DNA of 64,000 bases, from positions 2,490-66,489 of the forward strand of contig JAZQKB010000034.1 in NCBI GenBank assembly GCA_045541975.1, read 5' to 3'. Of this stretch, positions 1 to 64,000 are shown piece by piece. The translations under genes were made by a program, and so were the position numbers. Within the stretch, counting starts at the first letter, position 1. Each line of letters starts with the position of its first letter. This DNA is from Clostridia bacterium. Its GTDB lineage: Bacteria; Bacillota; Clostridia; UMGS1840. Under the pieces are notes generated by a model. The model did not search any database. It was not told the DNA's origin and worked only from the letters and a program-made list of their open reading frames with translations.

Positions 1-1325
1 TGTTCTTTACCGGTTAATACAAAATATACGGTACGCAGAGCCGCTTCCATAACACCACCAGTTACACCGAAGATAACGCCTGCGCCGGTGTAGTCGCCCA
101 TCAGATCCTGGTCAAATTCTTCGTCGGGCAGACGGGTGAATAAGATACCGGCACGTTTGATCATACGAGCTAATTCTCTGGTAGTTAATACTGCATCAAC
201 ATCTTTGATACCGTCATGCTGCATCTGATCTCTTTCTTTTTCGTCTTTCTTTGCAGTACAGGGCATAATGGAAACCACGAAAATGTCTTTCGGGTCAATG
301 CCGTTCTTTTCTGCATAATAAGATTTAATGATTGCGCCCTGCATCTGGTGGGGAGATTTACAGCTGGACAAATGAGGCAGTAAGTCACCATAGTTATATT
401 CAGCATAGTTAATCCATCCGGGAGAGCAGGAAGTAATCATCGGCAGAACACCGCCGTTTTTGATTCTGCCAAGTAATTCGGTGCCTTCTTCCATAATGGT
501 TAAGTCAGCAGCGAAATTGGTATCATATACTTTATCGAAGCCTAAACGTTTTAACGCAGCAACCATTTTACCAGTTACAGCAGTTCCAACGGGCATACCA
601 AATTCTTCCCCTAAAGCTGCACGAACTGCGGGAGCAGTCTGCACAACCACGTGTTTGCCGGATTTCATAGCTTCGTCTACTTTTGCGATTTCGGATTTTT
701 CCATCAGAGCGCCGGTGGGACATACGCTGACACACTGTCCGCAAAGGATACAGGGAGAGTTTGCCATAGAACGGTTTTCAGCAGGTCCAACAATGGTTTT
801 GAAGCCACGGTTTTCAAAGCCTAAGATACCCAGTCCATGAGCATTCTGACATCTCTGCACACAACGTCCGCACAGGATACATTTGGAAGTATCTCTCACG
901 ATGGAGGGAGTGATTTCGTCAACAGTTACAGGAGTTTTTACGCCCTGGTAACGGCCTTCTCTTGCACCGGTGATATAAGCAACGTTTAACAGTTCGCACT
1001 GACCGTTTTTATCACACTGCTGACAGTTCTGATTGTGGTTGGATAACAGCAGTTCCACAGATGCACGGCGTGCTTCAGACGCCTTGGGAGTGGAAATGCG
1101 GATGTCCATACCTTCGTTTACGGGATATACGCAGGAAGCAACCAAGCCTCTTGCGCCGGCAACTTCTACCAGACAAACACGGCAGGAACCGTTGGAACAT
1201 TCGCCGTGATTAAATGCACACAAAGAAGGAATTTCGTAACCGCATTTTTTTGCAGCTTCCAAAATGGTTAAGCCTTCTTCCACCTGATAGGAAACGCCTT
1301 CAATTTTAATATTTACTTTAGCCAT
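1..1325 (-). CDS. hydA: [FeFe]-hydrogenase catalytic subunit of a HydABC-type complex (partial; C-terminus lies beyond the window start)
   Basis: Absent from the ORF track because it runs off the window. The minus frame is open from ATG 1325 (AAGGAGG upstream) to base 1. Hand translation: MAKVNIKIEGVSYQVEEGLTILEAAKKCGYEIPSLCAF... It has several ferredoxin-type Cys clusters and the H-cluster motifs TSCSPGW (L1-like) and MPCTAKKDE (L2). Confidence 0.85.
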   Translation of the reverse strand, partial: MAKVNIKIEGVSYQVEEGLTILEAAKKCGYEIPSLCAFNHGECSNGSCRVCLVEVAGARGLVASCVYPVNEGMDIRISTPKASEARRASVELLLSNHNQNCQQCDKNGQCELLNVAYITGAREGRYQGVKTPVTVDEITPSIVRDTSKCILCGRCVQRCQNAHGLGILGFENRGFKTIVGPAENRSMANSPCILCGQCVSVCPTGALMEKSEIAKVDEAMKSGKHVVVQTAPAVRAALGEEFGMPVGTAVTGKMVAALKRLGFDKVYDTNFAADLTIMEEGTELLGRIKNGGVLPMITSCSPGWINYAEYNYGDLLPHLSSCKSPHQMQGAIIKSYYAEKNGIDPKDIFVVSIMPCTAKKDEKERDQMQHDGIKDVDAVLTTRELARMIKRAGILFTRLPDEEFDQDLMGDYTGAGVIFGVTGGVMEAALRTVYFVLTGKE

Positions 1326-1339
1326 TTCGTTTTTCCTCC

Positions 1340-3220
1340 TTACTTCTGAATAATTGCTTTCGGTCTACAAGTAGCCAGACAAGCACCACATTTTACACAC
1401 TTGGAAGCGTCAATCTGATAAGATTTCAGTTTCTTACCGGGTGCAATGTAATCAGTCTGCTGGATGCAGCCTGCGGGACAAGCTTTCGCACACATTCCGC
1501 AACCTACGCAGTTATCCTGAACGATGGAGTACTGAATGAGATTTTTACATACTTTTGCGGGACATTTTCTGTCGTTAATATGTGCTAAATATTCATCTTT
1601 AAAGTGAGTTAAAGTAGAAATGATGGGGTTTGCTGCGGTCTGACCCAATGCACACAGAGAGTTTGCCTGAACGGTTTTACCCAGTTCTTCTAACTCTTCT
1701 AAGTCCTGCATAGTGCCATTGCCTTCGGTGATTCTGGTTAAGATTTCCAGCATTCTCTTAGTACCGATACGGCAGGGAGAACATTTACCGCAGGATTCGT
1801 CACAGATAAATTCCATATAGAATTTTGCAACGTCAACCATACAGTTGTCTTCGTCCATAACGATTGCACCGCCGGAGCCCATCATGGAGCCTTTTGCTAC
1901 TAAGTTATCAAAATCAATAGGTTCGTCCAGAGCTTCTTCAGTTAAGCAGCCGCCGGAAGGACCACCGGTCTGAATTGCTTTAAATTTCTTGCCGCCGGGG
2001 ATACCGCCGCCGATATCATAAATCAGTTCTCTTAAGGTGGTACCCATGGGGATTTCAACTAAACCAACGTTATTAACTTTACCGCCCAATGCGAATACTT
2101 TGGTACCTTTGGATTTTTCGGTACCGCAATCTGCAAAGGAAGCAGCGCCTTCTCTTAAGATATAGGGAACGCAAGCTAAGGTTTCAACGTTGTTTACAAC
2201 GGTGGGTTTACCCCACAGACCTTTCACAGCCGGGAACGGAGGACGGGGACGGGGCATACCGCGTTTGCCTTCGATGGAGTTTAACAGTGCAGTTTCTTCA
2301 CCACATACGAAAGCACCTGCACCCAGACGGATATGAGCCTGGAAGCTAAAGCCGGAACCCATAATGTTTTCACCTAAGATTCCCATTTCGTTCATCTGAT
2401 TGATAGCGTTCTGCAGACGTTTTACAGCGATGGGGTATTCTGCACGAACATAGAAGTAACCTTCGGTTGCACCGATTGCATAACCTGCAATCATCATACC
2501 TTCCAGCACTGCGAAGGGGTTACCTTCTAAGATGGAACGGTCCATAAATGCACCCGGGTCACCTTCGTCACCGTTACATACAACGTATTTCTGGTCTGCT
2601 TCATTTGCATAAGCGAAGCTCCATTTACGTCCGGTGGGGAAGCCTGCGCCGCCACGTCCACGAAGACCTGCAGCCAGCACTTCGTCAATTACTTCTTTGG
2701 GGTCCATAGACAGTGCTCTCTTTAAACCTGCAAATGCACCTTCGCCCATTGCTTCGTTGATGTCTTCAGGATTGATAACACCACAGCCGTGCAGAGCAAT
2801 ACGTTTCTGTTTTTTATAGAAGTTGATATCTTCCTGTTTCGCAACTTTTTCGCCGGTCAAGGGTTCTACGTAGAGTAAACGTTCCACGATTTCGCCGTTT
2901 TTGATATCTTTTTCAAAGATTTCTGCCACGTCTTCCACTTTTACCAGACGGTACAGAGTGTCTTCGGGGAAAATTTTAACGAAAGGTCCCTGAGAGCAGA
3001 AACCGAAACATCCAACGATGTTACAGGTAACTTTGTCACCTAAGTTGTTATCTGCAATCAGTTCATCAAATTTTTCTTTGATTTCCATAGAATTGGAGGA
3101 CAGACAACCGGTACCGCCACACAACAGGATTGCACGTTTTCCGTTGGAACCGTCAATCTTCGCGCTTAACGCATCGGTACAGCTGCAAATTTTAGCATCT
3201 AATTCTGCAAAAGTCTTCAT
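1340..3220 (-). CDS. hydB: NADH-binding flavoprotein subunit of bifurcating hydrogenase (NuoF-like, HydB)
   Basis: GRGGAGFPTGRKW FMN/NADH region and a C-terminal pair of CxxCxxCxxxCP ferredoxin motifs. Start moved to ATG 3220 (AGGAGG 11 nt upstream); the track start 3232 is a GTG abutting the RBS. Confidence 0.9.
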   Translation of the reverse strand: MKTFAELDAKICSCTDALSAKIDGSNGKRAILLCGGTGCLSSNSMEIKEKFDELIADNNLGDKVTCNIVGCFGFCSQGPFVKIFPEDTLYRLVKVEDVAEIFEKDIKNGEIVERLLYVEPLTGEKVAKQEDINFYKKQKRIALHGCGVINPEDINEAMGEGAFAGLKRALSMDPKEVIDEVLAAGLRGRGGAGFPTGRKWSFAYANEADQKYVVCNGDEGDPGAFMDRSILEGNPFAVLEGMMIAGYAIGATEGYFYVRAEYPIAVKRLQNAINQMNEMGILGENIMGSGFSFQAHIRLGAGAFVCGEETALLNSIEGKRGMPRPRPPFPAVKGLWGKPTVVNNVETLACVPYILREGAASFADCGTEKSKGTKVFALGGKVNNVGLVEIPMGTTLRELIYDIGGGIPGGKKFKAIQTGGPSGGCLTEEALDEPIDFDNLVAKGSMMGSGGAIVMDEDNCMVDVAKFYMEFICDESCGKCSPCRIGTKRMLEILTRITEGNGTMQDLEELEELGKTVQANSLCALGQTAANPIISTLTHFKDEYLAHINDRKCPAKVCKNLIQYSIVQDNCVGCGMCAKACPAGCIQQTDYIAPGKKLKSYQIDASKCVKCGACLATCRPKAIIQK

Positions 3221-3221
3221 A

Positions 3222-3710
3222 TTAGTTGGCACCTCCTAATGCACGGTATTCTTCTACGATACCGGGAACCTGGTCTACAGACAGTTTGGGATAAACTTTA
3301 CCGTTGATGGTAACTGCCGGAGCAATACCGCAGGCACCGATACATCTTAATGCGTCAATGGTGAACATACCGTCAGCGGTGGTTTCGCCGGGAGCGATTC
3401 CTAAGAGTTCGGAGAATTTATCCATTACCAGCTGAGCACCTTTTACATAACAAGCGGTACCCATACAGCAACCAATTACATACTTACCCTTCGGTTGCAA
3501 AGAGAAGAAAGAATAGAAAGTAACTACTCCGTAAATCTCTGCAACAGAAATTCCGGTTTTGTCGGAAACAATCTGCTGAACATCCAGAGGAATATATCCG
3601 TATTCATTCTGAATGTCACTTAAGATCATCATCAGGGGAGTTTTTTCATTTGCGTATCTGTCGCAGATTTCGCAAATCTTCTTTACCCCTGCGTCACTAA
3701 TGTGAGCCAT
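3222..3710 (-). CDS. hydC: Thioredoxin-like [2Fe-2S] subunit (NuoE-like, HydC)
   Basis: CCMGTACYVKG ... CIGACGIAP motifs. Start moved to ATG 3710 (MAHISDAG) behind AAGGAGG. The stop TAA lies 1 nt before the hydB ATG. Confidence 0.85.
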   Translation of the reverse strand: MAHISDAGVKKICEICDRYANEKTPLMMILSDIQNEYGYIPLDVQQIVSDKTGISVAEIYGVVTFYSFFSLQPKGKYVIGCCMGTACYVKGAQLVMDKFSELLGIAPGETTADGMFTIDALRCIGACGIAPAVTINGKVYPKLSVDQVPGIVEEYRALGGAN

Positions 3711-3816
3711 AATTAAGTCCTCCTTAAATGGTTTTGGTGTGAAAGAACGCACCGATTAGATATATATTGTAAATTTTTATTCCAAAGATATTGTTAATAT
3801 AATAACATACATAGTC

Positions 3817-3845
3817 ATTATAGCATACTCTTTCCCAAAATTCAA
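3817..3845 (-). promoter_or_regulatory. Sigma-A-type promoter for hydCBA
   Basis: Minus strand reads TTGAAT - 17 nt - TATAAT with a TGn extended -10, about 110 nt upstream of hydC. Confidence 0.5.
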
Positions 3846-3912
3846 TAGATTTTGACAAAAAAGTTCGCCTTTTTCCAAAAGGGAATCGTCGTTTTCCTTT
3901 TACCGTTAAAAA

Positions 3913-3984
3913 CTTCTTAAGGTTCCACTCCTGTATAAAAAAACCGTCCTCCTCCGGACGGTTTTCTGGTCGAGGTGACAGGAC
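3913..3984. repeat. Direct repeat copy 1: terminator hairpin plus the 18-nt tRNA-Pro 3'-end fragment
   Basis: cttcttaaggttccactcctgtataaaaaaaccgtcctcctccggacggttttctggtcgaggtgacaggac. It differs from 4105-4177 by 2 substitutions and one A indel (aligned by eye). Confidence 0.85.
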
Positions 3985-4065
3985 GAATCTGTGCTACGCA
4001 CATCTTATCTGCTTGGCGACCCAAAGGCTTCGCCTTTCGGTACCCGCCTTCGCACCAACTTCGCT
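3967..4065 (-). pseudogene. Possible degenerate tRNA-Pro-derived relic or structured tRNA-like element
   Basis: It ends with gtcctgtcacctcgacca, identical to the 3' end of the true tRNA-Pro. It contains a TTTGGG loop and a catctt block in the same relative order as the tRNA. No complementary 5' acceptor strand is present. There is a long irregular hairpin at 4015-4048. Confidence 0.3.
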
Positions 4066-4092
4066 AAAAACCGTTCCCCAAACGGTTTTCTT
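4066..4092. terminator. Terminator-like hairpin inside the inter-repeat segment
   Basis: aaaaaccgtt cccca aacggtttt: a 9-bp stem flanked by A and T runs. Confidence 0.4.
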
Positions 4093-4104
4093 TACGCTCG
4101 TTGC

Positions 4105-4177
4105 CTTCTTAAGGTTCAAGTCCTGTATAAAAAAAACCGTCCTCCTCCGGACGGTTTTCTGGTCGAGGTGACAGGAC
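4105..4177. repeat. Direct repeat copy 2 (overlaps the genuine tRNA-Pro 3' end and its terminator)
   Basis: See copy 1. The period is 193 bp. Confidence 0.85.
4129..4158 (-). terminator. Rho-independent terminator of tRNA-Pro (bidirectional shape)
   Basis: ccgtcc tcctcc ggacgg hairpin flanked by A8 and T4 runs, immediately after the encoded CCA. Confidence 0.7.
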
Positions 4178-4236
4178 TTGAACCTGCGGCATCTTGGTCC
4201 CAAACCAAGCACTCTACCAAACTGAGCTACACCTCG
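4160..4236 (-). tRNA. tRNA-Pro (anticodon UGG), CCA encoded
   Basis: The reverse complement cgaggtgtagctcagtttggtagagtgcttggtttgggaccaagatgccgcaggttcaagtcctgtcacctcgacca folds as a cloverleaf. It has a 7-bp acceptor stem, anticodon stem CTTGG/CCAAG, loop TTTGGGA and T-loop TTCAAGT. Confidence 0.95.
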
Positions 4237-4335
4237 TAAACCAATGGCTATTATACACTATTTTATCAGGATTGTCAAGCATTTTTAAACGGATAAATTT
4301 TTAGGGACTGCAATTGCTTCGCAGTCCCCGATTTT

Positions 4336-5322
4336 TTATTTTTCATTTCCCTGGTAACGGGATTTTCTTAATTTTTGCTGTTCATGCTTTTCATATGCTA
4401 AAATGATTTTCTGCACCAAAGGATGACGCACAACGTCCTTATGGGAAAGCATGGTAATCGAAATACCTTCGATATTTTTTAAAATGGAAACGGCTTCCTT
4501 CAATCCGGATTTTTTTCCAAAAGGCAGGTCTGTCTGGGTAATATCACCGGTGATGACCGCTTTGGTGTTAAAACCGATACGGGTTAAAAACATTTTCATC
4601 TGCTCGGGAGTAGTATTCTGCGCTTCATCCAAAATGACAAAGCAATCATCCAAGGTTCGCCCTCTCATATAGGCTAACGGTGCTACCTCGATTAATCCTT
4701 TTTCCGAATATTTTGCAAAGGTGTCGGAGCCTAAGCAATCAAACAGGGCATCATACAGTGGACGAAGATACGGGTCGATTTTAGACTGCAAATCACCGGG
4801 TAAAAAACCAAGCTTTTCACCGGCTTCAATGGCAGGACGGGTTAGAATAATTCTGGAAACCTCTTTATTTTTAAAGGCTGTGACCGCGCAGGCAACTGCC
4901 AGATAGGTTTTCCCGGTCCCTGCAGGACCGATGCCTAAGTTGATGATATTTTTTTCGATATTTTCAATATACGCCTTCTGCCCTAAAGTCTTCGGTTTGA
5001 TGGGTTTTCCTTTTGCGGTAACACAGACACAGTTTCCACCAATTTCGGCAACAGATTTCACATTCCCCTCTCTTGCCATACTGATAAGATAGCGGACCGT
5101 CTGTTCATCTAAGGATTCCTCAAATTTCAAGCGCTGAATCAACCCTTCCAGCACCTCGGTTGCCATAGTGGTGGCAACTTCTTCTCCACTGACTTTCACA
5201 ATGCCGTTTCGGTGAAAAATTCTGACGCCCAATTCCTTTTCAATCAGCAGAATATTTTCGTCAAAATTGCCGAACAGGCGGATTGCTTCGTCTACCGAGC
5301 TTATGAAAATTTCTTTCTCCAT
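4336..5322 (-). CDS. phoH: PhoH-family ATPase
   Basis: GPAGTGKTYLAVA Walker A and VILDEAQN Walker B. It sits in the conserved yqfC-yqfD-phoH order. Confidence 0.9.
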   Translation of the reverse strand: MEKEIFISSVDEAIRLFGNFDENILLIEKELGVRIFHRNGIVKVSGEEVATTMATEVLEGLIQRLKFEESLDEQTVRYLISMAREGNVKSVAEIGGNCVCVTAKGKPIKPKTLGQKAYIENIEKNIINLGIGPAGTGKTYLAVACAVTAFKNKEVSRIILTRPAIEAGEKLGFLPGDLQSKIDPYLRPLYDALFDCLGSDTFAKYSEKGLIEVAPLAYMRGRTLDDCFVILDEAQNTTPEQMKMFLTRIGFNTKAVITGDITQTDLPFGKKSGLKEAVSILKNIEGISITMLSHKDVVRHPLVQKIILAYEKHEQQKLRKSRYQGNEK

Positions 5323-5334
5323 ATATACCTCGTT

Positions 5335-6507
5335 TTATTCTTCGGTCGGTTTTTGGATTTCTCTCGGGATTCCAAGTTCCTCTTCACATTCTGCAAACAC
5401 CGTAACAGCTACGGTATCCTCCGAAAGCTTTACCGACTCGGTTTTTAATGCGATAATATCCTCAATCCCCTGCTCCGAAAGCTTTTTCAAAAATTCGTCG
5501 GTTGCTTCTTGAACCGCTTCTTCTTCGGTACGTTCTGTTTTTTGAAGATTGTACGCCAAATATTCGGTTTCCCGATAAGTGAGGAAGAGGAAATGCTTTT
5601 CTTTTATTATACTATCATAATTGTAAAAGTCAATAGTTTGCCCGAAATCCAAAGGAATTTTCACAAACGAAAGCTCCAGTTCCCGATGTTTTTTACTTTC
5701 TCCTGTTGGAATTTTTTCATACCGATACAGCTTTTTTTCAAAAGTTTCTTCCTCCCAGGTAACGGCACGGATACTTCCGATCGCATGAAGATAACGGCTC
5801 CCCAACGTTTGACTTGGAATTAACCCCGATATTAAAATCTGATCCTTTAAAACCGTGTCGCCTGCTTTCACCATAGCGTCTCCGTTTTCAGCGGTAATCT
5901 CCTTGATATAACCATCCTTTTTAGCCACAATATTGGAAGGCACATCCTTAGGAATCATTGGCGGAGAATCGGTCCTTGGAATTAAGGTAACAGTAAGATT
6001 GGTTCCCGAAAGCTCCACCCCTGCCCACAACACTTTGGGAAAGTGATTAATAATCTGATTGGCGACTGCGGTGGTATCCACGGTTTTTCGGATTTTCCCC
6101 ACACCAAGTCCGCTATCGGCTAAAAAGGAACGGATTCCGGCAACATCCATCCCGGGTGCGGCATCAAAGGTAACCGTCCAGATAAAAGAAGATGCCACAA
6201 AAATTCCTGCTAAAAAAACCATTGCCGATATCCAAAAAACCGTCCGTTTTTTCATGGTTTTTAGAAGCACGGGAATACCTTTCCCCTCCTGTACCAAAAG
6301 GGTTGTTTCCGTTTTTTGGGCAAATTCCTCCAATAGTTTCGCACCACGGTTACTGACCGAAAAAAGCATTGTATTTTCATTGGGACGGCAAATATTCCAA
6401 AGATACAGTTTATGGGAAAGACATAGATTTAAAAACTTTTCCAAATGGATTCCCGTCGCCATGTAACACTGATACCCTTTCACAAACCGATAGGCACGAA
6501 GCACCAA
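5335..6507 (-). CDS. yqfD: Sporulation protein YqfD
   Basis: N-terminus YRFVKGYQCYMATGIHLEKFLNLC with a single TM segment, and position after yqfC. The start is non-ATG (TTG 6507 or GTG 6504) behind GGGGA. Confidence 0.75.
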   Translation of the reverse strand: MVLRAYRFVKGYQCYMATGIHLEKFLNLCLSHKLYLWNICRPNENTMLFSVSNRGAKLLEEFAQKTETTLLVQEGKGIPVLLKTMKKRTVFWISAMVFLAGIFVASSFIWTVTFDAAPGMDVAGIRSFLADSGLGVGKIRKTVDTTAVANQIINHFPKVLWAGVELSGTNLTVTLIPRTDSPPMIPKDVPSNIVAKKDGYIKEITAENGDAMVKAGDTVLKDQILISGLIPSQTLGSRYLHAIGSIRAVTWEEETFEKKLYRYEKIPTGESKKHRELELSFVKIPLDFGQTIDFYNYDSIIKEKHFLFLTYRETEYLAYNLQKTERTEEEAVQEATDEFLKKLSEQGIEDIIALKTESVKLSEDTVAVTVFAECEEELGIPREIQKPTEE

Positions 6508-6515
6508 AATTCCCC

Positions 6516-6851
6516 CTATATTTTTTCAATGTTTACCACATTTCCCGAAACGGACACTTCTTCATCTGTCAAAGAAGTGATAATCAAAGAACTCCCCTGA
6601 ATTTTATACACATATTTCCGGGTGTTGACCTCAATTTGTGTGTCAGAAAAGCTGACAATTCCTTTATGATTCACAATCTCCACCAAAAAATCGCCCGTCA
6701 CGGTGATTTTCGGTTCACCAAGCAGTAATTCAGAAGAAATCCCCAGCCGTTCCGCCAGATTTTTTTTGGGTATTGGCGGAATCATCTGCTCCTGTAAATT
6801 TTTTTGCTTTTGATTTTTTTTGAGCTTTTTATCTGTTTTGTTTCGCTTCAT
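6516..6851 (-). CDS. yqfC: Sporulation protein YqfC (YabP family)
   Basis: The C-terminal two thirds match the YqfC/YabP pattern (ITVTGDFLVEIVNHKGIVSFSDTQIEV...). Start moved to ATG 6851 behind GGGAAGGA. Confidence 0.7.
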   Translation of the reverse strand: MKRNKTDKKLKKNQKQKNLQEQMIPPIPKKNLAERLGISSELLLGEPKITVTGDFLVEIVNHKGIVSFSDTQIEVNTRKYVYKIQGSSLIITSLTDEEVSVSGNVVNIEKI

Positions 6852-6921
6852 CTTCTGTCCTTCCCTTATGTATATTCCCAAAGGCTTTTCCATATAATGT
6901 GTTAACATTCTATGAAAACGG

Positions 6922-7860
6922 GTGAAAAATATGTCTAAATGGACAGGATGGGGACTTCTTTTTTTATTTTTATGTTTTCCTGACGCAGTGAAAAACGGTG
7001 TGATAAACGGATTGGAATTAGGGGGACGTGTGTTAGTGCCAAGTATTTTTCCCTATCTTGTGATCTCAGGAATTTTAGTAAAAACAGGGGCACTTCTTCC
7101 CATTTCTAAAAAAATAAAAATTGGGAAGTTATCCGAACCTGCAAAAGAACTTCTCATTCCGTCCCTGTTTTGCGGATATCCCACAGGAGCAAGACTGTCA
7201 GCTTTTGCATATGATAATGGTAGTATCACAAAACAGGAATACATTTTGCTGTTTATATTTGCCAATATTCCGGGATTTGGCTTTGCCGTATCTTACTTAG
7301 GCGGTTTTTTTGATCGTCATATTTTGGGTATTCTAATTTATTGCAGCTTTTTATTGGCATCGCTTACACTGATTTGGTTTTATGAAAGAAAAATGCCAAA
7401 TAAGAATCCAAAATTGTTGTGGCAGACGGAAAAATTGAAAGAACCAAAAGAGCAAAAGATACCAAAGATACCAAAAATAGCAAAAAAGCAAAAATTATCG
7501 GATGCATTGGTGGAATCCGTCAGCGAAAGCTCGCAAACGATGGTATCCCTTTTGTTTTTTGTGTGTTTTTTTGCCAGTCTGATAGATTTATTGAAAAAGG
7601 TTCCTTTGCCTGTTGAGTTCTTCCCAATGGGTGCAACCTTTTTAGAAATTACCACGGGCCTTTCCTTGCTCGTCCGGAGCTATCCCATAGAGGCGGTTGT
7701 ATTTTTCTGCGGGTTTTCGGGGTTATCTGTGATGTTTCAATCCTTGTATTTTGATAAAAACCGTGCCGTAAACTTTCTTCGTCTGTTTTTGGGACGAATC
7801 GTTTACGGCACAGTATCCGTATGTTATTTTATGATTCTTCGTTTTCTTTTCGTTTGTTAA
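6922..7860 (+). CDS. Polytopic membrane protein, YlbJ / nucleoside-recognition (Gate)-like
   Basis: Multiple TM segments. The N-terminus GVINGLELGGRVLVPSIFPYLVISGIL resembles sporulation membrane protein YlbJ. It has a central Lys/Pro-rich linker. The start may be ATG 6931. Confidence 0.5.
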   Translation: MKNMSKWTGWGLLFLFLCFPDAVKNGVINGLELGGRVLVPSIFPYLVISGILVKTGALLPISKKIKIGKLSEPAKELLIPSLFCGYPTGARLSAFAYDNGSITKQEYILLFIFANIPGFGFAVSYLGGFFDRHILGILIYCSFLLASLTLIWFYERKMPNKNPKLLWQTEKLKEPKEQKIPKIPKIAKKQKLSDALVESVSESSQTMVSLLFFVCFFASLIDLLKKVPLPVEFFPMGATFLEITTGLSLLVRSYPIEAVVFFCGFSGLSVMFQSLYFDKNRAVNFLRLFLGRIVYGTVSVCYFMILRFLFVC

Positions 7861-8315
7861 TTTAAAAGAACAATGGCGAAGTTTAAATACAGAGCAAACA
7901 GTTGCCACAAAAGATACGGCAGGTACAAATAAAATGCCCATTTCACATCTTTTAGTCTTCCCAAAAGCAATAGATTGACCAAAATCATAGCAATGAGGAC
8001 CACCAGTGCCACGCCAACCTGCTGTAGTGTAAAGAAAAAGAGGGGCCAAAGTGCATTTAACACAAGATTTGCCACATAAAGCCAAAAGCTGACGGTGTCA
8101 TCGGGATTTGCTTTGAAATACACAATCATGGAAATTGCCATCAGTACATATAAAATTCCCCACACAATGGGAAACACAATGGATGGCGGTGCCAAAGGAG
8201 GACGGACCAATGTGTCGTAAAATTCGGAGGAATTCATGGAAAAGAGTCCACCCAACACCGCTGCAACCACCGTAATCCCAACGATGAGCCATCCTGTTTT
8301 TTTGGTTTCTGACAT
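7857..8315 (-). CDS. tspO: TspO/MBR family tryptophan-rich sensory protein
   Basis: Five TM segments with the pattern RPPLAPPSIVFPIVWGILYVLMAIS ... LNALWPLFFF. Confidence 0.8.
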   Translation of the reverse strand: MSETKKTGWLIVGITVVAAVLGGLFSMNSSEFYDTLVRPPLAPPSIVFPIVWGILYVLMAISMIVYFKANPDDTVSFWLYVANLVLNALWPLFFFTLQQVGVALVVLIAMILVNLLLLGRLKDVKWAFYLYLPYLLWQLFALYLNFAIVLLN

Positions 8316-8445
8316 AACATCACCTGTTTCGGAAAATTTCCGCCTTTCTTTTATTTATTTTTAAAATGATTTACAAGCATACAATTGCTCTCTTACGAGA
8401 GAATTTTTCACAAACTATATTAACAGTATTGGAGGATTAATAAAT

Positions 8446-9264
8446 ATGTATGCATATCACGAGCTGATTTATGACCTGATTCGTTTGGATGTGTTTCAAA
8501 AAGAGATGTCCTTTTTCTCTATCGGCACATCAGAGCTTGGGCAAAATATTTTTTGCATTAAAGCAGGAAGAGGGGATAAAAACGTATTGGTAATTTCCGG
8601 GCATCATAGTCTGGAAACTATGTTGTCGGAATTTTTAATGGAATATTTGTTTCGTTCCAAAGAGGATTGGTTTTCAGGCATTACGCTATATGCCATTCCT
8701 CTGTTAAATCCAGACGGTGCAGAAATTGTGGCAGGACGGATTAAACCGCCGGAACCGTTTTTTGAAAAGAGTAACTGGCAGGCAAACTACCGTGGCGTGG
8801 ACTTAAACCATAACTATGATGCGGGCTTTTTTTTAGCAAAGGAAGCGGTTGCACAAGAAAGAATTATTAGCCCGAACCCCACCAAGTATGGTGGAGAACA
8901 ACCGTTCTCGGAATCAGAAACCAAGGCAGTGCGGGAATTATGCAAAAAAATCCCCTTTGAAGTGGCTATTGCTTTCCACTCCCAAGGGGAAGAAATTTAT
9001 TATGAATATGACGGCTTTTTGCCTCTCGGCACCTATCGTTATTTGGATGCGTTCCAACAAAAATCTCACTACAAAGTTGCAAAACCAACGGGAACGGCAT
9101 CTCATGCAGGCTTTAAAGATTGGTTTATTAAGACTTATCAAAAACCTGCCTTCACCGTGGAGGCAGGACTTGGAAAAAATCCTCTGCCTCACAGTTTATT
9201 TCCCAAGGTGTATGAGGATTGTAAAGTGATATTAGATTGTGTGATAGATACCGTGAGAATGTAA
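8446..9264 (+). CDS. M14 zinc carboxypeptidase, gamma-D-glutamyl-meso-diaminopimelate peptidase-like
   Basis: HHSLE zinc motif plus NPDGAE and GVDLNHNY motifs. Confidence 0.7.
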   Translation: MYAYHELIYDLIRLDVFQKEMSFFSIGTSELGQNIFCIKAGRGDKNVLVISGHHSLETMLSEFLMEYLFRSKEDWFSGITLYAIPLLNPDGAEIVAGRIKPPEPFFEKSNWQANYRGVDLNHNYDAGFFLAKEAVAQERIISPNPTKYGGEQPFSESETKAVRELCKKIPFEVAIAFHSQGEEIYYEYDGFLPLGTYRYLDAFQQKSHYKVAKPTGTASHAGFKDWFIKTYQKPAFTVEAGLGKNPLPHSLFPKVYEDCKVILDCVIDTVRM

Positions 9265-9275
9265 TCATATAATTG

Positions 9276-9301
9276 ACTCCCTCTTGAGAGGGAGTTTTTT
9301 T
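9276..9301 (+). terminator. Rho-independent terminator
   Basis: actccctc ttga gagggagt followed by a T7 run. Confidence 0.8.
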
Positions 9302-9333
9302 GAAAAGTGCCGATTTGTTTTTTTATAATATAC

Positions 9334-9366
9334 AAAAAGGGCTACTCCCAAAGGAGCAGCCCTTTT
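9334..9366 (-). terminator. Rho-independent terminator of the S-layer gene
   Basis: gggctgctcc tttg ggagtagccc on the minus strand, followed by a T5 run. Confidence 0.75.
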
Positions 9367-9403
9367 ATCAGTTAGTTATTACAATCGAGTTGTAATCTCC
9401 AAA

Positions 9404-12259
9404 TTAGCCGTTAATGTCAACGATTAAGATTAATTTGGTTTCGCCGTCGTAGTTGTATACATATACAGCGTCGTCGTTGTCTAACTGAGAAGCATCGTTC
9501 CAGTCACCGGTAGATTTTTCAGTATCAACATCAGAGATGGAAGCTACTTTGATTTTGCCGCTAGTTACATCATAAACATAAGCGTTAGCAGCAGGATTGA
9601 AGGTGAAGTCAGTGATTAAAGCATCGTTTACACCGTAGAATCTGTCAGAACCGGATAAGGTAGATGCATAATCATCTGCCTGAACTAAGTTCATAGTTTT
9701 ACCTTTCAGGCTGTGTACTTTACCAGCGATACCAAAACCTTTTAAGGTTTCTGCATCGGTAGTACCAGCGGTGAAGAAGGTGTTCAGGTTAGCAGTGTTG
9801 AAGGTAGGAGCAAATTTGATGGTCTGTTTGGTACCATTCTGAAGTAATTTTTCATCATCAGCAGCGTGAGCGGAGTTGTCAACAACTTCGTAACCAGTAC
9901 CGTCAACGTATTTAGCTAAGATAGTAGCAGCGGTGATTTCGCCGTCAGCGTTGGTAGCGATCATAGCGATATCGTTAACACCTAATAAGGTCTTGCTTAC
10001 GCCTTCAGCGGTAACCAGTTCAACTTCTTCGCCGTCGATGTAACCAACTAATTTTGCTCTGTAGTCGTTAGCAACGGATACAGTAGAAACTTTGGTTACA
10101 ACTAAGGGGAAGCCACCCATGTTAACTTTGTCCATTTGCTGATACAGAACAACGAATTTAGCTTCTTTGTTGTCGTTGTATACTGCGAAGTAATCATAGG
10201 TTTCAGTTTCATCGAACATGTCGATAGAAGCAACAGCATATTCAGCTTTGGTGTTAAGACCGTAACCGTCTTTAGTAATTACTACAACAGTGTTTTCAGT
10301 GATGAAGTAATTATCTAATTTTTCGCGAGATTCATAGTAAGCTTTACCGGTCTGGTAATCAGCTTTGTCGTCGCCTCTTACGTTAGCAGAACCAAAGTTG
10401 CCAGCAGAAGCGATGTCGTACGCTTTGATTTCGCCTGCATTGTTTAAGCTGTAAGCAACGATATTGTCTGCAGCAAAGTCAGCAGCGAAAGTAGTAGCAT
10501 AAGCAGCAGCGGTGGTATCAACAGTGGTGTTTACTTTATCAGCTAAGTTTAAGGTAACGATTTCACCAGCGGTGGTTAATACCTGAACCTGATAGGTAGT
10601 ACCAAAGTCAGTAGCAACGTGGGTATCAATAACAACAGCGTAGTTTTTAACGCCTTCTGCTACATCGTAGCAAACGATCTTATCGCCGTATACGGTAGCG
10701 GTAATAGCATCACCAGGATTTAATAAGGTAGTAGAACCACTTTCAGGAATCAGCATAGTGTAGTCTGCATCGCCGATGGTATAGTAAACTTTACCATTTT
10801 CTTTGTAAGACTGAGATACAGTTCCTTCAATGGTATTTTTGGTGATAACGATTTCATAGTAGGTGTTGGTGCCATCATCAGATTTTGCAACAGCTGCAAC
10901 ATCACCAGCTTCGATATCTGCTAATTCTAATGCATTACCTTCAGCGTCAGTTAAAGACCAAGCAACGGTTTCAACTTCAGGATCTAACACGATAGTACCG
11001 GTGAAGGTGCTCTGTGCGTTAGCGTTGGTGGTTTCTTTCTGAATTTTGAAGGTTTTGGTGTTTACGGAACCAACAACGAAGATGCCGATGTTATCAACAA
11101 ATACGGTTTCATAAGTACCATCGTTATCGGTATCGGTGAATCTGTAAGCTACGTCGCCAGTGTTACCACCAACAGCAACGTCGCTCCAGCTACCAGCTAC
11201 TAAGTTTTTGTAAACTTTCATGCTGGTGGAATCGTTCAGAACTTTGATTTTGGTGTTTCTGTCGTCATCAGCGGTTTTTTTGTATTCAACATAATTATCG
11301 GTTGAAGAAATAGTAGCTTCCTGTAATAATGCAGGATCAACGGTGATTTCAACGTTTTTGCCAGCTTTAGCAACAACGGTAATCAGTTTCCATTCAGCCG
11401 CATCAGCTTTGTCGATAATAGCGGTAGCAGTTAAGCCCTGTAAACCGGTTAAATCAACACCGTTCATTTTAACAGTACCAGGAACGGTGAAAGGAACTTC
11501 ATCGTAATTAGCCTTAGCTACACGGTCCATTTTTAAAGGATTGATGGTAACGGTAGCATCAGTTTCAGTTTTGCTTAAAGGAACAACGTCAAATTTAACT
11601 TCAGCTTTGATTGCGCTCAGTTTGGTCCACAGGATAGACTGGGTAGCGATAGGTTCAAATTTTTCATCAGTACCCCAAGAAGTCTGGTCCATCATGGGAA
11701 CGGTCAGAGCGTTGTAGGTTAATCTTGCAACGGTAGATCTAGCTGCGCCGCCAGCGGTGTTAGCAGTACCAACGGTGATAGATTCCTGGTTAGCAATCAT
11801 CATGTAACCGGTGGGGTAACCGCCCAGAGACTGAGCTTTTCTTTCGTAACCTAATGCACGAACTAACATAGCAACAGCCTGTTCGTAGGTAACTTCTGCG
11901 GAAGGAGCGAAAGTACCATCGCCCATACCATTAACGATACCTAACTGAGAAGCGGTTGCAATGTAACCGGATGCCCAGTGATCAGCAGCAACGTCGGTGA
12001 AGTAGCCGCCAACCTGGTTAGCGCCTGCATCGCCCATGTCCAGAATTCTGCAAACGATTGCAGCATATTCTGCTCTAGTAATTTTGCCTTCAGGTTTGAA
12101 AGTGCCGTCTCCGTAACCAGTGATGATGTCGAGAGCGGACAGAACCTGAACAGCTTCAGCGTAGTTAGCAGTAGCAGCAACGTCGGTGAATGCGAAAGTC
12201 TGCATGCCGAACAGCATTACAACTGCTAATACTAAGGATAAAACTTTAGACAGTTTCAT
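9404..12259 (-). CDS. S-layer protein with N-terminal signal peptide and SLH domains
   Basis: Signal peptide MKLSKVLSLVLAVVMLFGMQTFA. Three SLH repeats (FTDV...ITGYGDGTFKPEGKITRAEYA etc.). A long Thr/Val/Asp/Ala-rich body, a strong RBS AGGAGG and highly-expressed-style codon usage. Confidence 0.85.
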   Translation of the reverse strand: MKLSKVLSLVLAVVMLFGMQTFAFTDVAATANYAEAVQVLSALDIITGYGDGTFKPEGKITRAEYAAIVCRILDMGDAGANQVGGYFTDVAADHWASGYIATASQLGIVNGMGDGTFAPSAEVTYEQAVAMLVRALGYERKAQSLGGYPTGYMMIANQESITVGTANTAGGAARSTVARLTYNALTVPMMDQTSWGTDEKFEPIATQSILWTKLSAIKAEVKFDVVPLSKTETDATVTINPLKMDRVAKANYDEVPFTVPGTVKMNGVDLTGLQGLTATAIIDKADAAEWKLITVVAKAGKNVEITVDPALLQEATISSTDNYVEYKKTADDDRNTKIKVLNDSTSMKVYKNLVAGSWSDVAVGGNTGDVAYRFTDTDNDGTYETVFVDNIGIFVVGSVNTKTFKIQKETTNANAQSTFTGTIVLDPEVETVAWSLTDAEGNALELADIEAGDVAAVAKSDDGTNTYYEIVITKNTIEGTVSQSYKENGKVYYTIGDADYTMLIPESGSTTLLNPGDAITATVYGDKIVCYDVAEGVKNYAVVIDTHVATDFGTTYQVQVLTTAGEIVTLNLADKVNTTVDTTAAAYATTFAADFAADNIVAYSLNNAGEIKAYDIASAGNFGSANVRGDDKADYQTGKAYYESREKLDNYFITENTVVVITKDGYGLNTKAEYAVASIDMFDETETYDYFAVYNDNKEAKFVVLYQQMDKVNMGGFPLVVTKVSTVSVANDYRAKLVGYIDGEEVELVTAEGVSKTLLGVNDIAMIATNADGEITAATILAKYVDGTGYEVVDNSAHAADDEKLLQNGTKQTIKFAPTFNTANLNTFFTAGTTDAETLKGFGIAGKVHSLKGKTMNLVQADDYASTLSGSDRFYGVNDALITDFTFNPAANAYVYDVTSGKIKVASISDVDTEKSTGDWNDASQLDNDDAVYVYNYDGETKLILIVDING

Positions 12260-12366
12260 TTGGATGTCCTCCTAAAAAATGATATATAATTTTTTTTTTA
12301 CGATTTTAGATGGGCTTTGAACCCAGTTGATAGAACAATCCCTTTACAGGGGTATCCTATGGTGTC

Positions 12367-12395
12367 ATTGTAGCAGATAAAAAACCGTTTGTCAA
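12367..12395 (-). promoter_or_regulatory. Sigma-A-type promoter of the S-layer gene
   Basis: Minus strand TTGACA - 17 nt - TACAAT. It would give a roughly 100-nt 5' UTR carrying hairpins ccctgtaaaggg and gggttcaaagccc. Confidence 0.55.
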
Positions 12396-12682
12396 TAAAA
12401 TCAATTTATATGTAACAAAGTTGTAAAATTTATGCATTACAGTAATATTTCGGTAACAAATCTGCAATTTTTCGGTAAAATCAAGAGGTTTTTCACTCTT
12501 TTTTCATTTTTTAGACGAAAAATACACGATTTTGTTCCCAAAACGCACCAAGGCAAAATATCAACCAATTGATTATACTCTGTTTTTTCAGATTTGTCAA
12601 GATATTTTTTGATTTTTTTATTTGTCCTCTGAAAATATGTCCCCCTATATATAATATATAATGTAATAGGGAATTTTTGTTC

Positions 12683-13564
12683 TCAGAGGGACATATTTTC
12701 TGCGTAACGAAGGTATTCCTCCTCCAATTTCCACCAGCTTGTCTGCCAGTTACAAAAAGCAGTATCTTCTTTGGGAGCACGGGAAAAAAGCCGTTGCACC
12801 GCAACTTTGGGAGAAAGTTCTCCCAAAAAGAGATACAAACGGTGAAAATATTCTTCCTTTGATATGATTTGGATTTCTCCACGCCGATACAGGTCATACA
12901 GTTTGGTTCCATAGGGAATGTGCAGAGAATGCAGTTTTACAGAATCGGTCTGCACTTCATTCATCAGTCTGGCAGCAGCCAGAACATCTTCCTCGGTGTC
13001 CCAGGGGAGATTTAAAATCAGATGGGTATCCAAATAAAAGCCGTGTTTCTTTACCAGCTTTGCTCCACGGATATAATCAGCCACGGTGTGTCCACGGTTG
13101 ATTGTTACCAGCGTGTTATCATTGGCAGACTGCAGTCCCAGTTCCACAAATACGTCCAGTCCCTTTGTCTTCACCTCATCCAATACCTCCAGATGTCCGC
13201 CGTCCAAACAGTCGGGACGGGTAGAAATGACCACACCCACAATGTCGTCCGCGTTGACCGCTTGGAAAAGATGCTGTCTGAAAATTTCCAGAGGCAGATA
13301 GGTTGCCGTAAAGTTCTGAAAATAGATGAGAAAACGGTTGGCATGATATTTTTTTCGGATATACGCCATATTGGCAGCAATTTGTTCCGAAATTCTGACA
13401 GTTGCATCGGGCAGTTCAAAGCCTGCCCCCACTTCGGAACAGAAAATACAGCCTCCCACCCCTTTGGTACCGTCCCGGTTGGGACAGGTACCGCCGGTGT
13501 TGACAGGTATCTTATACACTTTTTCACCGTAAATATTTCGTAGAAACTGAGAGTATTTTAGCAT
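12683..13564 (-). CDS. Radical SAM protein, TIGR01212-like family
   Basis: N-terminus YKIPVNTGGTCPNRDGTKGVGGCIFC, the Cys motif characteristic of this family. Confidence 0.8.
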   Translation of the reverse strand: MLKYSQFLRNIYGEKVYKIPVNTGGTCPNRDGTKGVGGCIFCSEVGAGFELPDATVRISEQIAANMAYIRKKYHANRFLIYFQNFTATYLPLEIFRQHLFQAVNADDIVGVVISTRPDCLDGGHLEVLDEVKTKGLDVFVELGLQSANDNTLVTINRGHTVADYIRGAKLVKKHGFYLDTHLILNLPWDTEEDVLAAARLMNEVQTDSVKLHSLHIPYGTKLYDLYRRGEIQIISKEEYFHRLYLFLGELSPKVAVQRLFSRAPKEDTAFCNWQTSWWKLEEEYLRYAENMSL

Positions 13565-13575
13565 AGTGCCTCCGG

Positions 13576-14610
13576 TTATGATAATAAAAAGTGGTAGGTT
13601 TTCTGATAGAACGGTTCTATGGCAGAATAATCGGTAACAGTCTGATAAACGGCTTCCATACGGTTATGGTGTTCTCTTGCCTCCGTGAAGCAAGCGATTC
13701 CCCGCCGAAGAAGTGCATCATACATTGCGGTAAGCTCACCGTCCCCTTTTTGATCACTGACAAAATCAGAAAAGGAAACAATTTCATCCGCTTTCGGATA
13801 GGTGTGATACTCATTGGATGTAACAACTGCCAGATTGGCAGAGGGAAAAATAAGATGTTCCGCCTTTTTCGGATTCATCGGGCAAGGACAGGTAATCAGG
13901 TCAGCATTCCGCAGTTTACAGGCAGTTGCCACCGTTTCCATAATGGGATGAGTGCTGTTCCCTACTTCTGACTCAATGGATATGACATAATAATCCTTCA
14001 GATTTTCCTGCAGATAATTGCGAAAGCCATCTGCAGTGATAGCAGAGAGAAATGCCGTCTTTCGGGAACCGTTTGACGAAAACTGAGAAATCCGTTTGGC
14101 AACATCTAAAGAAAACGTGCGAACTTCGTTTGCAAGCAAGGCAGATTCACTTCGTGTTTGCATCAGATTCAATAGTGCTTTGGCGCCATTTAAATAACAG
14201 TATCCCTCCAAAAAAGACCGTTTGGCAAGCTTGCTCTCGTTTGCCACGGTCTCTCCGTCTGCAATCGGGCCGATTAGGTCGCAGAAGTTTAGCACCGTGT
14301 CGTATGCACTGGGATAACGGGGATCTGTTAAGTGAGGGGCGGTTCCGTCAATCACGGCAGAATTATGCCGAGGCAGATAGACACCGTCTAAAGAGTTTGG
14401 GTCTGAAGAGCAGTGCAGATAAGTAACCGGTTCCCCCTCCTGTTCCAACCGACTGCCGAGCCGTTTTAAAAAGGTTGATTTCCCCGTACCGGGACCGCCT
14501 TTGATCACCGCCAGTTTTCCCGTGGAATTTTTATCTAAAATTTCATGATAATAACTAAAGAAGCCTTCCGGGGTATTTCCGCCCGGAAAATAATGATACA
14601 AAGACTGCAT
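13576..14610 (-). CDS. Uncharacterised P-loop ATPase
   Basis: Walker A GGPGTGKST. No other motif I can name. It recalls the conserved Firmicute hypothetical ATPases of about 350 aa. Confidence 0.5.
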   Translation of the reverse strand: MQSLYHYFPGGNTPEGFFSYYHEILDKNSTGKLAVIKGGPGTGKSTFLKRLGSRLEQEGEPVTYLHCSSDPNSLDGVYLPRHNSAVIDGTAPHLTDPRYPSAYDTVLNFCDLIGPIADGETVANESKLAKRSFLEGYCYLNGAKALLNLMQTRSESALLANEVRTFSLDVAKRISQFSSNGSRKTAFLSAITADGFRNYLQENLKDYYVISIESEVGNSTHPIMETVATACKLRNADLITCPCPMNPKKAEHLIFPSANLAVVTSNEYHTYPKADEIVSFSDFVSDQKGDGELTAMYDALLRRGIACFTEAREHHNRMEAVYQTVTDYSAIEPFYQKTYHFLLS

Positions 14611-14844
14611 AGAATTTCCTCCAAAGATTCTGATTGTTTGTTCTAACTTATTCTATGCAGGCTTTTTATTTGGGTGATGACTTCAAAAGCTAATTTGATT
14701 GTACCAACAGAAGATAGGCTTTGTCAAGAGGTATTTGTTTTTTCGGCAGATTTTGCCAGAATCTCCAATGGTATCCCAAAAAGAAAACAAATGAAACAAA
14801 GAATTCAAAATTTTTAAAAAAATCGAAAAATTCAAAAAAAAATG

Positions 14845-14873
14845 TTGACATCAGAAAAATTATATATTATAAT
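14845..14873 (+). promoter_or_regulatory. Consensus sigma-A promoter of rpsU
   Basis: TTGACA - 17 nt - TATAAT, preceded by a long A/T-rich UP-like tract. Confidence 0.65.
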
Positions 14874-14945
14874 AACACTTGTGAATTTATGATACAAAAT
14901 CTATCCGGCGTAACTGATTGCGTTTACGGGAGGAGGGACAGACCG

Positions 14946-15122
14946 ATGGCAGAAATCAGATTAAAAGATAACGAGTCTTTAGACAACGCTTTAAAAAGAT
15001 TTAAAAGACAGTGTGCAAAAGCAGGTGTTCTTTCTGAAATCAGAAAAAGAGAACATTATGTAAAACCCAGCGTTAAAAGAAAGAAAAAATCCGAAGAAGC
15101 AAGAAAAAGAAAATTTAAATAA
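14946..15122 (+). CDS. rpsU: 30S ribosomal protein S21
   Basis: [48 protein letters not shown], 58 aa, behind GGGAGGAGGG. The upstream part of the track ORF 14721-15122 is non-coding. Confidence 0.95.
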
Positions 15123-15241
15123 GTTTTTTCTTTCATCCCTAATTCCACTAACCTATAGGAGCCACGCTCCTCATTATGTACCATTTCTCGCAGATGGTCA
15201 GTACGCTGATAATATCATAAATTAGCAGGATAGTGAATTAT

Positions 15242-15271
15242 AAAAGCAGTTCCTTTTGGAACTGCTTTTTT
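15242..15271. terminator. Bidirectional rho-independent terminator (rpsU / rsmI)
   Basis: aaaa gcagttcc tttt ggaactgc tttttt. Confidence 0.8.
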
Positions 15272-15274
15272 GTG

Positions 15275-16102
15275 TTAATCTTTATGAAAATAAGCATATA
15301 CTTCCCGTTTTGGAAGGTTGCGGTCTATGGCAATCTGCTTGATGGCATCCTTTCCCGAAAGTCCTTGTTTCTGATAAAATTCCATATGCTCTTCCAAGGA
15401 AAGTTCATTGAAACTGCTTTCCTCTTTGGTACCGCCTTCTACCACAATCACAAACTCACCCTTTATGGGATTGGTTTCAAAATGGGTAAGCACCTGGGGT
15501 AAGGTGCCACGGATATGCTCTTCAAATTTTTTGGTGATTTCTCTGGAAACCGAAACCCGACGGTCTTCCCCGAACACCTCGCGCATATCGGTCAATGTTT
15601 TTAAAAGACGGTGGGGTGCTTCGTAAAAAATCAGGGTTTCTTCCCGATGTTTCACCTGCTCCAATTCTTTTTTGCGGTCATTTTGTTTGGAGGATAAAAA
15701 TCCGATAAAGCTAAACTGTTTGGTAGAAAAACCGGATACCGTCAGCGCACAAACAAAGGCACAGGGACCGGGAACCGGAATCACATCAATGCCACGGCGA
15801 ATGCATTCCTCCACAATCGCCTCACCGGGGTCTGAAATCGCAGGAGTTCCAGCATCAGAGACTAATGCAATCGTTTCGCCATTCTCTAAATGACGAAGCA
15901 AAAGACTGCTACGCATAGCAGCATTATGCTCAAAATAGCTCACTAATTTCTTCTCTAATCCCAGTTTTTTCAGAAGAGAACCCGTTACACGGGTATCCTC
16001 TGCAGCCACAAGGTCTGCCTCTTCCAAAACTTCCCTGGCACGGGGAGATAAATCCCCCATGTTACCAATAGGGGTAGCAACAAGATATAACGTTCCCAAC
16101 AT
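15275..16102 (-). CDS. rsmI: 16S rRNA (cytidine1402-2'-O)-methyltransferase
   Basis: LYLVATPIGNMGDLSPRA N-terminus, a tetrapyrrole-methylase-fold pattern. Confidence 0.9.
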   Translation of the reverse strand: MLGTLYLVATPIGNMGDLSPRAREVLEEADLVAAEDTRVTGSLLKKLGLEKKLVSYFEHNAAMRSSLLLRHLENGETIALVSDAGTPAISDPGEAIVEECIRRGIDVIPVPGPCAFVCALTVSGFSTKQFSFIGFLSSKQNDRKKELEQVKHREETLIFYEAPHRLLKTLTDMREVFGEDRRVSVSREITKKFEEHIRGTLPQVLTHFETNPIKGEFVIVVEGGTKEESSFNELSLEEHMEFYQKQGLSGKDAIKQIAIDRNLPKREVYAYFHKD

Positions 16103-16103
16103 A

Positions 16104-16826
16104 TTAAAACTCCTGCATCAAGCGAAATTCTTCGGTCATTTTTCCGTTTTCGTCATAGAGCATTAAGGGTGGCAGACAATCCAGCCAAACACCGCCGTTT
16201 TTCACAGCCTCCACCAAAAATAATGCAGCATCTTTTTTGGGGTTGGAGTGCACCAAGCGTAAACGTTTCGGCTCCAGCCGATGTGCTCTGAGTCCGGCAA
16301 GAATCTCAGCCAGATTCTGCGCCCGTTGAATCAAGAAAAGCTTGCCCCCGTCCCGAAGAAGACGGTAAGCCTTGTCAAATAAAATACTGTGAGAAAACTG
16401 CTCGGTATGTCGGGCAGTTTTTAAGTTCTCATTTTGATTTAATTTCCCGCTCTTTTCCAAAAAATAAGGCGGATTTACAGTGATCGCATCTGCCATGATG
16501 CCGTCCGGCACCGAAAACTCAGCAATGTCGGTACAATAGAAATGACAATGTTCACCAATACCGTTATACTCTGCAGTTTTTCGGGATAATTCCGACATTA
16601 CGGAATCTATTTCCACAAAGTGAATCTCTTTCGGCTGATAATTCAAGTAGCAAAAAAATCCGACTGCTCCCGTTCCCGAGCAGATATCAAACAGAACATC
16701 CTTCTTTCCCATTCTGGCAAAACGGGAAAGGAGCACTGCATCAGTGCCAAATTTAAAGGAATCTTCCCGTTGGAAAACCGTAAACTGTTCATTAATTCTG
16801 GAAGCAATTTCTCTGTTTTCTGCCAA
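16104..16826 (-). CDS. SAM-dependent N6-adenine methyltransferase, tRNA1(Val) m6A37 (YfiC/TrmN6)-like
   Basis: DICSGTGAVG SAM motif and NPPY catalytic motif. TTG start behind GGGGAGA. Confidence 0.7.
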   Translation of the reverse strand: MAENREIASRINEQFTVFQREDSFKFGTDAVLLSRFARMGKKDVLFDICSGTGAVGFFCYLNYQPKEIHFVEIDSVMSELSRKTAEYNGIGEHCHFYCTDIAEFSVPDGIMADAITVNPPYFLEKSGKLNQNENLKTARHTEQFSHSILFDKAYRLLRDGGKLFLIQRAQNLAEILAGLRAHRLEPKRLRLVHSNPKKDAALFLVEAVKNGGVWLDCLPPLMLYDENGKMTEEFRLMQEF

Positions 16827-16891
16827 GTGAATCTCCCCTTACCACACTTTTGGAATCATGTCTGCCATGGCACGGAAGCTGCCTAAAATGA

Positions 16892-18739
16892 TTAGGAAAC
16901 TTTAGCCATCAACTTGATAATGAATATTAAAACCATTACAACCAGCGTGATAATCAACAAAATGCTAACGATCAAACCGGTGTAAGATTCCTGCTGATTG
17001 GTCAGAATAATACGGGGGCTGCTATATTCCTCAGGATTTTCTGTGTGAGTCAGATGCTCTAAGAGTGCCTGTCCTTCAGAACCGTAGTCTTCTTCCACTT
17101 CCCGTTCTAAAAATGCATCAAAACCAAGCTCTCCGGAGAAGACTCCGCTGGAAGATGCAAGCGAAATGGAGGTATAGCTATCTGCTAAATTCAGCTCTAC
17201 GCCGTTATCCAAACGGATTCCCATGACTCGTTTTCCGGGTTCATTGTTAAAGTTAACTTGCACAGTAAAACCGGAAATCTGCGGAAATTCTGTGGTGGCA
17301 GTGGCAGGATCAATGGTGCCGTCTTCCCTCAGCTCAATGTGATACAAACAACCCTCCAGAGCTGTTCTGAGCATTTTCGGGGTAACATTTTTCACCTGCA
17401 CAGTGTACTGATTAGGAAGTACCGCCAAAATAGTGGCTTTGGTGATTTCACCTTCCGGAATGCTGGCCTCAATACTGCCTGCATTTACCATTGCAACGGT
17501 TGCCATCGTTTTCTGACGGTATGCATCCGCAACAAAATTTCCAAGGGGGTCTGACTGATACAGCATAGAATAACTATACGGAATGGTGGTTTCTGCTCTG
17601 GCAATATCAGCGCCTAAAATCTCAGACTGACGATGGGCAATTTCATTTTCCAATGCAACTACCGCTTCATCCTGAGGCAGATTCAGAATCCCTTCATAGC
17701 TCCACTGTGTGGTGGATAGATTGGTAATTTTACGGTAGGCATCAAAATTGATGGTCAATTCGATTGCCTGTTTCCCGTTGAACCCAGGATTTAAAATCAA
17801 AGTATCACCAATCCATCTACCGGTTTCTTCCACATGGTCGTGGCCGTCTAAAACAAAATCAATGCCATTTACAAAGGCTGTCACCTGGTCTATAGTGGTG
17901 TTGCCTTCGTTACCAACATGGCTCAGCGCAATAATCACATCTGCGCCTTCGGCTTTCAGTTTATTCACACATTTCTGAGCGGTTCTGGCAGCATCTTCCA
18001 GATAAACATCTTCTAGATTCTGCAGGCTGGCATCCAACCGCAAATCAGGATTTAAAATGCTAAAAAAGCCAACATTGATGCCGTTCACATCTAAAATAAT
18101 GGTATCTCCTAACAAAGGCATTCTCTCTTTTGCATACGAAATATTGGAAGATAACATATGAAAACCGGCTTCAGTCTGCACTTTGCGCAGTGGTTCAATC
18201 CCGTTTTCCAAATCGGCTTCCCCGATCCCTGCCACACGGTATCCGGCTGCATTCATCAGAGAAAGCACATCGCTGATGGTTTCTTCGGTGGTAAACAAAT
18301 TGGAAGTCAGATAGTCACCGCCATCCACCAGGATACTGCCGGGAATGGAACGCTGAATGGCAGCAATACCGGAATATCCCAAAGTGCCACTGGTAGCATT
18401 CTGTTGAAAATGCCCGTGAATATCGGAAGTAAAAAGAATGGTAACGGTAGTACCGTTTTCCCCGATCACAGTCGGTGTGGGACTGGGCGTTGCTGCTACA
18501 GTAGCAGGTTCTGCAACCGCTGCAGGTTTGGAAGTTACTGCTGCAGGAGTATTTTCTACAACTGCTGTGGGACTGGGCGTTGCTACTGCAGAATCGGGTT
18601 CTACATCTGCGGGGGCTTCATTTACAACGGCATCCGTTGCGGGCTGAACTGGCTCTGCAGGACTTTCCACAGGCTGAGCAAACACACTTATGGTACATAA
18701 ACAAACAAGTAATAACAAAACCGTTAGTTTTTTCATCAT
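16892..18739 (-). CDS. Secreted, membrane-anchored bifunctional metallophosphatase / 5'-nucleotidase
   Basis: Signal peptide, Pro/Ala/Thr/Val-rich linker, metallophosphoesterase motifs (TSDIHGH, GDYL, SHVGNEG, DGHDH), a 5'-nucleotidase C-terminal domain and a C-terminal TM helix. Confidence 0.85.
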   Translation of the reverse strand: MMKKLTVLLLLVCLCTISVFAQPVESPAEPVQPATDAVVNEAPADVEPDSAVATPSPTAVVENTPAAVTSKPAAVAEPATVAATPSPTPTVIGENGTTVTILFTSDIHGHFQQNATSGTLGYSGIAAIQRSIPGSILVDGGDYLTSNLFTTEETISDVLSLMNAAGYRVAGIGEADLENGIEPLRKVQTEAGFHMLSSNISYAKERMPLLGDTIILDVNGINVGFFSILNPDLRLDASLQNLEDVYLEDAARTAQKCVNKLKAEGADVIIALSHVGNEGNTTIDQVTAFVNGIDFVLDGHDHVEETGRWIGDTLILNPGFNGKQAIELTINFDAYRKITNLSTTQWSYEGILNLPQDEAVVALENEIAHRQSEILGADIARAETTIPYSYSMLYQSDPLGNFVADAYRQKTMATVAMVNAGSIEASIPEGEITKATILAVLPNQYTVQVKNVTPKMLRTALEGCLYHIELREDGTIDPATATTEFPQISGFTVQVNFNNEPGKRVMGIRLDNGVELNLADSYTSISLASSSGVFSGELGFDAFLEREVEEDYGSEGQALLEHLTHTENPEEYSSPRIILTNQQESYTGLIVSILLIITLVVMVLIFIIKLMAKVS

Positions 18740-19821
18740 TTGGCATTTCCTTTCTCATGGTACTGATACGGAAACCGATACGGCAACTGCATCACAGAAG
18801 CGATTACCTTTGCCACCTCTGCACGGGTAGCTAATTTCAACGGTAAAAACTCGCCACTTTCATATCCGTTGACACAACCTGCCTGCTGCAGACTCTGAAT
18901 CGGGTCATAAGCATAGTTGGCAATTTGTGCAAAATCTAAAAACTCATATCGGGGACGTAGCCTTGCAACTGTGGACTGAGTCCGACGGTATGCCCGATAG
19001 ATCACCGCACACATTTCCTGACGGGTAACAAACTCATTCGGGGAAAATTCTCCCTCGTAAATCCATTGAAACAGTGAAAAATACTCTGCACAGCGTAAAG
19101 CGTCATAATACCAACTGTCTGCACTGACATCCGGATACTGACTTGTTTCATAAGAGTAACTATCGTCCAAAAAGGCCCTCGTTACCAGGTGGCAAAGCTC
19201 GGCACGGGTGATCGGACTCTCTGGCTGGAAAGTGCCGTCCGGATAGCCGGAAATATGACCGTTTTCTTTTAAGTACGAAATAGCAGGGATGACCCAGTCG
19301 TATCCTGCAAGATCCAAAAAAGGAGGAGCAGGGGTTGGTGTTGGCTCGGGAGTGGGTTCCGGCGTGGAAGAAGGTTCCGGTTCTTCTTCGGGACCATCAT
19401 CAGAAGGCGGAACATAAGCAATGTTATTCCCCATAACAGATAAAAAGAAAATTTCCATACTTTCGGGGACTCTTCCCGTTTCGGCAATATAGACCACTTC
19501 CTCTTGAAAAGCCTGGTCAAAGGTTACCATAACGGGCAAATATTTTTCCTGCTGGAAAATATATAAAAGCAATAAACTAAGAAAATAATTTTCTAGGGTT
19601 TCTCTGTCTTCCGGTTTCTGAAGCTTGTCTGCCTCTTCATCCAACACATTCATAAAGGAACGAGTCATTTCTTCGGAAAGGCCCCCATCTAAAAACCGCT
19701 CAATTAAACCGGGGTCCATGTTTAAAAGCACATCATAGGTGGAAACCTCACGGGCAAAGCAAACAAAGCCTTGCAACCATGTGATTACAAGTACCAATAA
19801 AAACGCAACGAAACGTTTCAC
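18736..19821 (-). CDS. SLH-domain cell-wall-associated protein
   Basis: Signal peptide, PEPTPEPTPTP linker and three C-terminal SLH repeats (ISGYPDGTFQPESPITRAELCHLV...). ATGA overlap with the downstream gene. Confidence 0.8.
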   Translation of the reverse strand: MKRFVAFLLVLVITWLQGFVCFAREVSTYDVLLNMDPGLIERFLDGGLSEEMTRSFMNVLDEEADKLQKPEDRETLENYFLSLLLLYIFQQEKYLPVMVTFDQAFQEEVVYIAETGRVPESMEIFFLSVMGNNIAYVPPSDDGPEEEPEPSSTPEPTPEPTPTPAPPFLDLAGYDWVIPAISYLKENGHISGYPDGTFQPESPITRAELCHLVTRAFLDDSYSYETSQYPDVSADSWYYDALRCAEYFSLFQWIYEGEFSPNEFVTRQEMCAVIYRAYRRTQSTVARLRPRYEFLDFAQIANYAYDPIQSLQQAGCVNGYESGEFLPLKLATRAEVAKVIASVMQLPYRFPYQYHEKGNAK

Positions 19822-19979
19822 TTCTCTGCCAGCTCCTTTCCAAAATGTGAGATTCCATCCAATTCTTATACATTCTATATTTTAATGTATTTTTGCAGTT
19901 TCGTCAAGGTTTTTTCGGAAATATTGTGAAAATTAATTGTGTAATTCTTGTGTTTTTCGGGGTTTTCTTCCAAAAAAGA

Positions 19980-20008
19980 TTGACGGAGCAAAAAAATCAT
20001 ATTATAAT
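19980..20008 (+). promoter_or_regulatory. Sigma-A-type promoter
   Basis: TTGACG - 17 nt - TATAAT, about 90 nt upstream of the 20100 gene. Confidence 0.55.
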
Positions 20009-20099
20009 AAAAATGTATTTTGTAAGAAATGGAAACGAACCTTTTTTAGTTAAATTCGTCTAAAAGACATCAAAACAGGTAAGAAAGGAGACGAATTTT

Positions 20100-22169
20100 A
20101 TGAAACCATCTTCATTTGTATCGAAAATCACTGCAATGCTACTCCTTCTTTTGCAGATGATTTCCATCACCGGCTTTGCCAGTGACTCCAATCATTGGGA
20201 AACTACATACAGTCCGTTATCGGGCGTTTGGGTAAAAACAGTATCCACCATTGAAAACGGTGGCTTCTTTAACTACCAGGTGGTAACCTGCGACTTGTCT
20301 AACCCGAATATTGCCCTGGACTTACTTTATCCCGCTGAAGGGGGAAACACCTTAAAACCGACCCGTGAAATCGGAAAAGAAAACGGGGCAGCAGTCATCA
20401 TCAATGCCGACTACTTTAACCGTTCCAACGGAGCAAATGAAGGCTCTGCCGTGGGTTATAACCAAAAGGATGGCAAACTCCTCTCCAACGCTTTGGAAGA
20501 GCAGGTTTATTCATTCTCCTACAAAGATGACCATCAGTTTTCCTTCGATATTTTCTCCAATCAGATTAAAATTGGATTCCGGGATGAAGTGTTTGAATTT
20601 GTGAAAACCTACAATAAATACTCCTCCCTGGAGGGTGTGGCAATTTTCGACAGTCACTGGGGAAAAGAATCCTTAGGATCAGAAGGAACTTTGGTAGAAC
20701 TGGTGATCAAAGACAATGTATTAACCGAAATCCGAAGAGACATGCCTCCGGTAGCAATTCCTGAAAACGGGTTTGTGTTAGCCGGGTTGTCCGATTTAAC
20801 CACCCTGTTTGATCAGGTGCAGGTGGGTGATCAAGTAACCCTGGAAGTGATTACCACTCCCGAGCTTTCCTTTTTGCCTGACTTCACGGTAGGCGGTGGT
20901 TCTCTTCTGGTAGAACAGGGAGAAATTGTGGAAACAATGTCTTATCCGAAAACCTCTTCCTCCTTCCCTGCCATCGGAATTTCCGAAGATGGGAAAACGC
21001 TTTGGATGATTACCGTTGTGAATCAAAACGGGCTGAATTTAAAGCGAATGGCAGAGCTTTGCAAACAGCAGGGTGCTTATTATGCAATGGCGTTGGACGG
21101 TGGCGGTTCTACCCAATGTGCAGTCAAAAACAATGTAACCGGCGAACTGGAATATATTCATCCGTTATCTTCCGGCTATGAACGTGCCATTGCCAACGGT
21201 GTGGGCATCCTGACGCAGAACCCAAATCCCAAGGCATACGGAATCCTTGTGGAAGATGCTGTGATATTTCAAAATGTTCCCAAAAAAATCGGATATACCG
21301 TTTATGACGAAAACGGAGACCCTATGGAAGTGAAATCCTCTAAGGTCAAATTTTCGCTGCAAAACGAAAACGGACGGGTAGAAAACGGTTTTTACTATGG
21401 AGAAACTGTTTCCACAGAACCCTTGATTATCGAATATGAGGACGCTCTTTCGGAATGTGAAATCAAAACGGTTGCTCCAGCTCTTTACGCCACAAAAAAT
21501 AAAGACGGCACCTACACCGCAATCAACGGAGAAGGCTACCAGCTTGTGATCACTGCAGAAGAATACCAAAAAAGCCGTAATATCACTTTAGTGGACGAAC
21601 TTCCCCAAGTGGATGTGATGGCAGACAATTTAGGACTTCCCGAAACCTTGAATCTTTACGGTGGAAGCGCAAATTATCAAACACTTTGGAACCGTTTGTT
21701 AACGGTGAATGTTTTAAACAAATCCAACCGCACCATTTATCCGTTCCAAACAGACCGGATTGAAAACGATTGGATTGAAATTGTCACCTTAGACAATCTG
21801 GAGGGGCAGATTTTAAACAAACGGATGACCGAATGGAACCGTTTTCTGGATACCTTAAATACTGAAAAGAACAACATCATTATCTGTCTGGAGGATCCCA
21901 TTTCCTTCTCCAGAAAGCAGGAAGCAGAACTGTTTTTCTCTTTGATTTCCAAGGCACGCTATCAGGGCAAAAACATCCTGGTAATACACCGTGGTGAAAA
22001 AACAGAATTAATATCCCTAAAAGACGGCGTTCGGGTGCTTTCTGTTGCTTATGACACCACGAAGCCGGAGAATCTTTTTAAAACACCTACAGAATTTATT
22101 AAAATTCACTACAACAAAAACCAAATGACCTATGAACTTGTGTCAAATCAAGTCTTTTACGAAAACTAA
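20100..22169 (+). CDS. Secreted phosphodiester glycosidase family protein (NAGPA/DUF2233-like)
   Basis: Signal peptide, with AVIINADYFN and AMALDGGGSTQ motifs typical of the family. Long C-terminal extension of unknown function. Confidence 0.7.
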   Translation: MKPSSFVSKITAMLLLLLQMISITGFASDSNHWETTYSPLSGVWVKTVSTIENGGFFNYQVVTCDLSNPNIALDLLYPAEGGNTLKPTREIGKENGAAVIINADYFNRSNGANEGSAVGYNQKDGKLLSNALEEQVYSFSYKDDHQFSFDIFSNQIKIGFRDEVFEFVKTYNKYSSLEGVAIFDSHWGKESLGSEGTLVELVIKDNVLTEIRRDMPPVAIPENGFVLAGLSDLTTLFDQVQVGDQVTLEVITTPELSFLPDFTVGGGSLLVEQGEIVETMSYPKTSSSFPAIGISEDGKTLWMITVVNQNGLNLKRMAELCKQQGAYYAMALDGGGSTQCAVKNNVTGELEYIHPLSSGYERAIANGVGILTQNPNPKAYGILVEDAVIFQNVPKKIGYTVYDENGDPMEVKSSKVKFSLQNENGRVENGFYYGETVSTEPLIIEYEDALSECEIKTVAPALYATKNKDGTYTAINGEGYQLVITAEEYQKSRNITLVDELPQVDVMADNLGLPETLNLYGGSANYQTLWNRLLTVNVLNKSNRTIYPFQTDRIENDWIEIVTLDNLEGQILNKRMTEWNRFLDTLNTEKNNIIICLEDPISFSRKQEAELFFSLISKARYQGKNILVIHRGEKTELISLKDGVRVLSVAYDTTKPENLFKTPTEFIKIHYNKNQMTYELVSNQVFYEN

Positions 22170-22190
22170 CTTTTGTTAGGAGTATTCTTT

Positions 22191-22811
22191 ATGGACAAAC
22201 GGCCGCTTCATCTTGTTTATGTGGCAATCCTTATGAATCTTGGTTTGTTTTGGGCAGCTTATCAACTTAGGCTGCCCTTTTTGGCGTACCACACGGGAAC
22301 CGTATATGTGACCGCATTACTGGGTGCAACCGGTGGCATCTTAGCTGCTATCGTAACATTTTTGGCGCTGGCCTGTTTCTATTTTGGAAGTTCCTACGCC
22401 TGGTTTCTGCTGGGAGGGATTTGCATTGCAACCCTGGTGGGAGAACAGCTAAAAAAAGAAACCCGTCACAAAAGCTGGGCTTTTGTAACGGGTGAAATCT
22501 TTTTGATTGAGGCATTCTGCCATATTTTATTTACCATTTCATTTCGGTACTGCGTTCCCTTCGACATTTTAGGACAACCCATTTTCTATGCGCTTTTACC
22601 CAAAATGAACCGGGTATTTGCTACGATGATTGCCGGAACGGTAGTGTCTTTGCTGACTGCTCTTCTGACAGTGGGTTGCGCCACGGTATGTATTCTTTGC
22701 ACGCCAAAGCGACTGATTGTATCAAAAGAAGAACTCAAAAAAGAAGAAGCAAAGACGAAAGAAAGACCGTTAAAAAAGAAGCGCCTTCAGCGCAAGAAGA
22801 ACCAGGATTGA
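22191..22811 (+). CDS. Polytopic membrane protein of unknown function with a Lys-rich C-terminal tail
   Basis: Five to six hydrophobic segments. Start moved to ATG 22191 behind AGGAG. The 3' end overlaps the convergent mntP by 42 nt. Confidence 0.55.
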   Translation: MDKRPLHLVYVAILMNLGLFWAAYQLRLPFLAYHTGTVYVTALLGATGGILAAIVTFLALACFYFGSSYAWFLLGGICIATLVGEQLKKETRHKSWAFVTGEIFLIEAFCHILFTISFRYCVPFDILGQPIFYALLPKMNRVFATMIAGTVVSLLTALLTVGCATVCILCTPKRLIVSKEELKKEEAKTKERPLKKKRLQRKKNQD

Positions 22812-23318
22812 ACCTCCTAGCACTTCTGCTTTTTTGCCAAGCATTTCACCGAATTTTTTCCCTAATAAAACGGCAAGAAAACTGCATAGAAAAGTGGTCA
22901 AGCAAATCATTGCTGCCGATGAGAAAATCGACACTTTCATACTGCAAAATGCAATCCCCACGGCAAACGCATCAATACTGGTAGCAATCGCCTGCATGAA
23001 AAGAACCCCGTAAGTCATTACGGTGGGTTCTTTTTTTTCCAGCTGTTCATGGCAGAGACCTTCCTTTAGCATTTTTGCTCCCAAAAAGCCTAAAATCAAG
23101 AAAATAATCAGTCCCGAATACTGCACCAGCCACTTAGAAAAGATACCGCCTGTGCAATATCCTAACATAGGCATCAATCCCTGGAAAATACCAAAGAAAA
23201 CAGGCATCATAAATTTTTTATCCTGCCCCATCCGATAGACCATACCATTGGTTAAGGACACGGCAACAGCATCCATACTAAGACCGATGCCAATCATAAT
23301 GATCTCTACTAAATTCAT
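22770..23318 (-). CDS. mntP: Manganese efflux pump MntP
   Basis: GIGLSMDAVAVSL and ATSIDAFAVGI duplicated motifs, six TM segments. Confidence 0.85.
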   Translation of the reverse strand: MNLVEIIMIGIGLSMDAVAVSLTNGMVYRMGQDKKFMMPVFFGIFQGLMPMLGYCTGGIFSKWLVQYSGLIIFLILGFLGAKMLKEGLCHEQLEKKEPTVMTYGVLFMQAIATSIDAFAVGIAFCSMKVSIFSSAAMICLTTFLCSFLAVLLGKKFGEMLGKKAEVLGGSILVLLALKALLF

Positions 23319-23329
23319 ATGTATCCCTT

Positions 23330-24214
23330 TTATTCCACATCGGATAACCCGAAGGTGCGGATTTTATAAATATTGTTTCGCCAATCACGGTTCACTTTCA
23401 CCCAAAGCTCTAAGTGAACCTTTTTTTGATATTTTTTCTCTAATTCTTCCCGTGCCATGGTGCCGATTTTCTTTAGGAAGGACCCTTCCTTCCCAATGAT
23501 AATCCGTTTGTGGCTATCCTTTTCGCAATAGATGTTCACACCGCATTTTAACAGATTCTTTGTTTCTTCCATCTGCACGGTTTCTAATGCTAACCCGTGA
23601 GGAATTTCTTCATTTAACAGTTTTAGAAGCTTTTCACGAATGATTTCGCAAATCTGCATCCTGGGATCGGTGTCAGTTTTCATATCTTCGGGATAGAAAA
23701 AGGGCCCTTCCACCAGATGATCTTTTAAAATGCTGACTAAAAGGTCTACACCGTCCCGCTTTAGGGCAGAAACAGGCACCACTTCGATAAAATCATACAA
23801 TTTGGAATATTCCAAAATCACGGGAAGCAGTTTTTCCTTGGGAATCGTGTCAATTTTATTTAAAACTAAAATTGTAGGAATCTTATTTTTCTTAAAATTT
23901 TCGATAATTTTCTTTTCAATGTCACCGGGGAAACGGGGTTCTGCCACCAAAACGGTTACATCACAGTCTGCCACCGCACCGTTTGCCGCCGACATCATTT
24001 CTTCCCCTAAACGGGTTTTGGGGGTATGAATACCGGGAGTATCGGTAAATACAATCTGATCGTCCCCTTGGGTTAAAATCCCCACAATCCGGTTACGAGT
24101 AGTCTGGGAACGGTAAGACACAATTGCCACCTTTTCTCCGATGATGGTATTTAGTAAGGTGGATTTCCCCGTGTTGGGACGCCCCACCAAGGCAACAAAG
24201 CCTGATCTTGTCAT
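23330..24214 (-). CDS. era: GTPase Era
   Basis: GRPNTGKSTL (G1), DTPG (G3), NKID (G4) and a C-terminal KH domain. Confidence 0.95.
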   Translation of the reverse strand: MTRSGFVALVGRPNTGKSTLLNTIIGEKVAIVSYRSQTTRNRIVGILTQGDDQIVFTDTPGIHTPKTRLGEEMMSAANGAVADCDVTVLVAEPRFPGDIEKKIIENFKKNKIPTILVLNKIDTIPKEKLLPVILEYSKLYDFIEVVPVSALKRDGVDLLVSILKDHLVEGPFFYPEDMKTDTDPRMQICEIIREKLLKLLNEEIPHGLALETVQMEETKNLLKCGVNIYCEKDSHKRIIIGKEGSFLKKIGTMAREELEKKYQKKVHLELWVKVNRDWRNNIYKIRTFGLSDVE

Positions 24215-24303
24215 AGTGTATCTCTCCGTTTTTCGGTTTTTTGGTCTGTGCTTTTCATCTAATCTATTTTCACTAAGGTGCAGAGAAAGGGATGCATAAT
24301 GGG

Positions 24304-24367
24304 GAAACCGAACCCGTTAGGGGTTACCCGAAGGCGTACCCGAGTGTACGCCGAGTGGAGAGGTTTC
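24304..24367. ncRNA. Candidate structured RNA element: GC-rich three-way junction (strand and function unknown)
   Basis: P1 gaaacc/ggtttc (24304-09 / 24362-67). P2 aaccc/gggtt (24311-15 / 24321-25). P3 ggcgtac/gtacgcc (24333-39 / 24346-52). All three are perfect helices in an otherwise AT-rich spacer. Confidence 0.3.
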
Positions 24368-24386
24368 AACCATTAGGAGCGATTTT

Positions 24387-25733
24387 TCAAGCCATAAAAG
24401 AAACGTATGCGCGATAGGCTTCATAGATGTCTGCCTTGTGAGCAATTTCATAAGGTGCGTGCATAGACAGTAGGGCCACACCGGCGTCAATTACATCGGC
24501 GCCAAGGTTTGCAATATACTGGGCAACGGTTCCACCGCCGCCTTCGTCTACTTTGCCAAGTTCTGCAAACTGATAAGCAATGTCATTTTCATCAAAAATG
24601 TTGCGGATATAGGCAACCAGCTCCGCACTTGCTTCGGAGGAGCCACCTTTTCCACGGGAGCCGGTGTAACGAAGCAGGGTTAAGCCACATCCAAAGATGG
24701 GAGAATTTTGCTTTTCGTATACTTCTGCATACATAGGATCGTATGCTGCTGCCACATCGGAGGATAGACACATAGTTTTTGCCATCACTTGATTGATACG
24801 AACATTCGGTTTTAATTCTTCTAAGAAATATTCTAAAAATTTGGACTGCATGCCGGAGTTTCCCATACTGCCCACTTCTTCACGGTCAGCCAGTAATACC
24901 ACTGCTGTTTTCTTGGGAGCATTGGTTTCAAGCAAGCCGCAAAAAGCGGTGTAGGCACAAACTCTGTCATCGTGACCGTAGGCAGCAACCATACTTCTGT
25001 CAAAGCCTAAATCACGGGCAGCCCCCTGAGGCACCACTTCAATTTCTGCAGAATAGAAATCTTCTTCGGTAATGCCGTAGGTTTCTTCTAAAATTTTTAA
25101 TAAAGCAGTTTTTACTTCATCGCTTTCTGCATCCAAATCAGGATTGGAACCGGATAACACCATCAGTTTTTCACCGGGGATGCCTTCGGTCATTTTCTGA
25201 GTCATCTGTTTGGATGCCAAGTGAGGTAATAAATCAGTTACCATAAAAATGGGGTCGTTTTCTCCGTCACCAATAGCAATTTTTACAGTTTCGCCGTTTT
25301 TCTTTACTACAACACCGTACAATGCCAGAGGAGTTGCCACCCACTGATACTTTTTGATACCGCCATAGTAATGGGTGCGAAGATAGGAAAAACCGCCTTC
25401 TTCGGTCACCGGTGCCGGTTTTAAGTCCAGACGGGGCGAATCAATGTGTGCGGCAACCAAATTGATACCACATTCTAAGTCTTCTTCCCCGATAACCGCA
25501 AACACAGCGGAACGGTTTTTATTGATATAATACACTTTGTCACCGGGTTTTAAGACTTTTTGATCAGCAATATTCAAAAAACCGTTTTCTTTGGCTTTGG
25601 TTTCAAAATACTCCACGCATAAACGCTCAGTTTTTGCAGTGGTTAAAAAAGCTTTGTAACCTTCTGCGAAGGCTTCTGCTTTTGCCTGATAGTCGGTACC
25701 CTGATGTTTTTTAAATAAGTGTTCTTTTTTCAT
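24387..25733 (-). CDS. M18-family aminopeptidase
   Basis: AAHIDSPRLDLKP, YGHDDRVC and LADREEVGS motifs. Confidence 0.7.
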   Translation of the reverse strand: MKKEHLFKKHQGTDYQAKAEAFAEGYKAFLTTAKTERLCVEYFETKAKENGFLNIADQKVLKPGDKVYYINKNRSAVFAVIGEEDLECGINLVAAHIDSPRLDLKPAPVTEEGGFSYLRTHYYGGIKKYQWVATPLALYGVVVKKNGETVKIAIGDGENDPIFMVTDLLPHLASKQMTQKMTEGIPGEKLMVLSGSNPDLDAESDEVKTALLKILEETYGITEEDFYSAEIEVVPQGAARDLGFDRSMVAAYGHDDRVCAYTAFCGLLETNAPKKTAVVLLADREEVGSMGNSGMQSKFLEYFLEELKPNVRINQVMAKTMCLSSDVAAAYDPMYAEVYEKQNSPIFGCGLTLLRYTGSRGKGGSSEASAELVAYIRNIFDENDIAYQFAELGKVDEGGGGTVAQYIANLGADVIDAGVALLSMHAPYEIAHKADIYEAYRAYVSFMA

Positions 25734-25752
25734 AGTTTGGCACTTCTCTTTC

Positions 25753-26313
25753 TTACAGAATGCTAGCTAGCATTCCATCAATTTTTTGGTAGAACTCGGG
25801 GAGAGTTCCATTATTTTCCAGTATGAAATCTGCTGTTTCGTACTGCTCTTGTGCATGGATTCGTTTATTGGCTTCTTCTTCTGACAAAAAATCTCTTGCC
25901 ATAATCCGCTTCAGGGTGGCATTGCTTGTTACTGCCACAGTTTTATCGCACAGATTTACAATATCGGTAGCATAAAGCACTGCCCCTTCAATCACGATAT
26001 GTTTGTTCGGTTGACTTTGAATTTGCGCTTTCACTTCTGCGGTGATTAAGGGATGGGTTATCGCATTTAGTTTTGCCAGTGCCTCAGGATGGGAAAACAC
26101 GTAGTCCCCCAGTTTTCTGCGATTTAAGGTACCGTCACAATTGAAATACTCTGCTCCGAAGGTTTCGATCACTTGGGAAAGCCCAATTTTGCCGGGCATT
26201 AAGATTTCACGGCTGATTTTATCTCCGTTAATCACATAAAACCCCTTGGTGCGAAGGTAGTTACAAAAGGTAGTTTTTCCACTTCCGATTCTGCCGTAAA
26301 CACCGATAATCAT
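25753..26313 (-). CDS. coaE: Dephospho-CoA kinase
   Basis: GRIGSGKTT P-loop, about 190 aa, family pattern. Confidence 0.85.
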   Translation of the reverse strand: MIIGVYGRIGSGKTTFCNYLRTKGFYVINGDKISREILMPGKIGLSQVIETFGAEYFNCDGTLNRRKLGDYVFSHPEALAKLNAITHPLITAEVKAQIQSQPNKHIVIEGAVLYATDIVNLCDKTVAVTSNATLKRIMARDFLSEEEANKRIHAQEQYETADFILENNGTLPEFYQKIDGMLASIL

Positions 26314-26327
26314 ACCAACAGTTCACC

Positions 26328-27671
26328 TCATTCAGCCAATGCCGCTTTGATGGCAATAGCACATTCTACACGCTTTTTCTGCATCTGACAAGCGATGTCG
26401 TAAGGTTTGTATAAGTCTTTTTCGTATTTTAAAGAGCTTGCACTGCAACCTGCACTGCAATAGAATTTTGCAAAACAGGTATCGCAACCCTTCACGGTGT
26501 AAATATCACGGTCACGGAAGGCTTCTGGCATTTCGTAGGTGCCGTCTAACACGTTCCCGATTTTGTATTCGGGTTCATCGGCAAACTGATGGCAGGGAAA
26601 AATGTCACCGGAGGGAGTGACCGCCGCATATTCGCAACCGGCTCCACAACCGGAAATACGGCGGAGTGCACAAGGACCGTTATCTAAATCAATCATAAAA
26701 TGGAAGAAATTAAAGCGGTTTTCGCCGGATTTTTCCCGTTTGATGATTTCTTCTGCCAGCTTTTCATACTCGGCAAAAATTTCGGGTAAGTCCTCATAGC
26801 CGATTGCCATGGGAGATTTTTCGTCTAAGGTAACAGGCTCCACAGAAATCTGTTTGAAGCCTAAATCTGCAAGATGAAGCACATCCTTGGTGAAATCCTT
26901 GTTATCCTTGGTAAAGGTGCCACGGATGTAGTAATCCATTTGCTTTCTGTCATTGGCAATTTTGATAAATTTGTCAATGACTTTATCGTAAGTGCCTTCT
27001 CCTGACACGGTTTTACGGTTTTTATCGTGAATCTCTTTTCGACCGTCGCAGGAGAGGACAATATTATCCATGTTTTTATTTACATACGCCATCTGGTCTT
27101 CATCAATTAACAGACCGTTGGTGGTGATGGTGAAGCGGAAATGCTTGCCGTGTTTTAAGCCTTGTTCTCTGGCATAGGCAACCGTTTTCTTTACCACATC
27201 AAAATTGAGCATAGGCTCGCCGCCAAAAAAGTCAATTTCAATATTTTTTCTGTTCTGAGAATGCGCAATTACAAAGTCGATTGCCTTTTTGGCAACCTCT
27301 AAGGGCATAATGCTTCGTACCCCGTGAAATGCCCCCGTTCCTGCAAAACAGTAACGGCATCTTAAATCACAATCGTGCGCCATATGAAGGCACAGCGCCT
27401 TTACCGGGGGAGTTTTCGTTTTGGCATCCCGGAAGGGTTTATAAATATCGTGGGAATATAAGGTCCCCTCTTTTTTTAATTCTAAAATTTCCGATACGGC
27501 TTCCGATAAAATTTCTTCGGAATACTTAGCTTTTACCTCCTCAGAAATCTTGGTTTCATCAAAATCGTGTTCGCCAAGTAAGTCATACACGGCGTCGGAA
27601 ACCACGTGTACCGAACCGGAATAAATATCCAGTACAATATTATTCCCGAATAACTGATATTTATGTATCAT
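26328..27671 (-). CDS. scfB: Radical SAM/SPASM thioether-forming SCIFF peptide maturase
   Basis: MIHKYQLFGNNIVLDIYSGSVHVVSD N-terminus, CDLRCRYC radical SAM motif, SPASM Cys clusters (GCGAGCEYAAVTPSGDIFPCHQF, CFAKFYCSAGCSASS) and the C-terminus RVECAIAIKAALAE. Confidence 0.8.
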   Translation of the reverse strand: MIHKYQLFGNNIVLDIYSGSVHVVSDAVYDLLGEHDFDETKISEEVKAKYSEEILSEAVSEILELKKEGTLYSHDIYKPFRDAKTKTPPVKALCLHMAHDCDLRCRYCFAGTGAFHGVRSIMPLEVAKKAIDFVIAHSQNRKNIEIDFFGGEPMLNFDVVKKTVAYAREQGLKHGKHFRFTITTNGLLIDEDQMAYVNKNMDNIVLSCDGRKEIHDKNRKTVSGEGTYDKVIDKFIKIANDRKQMDYYIRGTFTKDNKDFTKDVLHLADLGFKQISVEPVTLDEKSPMAIGYEDLPEIFAEYEKLAEEIIKREKSGENRFNFFHFMIDLDNGPCALRRISGCGAGCEYAAVTPSGDIFPCHQFADEPEYKIGNVLDGTYEMPEAFRDRDIYTVKGCDTCFAKFYCSAGCSASSLKYEKDLYKPYDIACQMQKKRVECAIAIKAALAE

Positions 27672-27686
27672 TTTGGTTTCTCCTCT

Positions 27687-28190
27687 TTATTTCCAATCGT
27701 ATTTGGTGAGCTTTCCTTCCAGACGGAAGTGGGAAAACCCGTCCTGACGGAAGGCTTCATACGCCACTATTGCAACCGAATTGGAAAGATTTAAACTCCG
27801 GATTTCCCCGATCATAGGAATCCGAAGGCAGGTTTCTTGGTTTTCTAACAAAATCTCTTCGGGGATTCCTGCAGTTTCTTTCCCGAAAATGAGATAACAG
27901 CCATCTTCAAAGCTGGCTTCCGAATAATCACGGGGTGCTTTGGTGGTTAAGTAATACATTTTTTTCTGATTTTTTTGATTCTTTTCATAAAAATCAGCAA
28001 TGCTGTCGTAATAGGTGATATCCACATCGTGCCAGTAGTCCAGTCCTGCCCGCTTCAGCTTTTTATCGTCTATGGTGAAGCCCATAGGTCCGACCAGATG
28101 GAGCTTTGCTCCCGTTGCGGCACAGGTACGGGCAATGTTTCCCGTATTCTGCGGAATTTCCGGCTCAAATAACACAATATTTAACGTCAT
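27687..28190 (-). CDS. trmL: tRNA (cytidine/uridine34-2'-O)-methyltransferase, SpoU family
   Basis: LNIVLFEPEIPQNTGNIARTC and RSLNLSNSVAIVAYEA motifs. Confidence 0.85.
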   Translation of the reverse strand: MTLNIVLFEPEIPQNTGNIARTCAATGAKLHLVGPMGFTIDDKKLKRAGLDYWHDVDITYYDSIADFYEKNQKNQKKMYYLTTKAPRDYSEASFEDGCYLIFGKETAGIPEEILLENQETCLRIPMIGEIRSLNLSNSVAIVAYEAFRQDGFSHFRLEGKLTKYDWK

Positions 28191-28207
28191 GTTTTGTTCC
28201 TTCTTTT

Positions 28208-29392
28208 TTACAAATGCTTTTTGGCAAAAGCTTCCAGTCGCTTTAACGCCTTTTTGATATTATCCTGAGAATAGGCATAAGAAATTCGCACATAGCCTTC
28301 CCCCGAATCCCCAAACGCCGTGCCCGGAACTACCGCAAGGTGCTGTTCTGTGAGCAAGGTCTGGCAAAAATCTTCGGAAGTCATCTTAAATTTCTCAATG
28401 GAGGGAAACACATAAAATGCTCCGTAGGGATTAAAGCAGGTCATTCCCATGGCATTTAAGGAATCCACCAAAAATTTCCGGCGAATGTTGTATTCTTCCT
28501 TCATTCGCTCAATATCTGCTCTGCCGTGTTTTAATGCTTCAATTGCCGCATACTGGGAAAACGTGGGTGCAGACATAATGCCGTACTGATGAATCTTTAA
28601 AATGGCGGAAAGCACATCGGGATGAGCGCAGGCAAATCCCAGTCGCCAACCGGTCATAGCAAAGGCTTTGGAAAAGCCGTTGATCACTACGGTTCTGTCC
28701 CGCATTCCGTCAAAGGTGGCAATGGAAACATGTTTGCCGGTGTAGGTCAGTTCTGAGTAGATTTCATCGGAAATGACCATCAGATTATTCTCTTTAATGA
28801 TAGGTACAATCTGAGATAAATCCTCCTCGGTCATAATACCGCCGGTGGGATTGTTGGGATATGGCAATACCAATAATTTTGTTTTATCGGTAATCGCATT
28901 TTTTAAAAGTTCAGGGGTTAATTTAAACCCGTCCTCCGCCTTAGTTTCAATGGAAACGGGAACTCCGCCTGCCAAAATGGTGCAGGGCTTGTAACACACA
29001 AAGCTGGGTTCCGGAATCAGCACTTCATCGCCGGGAGAAACCAGCGCACGAAGTGCCGCATCTAAAGCTTCAGATGCACCAACCGTCACCACGATTTCGT
29101 TTTCGGGATGATAGGATACATGAATGGTTTCTTCCATATATTTTGCAATTTCACGACGCAATTCCAAAAGTCCTGCGTTGGCGGTGTAGTGGGTGCGTCC
29201 CTTTTCCAAAGATTTAACCGCCTCGGAACGAATATGCCAGGGAGTGACAAAATCAGGCTCCCCGACTCCTAAGGAAATCACATCGTCCATGGTTGCCGCA
29301 ATATCAAAAAAGCGGCGAATCCCCGAGGGCGGAATATCTCTTACCTGCTGATTCACAAAGTCAATGGGATGAAATTCTTTCGCAGTTTTCAT
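28208..29392 (-). CDS. PLP-dependent class I/II aminotransferase
   Basis: SKAFAMTGWRLG PLP-lysine motif and NPTG motif. TAATG coupling to the upstream AsnC-type regulator. Confidence 0.85.
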   Translation of the reverse strand: MKTAKEFHPIDFVNQQVRDIPPSGIRRFFDIAATMDDVISLGVGEPDFVTPWHIRSEAVKSLEKGRTHYTANAGLLELRREIAKYMEETIHVSYHPENEIVVTVGASEALDAALRALVSPGDEVLIPEPSFVCYKPCTILAGGVPVSIETKAEDGFKLTPELLKNAITDKTKLLVLPYPNNPTGGIMTEEDLSQIVPIIKENNLMVISDEIYSELTYTGKHVSIATFDGMRDRTVVINGFSKAFAMTGWRLGFACAHPDVLSAILKIHQYGIMSAPTFSQYAAIEALKHGRADIERMKEEYNIRRKFLVDSLNAMGMTCFNPYGAFYVFPSIEKFKMTSEDFCQTLLTEQHLAVVPGTAFGDSGEGYVRISYAYSQDNIKKALKRLEAFAKKHL

Positions 29393-29877
29393 TATAGGGT
29401 AATCACCCTTTCGTCCTTGGGTTCTTCGGCGTATAATACGCCGTCTACTTTATAGTTTTTCAGCACAAAATGAGTGGCGGTGGAAACCACGGTATCCAAG
29501 GTGGACAGCTTTTCGCCCACAAACATGGCAACATCCTTCATAGAATTGCCCACCACGGTAACTGCTAAATCGTAGCCACCGCTCATTAAGGTGACACTTC
29601 TCACTTCCGGAAAGGCATAAATCTCTCTGGCAATTTTATCAAAGCCTTCTCCTTTTTGGGGAGTCACTTTCAGTTCAATGGTGGCAACCGTCAACTCGGG
29701 AGAAATTTTGTCCCAATTGATTAAGGTTTTGGTGCCTAAAATGATACCCTCATCCCGCAAGCGTGCAATTTCATTGGCAACTTGGGTTTCGTCTTCTGCC
29801 AAAAGTTCAGCAATGTCTTTGGCAGAATAGGTGGCATTTCGTTCTAAGAGATTTAAAATTTTACGGGTAAATTCCAT
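29392..29877 (-). CDS. AsnC/Lrp-family transcriptional regulator
   Basis: N-terminal HTH (NATYSAKDIAELLAEDETQVANEIARL) plus a C-terminal RAM-like domain. Confidence 0.8.
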   Translation of the reverse strand: MEFTRKILNLLERNATYSAKDIAELLAEDETQVANEIARLRDEGIILGTKTLINWDKISPELTVATIELKVTPQKGEGFDKIAREIYAFPEVRSVTLMSGGYDLAVTVVGNSMKDVAMFVGEKLSTLDTVVSTATHFVLKNYKVDGVLYAEEPKDERVITL

Positions 29878-29910
29878 AAAAATGCATCCTTTCTTTGGAA
29901 AAAAGATTGT

Positions 29911-31827
29911 TTAGCGGGCTTTGGTTTCTGCTTCCACTTTCAGTTCTTTGATAAATTCGTCTAATTTTAAGCTGCCTTTGTCACCGTCTTTTCTGGAACG
30001 AACGGAAACGGTGCCTTCTTCTGCTTCTTTTTCACCAACGATTACCATATAGGGCAGTTTTTCAAGCTGTGCTTCACGGATTTTGTAGCCGATTTTTTCG
30101 CTTCTGTTATCCAGCTCTACTCGAAAACCTGCCATCATCAGTTCGTCAGTTACTTTCTTAGCGTATTCTTCAAAACGTTCAGAAATGGGCAGAACCTTTA
30201 ACTGCACGGGTGCTAACCATAAGGGGAATGCACCTGCATATTTTTCGATTAACAATGCCAAAGTTCTTTCATAGCAACCGATAGAGGTTCTGTGAATGAT
30301 ATAGGGATTTTTCTTGGTGCCATCTGCTGCCACGTATTCCATGCCGAATTTTTCTGCCAGCATCTGGTCAATCTGAATGGTGATTAAGGTGTCTTCCTTA
30401 CCGTGAACATTCTTAATCTGAATGTCTAACTTCGGACCGTAGAAAGCAGCTTCACCAATACCGATTTTGTAGTCTAAGCCAAGGTCATCCAGGATTTCTT
30501 TCATAATGCCCTGAGCTTCGTCCCACTGTTCGGGAGTACCGATATATTTTTCGGTGTCTTCAGGATCCCACTGGGAGAACCGGTAGGAAACATCTTCATA
30601 TAAGCCTAAGGTTTTTAACATATAGTTGGTTAAATCCAGACAGTTTCTAAATTCGTCTGCCAGCTGTTCGGGAGTACACATTAAGTGACCTTCGGAAATG
30701 GTGAACTGACGCACACGGATTAAACCGTGCATTTCGCCGGAGGCTTCGTTACGGAATAAGGTGGAGGTTTCTGCCAGTCTCATAGGCAGGTCTCTGTAGG
30801 AACGGCCACGGTTTAAGAATGCCTGATACTGGAAGGGACAGGTCATGGGACGCAGTGCAAACACTTCGTCGTCGGTTTCTTCGTCTCCCATCACAAACAT
30901 ACCGTCTTTGTAATGATCCCAGTGACCGGAAATTTTATATAAATCACTTTTTGCCATTAAAGGAGTTTTGGTGAGTAACCAGCCACGTTTCTGTTCTTCG
31001 TCTTCTACCCAACGCTGAAGTAGCTGAATCACTCTTGCGCCTTTGGGAAGCATAATGGGTAAGCCCTGACCGATAACATCCACGGTGGTAAAGAGTTCTA
31101 ATTCTCTGCCCAGTTTATTGTGGTCACGTTTTTTTGCTTCTTCCAATCTGGTAACATGTTCTTCTAATTCTTCTCTGGTGGGGAAAGAAATACCGTAGAT
31201 ACGGCGGAGCATTTTGTTCTTTTCATCCCCTCTCCAATATGCACCGGTGATGGATAAGAGCTTATATGCTTTAATGGCACCGGTAAAGGTCAGGTGAGGA
31301 CCTGCACACAGGTCGGTGAAGTCGCCCTGCTCGTAGAAAGACAGTTCACTGTCTTCGGGCAGATCGTTGATCAGTTCCACTTTATAGGGTTCATCTTTCA
31401 CCTTTTCCAAAGCTTCTGCACGGGATAAGGTGTAACGGTTTAAGCGGGTGTTTTTCTTGATGATTTTTTTCATCTGACTTTCGATTTTGGCGAGGTCTTC
31501 ATTGGTGAAGCCGGGATCGTAGTCAAAATCGTAATAAAAACCGTTGTCGGTTGCGGGACCGATTGCCAGCTTTGCATCGGGATATAAAATCTTCACGGCT
31601 TCTGCCAGCACGTGAGAGGTGGTGTGCCAATAGGTTTTCTTACCTTCAGGATCGGAAAAATCAAACAGAGTGATTTCCCCGTTTTCGCTGATTTCTTCGG
31701 ATAAGCCTACCACTTTGCCGTTTACTTCGGCACATAACACGCCTTTTAATACATCGGGATTTTCTGCTTTTACCGCTTCAAACACGGACACGGGAGCAGA
31801 CACGCTTTTTAAATTTACTTTAATCAT
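29911..31827 (-). CDS. thrS: Threonine--tRNA ligase
   Basis: TGS, second-additional, class II core and anticodon-binding domain pattern (HTTSHVLAEAV, FRNEASGEMHGLIRVRQFT). Confidence 0.95.
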   Translation of the reverse strand: MIKVNLKSVSAPVSVFEAVKAENPDVLKGVLCAEVNGKVVGLSEEISENGEITLFDFSDPEGKKTYWHTTSHVLAEAVKILYPDAKLAIGPATDNGFYYDFDYDPGFTNEDLAKIESQMKKIIKKNTRLNRYTLSRAEALEKVKDEPYKVELINDLPEDSELSFYEQGDFTDLCAGPHLTFTGAIKAYKLLSITGAYWRGDEKNKMLRRIYGISFPTREELEEHVTRLEEAKKRDHNKLGRELELFTTVDVIGQGLPIMLPKGARVIQLLQRWVEDEEQKRGWLLTKTPLMAKSDLYKISGHWDHYKDGMFVMGDEETDDEVFALRPMTCPFQYQAFLNRGRSYRDLPMRLAETSTLFRNEASGEMHGLIRVRQFTISEGHLMCTPEQLADEFRNCLDLTNYMLKTLGLYEDVSYRFSQWDPEDTEKYIGTPEQWDEAQGIMKEILDDLGLDYKIGIGEAAFYGPKLDIQIKNVHGKEDTLITIQIDQMLAEKFGMEYVAADGTKKNPYIIHRTSIGCYERTLALLIEKYAGAFPLWLAPVQLKVLPISERFEEYAKKVTDELMMAGFRVELDNRSEKIGYKIREAQLEKLPYMVIVGEKEAEEGTVSVRSRKDGDKGSLKLDEFIKELKVEAETKAR

Positions 31828-31875
31828 TTTTCAAATCTCTTTTCTTTTAAAAATTTTGTAAGCTCGCTGTTGTCG

Positions 31876-32799
31876 TTATATTTTTTTGCCCTGAGGATGT
31901 GCACAGCCAATCAGCTCGTTCACATCCGTAATGCCGTTTTGGTCTAAATAGGTGTTCAATCCGTCAATCACCTTTAAAGGGGTGAAGGGATCTTTAAAGT
32001 TCATAGTGCCAACCGAAACTAAGGTTGCACCTGCTGCCATAAATTCCACAGCATCGTTACCGTTTGCCACACCGCCCATACCGATAATGGGTGCTTTGGT
32101 TTTGGCATAGGTCTGATACACCATACGCACTGCAATGGGTCTTACGCAGGGACCGGAAAGTCCTGCCACGGTGTTATGGAAAATGGGCTTTCTTGTTTTT
32201 AAGTCAATTGCCATACCGGTGACGGTGTTGATTAAGGAAAGGCCGTCTGCCCCTGCATCCATGGCTGCCTGACCAATGGTGGCAATGTCTGTCACATTGG
32301 GGGAAAGTTTGATGCATAAAGGAGTGGAAATTGCCTCCTTCACCATTTTGGTGATTTCAAACACAGTATCGGGATTGGTTCCGAATGCGGCACCGCCCTG
32401 CTTCACGTTGGGGCAGGAAACATTCAGCTCAATGATATCTGCTCCTGCTGCATCCACAATTTTGCAGGCTTCCACATAATCGGAAAAGGTGCTGCCGGAT
32501 ACATTGGCAATAATTCTTAAATCCAGTTCTTTTAACTTTGGCATAATATGTTTTGCAAAATATCTTACGCCGGGGTTCTGAAGTCCAACACTATTCAATA
32601 CCCCCGAAGGGGTTTCCACGATTCTGGGAGCGGGATTGCCCTGTCGTTCGTTTAAGGTTAATCCTTTCACGGTGATACCGCCCAGTTTTTCGATGGGATA
32701 GAGTTCGTTGTATTCCATCCCGAATCCGAAGGTGCCGGAGGCAGTTACCACAGGGTTTTTAAATTCCACACCCAGATAGTTTACTTTTAAGTTTGCCAT
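31876..32799 (-). CDS. pyrD: Dihydroorotate dehydrogenase B, catalytic subunit
   Basis: NPVVTASGTFGFG and GGVANGNDAVEF motifs. Confidence 0.92.
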   Translation of the reverse strand: MANLKVNYLGVEFKNPVVTASGTFGFGMEYNELYPIEKLGGITVKGLTLNERQGNPAPRIVETPSGVLNSVGLQNPGVRYFAKHIMPKLKELDLRIIANVSGSTFSDYVEACKIVDAAGADIIELNVSCPNVKQGGAAFGTNPDTVFEITKMVKEAISTPLCIKLSPNVTDIATIGQAAMDAGADGLSLINTVTGMAIDLKTRKPIFHNTVAGLSGPCVRPIAVRMVYQTYAKTKAPIIGMGGVANGNDAVEFMAAGATLVSVGTMNFKDPFTPLKVIDGLNTYLDQNGITDVNELIGCAHPQGKKI

Positions 32800-33576
32800 T
32801 TAGAGTAATACCTCCCTTGCATTGAATACGGGACCGTCTTTGCAGACATGAAGATGACGGAAGCCCTCTTCGCTATCATCCTCTACCTTGATGTTGCAGC
32901 AAAGGCAAGCGCCGATACCGCAACCCATCCGTTCTTCCATGGAAATCTGGCAATGGATGTTATATTTATCGGTAATTTCTTTTAAAGCTTTGAGCATGGG
33001 TAAGGGACCGCAGGCATATACCGCCTCGTAGGCACCGCTCTCCAGCTTTTCTTTCACTGCCTGCAGAGCGTTTCCGTGAAATCCGTAGGAACCGTCGTCT
33101 GTAGCGATGTATAAATTGTTGCAATGACTTTTAAATTCGTCTTCCAAAGTCACCAAGTCTTTGGTACGAAAGCCTAATGCCACATCGCAGGTTCCCACCT
33201 GTTTTGCCAACTGGAACAAGGGATAAACCCCGATGCCTCCGCCTAAAATTAAGGCTTTTTCTTTGCGAATGGTAAAGCCGTTACCCAAAGGACCTAAAAT
33301 ATCTAAGGAATCCCCAACCTGCTTTTCGGAAAGCTTTTGGGTGCCTTTTCCTCGAACATCGAAAATAAAGCGGATGCCCGTGTCGGTCACTTCGCAGATA
33401 CTGATAGGGCGACGAAGCACAAATTCATCACCGCAATCAATATGCACAAACTGTCCGCAACGGGATGTTTTTGCCAGATATTCGTCCTCCACGGTCACAT
33501 CAAAAATGGAACCGCAAAGGTTGGTTTTCTTGATAATTTTTGCTGTTGTAACCTGATATTTTTTTGTTTCTTCCAT
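32800..33576 (-). CDS. pyrK: Dihydroorotate dehydrogenase B, electron-transfer subunit
   Basis: FAD/NAD-binding pattern and a C-terminal 2Fe-2S motif CGIGACLCC. Confidence 0.9.
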   Translation of the reverse strand: MEETKKYQVTTAKIIKKTNLCGSIFDVTVEDEYLAKTSRCGQFVHIDCGDEFVLRRPISICEVTDTGIRFIFDVRGKGTQKLSEKQVGDSLDILGPLGNGFTIRKEKALILGGGIGVYPLFQLAKQVGTCDVALGFRTKDLVTLEDEFKSHCNNLYIATDDGSYGFHGNALQAVKEKLESGAYEAVYACGPLPMLKALKEITDKYNIHCQISMEERMGCGIGACLCCNIKVEDDSEEGFRHLHVCKDGPVFNAREVLL

Positions 33577-33607
33577 ATTCTAAAACCTCACAATCTTCTG
33601 CCCCAAA

Positions 33608-34516
33608 TTAAATGGCAGAGGTGATATCTTCTTTCATACGGATGGCTTCTTTTCTTGCAAATTCTGCGAATGCTTCGCCGGGAGCGCCTGCTTTCTGATA
33701 TGCACACATAATGCCACGGCTGGAATTTACCACAGCTCCCATACCGTCTTTGTCAAACAGATGAGCAATATCTTTTGCGGTGCCACCCTGAGCGCCGTAA
33801 CCGGGTACTAAGAACACGGTTTTTGGCATAATGGCACGAAGTTTTTTAGACTGCTCGGGATAGGTTGCCCCCACAACGGCACCCACGGAGGAGTAGCCTA
33901 AATCGTTGATGGTGGATTCGCCCCATTTGTTTACCATTTTGGCAACTTTTACATAGATTTCTTCGCCGTCCAACACAAGATCCTGCAGTTCTCCGCTGGA
34001 GGGGTTGGAGGTTTTTACCAACACGAAGATGCCTTTATCAAATTCTTCACAGCGTTTTACAAAGGGCAGAATGCCGTCACTTCCCAAATAGGGGTTCACA
34101 GTTAAAGAATCGGGCTGAAAAGCTCGTTCTTTAGCACCGAACAATGCGGTTTCTCCCAGATATGCAGTGGCATAAGCATCAGAGGTGGAACCGATATCGT
34201 TTCGTTTGCCGTCTGCAATCACATAAAAGCCTTTTTCTTTCGCATATTTAATAGTTTCGTAATAAGCACGGATTCCTTCCAGACCGTACATTTCGTAGTA
34301 AGCAGACTGAGGTTTCACCGCAGGCACAATGTCGCATAACGCATCCATTAAGCCTTTGTTAAATTCCAAAATTGCTTCGGCAGCAGCTTTGAAGGTTTTG
34401 CCGTGTTCTTTTTCCGCTTTTTCTAAAATGTAGGTGGGGATATAGGATAACACCGGGTCTAAACCTGCCACAGTGGGGTTATTCATTTGTTTGATTTTTG
34501 TTAACAGTTCTTTCAT
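33608..34516 (-). CDS. pyrF: Orotidine 5'-phosphate decarboxylase (type 2)
   Basis: VAGLDP ... ADGKRNDIGST motifs. Start moved to ATG 34516 (MKELL) behind GAAAGGAAG. Confidence 0.9.
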   Translation of the reverse strand: MKELLTKIKQMNNPTVAGLDPVLSYIPTYILEKAEKEHGKTFKAAAEAILEFNKGLMDALCDIVPAVKPQSAYYEMYGLEGIRAYYETIKYAKEKGFYVIADGKRNDIGSTSDAYATAYLGETALFGAKERAFQPDSLTVNPYLGSDGILPFVKRCEEFDKGIFVLVKTSNPSSGELQDLVLDGEEIYVKVAKMVNKWGESTINDLGYSSVGAVVGATYPEQSKKLRAIMPKTVFLVPGYGAQGGTAKDIAHLFDKDGMGAVVNSSRGIMCAYQKAGAPGEAFAEFARKEAIRMKEDITSAI

Positions 34517-34580
34517 AAGGAACTTCCTTTCTCTTATGATGTTTGCAAAAATTTTCGCAGACATTCTTATCGCTATCTTC

Positions 34581-35852
34581 TTAAGATAATTTCAACTGAC
34601 CATCAGTGATTACAAGTTTCACTCTACCCGTCAGTTCTTTGCCGTAGTAGGGAGAGTTTTTGCTTTTGGACACAGTATTTTCGGGAGTGGGTACCCAGGT
34701 TTCGTCTAAATCACAAACGGTGATATTAGCGGTTGCGCCGACTTTAATTTCGGCAGGAGTAATATTTAAAATTCTGCAGGGGGTGTCTGCCATTAATTTG
34801 GCAAGTCCCGGCAGGGTGATTTTTCCGGTTTTGTAAAGATAAGTGCATCCCACCGCAAAGGAGGTTTCTAATCCGATGATGCCATTTAAAGCATGGTCAA
34901 ATTCAATTTTCTTTTCGTCAAAGTGATGGGGTGCATGGTCGGTTGCGATAGCGTCAATGGTACCGTCCGTTAAGCCTTCAATGATGGCTGCCACATCAAA
35001 GTCCTCTCTTAAGGGAGGATTCATTTTGGCATGGGTATCGTAGCCTTCGCAGGCTTTGTCTGTCAAGGAGAAGTAGTGGGGGCAGGTGTCACAAGTGACT
35101 TTTACCCCTTCTTTTTTCGCATTGCGGATCAGCTCAACGCTTCCCTTGGTGCTGATATGGGTGATATGAACAGGCACCTGATAGCTTTTTGCCAAAATCA
35201 CTTCTCTGGCAATGGCAGCCTCCTCTGCTGCACGGGTGATGCCACGGAGTCCCAGACGGTCTGCAGTAGCACCTTCATTCATCACGCCGCCGTTTACTAA
35301 AGACAAGTCTTCCGAGTGGCAAACCACGGGCATACCTGCCATATCGGCATAACGGAGTGCCTGACGCATGGTGTTGGAATCGGAGACCGGTTTTCCGTCA
35401 TCAGAAACGGCAACGGCACCGTGTGCCTTTAATTCCATCATTTCGGTTAATTCTTTGCCTTCTAATCCTTTGGTGATTGCCGCTACGGGAAACACCTTAG
35501 CATAGCCAAACTTGTTGGCTTTGTTGATAATATATTCCACCACGGGTACACTGTCGGTCACGGGGTTGGTGTTAGGCATTGCCGCTACTCCCCAGAAACC
35601 GCCGTGCATCGCTGCTTTGGTGCCGGTTTCAATGTCTTCTTTGTAGGTAAAGCCAGGGTCTCTCATATGGGTATGCATATCGAAGAAAGAGGGAAATGCA
35701 GTTTTACCGGTGCAATCAATCACCCGGTCCGCATTGTCAGTAAGGTTTGCACCGATTTTGGAAATCACGCCGTCTGCAATCAGGATGTCCTGCGCTTCGG
35801 CTACGGATTCCACAGTAACAACGGTAAGATTTTTTAATAAAATAGTCATCAT
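34581..35852 (-). CDS. pyrC: Dihydroorotase
   Basis: DMHTHMRDPG and ATDHAPH motifs. Confidence 0.92.
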   Translation of the reverse strand: MMTILLKNLTVVTVESVAEAQDILIADGVISKIGANLTDNADRVIDCTGKTAFPSFFDMHTHMRDPGFTYKEDIETGTKAAMHGGFWGVAAMPNTNPVTDSVPVVEYIINKANKFGYAKVFPVAAITKGLEGKELTEMMELKAHGAVAVSDDGKPVSDSNTMRQALRYADMAGMPVVCHSEDLSLVNGGVMNEGATADRLGLRGITRAAEEAAIAREVILAKSYQVPVHITHISTKGSVELIRNAKKEGVKVTCDTCPHYFSLTDKACEGYDTHAKMNPPLREDFDVAAIIEGLTDGTIDAIATDHAPHHFDEKKIEFDHALNGIIGLETSFAVGCTYLYKTGKITLPGLAKLMADTPCRILNITPAEIKVGATANITVCDLDETWVPTPENTVSKSKNSPYYGKELTGRVKLVITDGQLKLS

Positions 35853-35863
35853 TCATTCCTCCT

Positions 35864-36781
35864 CTATGCACGGTTCACGAAGGTATCCAGCACTGCCATA
35901 CGGATTGCCACCCCGTTGGTTACCTGCTCGTCAATCACAGATTTGTCGGGAGCATACAGTGCCGACTGCAATTCCAGACCGCGGTTTACCGGACCGGGAT
36001 GCATAATGATGGCACCTTCTTTGGCAAGCTTCATCCGTTCTTCGTTGACGCCAAAGTATTTGGAATACTCGTATCCGGAGGGGAAGAAACAGTTTTTCTG
36101 ACGTTCCAGCTGAAGTCTTAAGGGCATTACCACATCGGCATCTTTGATGGCCTTGTCCACATCGGTATACAGTTTCACGCCTAAACTTTCCAAATCGTTG
36201 GGAAGCAGGGTTCTGGGACCCGCCATGACCACTTCGGCTCCCAATTTCAAAAGGCCGTAGGTATCGCTTCGTGCCACACGGCTATGGTAAATGTCACCAA
36301 TGATGGCAATTTTTTTGCCTTCTACAGTGCCCATTTTTTCATACATGGTGAAAAAGTCTAAAAGTGCCTGGGTGGGATGCTCGTTCATCCCGTCACCGGC
36401 GTTGATGACAGTGGCGTCCACATTTTTAGCTACCAGATGGGGAGCACCTGCATTTTCATGACGGATAATGAAGCAGTCCGTTCCCATCACGTTCAGAGTT
36501 CGGGTGGTGTCGATTAAGGTTTCGCCTTTTTGCACAGAGCTGGAGGATACTGCCATATTGGAGGCCATAGCGCCCAGATATTTTGCTGCCAGCTCAAAGG
36601 AAGTTCGGGTTCGGGTGCTGTTTTCGTAAAACAGAGTCATCACCGATTTTCCTGTCAGGTTGGTGGCTTTTTTGCAATCGGAGAAAATGATTTTCTTCAT
36701 GCCCTCCGCTTTTTTCAAGATATAGTGGATTTGATCGGCATCCAGATTCTTGATGCCAAGCAAGTCTTTTTCAAATTTCAT
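35864..36781 (-). CDS. pyrB: Aspartate carbamoyltransferase catalytic subunit
   Basis: STRTRTSFE and HPTQALLD motifs. Start moved to ATG 36781 (MKFEKDLLGIKNL), the usual family N-terminus. Confidence 0.9.
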   Translation of the reverse strand: MKFEKDLLGIKNLDADQIHYILKKAEGMKKIIFSDCKKATNLTGKSVMTLFYENSTRTRTSFELAAKYLGAMASNMAVSSSSVQKGETLIDTTRTLNVMGTDCFIIRHENAGAPHLVAKNVDATVINAGDGMNEHPTQALLDFFTMYEKMGTVEGKKIAIIGDIYHSRVARSDTYGLLKLGAEVVMAGPRTLLPNDLESLGVKLYTDVDKAIKDADVVMPLRLQLERQKNCFFPSGYEYSKYFGVNEERMKLAKEGAIIMHPGPVNRGLELQSALYAPDKSVIDEQVTNGVAIRMAVLDTFVNRA

Positions 36782-36947
36782 AGTCCTTACATTCGACTCC
36801 TTCCCGCCAATGTTCATGAAAACATTTCTAAAAAAATACAAAATTACACTTATATAGTATAGCACAAAGATTTTTGTTTGTCTATAGTTTTAGCCTATTT
36901 TTTTCGTGTTTTTTGTGGGTTTTTCGCCCTCTTTTCCCTGTTTCAAA

Positions 36948-36976
36948 TTGACAAATCTTCCCGGGTGTGCTAAAAT
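36948..36976 (+). promoter_or_regulatory. Sigma-A-type promoter
   Basis: TTGACA - 17 nt - TAAAAT, about 35 nt upstream of the 37010 gene. Confidence 0.55.
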
Positions 36977-37009
36977 GGAAGAATCCTTGAGAACAAAGAG
37001 GAATTTTTT

Positions 37010-38197
37010 ATGAATATTTATCAGTCGCTGTCGGAAAAATTGCAGGAAAAAATCCGCCACGATTTTCAAGACAGCTATATCTTACAAAACACAGCAATCC
37101 GTCGGGATCAAAGCCACGATCAACCCTCCATCTGGAGAAGCTGTTATCTGCGGGATGTGGAGAAAATCATGCACTCTCCCTACTATAACCGTTATACCGA
37201 CAAAACCCAGGTGTTTGCCTTCTATAAAAACGACGATATCAGCCGCCGCGCCTTTCATGTGCAATTGGTGTCCCGCATTGCCCGAAATATTGGCAGAATG
37301 TTGGGATTAAACTTAGATTTAATCGAAGCCATTGCATTGGGACATGACATTGGCCATACCCCCTTCGGTCATGCAGGAGAAAGCTTTTTAAATGCCCTTT
37401 CTTTAGAGCATACGGGAAGACAGTTTCACCACAATGTGCATAGCGTCCGTGTGTTAGACGGAATTTTCCGTCACAATATTTCCCTACAGACCTTAGACGG
37501 CATCCTTTGTCATAACGGTGAAATGGAGCAAAAAGAATACCACACCTCCCCGTTGAATAGTTTTTCGGAATTTGATGAAAAAGTGGAAACCTGTTACGTA
37601 AAAGACGGAGCGGTGAAAAAATTAATTCCCTCCACCAAAGAAGGCTGTGTGGTAAAAATCTGCGATTTAATTGCTTATTTGGGCAAAGACCGTCAAGATG
37701 CATTAAAGACCGACACACTCTCCTCGGAAGAACTGTTTTCCGAAACTTCCTTAGGCAAATATAACGCTGTGATTATCAATAATTTATGCGTAAATATTAT
37801 TGAAAAAAGCTACGGAAAAGACTGTATTTTGATGGACGAAGAATCCTTTTTGGCACTTTCTAAAATCAAGGAAGAAAACTACCGTTTCATTTACGGAAGC
37901 AAACGGGTGAAAGAAATCGAAGAATTGCTTCGCCCCATGTTTTTTGAAGTATACAAAAAACTGCGAAAAGACCTTACTGAAAACCGCACAGAATCTCCCA
38001 TTTTCAGCCATCACTTAGATTTTGTGGCGGAACACGGAAAACATTACCGCCAGAACAATTATCGGGAGGAAACTTCCGTTGACCAAACGGTCATCGACTA
38101 TATTGCAAGTATGACGGATGACTATTTTATCGAGCTGTATGAACATCTGTTCCCCGATAAAAAATCGCCGTTAAGTTACACCCCTTACTTTAGTTAA
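37010..38197 (+). CDS. HD-domain dNTP triphosphohydrolase (dGTPase-like)
   Basis: FHVQLVSRIARNIG ... GHDIGHTPFGHAGE HD motif. Family length is about 400 aa. Confidence 0.8.
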   Translation: MNIYQSLSEKLQEKIRHDFQDSYILQNTAIRRDQSHDQPSIWRSCYLRDVEKIMHSPYYNRYTDKTQVFAFYKNDDISRRAFHVQLVSRIARNIGRMLGLNLDLIEAIALGHDIGHTPFGHAGESFLNALSLEHTGRQFHHNVHSVRVLDGIFRHNISLQTLDGILCHNGEMEQKEYHTSPLNSFSEFDEKVETCYVKDGAVKKLIPSTKEGCVVKICDLIAYLGKDRQDALKTDTLSSEELFSETSLGKYNAVIINNLCVNIIEKSYGKDCILMDEESFLALSKIKEENYRFIYGSKRVKEIEELLRPMFFEVYKKLRKDLTENRTESPIFSHHLDFVAEHGKHYRQNNYREETSVDQTVIDYIASMTDDYFIELYEHLFPDKKSPLSYTPYFS

Positions 38198-38213
38198 GAA
38201 AGGATCAAAAGAA

Positions 38214-39005
38214 ATGAAAATTGGATTTATCGGTACCGGCAATATGGGCGGTGCCATGATCGACGGTATTTTAGCATCGGGAATTGTTGTTGCATCCGAC
38301 ATGTATGTAAGCGATATTTCCGAAACTCAATTGGAAAAATACAAAGAAAGAGGCATCCATACCTCCACGGATAACAAAGTAACCGCAAAACATGCCGACT
38401 ATATTTTCTTAACCGTGAAACCTCAGTTTTATGAAGCGGTGCTGGAAGACTTGACTGAATTTCCCCAGAAAATATATATCACCGTGGCTCCCGGTATCAC
38501 CACAAATTTTCTTAGAAAAATGCTTGCCGACACTACCAAAGTGGTAAGAACCATGCCCAACACTCCCGCTCTGGTGGGAGAAGGGGTAACGGCAGTTTGC
38601 AGAGGTGATTACGTAACCGACGAAGAATACGAAACGGTGAAAAAGCTGATTACAGCATTCTCGGAAATTCACGAATTGCCGGAAGATAAAATGGACGCCA
38701 TTATTTCAGTTTCCGGCTCTTCTCCCGCCTACGTTTATATGATGATTGACGCCATGGCAAAATCGGGTGAACGCCAAGGAATCCCTTACGAAACTGCTCT
38801 GCGGATGGCAGGAAAAACCGTGTTAGGTGCAGCCAAGCTGCTGCTTTCTTCCGATGAACCTGCTGACGTACTGGTAGACCGTGTCTGCTCCAAAGGAGGC
38901 ACCACTATTGAAGCGGTGAATCACTTAAAAGAGCACGATTTTTACCGATTGATTGACGATGCTATGGCAGAATGTACCCGCCGTGCATTGGAACTAAAAA
39001 AGTAG
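38214..39005 (+). CDS. proC: Pyrroline-5-carboxylate reductase
   Basis: GFIGTGNMGGAM Rossmann motif and a C-terminal SKGGTT motif. Confidence 0.92.
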   Translation: MKIGFIGTGNMGGAMIDGILASGIVVASDMYVSDISETQLEKYKERGIHTSTDNKVTAKHADYIFLTVKPQFYEAVLEDLTEFPQKIYITVAPGITTNFLRKMLADTTKVVRTMPNTPALVGEGVTAVCRGDYVTDEEYETVKKLITAFSEIHELPEDKMDAIISVSGSSPAYVYMMIDAMAKSGERQGIPYETALRMAGKTVLGAAKLLLSSDEPADVLVDRVCSKGGTTIEAVNHLKEHDFYRLIDDAMAECTRRALELKK

Positions 39006-39055
39006 GAAAGGATGACTCTTTTTTGGACAGCAAAGAAATCATCTACGAAGAGCTG

Positions 39056-39676
39056 ATGAATCGGATGGAGAAAAACATCTGCCCCATCTGCGACTTTGTA
39101 GAATTCCGCTTGGCAGAAGCTCTTGAGCGTTTTTTATATGAAGGAATCAACACCCCTCACACCCGTGCAAAAATAGAATGGACCAACGGCTTTTGCAATT
39201 TTCATGCCCATCGTTTACTGCAATTGGGAGACCCCCTTTCCCATGCAATTTTATATCACGATTTTATGAATAATGTGATGAAGGATGTGCCCGACAAAAA
39301 ATCCAAAACCGACCGCAGTGACCACAAAGAATGTTTCTTCTGCAAGATTCAAAGATCCAACGAGGAAGATTACACCAAAGCCTTTTTGGAATTTTATCAG
39401 AACAGCGAGTTTTCTTCCCGTTATGAAACTGGAGCAGCCATGCTGTGTGTTCCTCATTTGGTAAGTATTCAGAAAATTCGTTTTGCAAACAAGAAAACGG
39501 TTGGTCGCATTGTGGATGCCACTATGGAAAAATATCAACAATTAAATCACCACCTCTTTGAAATCAAACGAAAAAGTGATTATCGCAACACTCACGAAAA
39601 ATGGACAGAGGAAGAAAAAACTGCCTGGAAAAAAGCAGTGGAAATTTTCAACGCTTATCCCGGAATCCATCAATAG
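39056..39676 (+). CDS. Cys/His-rich protein of unknown function
   Basis: CPICD...CNFHAH and CFFC...CVPH motif pairs suggest two zinc sites. The start is uncertain: ATG 39056, or TTG 39023 behind AGGAAAGGA. The track start 38972 overlaps proC. Confidence 0.6.
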   Translation: MNRMEKNICPICDFVEFRLAEALERFLYEGINTPHTRAKIEWTNGFCNFHAHRLLQLGDPLSHAILYHDFMNNVMKDVPDKKSKTDRSDHKECFFCKIQRSNEEDYTKAFLEFYQNSEFSSRYETGAAMLCVPHLVSIQKIRFANKKTVGRIVDATMEKYQQLNHHLFEIKRKSDYRNTHEKWTEEEKTAWKKAVEIFNAYPGIHQ

Positions 39677-39840
39677 CACGCTCGTTTTCAAGGTCGAATG
39701 TCCATGTACGACGGACGCCTCATTAGGTTTTCCTTAGCATTTTGTTACGATTTGCGACAAAAATGCACCTGCATTTTGTACAAAAATTACAATTTTTTCG
39801 TCAAAATGTCCACCAATTTGCCGAAAATGACAAAAACGTA

Positions 39841-39869
39841 TTTACAAACGGGAAAATATGTTGTATAAT
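39841..39869 (+). promoter_or_regulatory. Sigma-A-type promoter of spoVG
   Basis: TTTACA - 17 nt - TATAAT. Confidence 0.55.
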
Positions 39870-39900
39870 GAGGTCGTTAAAAATTGAAGGAGGGGTAATA

Positions 39901-39951
39901 TTGGCAGACATTGTCTGTCTTATCAATGTCTGTTTATATTACAAACGGTGA
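39901..39951 (+). CDS. Candidate 16-codon upstream ORF (MADIVCLINVCLYYKR) coupled to spoVG
   Basis: GAAGGAGGGG ends 5 nt before TTG 39901. The stop TGA is 6 nt before the spoVG ATG. The ORF spans a 9-bp hairpin cagacattg/caatgtctg. Confidence 0.3.
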   Translation: MADIVCLINVCLYYKR

Positions 39952-39957
39952 AATCTT

Positions 39958-40239
39958 ATGCAAATCACAGACATTCGTGTTCGTAAAGTGAACTCTGTCG
40001 GCAAGATGAAAGCAGTGGTTTCTGTTACCTTAGACGGTTGCTTTGTTGTGCACGATATCAAAGTAATTGAAGGGAAAGAACGTCTGTTCATCGCAATGCC
40101 TTCCAGAAAAACTGCTGAAGGCGAATTTAAAGACATCGCTCATCCGATTAACACCGAACTGCGGGATGAACTCCAAACCTTGATTCTGGCAAAATATGAA
40201 GAAGCACTGGCAGAAATGCCCACGGAGATAGAAGAATAA
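39958..40239 (+). CDS. spoVG: Septation/sporulation regulator SpoVG
   Basis: [51 protein letters not shown]. Confidence 0.95.
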
Positions 40240-40251
40240 GGATGATAAAGA

Positions 40252-40281
40252 GTGGATAATTCAAAAATTATCCACTTTTTT
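40252..40281 (+). terminator. Rho-independent terminator of spoVG
   Basis: gtggataatt caaa aattatccac followed by a T6 run. Confidence 0.8.
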
Positions 40282-40302
40282 CATTTTTCTTCAAAAAATC
40301 CC

Positions 40303-40331
40303 TTGAATTTTATCGAGAAAGGTTGTATACT
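40303..40331 (+). promoter_or_regulatory. Sigma-A-type promoter
   Basis: TTGAAT - 17 nt - TATACT. Confidence 0.5.
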
Positions 40332-40441
40332 AATAATGTGTGCGTAATTTTTTAGCTGTTGCAGCAGAAAAACATTCTCCCAAAACACACTCCTCTGCAC
40401 AATGGACTATACTTTTTTTGAATATTTGGGAGGTCGTTTTA

Positions 40442-41122
40442 ATGAAATTTATCTGCACCGAAAAGCAAGAAGAAACCAATCGCCGTCTTATGGATGCGGG
40501 GGTCACGTTGTATGTGCCTTCTGCCTGCTATATCGGGGAAGAAGTTTCTATCGGGCAAGGCAGCAAAATTTTTCCCAATACAGTGATTTTGGGAAAAACC
40601 GTAATTGGAAACAATTGTGCAATCGGTCCTAACACGGTGATAGAAGACTGCACCATTGGTGACGATAACGAAATTTTGGCGTCCCATTTGCAACAAGCAA
40701 CGGTAGAGCACGGTGTGAAAATCGGCCCGTTTTCTTATTTACGGCCAAAGGCACACATTAAAAGCAATGCAAAAATCGGTGATTTTGTAGAAATCAAAAA
40801 TGCCGTGGTGGGAGAAGGCACAAAAGCCGCCCACTTAACCTACATCGGAGATTGCGATGTGGGAAAAAACTGTAACTTCGGTTGCGGAGCCGTTGTGGTA
40901 AATTACGACGGCATCAAAAAATCACGTTCCAAAATAGGCGACCACGCCTTTATCGGGTGCAACACGAACCTGGTATCTCCCGTTTTGGTGGGCGACTATG
41001 GATATACAGCCGCCGGCAGTACCGTTACCCAGCATGTGCCGGACGGTGCTTTGGCAATCGCCAGAGCAAAGCAAGAAAATAAAGAGGGATGGGTTAAGAG
41101 AAAGGGGTACCAAAAAAAATGA
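40442..41122 (+). CDS. Left-handed beta-helix acetyltransferase corresponding to the C-terminal half of GlmU only
   Basis: Start ATG 40442 behind GGGAGG. Hexapeptide repeats and the GlmU C-terminal pattern AHLTYIGDCDVGKNCNFGCGAVVVNYDGIKK. No N-terminal uridyltransferase domain. It sits in the canonical spoVG-glmU-prs position. Confidence 0.75.
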   Translation: MKFICTEKQEETNRRLMDAGVTLYVPSACYIGEEVSIGQGSKIFPNTVILGKTVIGNNCAIGPNTVIEDCTIGDDNEILASHLQQATVEHGVKIGPFSYLRPKAHIKSNAKIGDFVEIKNAVVGEGTKAAHLTYIGDCDVGKNCNFGCGAVVVNYDGIKKSRSKIGDHAFIGCNTNLVSPVLVGDYGYTAAGSTVTQHVPDGALAIARAKQENKEGWVKRKGYQKK

Positions 41123-42069
41123 TCACTCACGGGAAAGACATTAAAATCTTCTCAGCAAATTCCAATCCGAAATTAGCAGCAGATATTGCAGCAAACTTAG
41201 GTCTGTCTGTTGGACAGTCCTCCGTAAAACATTTCTCCGACGGAGAAATTTCGGTAAATATTTTTGAAACTGTCAGAGGTTCTGACGTATTCGTGGTGCA
41301 GTCTACCTGCAACCCTGTAAACGACAACTTAATGGAGCTTCTGATTATGATAGATGCTTTTAAACGTGCTTCCGCAGGAAGAATTACCGCAGTAATTCCC
41401 TATTTCGGATATGCACGTCAGGACAGAAAAGCGAAAGCCAGAGATCCGATTTCTGCAAAACTGGTTGCAGATTTAATCACCGCAGCAGGTGCAGACAGAG
41501 TGCTGACCATGGACCTGCATGCAGCGCAGATTCAGGGTTTTTTCAATATTCCTGTGGACCATTTGCTTGGCTCCGCAATTTTATGTCCGTATTTTGCAGA
41601 ACACATTAACACAGAGGACACCGTAATGGTTTCTCCTGACTTAGGAAGTGTTACCCGCGCAAGATACTATGCAGAACGTTTGGATATTCCGATGGCGATT
41701 ATTGACAAACGTCGCCCCAAAGCAAACGTTTCTGAAGTTATGAACATTATTGGCGATATTAAAGATAAAAACGTTATTATGATTGACGATATGATTGACA
41801 CCGCAGGCACCATTGTGCATGCAGCCAATGCCTTAAAAGAAAGAGGCGCTAAGAAAATTACGGTAGGATGTACCCACGCAGTGTTCTCCGGTCCTGCAAT
41901 TGAAAGAATCAAAGAATCTCCCATTGAAGAAATGGTGATTTTGGATACAATTCCCCTACCCCCGGAAAAAATGCTGGATAAAATCACCGTGCTGTCTTCC
42001 GCAAATGTGTTTGCAGAAGCGATTGACAGAATTTACGAAGACTTATCCGTTAGTACCCTGTTTATGTAA
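41119..42069 (+). CDS. prs: Ribose-phosphate pyrophosphokinase
   Basis: GYARQDRK and DDMIDTAGT motifs. ATGA overlap with the upstream gene. Confidence 0.95.
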   Translation: MITHGKDIKIFSANSNPKLAADIAANLGLSVGQSSVKHFSDGEISVNIFETVRGSDVFVVQSTCNPVNDNLMELLIMIDAFKRASAGRITAVIPYFGYARQDRKAKARDPISAKLVADLITAAGADRVLTMDLHAAQIQGFFNIPVDHLLGSAILCPYFAEHINTEDTVMVSPDLGSVTRARYYAERLDIPMAIIDKRRPKANVSEVMNIIGDIKDKNVIMIDDMIDTAGTIVHAANALKERGAKKITVGCTHAVFSGPAIERIKESPIEEMVILDTIPLPPEKMLDKITVLSSANVFAEAIDRIYEDLSVSTLFM

Positions 42070-42126
42070 TTTTTTTAAAACAGCGTAATAAGATTTACTT
42101 AGATTCATACATAGTAGGAGGCTCTT

Positions 42127-43119
42127 ATGAGAATTGTTGTGGACGGCTTCGGCGGTGATTATGCACCGGAAGAAATTTTATTCGGGTGCCTCGCTGCCTT
42201 AGAAGAAAAGCAAGACTTGGAGCTTATTGTAACCGGTGATGAACAAGCGTTCCGGAAAATCATTGAAGATGCCGGAAACACTGTGCCTGACCGTATGAGC
42301 TTTGTTGCCACCACAGAAATTGTTGCAAATGAAGACGATCCCATTTCTGCAATCCGCAGAAAAAAGGATTCTTCCTTGGTTGTTGGACTTCAGCTGGTCA
42401 GCGAACAAAAAGGCGATGCTTTTGTCAGCGCAGGCAATACCGGCGCAGTGCTCACCGGTGCAACCCTCATCATCAAGCGAATCCGTGGAATTAAGCGGGC
42501 AGCCCTTTGCCCCACCATCCCCACCAAAAAAGGCAAAGCCGTGATTGTAGACGTGGGTGCCAATGCGGAATGCAAACCCGATTTTTATCCCCAGTTTGCA
42601 ATGATGGGCACTGTTTACGCCAAAGAACTCTTAGGCATTAAAACTCCCAGAGCAGGCCTGATTAACATCGGTGTGGAACACCACAAAGGTACCTCCACCG
42701 TTGTGGAAGCATATCAGCTTTTAAAAAATGAACCTGCCATTCAGTTCGTGGGTAACATTGAAGCCCGTGACGTGCTAAACGGAGATGCCGAAGTGCTGGT
42801 GAGTGACGGTTGGACAGGGAATATCACCTTAAAAACCTTAGAAGGCACTGCAGGAGCGCTGTTTTACTTCTTAAAAGGCGTGTTCTACCAAAACTTCCTG
42901 ACCAAACTGGCTGCAGCCATTTTAAAACCCGGACTTTCCCGTGTGAAAAAAATGATGGATGCCAAAGAAGTGGGCGGTGCACCTTTGTTAGGGTTAAATG
43001 CACCGGTGGTAAAGGCTCACGGCAATTCCGACCGGGTAGCATACAAAAACGCAATCTTATTTGCAGCTACCTTAACCGAGAAAGACGTATGCGGAAAAAT
43101 TCGCAAACATCTTTCCTGA
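42127..43119 (+). CDS. plsX: Phosphate acyltransferase PlsX
   Basis: MRIVVDGFGGDYAP N-terminus and SAGNTGA motif. Confidence 0.92.
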   Translation: MRIVVDGFGGDYAPEEILFGCLAALEEKQDLELIVTGDEQAFRKIIEDAGNTVPDRMSFVATTEIVANEDDPISAIRRKKDSSLVVGLQLVSEQKGDAFVSAGNTGAVLTGATLIIKRIRGIKRAALCPTIPTKKGKAVIVDVGANAECKPDFYPQFAMMGTVYAKELLGIKTPRAGLINIGVEHHKGTSTVVEAYQLLKNEPAIQFVGNIEARDVLNGDAEVLVSDGWTGNITLKTLEGTAGALFYFLKGVFYQNFLTKLAAAILKPGLSRVKKMMDAKEVGGAPLLGLNAPVVKAHGNSDRVAYKNAILFAATLTEKDVCGKIRKHLS

Positions 43120-43170
43120 TTTTTCCCGATAATAACAGATTACATATTAAAAAGGAGGATGAAACACAAC

Positions 43171-43395
43171 ATGTTCGATAAGGTAAAAGATATTATCGTA
43201 GAACAGTTGGGCATTGAGGAGGACAAGGTTACTCCTGAAGCTACCTTAGTAGACGATCTGGGCGCAGATTCTCTGGACGTGGTAGAACTGGTAATGGCAT
43301 TTTCTGATGAATTTGGAATTGACATTCCCGATGATGCTGCAGAAAAAATCAGCACCGTGTCTGACGTGGTAAACTACTTAAAAGAAAATGTGTAA
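43171..43395 (+). CDS. acpP: Acyl carrier protein
   Basis: [15 protein letters not shown] phosphopantetheine-site motif. Start taken at ATG 43171 (MFDKVKDII). Confidence 0.95.
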
Positions 43396-43408
43396 ATCAC
43401 ACATCATA

Positions 43409-43441
43409 TAAAAAAAGGACTGTCGAAAGCAGTCCTTTTTT
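43409..43441. terminator. Bidirectional terminator (acpP / murA)
   Basis: A7 aggactg tcgaaag cagtcct T5. Confidence 0.8.
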
Positions 43442-44711
43442 ATGTGTGTAAAAATTCCACCGATGCCCCTAAATTTTTGAGGTTTTCCACCATATTGTGA
43501 TACCCACGGAATAAATGTCCTTCATCTTCCAAAACGGTTGTTCCCTCTGCCATTAAACCTGCAATGACCAAAGCGGCAGACCCCCGTAAGTCACCGGCTT
43601 TGACCTGTGCTCCATTTAATTTTGATGTGCCTTCTATTACGGCTGTGCGCCCCTCAATAGTAATTTTTGCACCCAACCTTTTCAACTCCCCGATATGCAT
43701 AAACCGATTCTCGAAAATAGTTTCCGTAATCACAGAAGTTCCTTTCGCACCGCAAAGATAGGCACAAAACTGTGCTTGTAAATCCGTTGGAAAACCAGGA
43801 TGAGGCATAGTTTTCACATCTACCGCTTTATAATTGGATTTCCCTTCCACCGTCACAGCAGTTCCCTTTACCGTGATATGTGCTCCGGTTTCCCGAAGCT
43901 TGGCAATCACCGGATTCAGATGCTCCGGAATCACCCCTGTTAAGGTGACCTTTCCCCCGGTTGCTGCAGCTGCAATCAGATATGTTCCTGCTTCAATCCG
44001 ATCCGGAATAACGGAATACTCGCAGCCGGAAAGTTTCTCCACTCCCCGCACGGTAACTGTGTCGCTTCCTGCTCCTTCAATCCGGGCACCCATGGTGTTT
44101 AAAAAATTGGCAAGATCGGAAATTTCAGGCTCAGCGGCAGCGTTTTCCAGCACCGTGGTTCCTTTGGCAAGGGTTGCTGCCATCATCAGATTTTCAGTTG
44201 CTCCCACGCTGGGAAAATCCAGATAAATTTTATTGCCGCGAAGTTTGTCGGCTTTTAACAAAATATATCCGTTTTCCGTGTGAATAGAAGCACCAAGCTT
44301 AGAAAATCCTTTCAGATGCAAATCCACCGGTCTGGCACCAATCGGACAGCCACCCGGATAACTGACTCTCGCATAGCCGGTTTTAGCAAGCAACGGTCCT
44401 GCCACTAAAAAAGATGCCCGCAAACGGTTGGTAATCTGATACGGTGCAAACGGAGAAAGTTCTCCCGATGCCTCCGTCAGAAAGTGTTCTTTTTTTAATT
44501 CACTGTGTTTCCCGGTTTCCAAAAGTAGCTTTTGCATATTGAAAACATCTGTTATCGGCGGCACATTTGTGATATCACACCCATCATCCGACAACAGAGT
44601 TGCTGCTAAAATCGGCAGTGCCGCATTTTTGGAACCATTCACTTGAATTTCTCCGAAAAGCGGTTGTTTTCCTGTAATTTTCAGTTTTGGCACCGAGCAT
44701 TCTCCTGACAT
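43440..44711 (-). CDS. murA: UDP-N-acetylglucosamine 1-carboxyvinyltransferase
   Basis: GSKNAALPILAATLL and PGGCPIGARPVDLHL (catalytic Cys) motifs. Start moved to ATG 44711. Confidence 0.95.
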   Translation of the reverse strand: MSGECSVPKLKITGKQPLFGEIQVNGSKNAALPILAATLLSDDGCDITNVPPITDVFNMQKLLLETGKHSELKKEHFLTEASGELSPFAPYQITNRLRASFLVAGPLLAKTGYARVSYPGGCPIGARPVDLHLKGFSKLGASIHTENGYILLKADKLRGNKIYLDFPSVGATENLMMAATLAKGTTVLENAAAEPEISDLANFLNTMGARIEGAGSDTVTVRGVEKLSGCEYSVIPDRIEAGTYLIAAAATGGKVTLTGVIPEHLNPVIAKLRETGAHITVKGTAVTVEGKSNYKAVDVKTMPHPGFPTDLQAQFCAYLCGAKGTSVITETIFENRFMHIGELKRLGAKITIEGRTAVIEGTSKLNGAQVKAGDLRGSAALVIAGLMAEGTTVLEDEGHLFRGYHNMVENLKNLGASVEFLHT

Positions 44712-44792
44712 TTTTTCATTCAAAATTAGTATGACCGAAGCACATAAAAAAATACACAAACCAGGTGTAACAAAAATGTAAAAAAAATTTTC

Positions 44793-44821
44793 GTGACATT
44801 TTCCTAAAACCGTAGTATAAT
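44793..44821 (+). promoter_or_regulatory. Sigma-A-type promoter of cdaA
   Basis: GTGACA - 17 nt - TATAAT. Confidence 0.5.
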
Positions 44822-44875
44822 AGAAAAGAAGAAGTATATTTTATGTTTAACAATAAAGATTGGAGGTGAACAAAC

Positions 44876-45739
44876 ATGCCATTTGAAGTTGCTGTTGCAT
44901 CCGGACTGAATATTTTATCCACCATCCGCCTGGCAGATTATATTGATATTGCCATCGTGGCATATTTGATTTACCAGGTTGCCAAATTCTTTAAAGATAC
45001 CAGAGCCGTTCAGGTTTTAAAGGGTATTGTATTTTTAATGGTGTTTGTGCAATTATCCAATATTTTTAAGCTGAACACCCTCCATTTTATCCTGCAAAAC
45101 ACCATGCAGGTTGGTCTTCTGGCGGTGTTTGTTCTGTTCCAGCCGGAAATCCGTGCAGCCTTGGCAAAAGTTGGAAAAAGTGGCGTTTCTCTCTTTAATT
45201 TTGAAGGTGATGAAGCGCAAAGTCCCACGCACAAGGTGATTGATTCGGTAACCGGCTCTGCAAAAGCCTTAGCTGAAAAGAAAATCGGTGCGTTGATTAT
45301 CATTGAACGAAACACCAAAATCGGCGATATTATCGGCACAGGGATTGGGCTGAATGCTGAGGTATCCACCGAGCTTTTAAACAATATTTTCTATCCCAAA
45401 GCACCTCTGCATGACGGAGCCGTGATTATCGGAGAAGGAAAAATCAAAGCAGCATCCTGCTTCTTACCTCTCTCCCAGAATGACAGCTTAGAATCTGAAT
45501 TAGGAACCCGTCACCGTGCAGGACTGGGAATTACCGAAGGAAGTGACTGTATCTCAGTCATTGTTTCAGAAGAAACCGGAAAGATTTCCTTAGCATGTAA
45601 CGGCGGTTTAACCAGAAACCTAAGTCCCACCGTGTTAAAGGAAGCACTCTCCAAACTTCTTTTGAAAGAAGAAAACCAAAAGAAAACGAATCTGAAAAAA
45701 ATGGTCAGACGCATTAAGAAAAACAAAGTTGAAAAATAA
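44876..45739 (+). CDS. cdaA: Diadenylate cyclase CdaA
   Basis: Three N-terminal TM helices, with DGA and RHRAGLG motifs of the DAC domain. Confidence 0.92.
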   Translation: MPFEVAVASGLNILSTIRLADYIDIAIVAYLIYQVAKFFKDTRAVQVLKGIVFLMVFVQLSNIFKLNTLHFILQNTMQVGLLAVFVLFQPEIRAALAKVGKSGVSLFNFEGDEAQSPTHKVIDSVTGSAKALAEKKIGALIIIERNTKIGDIIGTGIGLNAEVSTELLNNIFYPKAPLHDGAVIIGEGKIKAASCFLPLSQNDSLESELGTRHRAGLGITEGSDCISVIVSEETGKISLACNGGLTRNLSPTVLKEALSKLLLKEENQKKTNLKKMVRRIKKNKVEK

Positions 45740-45756
45740 ACAGATAGGAGGTCCCC

Positions 45757-46695
45757 ATGAAAAAGTTTTTGGATGCAATCAAACGAAATACCATGCTGAA
45801 AGTGTTTTCTCTGATTCTTGCCATCCTTTTGTGGGCCTTCGTCCAGTTGGCACAAAATCCTGAAATCAGCTATGAGGTGTTTGAAGTACCTGTTGTGATT
45901 ACCGGTGAAGCAGGAATCAACAATGAAGGATTTGTGGTAAGCAATCCGCCTGCCAACTTAACCACCAACGTAACCATTTCTACCAAACGCTCTTACTTAA
46001 ACTCTTTTGACCATTCGTCCCTAAGTGCCTATGTGGATGTGTCTAATGCCAAATCTGCTGGAGATTATTCCCTGCCTATCCGGGTTCGCACCAGTGACCC
46101 GAACATCACCATTATCTCCAAAAGTCCTGCCAATGTTTCGTTATATGTGGACCGGATTATCACGGTGAAAAAACCCATCCGTATTTCCTACAATGGCAAT
46201 ATGGCAAAAGATTATTATATTGATGCGAAAAACGTGGAAATTTCCCCCAAAGAGGCAACGGTGAAAGTGCCTGAACTGGTGGAAAAAAATATTCACGAAA
46301 TTGTGATTCATCTGGATATGACAGATGTAACCTCGGATCTGAGCGGTCAGTTCAACGGAGTCGCCGTAAACGACCAAGGGGAAGAAATTATGGATAAATT
46401 CCTCTCGGTGACCGACGAAAATATCAATGTGCAGGTACCTATTTTAAAACGGAAAACCGTGCCTGTTTATATGACGGGACTTCCGGAAACAGTGATGGGC
46501 AATTATGCTCTCAGCCAAAACGAAGTGGAAATTGCCGGCAAAGAATCTGATTTGAACAGAGTTCACCGGTTGGAGGGCACCATTCGCTACAGTGACGAAA
46601 ATCCTCAATCCACCTACACCGTTACCCTTCAGATTCCGGAACGGATTATCCGTACTAACGAAGAACCGGTGCTGTTGCACATAACCAATCCGTAA
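45757..46695 (+). CDS. cdaR: CdaA regulatory protein CdaR (YbbR-domain repeats)
   Basis: N-terminal TM helix, repeated YbbR-like beta domains and position directly after cdaA. Confidence 0.8.
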   Translation: MKKFLDAIKRNTMLKVFSLILAILLWAFVQLAQNPEISYEVFEVPVVITGEAGINNEGFVVSNPPANLTTNVTISTKRSYLNSFDHSSLSAYVDVSNAKSAGDYSLPIRVRTSDPNITIISKSPANVSLYVDRIITVKKPIRISYNGNMAKDYYIDAKNVEISPKEATVKVPELVEKNIHEIVIHLDMTDVTSDLSGQFNGVAVNDQGEEIMDKFLSVTDENINVQVPILKRKTVPVYMTGLPETVMGNYALSQNEVEIAGKESDLNRVHRLEGTIRYSDENPQSTYTVTLQIPERIIRTNEEPVLLHITNP

Positions 46696-46707
46696 AAAAA
46701 TATTAAA

Positions 46708-46850
46708 ATAAACTTTCAGGGCAGGGTGAAATTCCCGACCGGTGGTGTGCGCCATGATGATGGCGGAAAGTCCACGCGCCTTTTGGTAAATCAAAGGCTG
46801 AATTGGTGAAATCCCAATACCGACCGTTACAGTCAGGATGAAAGAAAGGA
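46708..46850 (+). promoter_or_regulatory. FMN riboswitch (RFN element)
   Basis: ttcagggcagggtgaaattcccgaccggtggt ... agtccacgcgcc ... ggtgaaatcccaataccgaccgttacagtcaggatgaaagaaagg matches the conserved RFN core. The P1 3' strand abuts the ribU RBS, which suggests translational control. No terminator is seen. Confidence 0.9.
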
Positions 46851-46861
46851 AATTTTTCGCT

Positions 46862-47452
46862 ATGTCTACCATGAAAACAAGAAATCTAACCGTTACGGCG
46901 GTGCTTTCCGCCGTGTCCATTGTGTTGTCTTTTATCGGATTTTCCATTCCGTGGATGCCCGGCTTTATCAAGCTGGATTTTTCCGATCTTCCGGCACTGC
47001 TGGCAGGATTTGCCTTTGGCCCCTGGTATGCTGTTGCAGTCTGCTTTATCAAAAACATTTTGTTTAATGTGTTTTTTGGTACAGCGCAGTTAGTGGGCGC
47101 CCTTTCCAATTTTCTCTTAGGCGTGCTGTTCACAGTGCCTGCAGCCTGGCTCTACAAATTCAGAAGAAACCGAAAATTTGCTTTGATTGGCTCCTTGTTG
47201 GGTGCATTTTCCATGGCATTTGTGGGAATCTTCACCAACTACTACCTTGTGTATCCCATGTATACCGCAATGATGCCGATGGAAGCCATTATCAGCACAT
47301 ATCAAGCGATTAATCCTGCTGTGACGGATTTATGGAAAGCACTGATTTACATGAATTTCCCCTTCACCTTAGTGAAAGGCCTCATCAATGTGGCGTTTGC
47401 CTTTTTGGTATACAAACGGCTTTCGCCCGTATTTTTTGGAAAACGAAAATAA
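46862..47452 (+). CDS. ribU: Riboflavin ECF-transporter S component
   Basis: TRNLTVTAVLSAVSIVLSFIGFSIPWMPGFIKLDFSDLPALLAGFAFGP, directly downstream of the FMN riboswitch. Start moved to ATG 46862. Confidence 0.85.
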   Translation: MSTMKTRNLTVTAVLSAVSIVLSFIGFSIPWMPGFIKLDFSDLPALLAGFAFGPWYAVAVCFIKNILFNVFFGTAQLVGALSNFLLGVLFTVPAAWLYKFRRNRKFALIGSLLGAFSMAFVGIFTNYYLVYPMYTAMMPMEAIISTYQAINPAVTDLWKALIYMNFPFTLVKGLINVAFAFLVYKRLSPVFFGKRK

Positions 47453-47470
47453 TAGCATAATTAAAAAACA

Positions 47471-47504
47471 AAAAAGGTTACTGCAATTTGCAGTAACCTT
47501 TTTT
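47471..47504. terminator. Bidirectional terminator (ribU / recA)
   Basis: ggttactgca att tgcagtaacc flanked by A and T runs. Confidence 0.85.
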
Positions 47505-47524
47505 ATGAGTATTCTTTCAAATCC

Positions 47525-48532
47525 TTAATCGTCCCAACTGTCACGAATTTTTTCTTCAATTTCTTTTGCCAATTCCGGATTTTCATTTAAGTACACACGG
47601 GCGTTTTCTCTGCCCTGACCTAAGCGCATTTCTCCGTAGTTATACCAGGCACCGCTTTTTTCCACGATTCCTGCTTCCACACCTAAGTCAAGCAGCATGC
47701 CGTTTTTGGAAATACCTTCTCCGTAGAGAATATCAAATTCCGCATCTTTGAAGGGAGGCGCAACTTTATTTTTCACCACTTTTACCTTGACCTTATTCCC
47801 GATAATATCGGTGCCGTTTTTGATAGCTTCCGAACGGCGCACATCCAGACGCATGGAGGAATAGAACTTCAGTGCACGTCCACCGGTGGTAGTTTCGGGA
47901 TTACCGAACATCACACCAACCTTTTCACGAAGCTGATTAATAAAAATGGTGGTGGTTTTCGTCTTATTGATAACACTGGTCAGCTTACGTAACGCCTGAG
48001 ACATCAGTCTTGCCTGAAGACCTACGTGAGAATCGCCCATATCCCCCTCAATCTCCTGACGGGGTACCAAGGCTGCAACCGAGTCAATGACAATAACATC
48101 CAGCGCATTACTGCGAACCAAGGCTTCGGTAATTTCCAATGCCTGCTCCCCGGTATCCGGCTGAGAAATTAAAAGAGAATCAATATCCACGCCTAAGCGT
48201 TTTGCATAAATAGGGTCTAAGGCATGTTCCGCATCAATAAAAGCAGCTTCGCCCCCATTTTTTTGAGCCTCTGCAATAATAGTCAAAGCAACGGTGGTTT
48301 TCCCGGAGCTTTCAGGACCGTAAATTTCAATCACACGGCCTCTGGGAACACCGCCAACACCGGTTGCACGGTCTAAGGTCATAATGCCGGTAGGAATCAC
48401 ATCCACATCCATGGATAAGTTTTCACCAAGGCGCATCACAGTGCCTTTCCCAAACTGTTTATCCAACTGCGCCATTGCAGCCGCTAAGGCTTTCTGGCGG
48501 TCTTCTTTTCGTTTTTCCAGATCCATATCCAT
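47525..48532 (-). CDS. recA: Recombinase RecA
   Basis: GPESSGKTT Walker A and the canonical RecA sequence throughout. Start moved to ATG 48532. Confidence 0.97.
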
Positions 48533-48580
48533 TTCGTGATACCGTCCTTTCCCGAAGGTTTTTTCATCATTTATATCCAC

Positions 48581-48608
48581 ATTATAACAAATTTTCTGCA
48601 AAAGTCAA
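48581..48608 (-). promoter_or_regulatory. recA promoter
   Basis: Minus strand TTGACT - 16 nt - TATAAT with a TGn extended -10. Confidence 0.55.
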
Positions 48609-48627
48609 TAGATTTCGACAAAAAAAT

Positions 48628-48640
48628 CGAACAAATGTTC
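48628..48640 (-). promoter_or_regulatory. LexA (Cheo-type) SOS box
   Basis: The minus strand reads GAACATTTGTTCG, matching GAAC-N4-GTTC, about 20 nt upstream of the recA -35. Confidence 0.6.
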
Positions 48641-48645
48641 TATTT

Positions 48646-49905
48646 TTATAATTCGGAACTGAAATCGGCTAACTGTTTGGTGGCTTTTAATGCCAGATAT
48701 AAAGCATTTTTCACAGACAATTGACGTACTTTCTCCCGATTTCCCACAAAATGGAAACGGACCGCATCGGTTTTTTCCTTGGTAGAAATTCCGATATACA
48801 CCAGTCCCACCGGTTTTTCTTCCGTTCCGCCGCCGGGTCCTGCGATGCCGGTTACGGAAACCCCGATATCCGCACCCATGCGGATTCGGATTCCCTCTGC
48901 CATTTCACAAGCTGTTCCCTTGGACACGGCACCGTATTCAGACAGAGTATCTTCCGAAACCCCGCAAAGTGCCATTTTCAGCTCATTGGAATAAGTCACC
49001 GCACCGCCTAAATATGGCTCAGAAGAGCCGGGGACCGCTGTCACGGTTGCACCAATCATACCGCCGGTACAGGATTCTGCCGTTACCAGAGTATGCTTAT
49101 TTTCAATCAGTTGGCGGACCAAAACCTCTTCTAAAGAATGATTTCCTTCCGCATAGATATACTCTCCTGCTTTGTCATATATCACTTGTTTTAACTGTTC
49201 TGTCAGTTCTTCTGCTTCCTCCATTGTTTCGCCTTTGGCGGTAATTTTTAAGTGCACCTCGCCTGTTTTGGCATAAGGCGCTAAAGTGAGGTTATCTTCC
49301 GATTTCATTTCCTCGGAAAAAATTTCTGCCAAATGGGATTCTCCGATACCTATAAACCGCAAAGTGGTTTCCAAGATTTCATCTTTCTTTTGAGCGTTTA
49401 AAAAAGAAAGCATCTCCTCGGTTTCCATCAGTGCCTGCACTTCAATGGGAGGACCGGGTAACATCATCACGGTGCCCTCCTTGGTTTTTACAATGCAGGC
49501 TGGTGCAGTGCCGTTAGGATTCTGAATAATCTGAGACCCTTTGGGGAAATCACACTGGCTTAAATTAGAAAGCGGCATTTCTCTGCCCACCCGACGAAAA
49601 TACAGATTCAACACTTCCACCGAATAGTGATCCCGCACCAGTTCACGGTCTAATGCTTCTGCCACCGCTTTTTTGGTGATGTCATCATAAGTGGGACCAA
49701 GGCCGCCGGTGGTAATCACTAAATCCGCTTTTTTCAGTCCCCGCTTGATTGCCTTTTTAATATCTTTTTTGCAGTCTTCCACCGCCATCTGCATCACGGT
49801 GCGGATGCCGTAGGGCTTTAAAGTATTTGCAAGCATGGGAGCGTTGGTGTTTACAATATCACCGGAAACAACCTCATTTCCCACAGCAATGATACAGCAT
49901 TTCAT
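48646..49905 (-). CDS. cinA: Competence/damage-inducible protein CinA (MoCF-like plus PncC domains)
   Basis: IIAVGNEVVSGDIVNTNAPML N-terminus and TAESCTGG motif in the C-terminal domain. Classic cinA-recA pair. Confidence 0.9.
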   Translation of the reverse strand: MKCCIIAVGNEVVSGDIVNTNAPMLANTLKPYGIRTVMQMAVEDCKKDIKKAIKRGLKKADLVITTGGLGPTYDDITKKAVAEALDRELVRDHYSVEVLNLYFRRVGREMPLSNLSQCDFPKGSQIIQNPNGTAPACIVKTKEGTVMMLPGPPIEVQALMETEEMLSFLNAQKKDEILETTLRFIGIGESHLAEIFSEEMKSEDNLTLAPYAKTGEVHLKITAKGETMEEAEELTEQLKQVIYDKAGEYIYAEGNHSLEEVLVRQLIENKHTLVTAESCTGGMIGATVTAVPGSSEPYLGGAVTYSNELKMALCGVSEDTLSEYGAVSKGTACEMAEGIRIRMGADIGVSVTGIAGPGGGTEEKPVGLVYIGISTKEKTDAVRFHFVGNREKVRQLSVKNALYLALKATKQLADFSSEL

Positions 49906-50036
49906 AGAAAATCATACCTTTCGAGGAAGTAATATTGACTGTCTTTAGTATATCTTATTTTCCGAAAAAATACAAGATTTAAAATCATTTTTCTTAATAA
50001 AAGTTTCTGTGAAACAAGCAAAATGGAAAACTTTTC

Positions 50037-50065
50037 TTGACTTATTTTGTTTTTTGTATTATAAT
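50037..50065 (+). promoter_or_regulatory. Sigma-A-type promoter of putP
   Basis: TTGACT - 17 nt - TATAAT. Confidence 0.55.
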
Positions 50066-50129
50066 AGAAAAGAATTTCCGTTTTGTGGCAAATTTTTGTT
50101 GTCCAAAGCAAGAAAAGGAGAGATTGATT

Positions 50130-51638
50130 ATGACAGGAGAAGTATTAGCATTTGTTTTATACTTCGTTTGTATGCTTGGCATCGGAGTATGGTTCTTCTT
50201 CAAAAACAAAAGTAACAGTGAAAAAGATTATTTCTTAGGTGGCCGTCAGATGGGCCCTTGGGTTACTGCTATGAGTGCACAGGCATCCGATATGAGCGCA
50301 TGGCTCTTAATGGGATTACCCGGCAGTATTTTAGCATTTGGTTTAGGTCAGGCATGGATTGGAATCGGTCTTGCCATCGGTACTGCATTAAACTGGATTA
50401 TCGTGGCAAAAAGACTGAGAAAATTCTCCGAAGCATCCGGCGACGCAATCACCGTTCCTCAGTACTTAACCAACCGTTTTATGGCAAAAAGCTCTGCCTT
50501 AAAAATTGTTTGTGCAATTGTATTTTTAATTAGCTTCACCATTTACGTGGCATCTGCATTCTCTGCAGGCACTACCGTGTTTACCACCTTATTTCCCCAG
50601 TTGGATCCCACTGTGGCAATGGTGATTTTTGCCGCTATCATTTTGATTTACACCTTCTTAGGCGGCTTTAAAGCAGTTTGCTGGACTGACTTTTTCCAGG
50701 GTATTCTAATGCTGGTTGCACTGCTGGCTGTGCCGATTATCATTGTTTGTACCCAGAATTTAAATCCTGCTAATTTAAGCACTGTGTACGAATATGTGGA
50801 AAACGGTGAAACCACCGTCTGCGCATTTACCCCCAACCTGTTTGCTGCAAGCTGGCAGGAAATCGTATCCGGTCTGGCTTGGGGCTTAGGATATTTTGGC
50901 ATGCCTCACATTATCGTAAGATTTATGTCCATCAAAAAACCCAGCATGGTGAAAAAATCTGCAACTGTTGCAATTATCTGGGTTGTTGTGACTTTACTGG
51001 CAGCTATCTTAATCGCATACTTCGGCAGAATGATATTAGCAGAACAGCTTTTAACCACCGGTTCTCAGAAACTGGTATTCATCCAGCTGGCAAGATTACT
51101 CTTCCCCGGCTTTCTTGCAGGGATTCTTTTGGCAGCAATTATCGCAGCTTCCATGTCTACTGCAGACTCTCAGCTGCTGGTTGCTTCCTCTTCCTTCACC
51201 TCCGACATTTACAAACCCTTAATCCGTAAAAACGCTTCCGACAAGGAACTGTTATGGGTGGGCAGAATTGTGGTTGTGTTAGTAGCTGTAGTTGCATTCT
51301 TTATTGCAAATGACGGCGGTACCGGTGCTCAGGCAATTATGAACATGGTTGAAAATGCTTGGGGCTTATTCGGTGCTGCATTTGGCCCGGTAATTTTACT
51401 GTCTCTGTTCTGGAAACGCTTTACCTACAAAGGCGCTGTGGCAGGTATTATTGCAGGTGCTGTGGTGGATATCGTATGGTATCTGTATCTGGCAGCATCC
51501 ACCGGTGTTTACGAAATTCTGCCTGGCTTTATCGCTTGTGCTATCGTGGCAGTGGTTGTTTCCTTGGTCGATAAGAAACCTTCTCAGGAAGTTTTGGCAA
51601 TTTATGACAGAGCTACCACCACCTCTATGGAAGACTAA
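50130..51638 (+). CDS. putP: Sodium/proline symporter (SSS family)
   Basis: DYFLGGRQMGPWVTAMSAQASDMSAWLLMGLPG N-terminal signature with about 13 TM segments. Start moved to ATG 50130 behind AAAAGGAGAG. Confidence 0.85.
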   Translation: MTGEVLAFVLYFVCMLGIGVWFFFKNKSNSEKDYFLGGRQMGPWVTAMSAQASDMSAWLLMGLPGSILAFGLGQAWIGIGLAIGTALNWIIVAKRLRKFSEASGDAITVPQYLTNRFMAKSSALKIVCAIVFLISFTIYVASAFSAGTTVFTTLFPQLDPTVAMVIFAAIILIYTFLGGFKAVCWTDFFQGILMLVALLAVPIIIVCTQNLNPANLSTVYEYVENGETTVCAFTPNLFAASWQEIVSGLAWGLGYFGMPHIIVRFMSIKKPSMVKKSATVAIIWVVVTLLAAILIAYFGRMILAEQLLTTGSQKLVFIQLARLLFPGFLAGILLAAIIAASMSTADSQLLVASSSFTSDIYKPLIRKNASDKELLWVGRIVVVLVAVVAFFIANDGGTGAQAIMNMVENAWGLFGAAFGPVILLSLFWKRFTYKGAVAGIIAGAVVDIVWYLYLAASTGVYEILPGFIACAIVAVVVSLVDKKPSQEVLAIYDRATTTSMED

Positions 51639-51668
51639 GACTGGCTTGATAAAAGAACATAGACCGCA

Positions 51669-51702
51669 AAAGGCATGGGATTTTTCCTATGCCTTTTCTT
51701 TT
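51669..51702 (+). terminator. Rho-independent terminator of putP
   Basis: aaggcatggga tttt tcctatgcctt followed by a T-rich run. Confidence 0.75.
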
Positions 51703-51752
51703 GCATCCGCCTATCAAAAAAGACGGATTCCTAAAAAAAATTAAGAAATTCC

Positions 51753-51781
51753 TTGACAAACGATTTTCTTTGTGCTATTAT
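51753..51781 (+). promoter_or_regulatory. leu operon promoter
   Basis: TTGACA - 17 nt - TATTAT with a TGn extended -10. Confidence 0.6.
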
Positions 51782-51816
51782 AAGAGAAATTCTGTTAGAA
51801 AACGGAGACTATCATA

Positions 51817-51906
51817 ATGATGCAATTTGCGGCAAACTTATTAGGTTTATTATGCATTACCTTATTGTTATGTGACGGTAATGCTGTTTGTCGTGCAACC
51901 AAGTGA
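51817..51906 (+). CDS. Leu-rich leader peptide of the leu operon (MMQFAANLLGLLCITLLLCDGNAVCRATK)
   Basis: GGAGA lies 8 nt upstream of ATG 51817. It has 29 codons, and 7 of codons 8-18 are Leu (six TTA, one TTG). A strong terminator follows before leuA. Confidence 0.6.
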   Translation: MMQFAANLLGLLCITLLLCDGNAVCRATK

Positions 51907-51935
51907 TATCTCTTTTTCCCATAGTTTTAAAAAAG

Positions 51936-51980
51936 AGCCTGCTGTTGTACGATGGTACAGCATCAGGCTTTTTCTTTTCT
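51936..51980 (+). terminator. Attenuator terminator upstream of leuA
   Basis: agcctgctgttgtac gatg gtacagcatcaggct (15-position stem with one mismatch and one G-U), followed by tttttcttttctt. Confidence 0.75.
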
Positions 51981-52017
51981 TAAATTTTAAAATATTTCAA
52001 ATGAAGGAGTGAGAAAA

Positions 52018-53520
52018 ATGGCAAGAACGATCAAAATTTTTGATACCACCTTGCGTGACGGCGAGCAATCTCCCGGCTGCAGTATGAATTTAACCGAAAA
52101 AATCGAGGTGGCGAAACAGTTAGAGCTGCTGAACGTAGACGTTATTGAAGCAGGCTTTGCCATTGCATCCCCTATGGACTTTGAATCGGTGAAGGCAATT
52201 GCCAAAACCGTAAAAAATGCAACCGTGGCAAGTTTGGCACGGGCAACCTGCAAAGATATTGACGCAGCTTACGAAGCGGTAAAGGGCGCTGTAAATCCCA
52301 GAATCCACACCTTTATTGCAACCTCCCCCATTCATATGCAGTATAAACTGAAAATGAGTGAGGAAGAAGTATTAAATCGTGTAAAGGAGATGGTTGCCTA
52401 TTCCAAAAAATACTGCTCTGATGTGGAATTTTCTGCGGAAGATGCATCCCGAAGCGACAAAGCATTTTTAGCTCGTGTGATTGAAACTGCCATCGGGGCA
52501 GGTGCAACCACGGTAAACATCCCCGACACGGTGGGTTATTCCACCCCCGACGAATTTGCTGCCTATATTACCTACTTAAAAGAACATGTTGCAAACATTG
52601 ACAAAGCAGATTTGTCTGTCCACTGTCACAATGACTTGGGCATGGCAGTTGCCAACTCTTTAGCAGCAGTAAAAGCGGGTGCAACCCAGATTGAATGTAC
52701 CGTCAACGGCATCGGTGAACGGGCAGGTAACACCTCCTTGGAAGAAGTGGTCATGGGCATTCAGACCCGCAGCGACTACTATGACGCTGTGACCAATATC
52801 AACACCCGTCAGATTTACCGTAGCTCCAAACTGATTTCCGCCATTACCGGCGTAAGCATTCCGCCCAACAAAGCAATTACCGGTGCCAATGCTTTTGCTC
52901 ATGAATCAGGCATTCATCAGCACGGAATGCTCCAGAACCGTTCCACCTACGAAATTATGACGCCCGAATCCATTGGCAAACCCTCGGAACAGATGGTACT
53001 GGGCAAACATTCCGGCAGACACGCCTTTGAAGAACGCTTAGAAATTTTGGGATATCAGTTAACCAAAGAAGAACTGGACCGTACTTTTGAGCATTTCAAA
53101 GTGTTGGCAGACAAGAAAAAATCCATCACCGACCGTGATATTGAAGCACTGCTCGCAAACAAAAAAGTGCAGATTCACGAAACCTACACCTTAGAACGGT
53201 TTGTGATTAACTCGGGCAACACCATCACCTCCACCGCCATGATCAAGGTAAAATGCGGAGATGAAATCATTGAAAAAGTTGCCACGGGAGACGGTCCGAT
53301 TGACGCTGCATTTAAAACCATCAATCAGATTACGGAACAAAACTTCGTACTTCGTGACTATGTGATTCACGCCGTTACCGAAGGGGAAGATGCATTAGGC
53401 GAAGCAGTGGTAAAATTAAACTTAAACGGAAAAAAAGCCACAGGAAGAGCTATCAGTACCGACATTGTGGAAGCAAGTATCAAAGCTTACTTAAACGGTG
53501 TGAATAAGCTGATTGTGTAG
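52018..53520 (+). CDS. leuA: 2-isopropylmalate synthase
   Basis: [14 protein letters not shown] and [12 protein letters not shown] motifs. Start ATG 52018 behind GAAGGAG. Confidence 0.95.
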
Positions 53521-53538
53521 GAAAGGGAGGTCTTTTTG

Positions 53539-54789
53539 ATGGGTATGACTATGACTGAAAAAATCCTGGCAAGTCACGCAGGACTTCCCTGCGTCAGCGC
53601 AGGTCAGCTGATTATGGCAAAGCTGGATATGGTGCTGGCAAACGACATTACTGCACCTGTTGCCATTCGTGAATTTGAAAAAGCAGGATTAACCTCTGTG
53701 TTTGATCCCGATAAAATCGCATTGGTCATGGACCATTTTTGCCCCAACAAAGATATTAAGGCAGCAGAGCAGGCAGTTATTAGCCGTGACTTTGCCAAAA
53801 AGCATCACATCACCCATTTTTACGATGTGGGGCAGATGGGCATAGAACACGCTCTGCTTCCCGAAAAAGGGTTGGTAAAAGCAGGCGACGTGATAATCGG
53901 TGCGGATTCTCACACCTGTACCTATGGTGCCTTAAACGCTTTCTCCACAGGAGTCGGCTCCACCGATATGGCTGCAGGAATGGCAAAAGGTGAAGCCTGG
54001 TTCAAGGTGCCGGAAGCTATCAAAGTGAATCTGACCGGTACCCTTCCCCGCTATGTAACGGGCAAAGATGTGATTTTACATTTGATTGGCACCATCGGAG
54101 TGGACGGTGCGTTATATCAGTCTTTGGAATTTATGGGAGACGGTGTCAAAAACCTTTCCATGGATGACCGTCTTTGCATTTGCAATATGGCGATTGAAGC
54201 AGGGGCGAAAAACGGTATCTTCATTTTTGATGAAATTACCCAAGCCTATTTAAAAGATAAAGTGACTTCCTACACCACCTACGCTCCCGACGAAGATGCT
54301 TGCTATGCGAAAGAAATCACCATCAATCTTTCCGAACTTCAGCCCACGGTGGCATTCCCCCATCTGCCTGAAAACACCAAAACTCCCGACCAATTCGGAG
54401 AAGTGAAGATTCAGCAGGTGGTCATCGGTTCCTGCACCAACGGACGTTTGTCTGATTTGGCACAAGCCTATGAAATTTTAAATGGCAAACAAGTGCATCC
54501 TGATGTGCGTTGCATCATTATTCCTGCCACCCAGAAAATTTATCTGGAGGCAATGCAGGCAGGCTACATCAAGGCATTTATTGAAGCGGGCGCCGTGGTT
54601 TCCACGCCAACTTGCGGTCCCTGTTTAGGCGGACATATGGGCATTCTGGCTGCCGGAGAACGTGCCGTTGCCACCACCAACCGTAACTTTGTGGGCAGAA
54701 TGGGACACACCACTTCCGAGGTATACTTGGCAAGTCCCTATGTGGCGGCACAAAGTGCAATTGACGGCTGTTTAAGCTGTCCCAGATAA
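53539..54789 (+). CDS. leuC: 3-isopropylmalate dehydratase large subunit
   Basis: Aconitase-family motifs GADSHT and GSCTNGR. Start ATG 53539 behind AAGGGAGG. Confidence 0.93.
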
Positions 54790-54801
54790 GGAGGTTTTAT
54801 C

Positions 54802-55278
54802 ATGATCAAAGGAACTGTGCATAAATACGGCGATAACATTGATACAGACGTAATCATTCCTGCAAGATATTTAAACACCTCCGATCCCGAGGAATTAAAA
54901 AAGCATTGTATGGAAGATATTGACAAGGAATTTATCCAAAAAGTAAAAACGGGAGATGTGATAGTTGCCGAAAAGAATTTCGGTTGCGGTTCTTCCCGTG
55001 AACACGCTCCCATTGCCATTAAAGCCAGCGGCATTTCGCTGGTTGTGGCAAAAAGCTTTGCACGAATTTTCTATCGAAATGCCATCAACATCGGTCTTCC
55101 CATTGTGGAATGTGCACAAGCTGTGGATCACATTTCTGATGGTGATACCGTAAGCTGTGATTTAGAGCAGGGGATTTTAACCGTTGAAAATAAAAATCTC
55201 ACCTTCCCCATTGCTCCCTTCCCGAAAGAAATTCAGGCAATTATTCAAAAAGGCGGACTGCTTGCCAGCCTTTTATAA
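54802..55278 (+). CDS. leuD: 3-isopropylmalate dehydratase small subunit
   Basis: [12 protein letters not shown] motif. Confidence 0.93.
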
Positions 55279-55290
55279 GGAGACATTCAA

Positions 55291-56346
55291 ATGAATTATC
55301 AAATTGCAGTCATCAAAGGGGATGGCATCGGTCCCGAAGTGGTGACAGAAGCACAAAAAGTATTAGAAAAAATCGGTGCAATCTATGGACACACTTTTCA
55401 GTTTACCGAAGTGTTAATGGGTGGCTGTGCCTATGATCAGGTAGGAACACCGCTCCCCCAAGAAACCGTGAAAATCTGCAAACAGTCAGATGCGGTGCTG
55501 CTGGGTGCGGTAGGCGGTCCCAAATGGGATTCTCTTCCCGGTGACAAACGCCCGGAAGCCGGGTTATTAGGCATCAGAAAAGCCTTAAACCTCTATGCCA
55601 ACATCCGTCCTGCGGTGTTATTCCCTGCTTTAAAGGAAGCATCTCCCTTAAAAGATGAGTTGGTCAAAGACGGCATCAACATTTATGTGGTGCGGGAATT
55701 AACCGGCGGTATCTATTTTGGTGAACAGGGCAGACGGGGTGACGAAGCCTACGACACCGAAAGCTATACGAAAGAAGAAATCAGAAGAATTGCCCATGTG
55801 GCATTTTCTGCAGCACAAAAACGAAACAAAAAAGTGACCAGCATTGACAAAGCCAATGTGTTGGAAACCTCCCGTCTGTGGCGTGAAATTGTTCACGAGG
55901 TTGCCAAAGCATATCCCGATGTGACCGTTAGCGATATGCTGGTGGACAATACGGCAATGCAACTGGTGAAAAATCCCCGTCAGTTTGATGTGGTACTTGC
56001 CAACAATATATTTGGCGATATCCTCTCCGATGAGGCAGCACAAATCACAGGCTCCATCGGGATTTTGCCCTCTTCCTCCCGTGGGGACGGCACCTTCGGC
56101 CTGTATGAGCCCATTCACGGTTCTGCTCCAGACATTGCAGGAAAAAACCTGGCAAATCCCATTGCCACCATTTTATCCGTTGCCATGATGCTTCGGGATT
56201 CCTTCTGCTTGGAACAAGAAGCAAAAGCCGTGGAGAATGCAGTGGATGCTGTGTTAAATCAGGGAATCCGCACCGCAGATTTAGGCGGTGAAAACACCGT
56301 TTCCTGCTCTGCTATGGGCGATGCCATCGTAGCTGCTATCCAATAG
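55291..56346 (+). CDS. leuB: 3-isopropylmalate dehydrogenase
   Basis: [25 protein letters not shown] and GSAPDIAGK motifs. Confidence 0.95.
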
Positions 56347-56354
56347 AAATCAGT

Positions 56355-56387
56355 AAAAAAAGGAATTGCAATGCAATTCCTTTTTTT
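56355..56387. terminator. Bidirectional terminator between leuB and the phage-like module
   Basis: A7 ggaattg caatg caattcc T7. Confidence 0.85.
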
Positions 56388-56388
56388 A

Positions 56389-56574
56389 TTAGTTATAAAG
56401 TGCTTCTTTCACGCGTTCTTCCATTCGTTTTACCACAAAACTTCCCCTTGCCTTCGGCGGTTTTTTTGATTGCGATTCTGAAGGGAGTTTCTGTTCTAAA
56501 ACACGGCATAGTTTTTTTAGCTCCCCATATTTTAAAATTTCAATCACAAGTAGACAGACCAGTAATACCGACAT
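56389..56574 (-). CDS. Small protein with a hydrophobic N-terminus and basic C-terminus, unknown function
   Basis: Its ATG overlaps the stop of the 596-aa gene (TAATG). MSVLLVCLLVIEIL is followed by a charged tail. It ends at the bidirectional terminator. Confidence 0.45.
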   Translation of the reverse strand: MSVLLVCLLVIEILKYGELKKLCRVLEQKLPSESQSKKPPKARGSFVVKRMEERVKEALYN

Positions 56575-58364
56575 TATTTATCACGTTCCTTTTTCAGTTT
56601 CAAATAGATATTAAAAATCTGCAAGGGAGTTTTTTCCTTGGGATTGGTAGTACCAAAAATTTCCAAAGAAAACAGATTTCCTGTTACCTTCCACGGTAAC
56701 ACCGTTTCCGAAAACTGACTGTTACGGTAGCGATAATGCCAGGGGGTGTTCTGATAGCGGAAATGATTGGTGTGTTCCAAAACGCCTTCCTTTTGTTCCC
56801 GCTCGGAAGAAAGCCTGATACGGCAATCAACGGGATATGTTAACGAAGCGGATTTCAACGCCAATTCCTCGGAGCGGGCAAGCTCCGTTTCCTCCACGGC
56901 ACCGAGAATCGGAATGTTTACCGAAAAGGAAATGGGGATATCGGATTGGGTGTTCGGGTCATAATCGGTGGATGTGCCTTCTGAAAACACCGTCACACAG
57001 TTTCCTGAACCCATCAGAAGTTCACCATTGTAACTTTCGCTCATACATTGGCAGGTAAGCCCCCGATAACAAAGAAAGGAGCCTAAGGTGAAATGATACA
57101 GATACATGGTGTCATCAATCATCAGATAGTAAACACCGTTGCGGTAAAATCCAAATGCCTTTTCTTTGGGAACGGGCAGAGCAATTTTCTCTTTGGATAA
57201 AAATTTATAAAGAGAACTGGAGGGGGAATACAGCATCTGCACTGTCAGCATAGACGAAGAAAAACTAACCAGTCCGCTGTCCGACAAAAAGCTGACACTT
57301 CCCGGCGTGGTGCAAACAGTTCCACCGTGACGGGTGCCGTCGGGTACACTAAGCAGTGACCACTGCGCATCCTCGGTGGGGTCCGAGCCTACATAATGAC
57401 TCCAGCCGTATTCATAGGAAACCACCACCGATTTTTCCACCACCGAAAGTCCGGTGATTTTTCCCAGATGCAAATGGGGATAGAGTATATTTGCTTTTTG
57501 GTAATTATGCCATTCATTTGGCTCGCTGATAAATAACGCGGTGGGATAATCAGGATGCCCTGCCGCAAAATAACGCATGGAAGCGGGATGCCACACGATA
57601 TAGGGACACCGAAAAGCCAGTGCGCCTGTTTCACTTAAATCAGGTCCCAGAGAGAATATGCCCGATAGCGATGAAGCAATCTCACAAACATAATAATCGC
57701 TGTCGCAATACAGCGTTTTGCAATCCAGCTTTGCCTTAGCCTCCAGCTCATATTTCATGTGAACCAATGCACCCAGTTCCCCCAGGCACACAAATTGGTC
57801 AGTTGCAAACAGCTCTGTGATATTTTCATGGTTGGCATTCGTATGTGACTTGGCATAATAAAGGGTGTTGGTTGCCTCATCCCAAATGGTTTTTCCGTAT
57901 AAATCAGCAGGAAATTCTCCCAGGGAGGAATAGTCATCAGGCAAACGCTCCAATACCAGGTAGCCTTCCCAGGGATACTGTATGGTGATAATCCCGTCCA
58001 CACGGCGGTAAATCGGCTTTAAATAACGTGTTCTTTCGGCTGAAATAAAGGCAAATCCATCCGTGACGGGAATCACTTTAAAGCTGTTACAAAGCATACT
58101 GGGTTTACATTTCACACCACCCAGCACCATTTCTAAATACTCTCCGCATTGCACGAACAAAATTTCATGTCCCTTAACACTGAGACATTTATGAATTGCG
58201 GTGACTTCCCCCACAAAAGGACCGTACTTCTTAACGGTACCTGCACGAACCTTAAGGCCTCCCTCCTCCACATCAAAATTGCAAAGCTCCAACGCCTCGT
58301 CTTTCTTTAGCAGATAGGGAGACTTCTGATTGACAATCCCTCCTGAAAAATCGTAAAAATTCAT
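56574..58364 (-). CDS. Podovirus tail hub / nozzle-like protein (T7 gp12 / P22 gp10 pattern)
   Basis: 596 aa, beta-rich. The N-terminus FSGGIVNQKSPYLLKKDEALELCNFDVEEGGLKVRAG parallels the recalled T7 gp12 N-terminus LKGGISQQPDILRYPDQG...EGLQKRPP. GGAGG RBS lies inside the end of the upstream gene. Confidence 0.55.
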   Translation of the reverse strand: MNFYDFSGGIVNQKSPYLLKKDEALELCNFDVEEGGLKVRAGTVKKYGPFVGEVTAIHKCLSVKGHEILFVQCGEYLEMVLGGVKCKPSMLCNSFKVIPVTDGFAFISAERTRYLKPIYRRVDGIITIQYPWEGYLVLERLPDDYSSLGEFPADLYGKTIWDEATNTLYYAKSHTNANHENITELFATDQFVCLGELGALVHMKYELEAKAKLDCKTLYCDSDYYVCEIASSLSGIFSLGPDLSETGALAFRCPYIVWHPASMRYFAAGHPDYPTALFISEPNEWHNYQKANILYPHLHLGKITGLSVVEKSVVVSYEYGWSHYVGSDPTEDAQWSLLSVPDGTRHGGTVCTTPGSVSFLSDSGLVSFSSSMLTVQMLYSPSSSLYKFLSKEKIALPVPKEKAFGFYRNGVYYLMIDDTMYLYHFTLGSFLCYRGLTCQCMSESYNGELLMGSGNCVTVFSEGTSTDYDPNTQSDIPISFSVNIPILGAVEETELARSEELALKSASLTYPVDCRIRLSSEREQKEGVLEHTNHFRYQNTPWHYRYRNSQFSETVLPWKVTGNLFSLEIFGTTNPKEKTPLQIFNIYLKLKKERDK

Positions 58365-58368
58365 ATTG

Positions 58369-58902
58369 CTACCTCCAGTTCGGTTTCGGCAGAGGTGAAC
58401 GCGGGATTCTCATTCTTCCCTGCAAGCTTTGATGGATGGCGGCACAGTTATCGTAAAATTCTTCAATCAAGCGATCTGCCAAACGGTTGGTGGGATCATC
58501 TGCCCGTAACACAGAAAATGCCACGTATTTGCATAATTCCGAGTCATACTCAGCAGCAGTGGGAATTTCTTCTCCCTCCGCCACAAACCCCTGAGGGGAA
58601 CTGTAATAATAGACCTGATATTCTCCTTCACGGTTGAGGTGAAGTCCTTCCTCGTCCAAACGGTAGTCCCCATATCGCTGTTTATTGCGGTATACTTTAT
58701 AAATTCCTCGGTGTGCAGGCATAGGATAAGGATCCCCGTCTGCCTGCCAGAGCACCCGCAGGCATTTGATAGGGCAAGCGGTGGGATATCGGGCAATCAG
58801 CAGTCGGATTCCTTCGTTTAAAAAACGGTTTGCCAACGGGCTGTCCACAGGTTTTCCAATCAATACAGATGCCACATCGGTTACTTCCTGTAAGGTCATC
58901 AT
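58369..58902 (-). CDS. Head-to-tail adaptor-like protein (T7 gp11 / P22 gp4-type pattern)
   Basis: 177 aa. The N-terminus LQEVTDVASVLIGKPVDSPLANRFLNEGIRLL resembles adaptor N-termini. Its position is immediately before the hub gene. AAGGAGGAAG RBS. Confidence 0.4.
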   Translation of the reverse strand: MMTLQEVTDVASVLIGKPVDSPLANRFLNEGIRLLIARYPTACPIKCLRVLWQADGDPYPMPAHRGIYKVYRNKQRYGDYRLDEEGLHLNREGEYQVYYYSSPQGFVAEGEEIPTAAEYDSELCKYVAFSVLRADDPTNRLADRLIEEFYDNCAAIHQSLQGRMRIPRSPLPKPNWR

Positions 58903-58914
58903 CTTCCTCCTTCC

Positions 58915-59310
58915 TTACAAAAAACGGGTGGTAAACGCCCCGTCATCTATGTGTTCTTTGTCGGAGTGATGAGATAGATAGGTAACGGTTTCCCGAAACT
59001 TTTCGGTTGCTTCCTCGGGGATTGCGGACTGCTCTTTGAAAATTTTTTGGTTGGTTTCTTCCATTTCCAAAAGAATTTTTTCCAGATTGGAAATACGGGT
59101 TTTTCGCACCAGTTGAAGTGTCCGTGCATCCAATTCCTTGTAGGGGACAGTTAAACAGTAAGTATTATGAGGCTGGTCTCTATGATGAATTTCAAATGTT
59201 TTTCTCTCATGATTTCGGAGCACAAAATAACCCGGATCCAGTTCCCGAAGACGCTCCGGAATATTAAACACATTGGTAGTAATGGGCGTTTTTATTCGTT
59301 GTTGTTTCAT
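58915..59310 (-). CDS. Hypothetical protein (131 aa) within the phage-like module
   Basis: Intact ORF with an AAGAGGA RBS. No motif I recognise. Confidence 0.5.
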   Translation of the reverse strand: MKQQRIKTPITTNVFNIPERLRELDPGYFVLRNHERKTFEIHHRDQPHNTYCLTVPYKELDARTLQLVRKTRISNLEKILLEMEETNQKIFKEQSAIPEEATEKFRETVTYLSHHSDKEHIDDGAFTTRFL

Positions 59311-59448
59311 GATTCCTCTTTTTTAAAAAGGAGGTTGCCCAAAAAGTTGATTCACTTCTTAAACAACCCCATTCCACAAGGGATAGGAAACAGGCTTTAT
59401 AGCAAAAACTTGCTTTTTGCACTCTAAAGTCTTTTCACATCCCTTTTG

Positions 59449-60597
59449 TTATGCTGTAATTCCTTTGAGTCTAGCCTGACCGCCCGGATGGTCACACATT
59501 AACTCGCCGTATTTGGCTAAAACTGCAGTCCAAGCGGGTTTTCCTGCAATTTGTTTTAAGATTTTGCCGTCGTCATCCAGCCAGTCCCAATCGGATAAGG
59601 TGTGCATTGCAAAAGACTTGGAATTTAACAAGTCCATGGTACCGTCGGGACAGTGACGGTCTGCCACAATGGGAATACCGCCAAAGGAAATTGCCTGGAA
59701 TCCACCTTCTAAGGTCATGGGATCAATGTTTCTTCTGGTTAATTCCAGATAAGAAAGATAGTTTCTTCTCACATCGTAGGAGCAGGAAATATAGTCCACC
59801 TTGCTGCCGGTGTGTTCTTCTAAGTAGTCCATAGCGGTCTGAATTTTTAAGTCAGAAATTTCGCCGGTAGCTTCATTCAGATAGGGGAGCATCCAGTAGT
59901 TTTCGCTACGGTTCACGCCGTATAAGGGCTGAGTAGTGTCGGAGTTAAAAATTGCGCCCAGACCGGTCAGTTCTTTGCCGTAGGAATTTTGCACGGTAAT
60001 TTTATCCCCTGCTGTCACGGTAACCTCACCGTCTAACACAATCACTTTTTCAGCACGGTTAATAGCGGTGATACGTTTTGCAGCCTGGGTAGCGGAAGAG
60101 CCGATGATATCAATAATCATGCCTTCAATCAGATATTTTACAGAGTCCACCTGCACCTGATTGCCGCTTCCTTCTACCACGGTGGCAATTACGCCGGTAC
60201 CGTCGGTAAATAAGGCTCTGGAATAATTAAACTTAGCAGCTTCTAAGATGCCTTTCATTTCCTGAGTCAGTAAGTCCACAAAGGAATTGGTGTTTAAGCG
60301 GGATGCTTTCATTGCTTTATCGGAAATTTCAATCACACCATACATGTCTTTGGTGGTAGTCTCAAAATGAGTGTACTGGTTGGAACCTGCTTTCGGAAGG
60401 TTACCGGCATCGGAGGAGAATCCAAATCCGCCGTTTAACGCATAGGGTGCAAGTCTTACCACCTTGTGACCGATGATATTCTGAGAGGTTGTAACAATTT
60501 TGTTGTAAAAGGGGTTGGTAGTTGTGTTCAGCTGATTTCTTAAAACGTCCAGATAATAGCTTTTTAAAGCGACATCCGCTGTGTTGGTAGTAATCAT
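59449..60597 (-). CDS. HK97-fold-type major capsid protein (T7 gp10-like pattern)
   Basis: 382 aa. YGVIEISDKAMKASRLNTNSFVDLLTQEMKGILEAAKFNYSRALF (spine-helix-like) and the C-terminus AVLAKYGELMCDHPGGQARLKGI resemble coat proteins. A scaffold-like gene precedes it. Confidence 0.6.
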   Translation of the reverse strand: MITTNTADVALKSYYLDVLRNQLNTTTNPFYNKIVTTSQNIIGHKVVRLAPYALNGGFGFSSDAGNLPKAGSNQYTHFETTTKDMYGVIEISDKAMKASRLNTNSFVDLLTQEMKGILEAAKFNYSRALFTDGTGVIATVVEGSGNQVQVDSVKYLIEGMIIDIIGSSATQAAKRITAINRAEKVIVLDGEVTVTAGDKITVQNSYGKELTGLGAIFNSDTTQPLYGVNRSENYWMLPYLNEATGEISDLKIQTAMDYLEEHTGSKVDYISCSYDVRRNYLSYLELTRRNIDPMTLEGGFQAISFGGIPIVADRHCPDGTMDLLNSKSFAMHTLSDWDWLDDDGKILKQIAGKPAWTAVLAKYGELMCDHPGGQARLKGITA

Positions 60598-60676
60598 AAT
60601 TGTGAAGTCCTTTCTTTGATGTTCCCGTTTTATAAAAAAATCCTATGAAACATGAAACAAAAACGGGAACAGTTTT

Positions 60677-61207
60677 TTAGTGTTTTACCATTTGAAGAAA
60701 CATTTCGCCTGCTTCTTCAAAGGTTTTTGGTTGGTTGCCCGGAGTGGTACAAAACTCACCGCCTTGTCCGCAAATTAACGCCGGGGGCATCTGAGACAAG
60801 CTGTGGGCATATTCGCGGTAAGCTTGGGGCAATGTGGTTAATGCCCTTTTTGCCATGGTGAATGCCGCCTGGTGATCTAAAGATAACAGTTCGGGGTTTT
60901 CTTCCAGATAAGAGATAAAGTCGTATGCCCGATCAGCTAAGCCGTGCTCCTCCAAGAAGCCTTCCAGGTCGCTCTGAAATTTTGCTTCCACATCGGGGAC
61001 AGTGGCTTCTGCCAGGAGTTCACGTGCCTCTTTTAATTCTTCTCTGGTTCTGGAGATAAACCGTTCACTTTCGCAATATGCTTTTTCCAGCTCGGAATAA
61101 TCTTTGAATTTGCCGAGAATTAAGGGGGGATTCTCCCCGTTCTCTATGGGATTGGTCCCAACTGCAAAATGCTCATCCTGAGTGCAGTCGATAGGATTAT
61201 CAATCAT
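60677..61207 (-). CDS. Capsid scaffolding-like protein
   Basis: Acidic, predicted-helical 176 aa starting at ATG 61207 behind AAAGGAAGGA. The LGKFKDYSELEKAY motif is common at scaffold N-termini. The track ORF extends in frame to 61387, but those starts lack an RBS. Confidence 0.5.
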   Translation of the reverse strand: MIDNPIDCTQDEHFAVGTNPIENGENPPLILGKFKDYSELEKAYCESERFISRTREELKEARELLAEATVPDVEAKFQSDLEGFLEEHGLADRAYDFISYLEENPELLSLDHQAAFTMAKRALTTLPQAYREYAHSLSQMPPALICGQGGEFCTTPGNQPKTFEEAGEMFLQMVKH

Positions 61208-61474
61208 ATGTTCATTCCTTCCTTTCGCTTGTTTTCCTGCTTTTTTAATAACAGGGGTTCGGAAAACCGCTATGATTACCACGTCCGGGACTTCTTCGGC
61301 TTCCGGCCCCCTTAGTATGCAACGAATTTCACCGATTCGCAAGTTCATCTTTTTTGCAGCTTTTTGTTCCCTTTTTTTGGATACCATTCCCCTATAAAAA
61401 ACTTACGTCTTAGAAATTTGGTTTTGCCTAAAAAATTTTCCGACCAAAAATACAAAAAAACCGACGATTTATGA

Positions 61475-61503
61475 TTGACATTACGAAAAAAAGGTAGTAT
61501 AAT
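61475..61503 (+). promoter_or_regulatory. Consensus sigma-A promoter of serC-serA
   Basis: TTGACA - 17 nt - TATAAT. Confidence 0.65.
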
Positions 61504-61605
61504 AAATTTGATATCCAAATTGGATTGTTAAAAATTAAACAAGTGTAATTTTAATGGTTCCCTACGGGGGCCAAAGACATAAAAATCAGAATGGAGACAG
61601 CAAGT

Positions 61606-62688
61606 ATGAAAAGAGTTTACAACTTCAGTGCAGGACCTTCTGCATTACCGGAAGCAGTGTTACAAAAAGCTGCAGAAGAAATGTTAGATGCAAACGGCGC
61701 AGGCATGTCCGTAATGGAAATGAGTCACCGTTCCAAAGACTATCAGGCAATTATTGACCGTGCGGAAGAACTGTTCCGTGAACTGATGGAAATTCCCGAT
61801 GACTATGCAGTGTTATTCCTGCAGGGCGGTGCATCCTCTCAGTTTGCGATGATTGCTTTGAACCTGATGAATAAAAACAAAAAAGGTGACTATGTAATCA
61901 CCGGTCAGTGGGCAAAGAAAGCATATCAGGAAGGCGCACATTACGGTGACGCTTACCAGGTAGCATCCTCTGCTGACAAGACCTTCTCCTACATCCCCAA
62001 ACTGGACAAATCCATGTTCCGTCCCGATGCAGACTTCGTACATATCACCTTAAACAACACCATCTACGGCACCAAATTCAACGAATTGCCCGATGTTGGT
62101 GATGTTCCCCTGGTTGCAGATATTTCTTCCTGTATTCTGTCTGAAAAATTAGATGTTTCTAAATTTGGTATGCTGTATGCAGGTGCTCAGAAAAACATTG
62201 GTCCTGCAGGTCTCACCGTGGTGATCATCAGAAAAGACTTAATCGGCAATGCAATGGACATCTGCCCCATTATGTTTAACTACCAGACTCATTTAGATTC
62301 CGGTTCTATGTATAACACTCCTCCCACCTATGCAATTTACATCTGTAAATTAGTATTAGAATGGTTAAAAGACTTAGGTGGCGTGGAAAAAATCCAGGAA
62401 ATCAACTACAAGAAAGCAAAAATCTTGTATGACTATTTAGATTCTTCCGATTTCTTCACCGGTACCGTTGTGAAAGAAGACCGTTCCATTATGAACGTTC
62501 CCTTCCTTTCTCCCTCCGATGAATTAAACAAAAAATTCATTGCCGAAGCAAAAGAAGCCGGCTTTGTAAACTTAGCAGGTCACCGTTCTGTGGGCGGTAT
62601 GCGTGCAAGTATCTATAATGCAATGCCCGTGGAAGGTGTGCAGGCACTGGTTGACTTTATGAAGAAGTTTGAAGCTGAAAACAAATAG
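61606..62688 (+). CDS. serC: Phosphoserine aminotransferase
   Basis: YNFSAGPSALP N-terminus and GAQKNIGPAG PLP-lysine motif. Start moved to ATG 61606. Confidence 0.95.
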   Translation: MKRVYNFSAGPSALPEAVLQKAAEEMLDANGAGMSVMEMSHRSKDYQAIIDRAEELFRELMEIPDDYAVLFLQGGASSQFAMIALNLMNKNKKGDYVITGQWAKKAYQEGAHYGDAYQVASSADKTFSYIPKLDKSMFRPDADFVHITLNNTIYGTKFNELPDVGDVPLVADISSCILSEKLDVSKFGMLYAGAQKNIGPAGLTVVIIRKDLIGNAMDICPIMFNYQTHLDSGSMYNTPPTYAIYICKLVLEWLKDLGGVEKIQEINYKKAKILYDYLDSSDFFTGTVVKEDRSIMNVPFLSPSDELNKKFIAEAKEAGFVNLAGHRSVGGMRASIYNAMPVEGVQALVDFMKKFEAENK

Positions 62689-62705
62689 AAAGGTGGCATA
62701 TAACC

Positions 62706-63860
62706 ATGAAAATCGCTACTTTAAATAAAATTTCTGAAATTGGTTTAAAAGAACTGAAACCCGCTTACGAAATCAGCGATGACGTAAACGGTGCAGCAGG
62801 TGTTTTAGTAAGAAGTGCATCCATGCACGATATGGAATTTGGAAACGAACTCCATGCAATTGCAAGAGCAGGCGCAGGGGTCAACAACATCCCTGTAGAC
62901 AGATGTGCAGACGAAGGTATCATAGTATTTAACACCCCCGGTGCCAACGCAAATGCCGTAAAAGAACTGGTGTTAGCAGGTCTTTTAATGTCTTCCCGTG
63001 ATTTAATCGGTGGCAACGCCTGGGCAAAAACCTTAACCGAAGATGTGGCAAAAGCTGTGGAAAAAGGCAAAGGAATGTTTGCAGGTTGCGAAATCGCAGG
63101 CAAAACTTTAGGGGTTATCGGCTTAGGCGCAATCGGCGCAAAAGTTGCAAACACCGCATTAAACTTAGGTATGAAGGTTATCGGTTATGACCCCTTCATC
63201 TCCATTGACGGTGCTTGGAGAATCTCCAAAAATGTTGTGCACGCTACCGAATTAAAGCAGGTTTATGAAAACTGTGATTATATCACCATTCATGTTCCCT
63301 TAACTCCCGATACCAAAGGCTTTATCAACAACGAAACCATCAGCCAGATGAAGCAGGGCGTGGTTATTTTAAACTACGCAAGAGCAGCTTTAGTTTCTGA
63401 CGAAGATATCAAAGCAGCACTCTCCAGCGGAAAAGTTCGCCGTTATGTAACCGACTTCCCCGATGGTGACATTGCATCTTATCCGGGCGTTATTGCATTC
63501 CCCCACTTAGGTGCATCCACTGAAGAATCTGAAGAAAACTGTGCATATATGGCTGCCATTCAGTTAAAGGATTATTTAGAAAACGGTATCATCAAAAATT
63601 CCGTAAACTATCCCGAAATGAATTTCGCAAGACTGCCCGGTCAGAAGCGTGTGGTAGTACTTCATAGAAACATTCCCACCATGCTTTCTCAGATTTCCGG
63701 CGAGTTCTCCAAGTTATCCTTAAACATTGATAATATGCAGAACCGTTCCAAAAAGGAATATGCTTGCACCGTTTTAGATGTTGCTGGTGATATTCCCGCA
63801 GAAACCGAAGCAGCATTAAAAGCGATTGACGGAGTTATCAGAGTTCGTATCATAGACTAA
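62706..63860 (+). CDS. serA: D-3-phosphoglycerate dehydrogenase
   Basis: GVIGLGAIGAKVA NAD motif, the 2-hydroxyacid dehydrogenase catalytic pattern and a C-terminal ACT-like domain. Confidence 0.9.
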   Translation: MKIATLNKISEIGLKELKPAYEISDDVNGAAGVLVRSASMHDMEFGNELHAIARAGAGVNNIPVDRCADEGIIVFNTPGANANAVKELVLAGLLMSSRDLIGGNAWAKTLTEDVAKAVEKGKGMFAGCEIAGKTLGVIGLGAIGAKVANTALNLGMKVIGYDPFISIDGAWRISKNVVHATELKQVYENCDYITIHVPLTPDTKGFINNETISQMKQGVVILNYARAALVSDEDIKAALSSGKVRRYVTDFPDGDIASYPGVIAFPHLGASTEESEENCAYMAAIQLKDYLENGIIKNSVNYPEMNFARLPGQKRVVVLHRNIPTMLSQISGEFSKLSLNIDNMQNRSKKEYACTVLDVAGDIPAETEAALKAIDGVIRVRIID

Positions 63861-63893
63861 TTCTTTAGGTATAGGCTTGGTAAAAGGCGTAAA

Positions 63894-63930
63894 AGACGAA
63901 ATTCTTTGATTAGGATTTCGTCTTTTTTTA
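63894..63930 (+). terminator. Rho-independent terminator of serA
   Basis: agacgaaat ... atttcgtct followed by a T7 run. Confidence 0.75.
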
Positions 63931-64000
63931 TGTTATGATATGTTCATTTTTTTCTTTGGCAGCAAAGAAAAAAACGAACCAGAAAAAAGAAACTGCCGCC

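Follow-up and report, generated by a model that had tools for sequence, protein, structure and literature searches.

Gene content and layout of the cassette

The window, that is, the whole 64-kb stretch of DNA that was analysed, carries six minus-strand open reading frames (ORFs) in the interval from the leuB terminator to the serC promoter, which would form a head-and-hub assembly operon encoding, in order, a scaffold, a coat protein, a conserved protein (p131), an adaptor, a nozzle, and a small membrane protein. The junctions include gaps of 12 and 4 nt and one TAATG stop/start overlap, and a purine-rich ribosome-binding site (RBS) lies ahead of all six starts. The cassette is closed by a bidirectional intrinsic terminator (56354..56388, not assigned to either strand), in which perfect 17-nt inverted arms are flanked by A- and T-runs and which is common to leuB and the cassette; on the other side, the serC promoter (61475–61503; TTGACA-17-TATAAT) matches the consensus at 12 of 12 positions. 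The GC content of the cassette (0.448, versus 0.436 for the window) equals that of the host, no att-like direct repeats are found flanking it, and no portal, terminase, integrase, or other phage-family gene is present outside the cassette in the 64-kb window. A 236-aa version of the first ORF, extending to 61387, is rejected as an ORF-caller artefact, because the added stretch spans the promoter and leader and shows 1- and 2-nt indels among relatives.

An initial annotation, made from the sequence alone, had placed the six minus-strand ORFs at these same coordinates, with the 12- and 4-nt gaps, the TAATG overlap, the leuB terminator, and the serC promoter, and had reported that all ORFs were intact and that flanking direct repeats and further phage genes were lacking in the window. 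All of these claims held; only the RBS count changes, since it had credited the five larger ORFs alone with their own sites. The cassette is far beyond chance, because the coat protein matches a curated capsid model at E = 5e-63 and the six genes recur in eight other genomes.

Head genes

The first gene encodes a scaffolding-like protein of 176 aa (60677..61207, minus strand), which is assigned by its position and by homology to an outgroup gene. It shares 31–34% identity, with E-values down to 5e-16, with the collinear gene intervening between the portal and the major capsid protein (MCP) in loci L010, L012, and L009, and its dN/dS is 0.06–0.35; no match to Pfam, PHROG, or NCBIfam is obtained. 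The second gene encodes an HK97-fold MCP of the podovirus type with 382 aa (59449..60597, minus strand), which scores 213.2 bits (cut-off 80; E = 5.1e-63) against the NCBIfam model NF033394, capsid_maj_Podo, with residues 5–380 aligned to positions 3–310 of 311, and which further matches phrog_14242 at E = 5.6e-57. The coat family is large, with about 2,900 homologues, and no close relative of this MCP is found in IMG/VR, where the best match reaches 41%.

Hub genes

The third gene encodes p131, a conserved module protein of unknown function with 131 aa (58915..59310, minus strand), whose place in the module is conserved in L010, L012, L117, and many relatives from IMG/VR; searches of protein families and PHROGs, and of PDB sequences with an alignment profile, give no match. 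It is followed by a head-to-tail adaptor-like protein of 177 aa (58369..58902, minus strand), identified from its gene position and from matches of its family to SU10_adaptor (PF24175). The window copy itself aligns only weakly with this Pfam profile (13.4 bits, below the gathering threshold of 27; E = 0.1), being collinear over 143 of 194 profile positions, and 6 of 11 aligned family members match it, the best at E = 1.7e-7. The gene lies directly upstream of the nozzle gene, as in L009. A single-sequence AF2 model is unusable (pLDDT 35), and the alignment profile finds nothing among PDB sequences.

The tail nozzle/hub protein of 596 aa (56574..58364, minus strand) is identified by its AF2 model (pLDDT 86.1, pTM 0.85), for which the top 30 Foldseek matches in the PDB are all podovirus nozzle/hub chains (E = 5e-14 to 1e-9, probability 1.00), including T7 gp12, SU10, P22 gp10, and Sf6 gp8; we take this fold to be a beta-propeller-based hub subunit. 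Close homologues, i.e., 28 cluster representatives of 51–100% identity, measure 585–598 aa (27 of them 595–598), with residues 181–240 hypervariable and 300–390 conserved. A distant homologue, P0150, is located after a pair of SU10_adaptor genes on the phage-like contig L009; no match to the nozzle is found among annotated phages or in IMG/VR. The last gene, p61 (56389..56574, minus strand), encodes a small single-pass membrane protein of 61 aa that is translationally coupled to the nozzle, with a hydrophobic, variable N-terminus and a C-terminus, PPKARxSFVVKRMEExLKEAxY, that is conserved in seven genomes. It has no family match in Pfam, PHROG, or NCBIfam, and a role in lysis or membrane association is possible as speculation only. 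The cassette is mosaic: compared with the head half, the hub half (p131 to p61) is an allele that has diverged and recombined.

The gene calls of the initial annotation, made without searches, fared well. The coat call passes a curated capsid profile, the scaffold call holds by homology and collinearity with outgroups and not by a family profile, the likeness of the nozzle to T7 gp12 and P22 gp10 is borne out by the predicted-structure search that it had proposed, and the adaptor call is supported through the homologues, the window copy itself reaching only 13.4 bits. Its T7-like order of scaffold, coat, adaptor, and nozzle with one extra ORF likewise held, the extra ORF being p131.

Putative promoter, leader, and other regulatory signals

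A putative cassette promoter (61314..61347, minus strand) consists of an A-tract and TGAACTTG overlapping a -35-like TTGCGA, followed by a 17-nt spacer and a -10-like CATACT; its function is inferred. The pattern TGAMCTTG-N-CATACT is present at all nine serC-linked cassette loci, and the basal locus L117 carries TGAACTTG with CATAAT. TGAMCTTG also stands ahead of an unlinked portal operon, described below, in seven genomes; it has three copies in the window, only that at the cassette being in a promoter context, and is rare elsewhere. The common motif suggests that the cassette and portal loci may be jointly controlled, an inference resting on a motif and a -10 element known at consensus level only. 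Compared by eye, the cassette and portal promoters show no convincing fit to the sigma-E, -K, -F, -G, or -H consensus sequences of Bacillus/Clostridioides and appear sigma-A-like with an unusual CATACT -10 element.

Downstream of the promoter lies a conserved 5' leader element (61260..61305, minus strand; CGGAAGCCG...AGTCCCGGACGTGGTAATCATA...CGGTTTTCCG). A variable hairpin comes next, at 61236–61257. The leader is nearly invariant in nine genomes despite a dS of about 1 in the flanking genes, and the outer helix of 9 bp that RNAalifold predicts shows little covariation in the clade. In the basal L117, the core GGAGTGGTAATCATA is kept and the helix differs in sequence (GGAAATGG/CCTATTTCC). The core motif has no other comparable context in the 1.5 Mb of loci examined, and the leader has no credible match in Rfam. 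A terminator-like hairpin found by scanning between the MCP and hub genes (59331..59370, minus strand), with a 17-pair stem followed by a T-run, may possibly act as an attenuator setting the coat:hub ratio, a role that is inferred.

Conservation and selection

The six-gene cassette is found beside serC in eight further species-level MAGs and is intact wherever the contig allows, so that nine serC-linked genomes, from uncultured ruminant-gut Clostridia, are compared. The dN/dS of the MCP (0.016–0.10) is set against 0.02–0.11 for serA, serC, and the leu genes, and that of the adaptor and nozzle is 0.035–0.18. Fixation and purifying selection are thus shown. The initial annotation had named neutral decay (dN/dS near 1, frameshifts) as a refuting outcome, which is not borne out, dN/dS being at housekeeping level and the ORFs intact.

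These data bear on the reading, also offered by the initial annotation, that the cassette is all that remains of a dead prophage, in neutral drift. In its favour, the locus lacks the portal, terminase, lysis, and integrase genes that a prophage should have; against it, dN/dS is 0.016–0.18 at dS of about 0.3–3, the ORFs are intact in every genome, and the promoter and leader are conserved. As a decaying fragment it is refuted by the selection data and intactness, and the reading as a whole is all but ruled out. The criteria for an integrated prophage (integrase, att repeats, and linked lysis, replication, or packaging genes) are not met, and neither are those for PICI/cf-PICI mobility (integrase, att sites, variable location), the site being fixed in all serC-linked genomes. 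By comparison, two viriform criteria are met, namely vertical inheritance with purifying selection, positions being fixed in up to nine species-level MAGs, and chromosomal phage structural genes without integration, replication, or lysogeny modules.

An unlinked portal locus

A conserved portal of the P22/SU10 type is present on a separate contig in seven cassette-bearing MAGs, so that both loci are found in seven assemblies. The portal gene, accompanied by two small ORFs, directly follows spoIIIAH in every case with no terminator between, and the operon begins at the spoIIIAH stop codon; this linkage is kept in every lineage, even in the basal L034, where the other flank differs. That both loci belong to one genome is indicated by J6A61_02280 and J6A61_06745, which have a common locus-tag prefix, and by JAZUBQ contigs 19 and 23, which come from one assembly. 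The dN/dS of the portal (0.08–0.09) is the same as that of its neighbouring genes. For the window genome, its own portal is inferred from the nearest relative, with which serC and MCP share 99% amino-acid identity. Upstream of the portal, p81 was considered as a diverged TerS-like p86 and rejected (hhalign probability 1%).

The initial annotation had proposed, as a further option, a domesticated particle or GTA-like locus with its other parts elsewhere in the genome, and the unlinked, conserved portal in relatives' assemblies directly supports this idea. Its remaining option, a helper-dependent cassette, taken here as a satellite that redirects the capsid/hub assembly of a helper phage, is consistent with a locus that encodes capsid and hub but has no genes for packaging, lysis, or replication in cis. 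It is nonetheless practically excluded, as the serC-side position is constant in nine species-level genomes, no integrase, att site or repeats, or replication genes are found there, the clade has its own portal fixed elsewhere, and the GC content is ameliorated to that of the host.

Another possibility is that prophage-derived structural genes were kept as an anti-phage system, in which related podoviruses infecting the cell would have their virions poisoned or mis-assembled by coat, portal, or hub proteins. The core genes are under purifying selection and the nozzle half is fast-evolving and recombining, as an arms race predicts; however, six co-transcribed genes in assembly order plus a conserved portal exceed what interference needs, no defence-system architecture is seen nearby (without a PADLOC scan), and IMG/VR holds no close phage relative as a target. 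This reading is regarded as very improbable.

Missing functions and the proposed particle

No TerL is detected in the window, nor, for any clade genome, in the roughly 20 kb surrounding either locus (within about 10 kb of it), using tblastn with queries from L003, L005, and phage Jasmine together with a TerL HMM. This search covered the window and the clade loci and not whole genomes, and for this reason DNA packaging remains unproven. Nor does the clade have an endolysin, holin, or fibre gene linked to either locus. A TerL scan of viral contigs recovers 80 loci of the TerL-p86-portal-MCP family, none of them from the clade; L071 and L074, also from that scan, are unrelated phages.

The genes could be domesticated and under selection without DNA transfer, being kept for another host function as a terminase-less protein shell, a delivery device, or a sporulation-tied structure. 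The absence of a terminase near either locus and of linked lysis genes, and the portal following spoIIIAH without a terminator in every lineage, speak for this reading. Against it, TerL and a TerS-like fragment are retained in compact relatives; in all cases known from podovirus structural biology, portal, adaptor, and nozzle together make a conduit for DNA; and, to our knowledge, there is no precedent for a terminase-less tailed-phage particle under selection. It is considered unlikely. A bolder reading, for which the likelihood is lower still, couples the particle to sporulation as a GTA salvaging the discarded mother-cell chromosome. Since the portal operon starts at the spoIIIAH stop without a terminator, transcription of the mother-cell spoIIIA operon would run on into it; capsids would be put together in the mother cell during sporulation and set free when that cell lyses to let out the spore, which would explain why lysis genes are absent from both loci.

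On balance, the explanation that we favour, with moderate confidence, is that the cassette is one locus of a dispersed, domesticated, podovirus-derived, GTA-like particle, fixed and vertically inherited in the chromosome of a ruminant-gut Clostridia clade, with the portal at a second fixed locus downstream of the spoIIIA operon. Assembly would follow the textbook podovirus path, in which coat shells are built on the portal with the aid of the scaffold, and the portal vertex is sealed by adaptor and nozzle. Diversifying pressure would act on the nozzle half, which evolves fast and recombines. As in FpGTA and other GTAs, to judge by analogy, the particle would most likely package host DNA and deliver it to related cells, and terminase, fibre, and release functions would lie at further loci. 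Particle formation, DNA packaging, and DNA transfer are all inferred, without expression or particle data.

Significance

The cassette adds an independent second lineage in which podovirus-derived genes are fixed in the host, with a coat family other than that of FpGTA, and it indicates that such systems can be broken up into small loci, which prophage finders and GTA searches would overlook. The cassette, the post-spoIIIA portal, the promoter motif, and the leader element provide search handles, and the cassette is tied to a much larger family of about 2,900 coat homologues and the compact clusters of Borkfalkia. If particles do move DNA, genes would flow between gut Clostridia of ruminants, and possibly of humans, by a route that has gone unrecognised; the sporulation-operon link, if true, would be a new kind of host control.

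Comparison with known systems

The element resembles T7 gp11/gp12, P22 gp4/gp10, and the SU10 adaptor/nozzle in its nozzle fold, its scaffold-coat-adaptor-nozzle order, the SU10-type signature of the unlinked portal, and an SU10-type adaptor signature that is seen in family members and stays below threshold in the window copy, whereas these belong to autonomous viruses with an adjacent portal and the cassette has p131 between coat and adaptor and a membrane protein after the nozzle. With cf-PICIs it shares capsid genes without a full virion set, but those satellites are mobile, with integrase, att sites, and replication genes, none of which occurs at the cassette. RcGTA-type GTAs of Alphaproteobacteria (PMC9662315) are likewise domesticated, vertically inherited, multi-locus, and under purifying selection; they differ in being siphovirus-like with a tail tube, in having terminase and portal in the main cluster, and in belonging to another phylum with other regulators (CtrA/GafA).

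The initial annotation was not aware of a comparable system in this kind of organism, which is no longer quite true: FpGTA of Faecalibacterium prausnitzii, from a related gut Clostridia lineage, is a two-locus, podovirus-like, GTA-like element with experimental support (Borodovich et al., Nat Commun 2026, PMC12946183), and GTA-like packaging is also described there in Ruminococcaceae, Oscillospiraceae, and Christensenellaceae taxa, the encoding genes being unidentified in most. Both elements are podovirus-like, chromosomal, divided among unlinked loci of an anaerobic gut member of the Clostridia, and free of an integrase/replication module, with a head operon of scaffold, coat, and "conserved hypothetical" hub genes. 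The FpGTA coat (RCH50849.1), however, is annotated as N4-gp56 family, whereas the window coat is SU10-like, with capsid_maj_Podo as its only significant match in an NCBIfam scan (family labels were compared, not the FpGTA sequence); because the coat families differ, the analogy is functional and not one of orthology. Moreover, FpGTA locus I holds TerS, TerL, portal, scaffold, and MCP together, unlike the window clade with its separate portal and unlocated TerL, and particle, proteomic, and DNA evidence exists for FpGTA and not for the window element.

Relatives provide a graded series that supports the favoured explanation. In two species of Borkfalkia, TerL, a TerS-like fragment, portal, scaffold, MCP, and hub genes form a compact chromosomal cluster, which measures about 9.3 kb from TerL to p169 and is set among housekeeping genes; L010 retains portal through holin with no adjacent TerL. 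No description of such Borkfalkiaceae/Christensenellales clusters (L003, L035) is found in the literature searched. L003 and L035 differ from the window in that TerL and the TerS-like fragment directly adjoin the portal and head genes, and in adaptor and nozzle genes unrelated in sequence, but they have the same coat family (50% identity), the same portal family (36%), the same module order, and likewise housekeeping flanks.

Gene content and bounding signals

The six head-and-hub genes between leuB and serC, all on the minus strand, span 56389-61207 and are best read, with moderate confidence, as one locus of a dispersed, domesticated particle of podovirus origin resembling a gene transfer agent (GTA), for which no terminase has been located in the window or within about 10 kb of its loci in relatives. 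The initial annotation had named scaffold, coat, adaptor and nozzle genes, and these calls proved correct, the adaptor on weaker evidence, as follows from a coat model match, the nozzle fold, adaptor-family matches and scaffold homology. The first gene (60677-61207) encodes a 176-aa protein in the scaffold position, homologous to the gene that lies between portal and coat in the outgroup contigs L010, L012 and L009. The 382-aa coat protein (MCP; 59449-60597) passes the NCBIfam model NF033394 capsid_maj_Podo with 213 bits (cut-off 80), matches phrog_14242 'major head protein' at E = 5.6e-57 and, weakly, SU10_MCP; its best relatives among deposited phages, such as Arthrobacter phage Jasmine, are merely 23-29% identical. 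Downstream lies p131 (58915-59310), a conserved module member in many relatives to which no function is assigned, and a strong terminator-like hairpin between the two genes (59331-59370, minus strand) might possibly set a high coat-to-hub expression ratio.

The 177-aa adaptor-like protein (58369-58902) alone matches Pfam SU10_adaptor weakly, and 6 of the 11 aligned members of its family match it as well (best E = 1.7e-7); its gene directly precedes that of the nozzle, an arrangement repeated in the phage-like contig L009. The 596-aa nozzle protein (56574-58364) matched no sequence family, and its structure was modelled with AlphaFold from 29 homologues, giving a confident model (pLDDT 86, pTM 0.85). 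When it was compared with the PDB by Foldseek, each of the 30 best matches was a nozzle or hub protein of a podovirus (E = 5e-14 to 1e-9), including those of Pan3, A4, Pa223, T7 gp12, SU10, Kp7/Kp9, phiM1, P22 gp10 and Sf6 gp8, in agreement with the T7 gp12/P22 gp10 hub fold that had been claimed. In the product of the last gene, p61 (56389-56574), the N-terminus is hydrophobic and variable, and the C-terminus, PPKARxSFVVKRMEExLKEAxY, is conserved.

The structural description of the locus held likewise. The junctions (gaps of 12 and 4 nt and a TAATG overlap) are as described, and a purine-rich ribosome-binding site precedes each of the six starts. The cassette is bounded by a bidirectional terminator after leuB (56354-56388, perfect 17-nt arms) and by the serC promoter (61475-61503, a 12/12 consensus match), both confirmed by inverted-repeat and promoter-consensus matching; no att-like direct repeats were found around it, and its GC content (0.448) matches that of its surroundings (0.436). 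The reported absence of portal and terminase extends to the whole 64-kb window, in which no other gene resembles these or any other protein of the cassette's phage family.

An extension of the first ORF to 236 aa (up to 61387) was rejected as non-coding, because relatives carry 1- and 2-nt indels in the added stretch, which also contains the conserved promoter and leader. A sub-threshold Rfam match to Lacto-rpoB RNA that overlaps the promoter and leader of serC (61490-61542, plus strand; 27.9 bits, gathering score 40, E = 0.027) is probably due to chance in AT-rich sequence. Elsewhere in the window, two large minus-strand ORFs (9404-12259 and 18736-19821) show SLH-domain-like similarity to an amidase-SLH protein of L009; these are probably cell-wall-anchored host proteins, outside the element.

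Fixation and selection in relatives

Among about 2,900 coat homologues, the closest (88-99% identity) belong to 'Clostridia bacterium' MAGs from ruminant hindguts, one member of this cluster being labelled Ruminococcaceae/Oscillospiraceae bacterium, and no coat in IMG/VR exceeds 41% identity. The cassette genes adjoin serC-serA in unchanged order in 8 species-representative assemblies; in JAGBEY, the linkage to serC is kept despite a rearranged other flank, in which leuBDC give way to leuA and a DHQS-like gene. Nozzle length is equally stable, since 28 cluster representatives of 51-100% identity measure 585-598 aa, 27 of them 595-598. For the flanking serA, serC and leu genes, dS is 0.26-1.4 and dN/dS 0.02-0.11; at similar dS, dN/dS is 0.016-0.10 for the MCP and 0.06-0.35 for the scaffold, while the adaptor and nozzle give 0.035-0.18 at dS 1.1-3.4. 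The proposal that the cassette is neutrally decaying prophage debris thus failed on low dN/dS, intact ORFs and a fixed site in relatives, and neutral decay is ruled out.

The hub half of the cassette has a different history from the head half, as indicated by a drop in nucleotide identity and a rise in dS. Between the window and its nearest relative, locus L018, identity is 92-96% over most of the serA, serC, scaffold and MCP genes, with a dip to 79-90% between serC and the scaffold gene. Close to the coat gene's 3' end (about 59,650) it drops sharply, to 65-85% across p131, adaptor, nozzle and p61, and it returns to 87-91% in the leu genes; dS is about 0.3 in the head half and about 1.1-1.2 for adaptor and nozzle. 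Allelic replacement by recombination is the simplest account. The terminator-like hairpin downstream of the coat gene coincides with this breakpoint. The nozzle has a hypervariable stretch at residues 181-240 (27-41% pairwise identity) and a conserved one at residues 300-390 (83-89%), as expected of a surface meeting a changing target.

An unlinked portal beside spoIIIA

The portal absent from the cassette was found at a second fixed locus in relatives. A search with the portal from L010, the nearest outgroup, gave as top matches a tight group of P22/SU10-type portals of 614-624 aa. One of these, J6A61_02280, shares its locus-tag prefix with the nozzle homologue J6A61_06745, and one assembly carries the portal on JAZUBQ010000019.1 and the cassette on JAZUBQ010000023.1. 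A scan of a 185,579-species genome collection with a concatenated coat and portal alignment returned 16 loci in 9 assemblies, with the two loci on different contigs in 7 assemblies. Wherever enough sequence is available, the order is spoIIIAA-AH, an 80-83-aa ORF overlapping the portal start, the portal, a 79-aa ORF and a convergent mgtC (L017 at 9681-12179; also L014, L019, L022, L027-L032 and L034); in L034, a basal JGI lineage, the portal directly follows spoIIIAH, the upstream small ORF has just 43 aa and the downstream flank differs. Portals of the clade are 80-91% identical with dN/dS of 0.08-0.09, similar to that of the neighbouring MgtC and SpoIIIAH. In the window's own genome the portal is inferred rather than shown, because its assembly is absent from the collections; the portal locus is present in JAZQGY, the closest relative, whose serC and coat are 99% identical to those of the window.

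The portal promoter starts at the spoIIIAH stop codon, and no terminator lies between spoIIIAH and the portal, so that read-through from spoIIIA may plausibly be inferred. This conserved attachment to a sporulation operon was unexpected.

Shared promoter motif and cassette leader

At cassette and portal alike, an A-tract precedes TGAMCTTG, which overlaps a -35-like TTGYNA; 17 nt further downstream comes a -10-like hexamer (combined pattern: A-tract + TGAMCTTGYNA-N17-YAYNMT). This hexamer is TACAAT, TATTCT, TATGCT or TACGCT at the portal, and each of the 9 cassette loci linked to serC has CATACT. TGAMCTTG occurs 3 times in the 64-kb window, in promoter context once alone. Joint control of cassette and portal is a possible reading of this common motif, inferred from sequence alone.

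Downstream of the cassette promoter and before the ribosome-binding site lies a 46-nt leader (61260-61305, minus strand; core GYGGTARTSATA) that is nearly invariant among genomes that, in their coding flanks, have diverged to a dS of about 1. It is followed by a hairpin of variable sequence, terminator-like in the related locus L024. In the RNAalifold prediction a helix of 9 bp, with little covariation, encloses the leader, and Rfam gave no match to it; it could conceivably be a riboswitch-like or antitermination element. In the basal relative L117 (coat 77% identical), the cassette adjoins the 5' end of a 16S rRNA gene (L117:1-560) instead of serC, and the promoter motif, the leader core GGAGTGGTAATCATA and a helix of different sequence are retained; promoter motif and leader core therefore travel with the cassette.

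A graded series of relatives

The relatives form a graded series, from free phage-like contigs to a separated head-hub operon and portal. Free phage-like contigs carry TerL, a TerS-like p86, portal, scaffold, coat, p131 and hub genes. In two Borkfalkia species, eight genes (TerL, p86, portal, scaffold, coat and three more) form a compact cluster of about 9.3 kb from TerL to p169 (L003:4602-13938 and L035:5191-14216) among housekeeping genes, adjoining pgm; p86 matches the C-terminal part of TerS (phrog_309, E = 3e-6), and the cluster contains no integrase or lysis genes. It is a candidate GTA-like locus in Christensenellales. The outgroup L010 keeps portal, scaffold, coat, p120, adaptor, nozzle, a fibre-like protein, amidase and holin, with housekeeping genes upstream in place of TerL; in L012 the portal still adjoins the scaffold gene, and in the present clade it is separated from the head-hub operon.

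Several further features were observed in these contigs. Long GC-rich non-coding stretches with tandem repeat units, e.g., GTGACGGTCTTCAAAAATGAGAAAAAAGTGCGGGCGGCGG, lie before TerL (L003:3732-4601) and between TerL and p86 (L003:6036-6767). The aligned TerL proteins of L003 and another related contig, L005, are 100% identical from about residue 300 on and about 70% before, which places a recombination junction inside TerL; their upstream flanks differ and their coat proteins are identical. The phage-like contig L009, which has a distant nozzle homologue, carries a diversity-generating retroelement (an mtd-like target protein and a reverse transcriptase) between its coat and adaptor genes (L009:4961-7447) and also a serine recombinase.

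Interpretation and comparison with known systems

The observation made in the initial annotation is real, and among its explanations a domesticated locus with parts elsewhere is best supported. Most of the remaining probability falls to domestication for a function other than DNA transfer, which is considered unlikely. The element adds an independent lineage of host-fixed podovirus-derived genes; scattered into small loci, such systems would probably be missed by prophage and GTA searches.

The closest comparison is FpGTA, described in Faecalibacterium prausnitzii by Borodovich et al. and called by its authors the first podovirus-like GTA-like element (PMC12946183). Its capsid-like particles are about 40 nm, without visible tails, and contain about 9 kb of host DNA; their podovirus-like form was inferred from the genes, which lie in two operons about 125 kb apart (PMC12946183). 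GTA-like packaging was also reported in other Ruminococcaceae, Oscillospiraceae and Christensenellaceae, the responsible genes being unidentified in most (PMC12946183). The present element is very likely not an orthologue of FpGTA, because the coat families differ by annotation (N4-gp56 in FpGTA, capsid_maj_Podo here), and it is more fragmented; the likeness is one of architecture, both being host-fixed, multi-locus, podovirus-derived and without autonomy.
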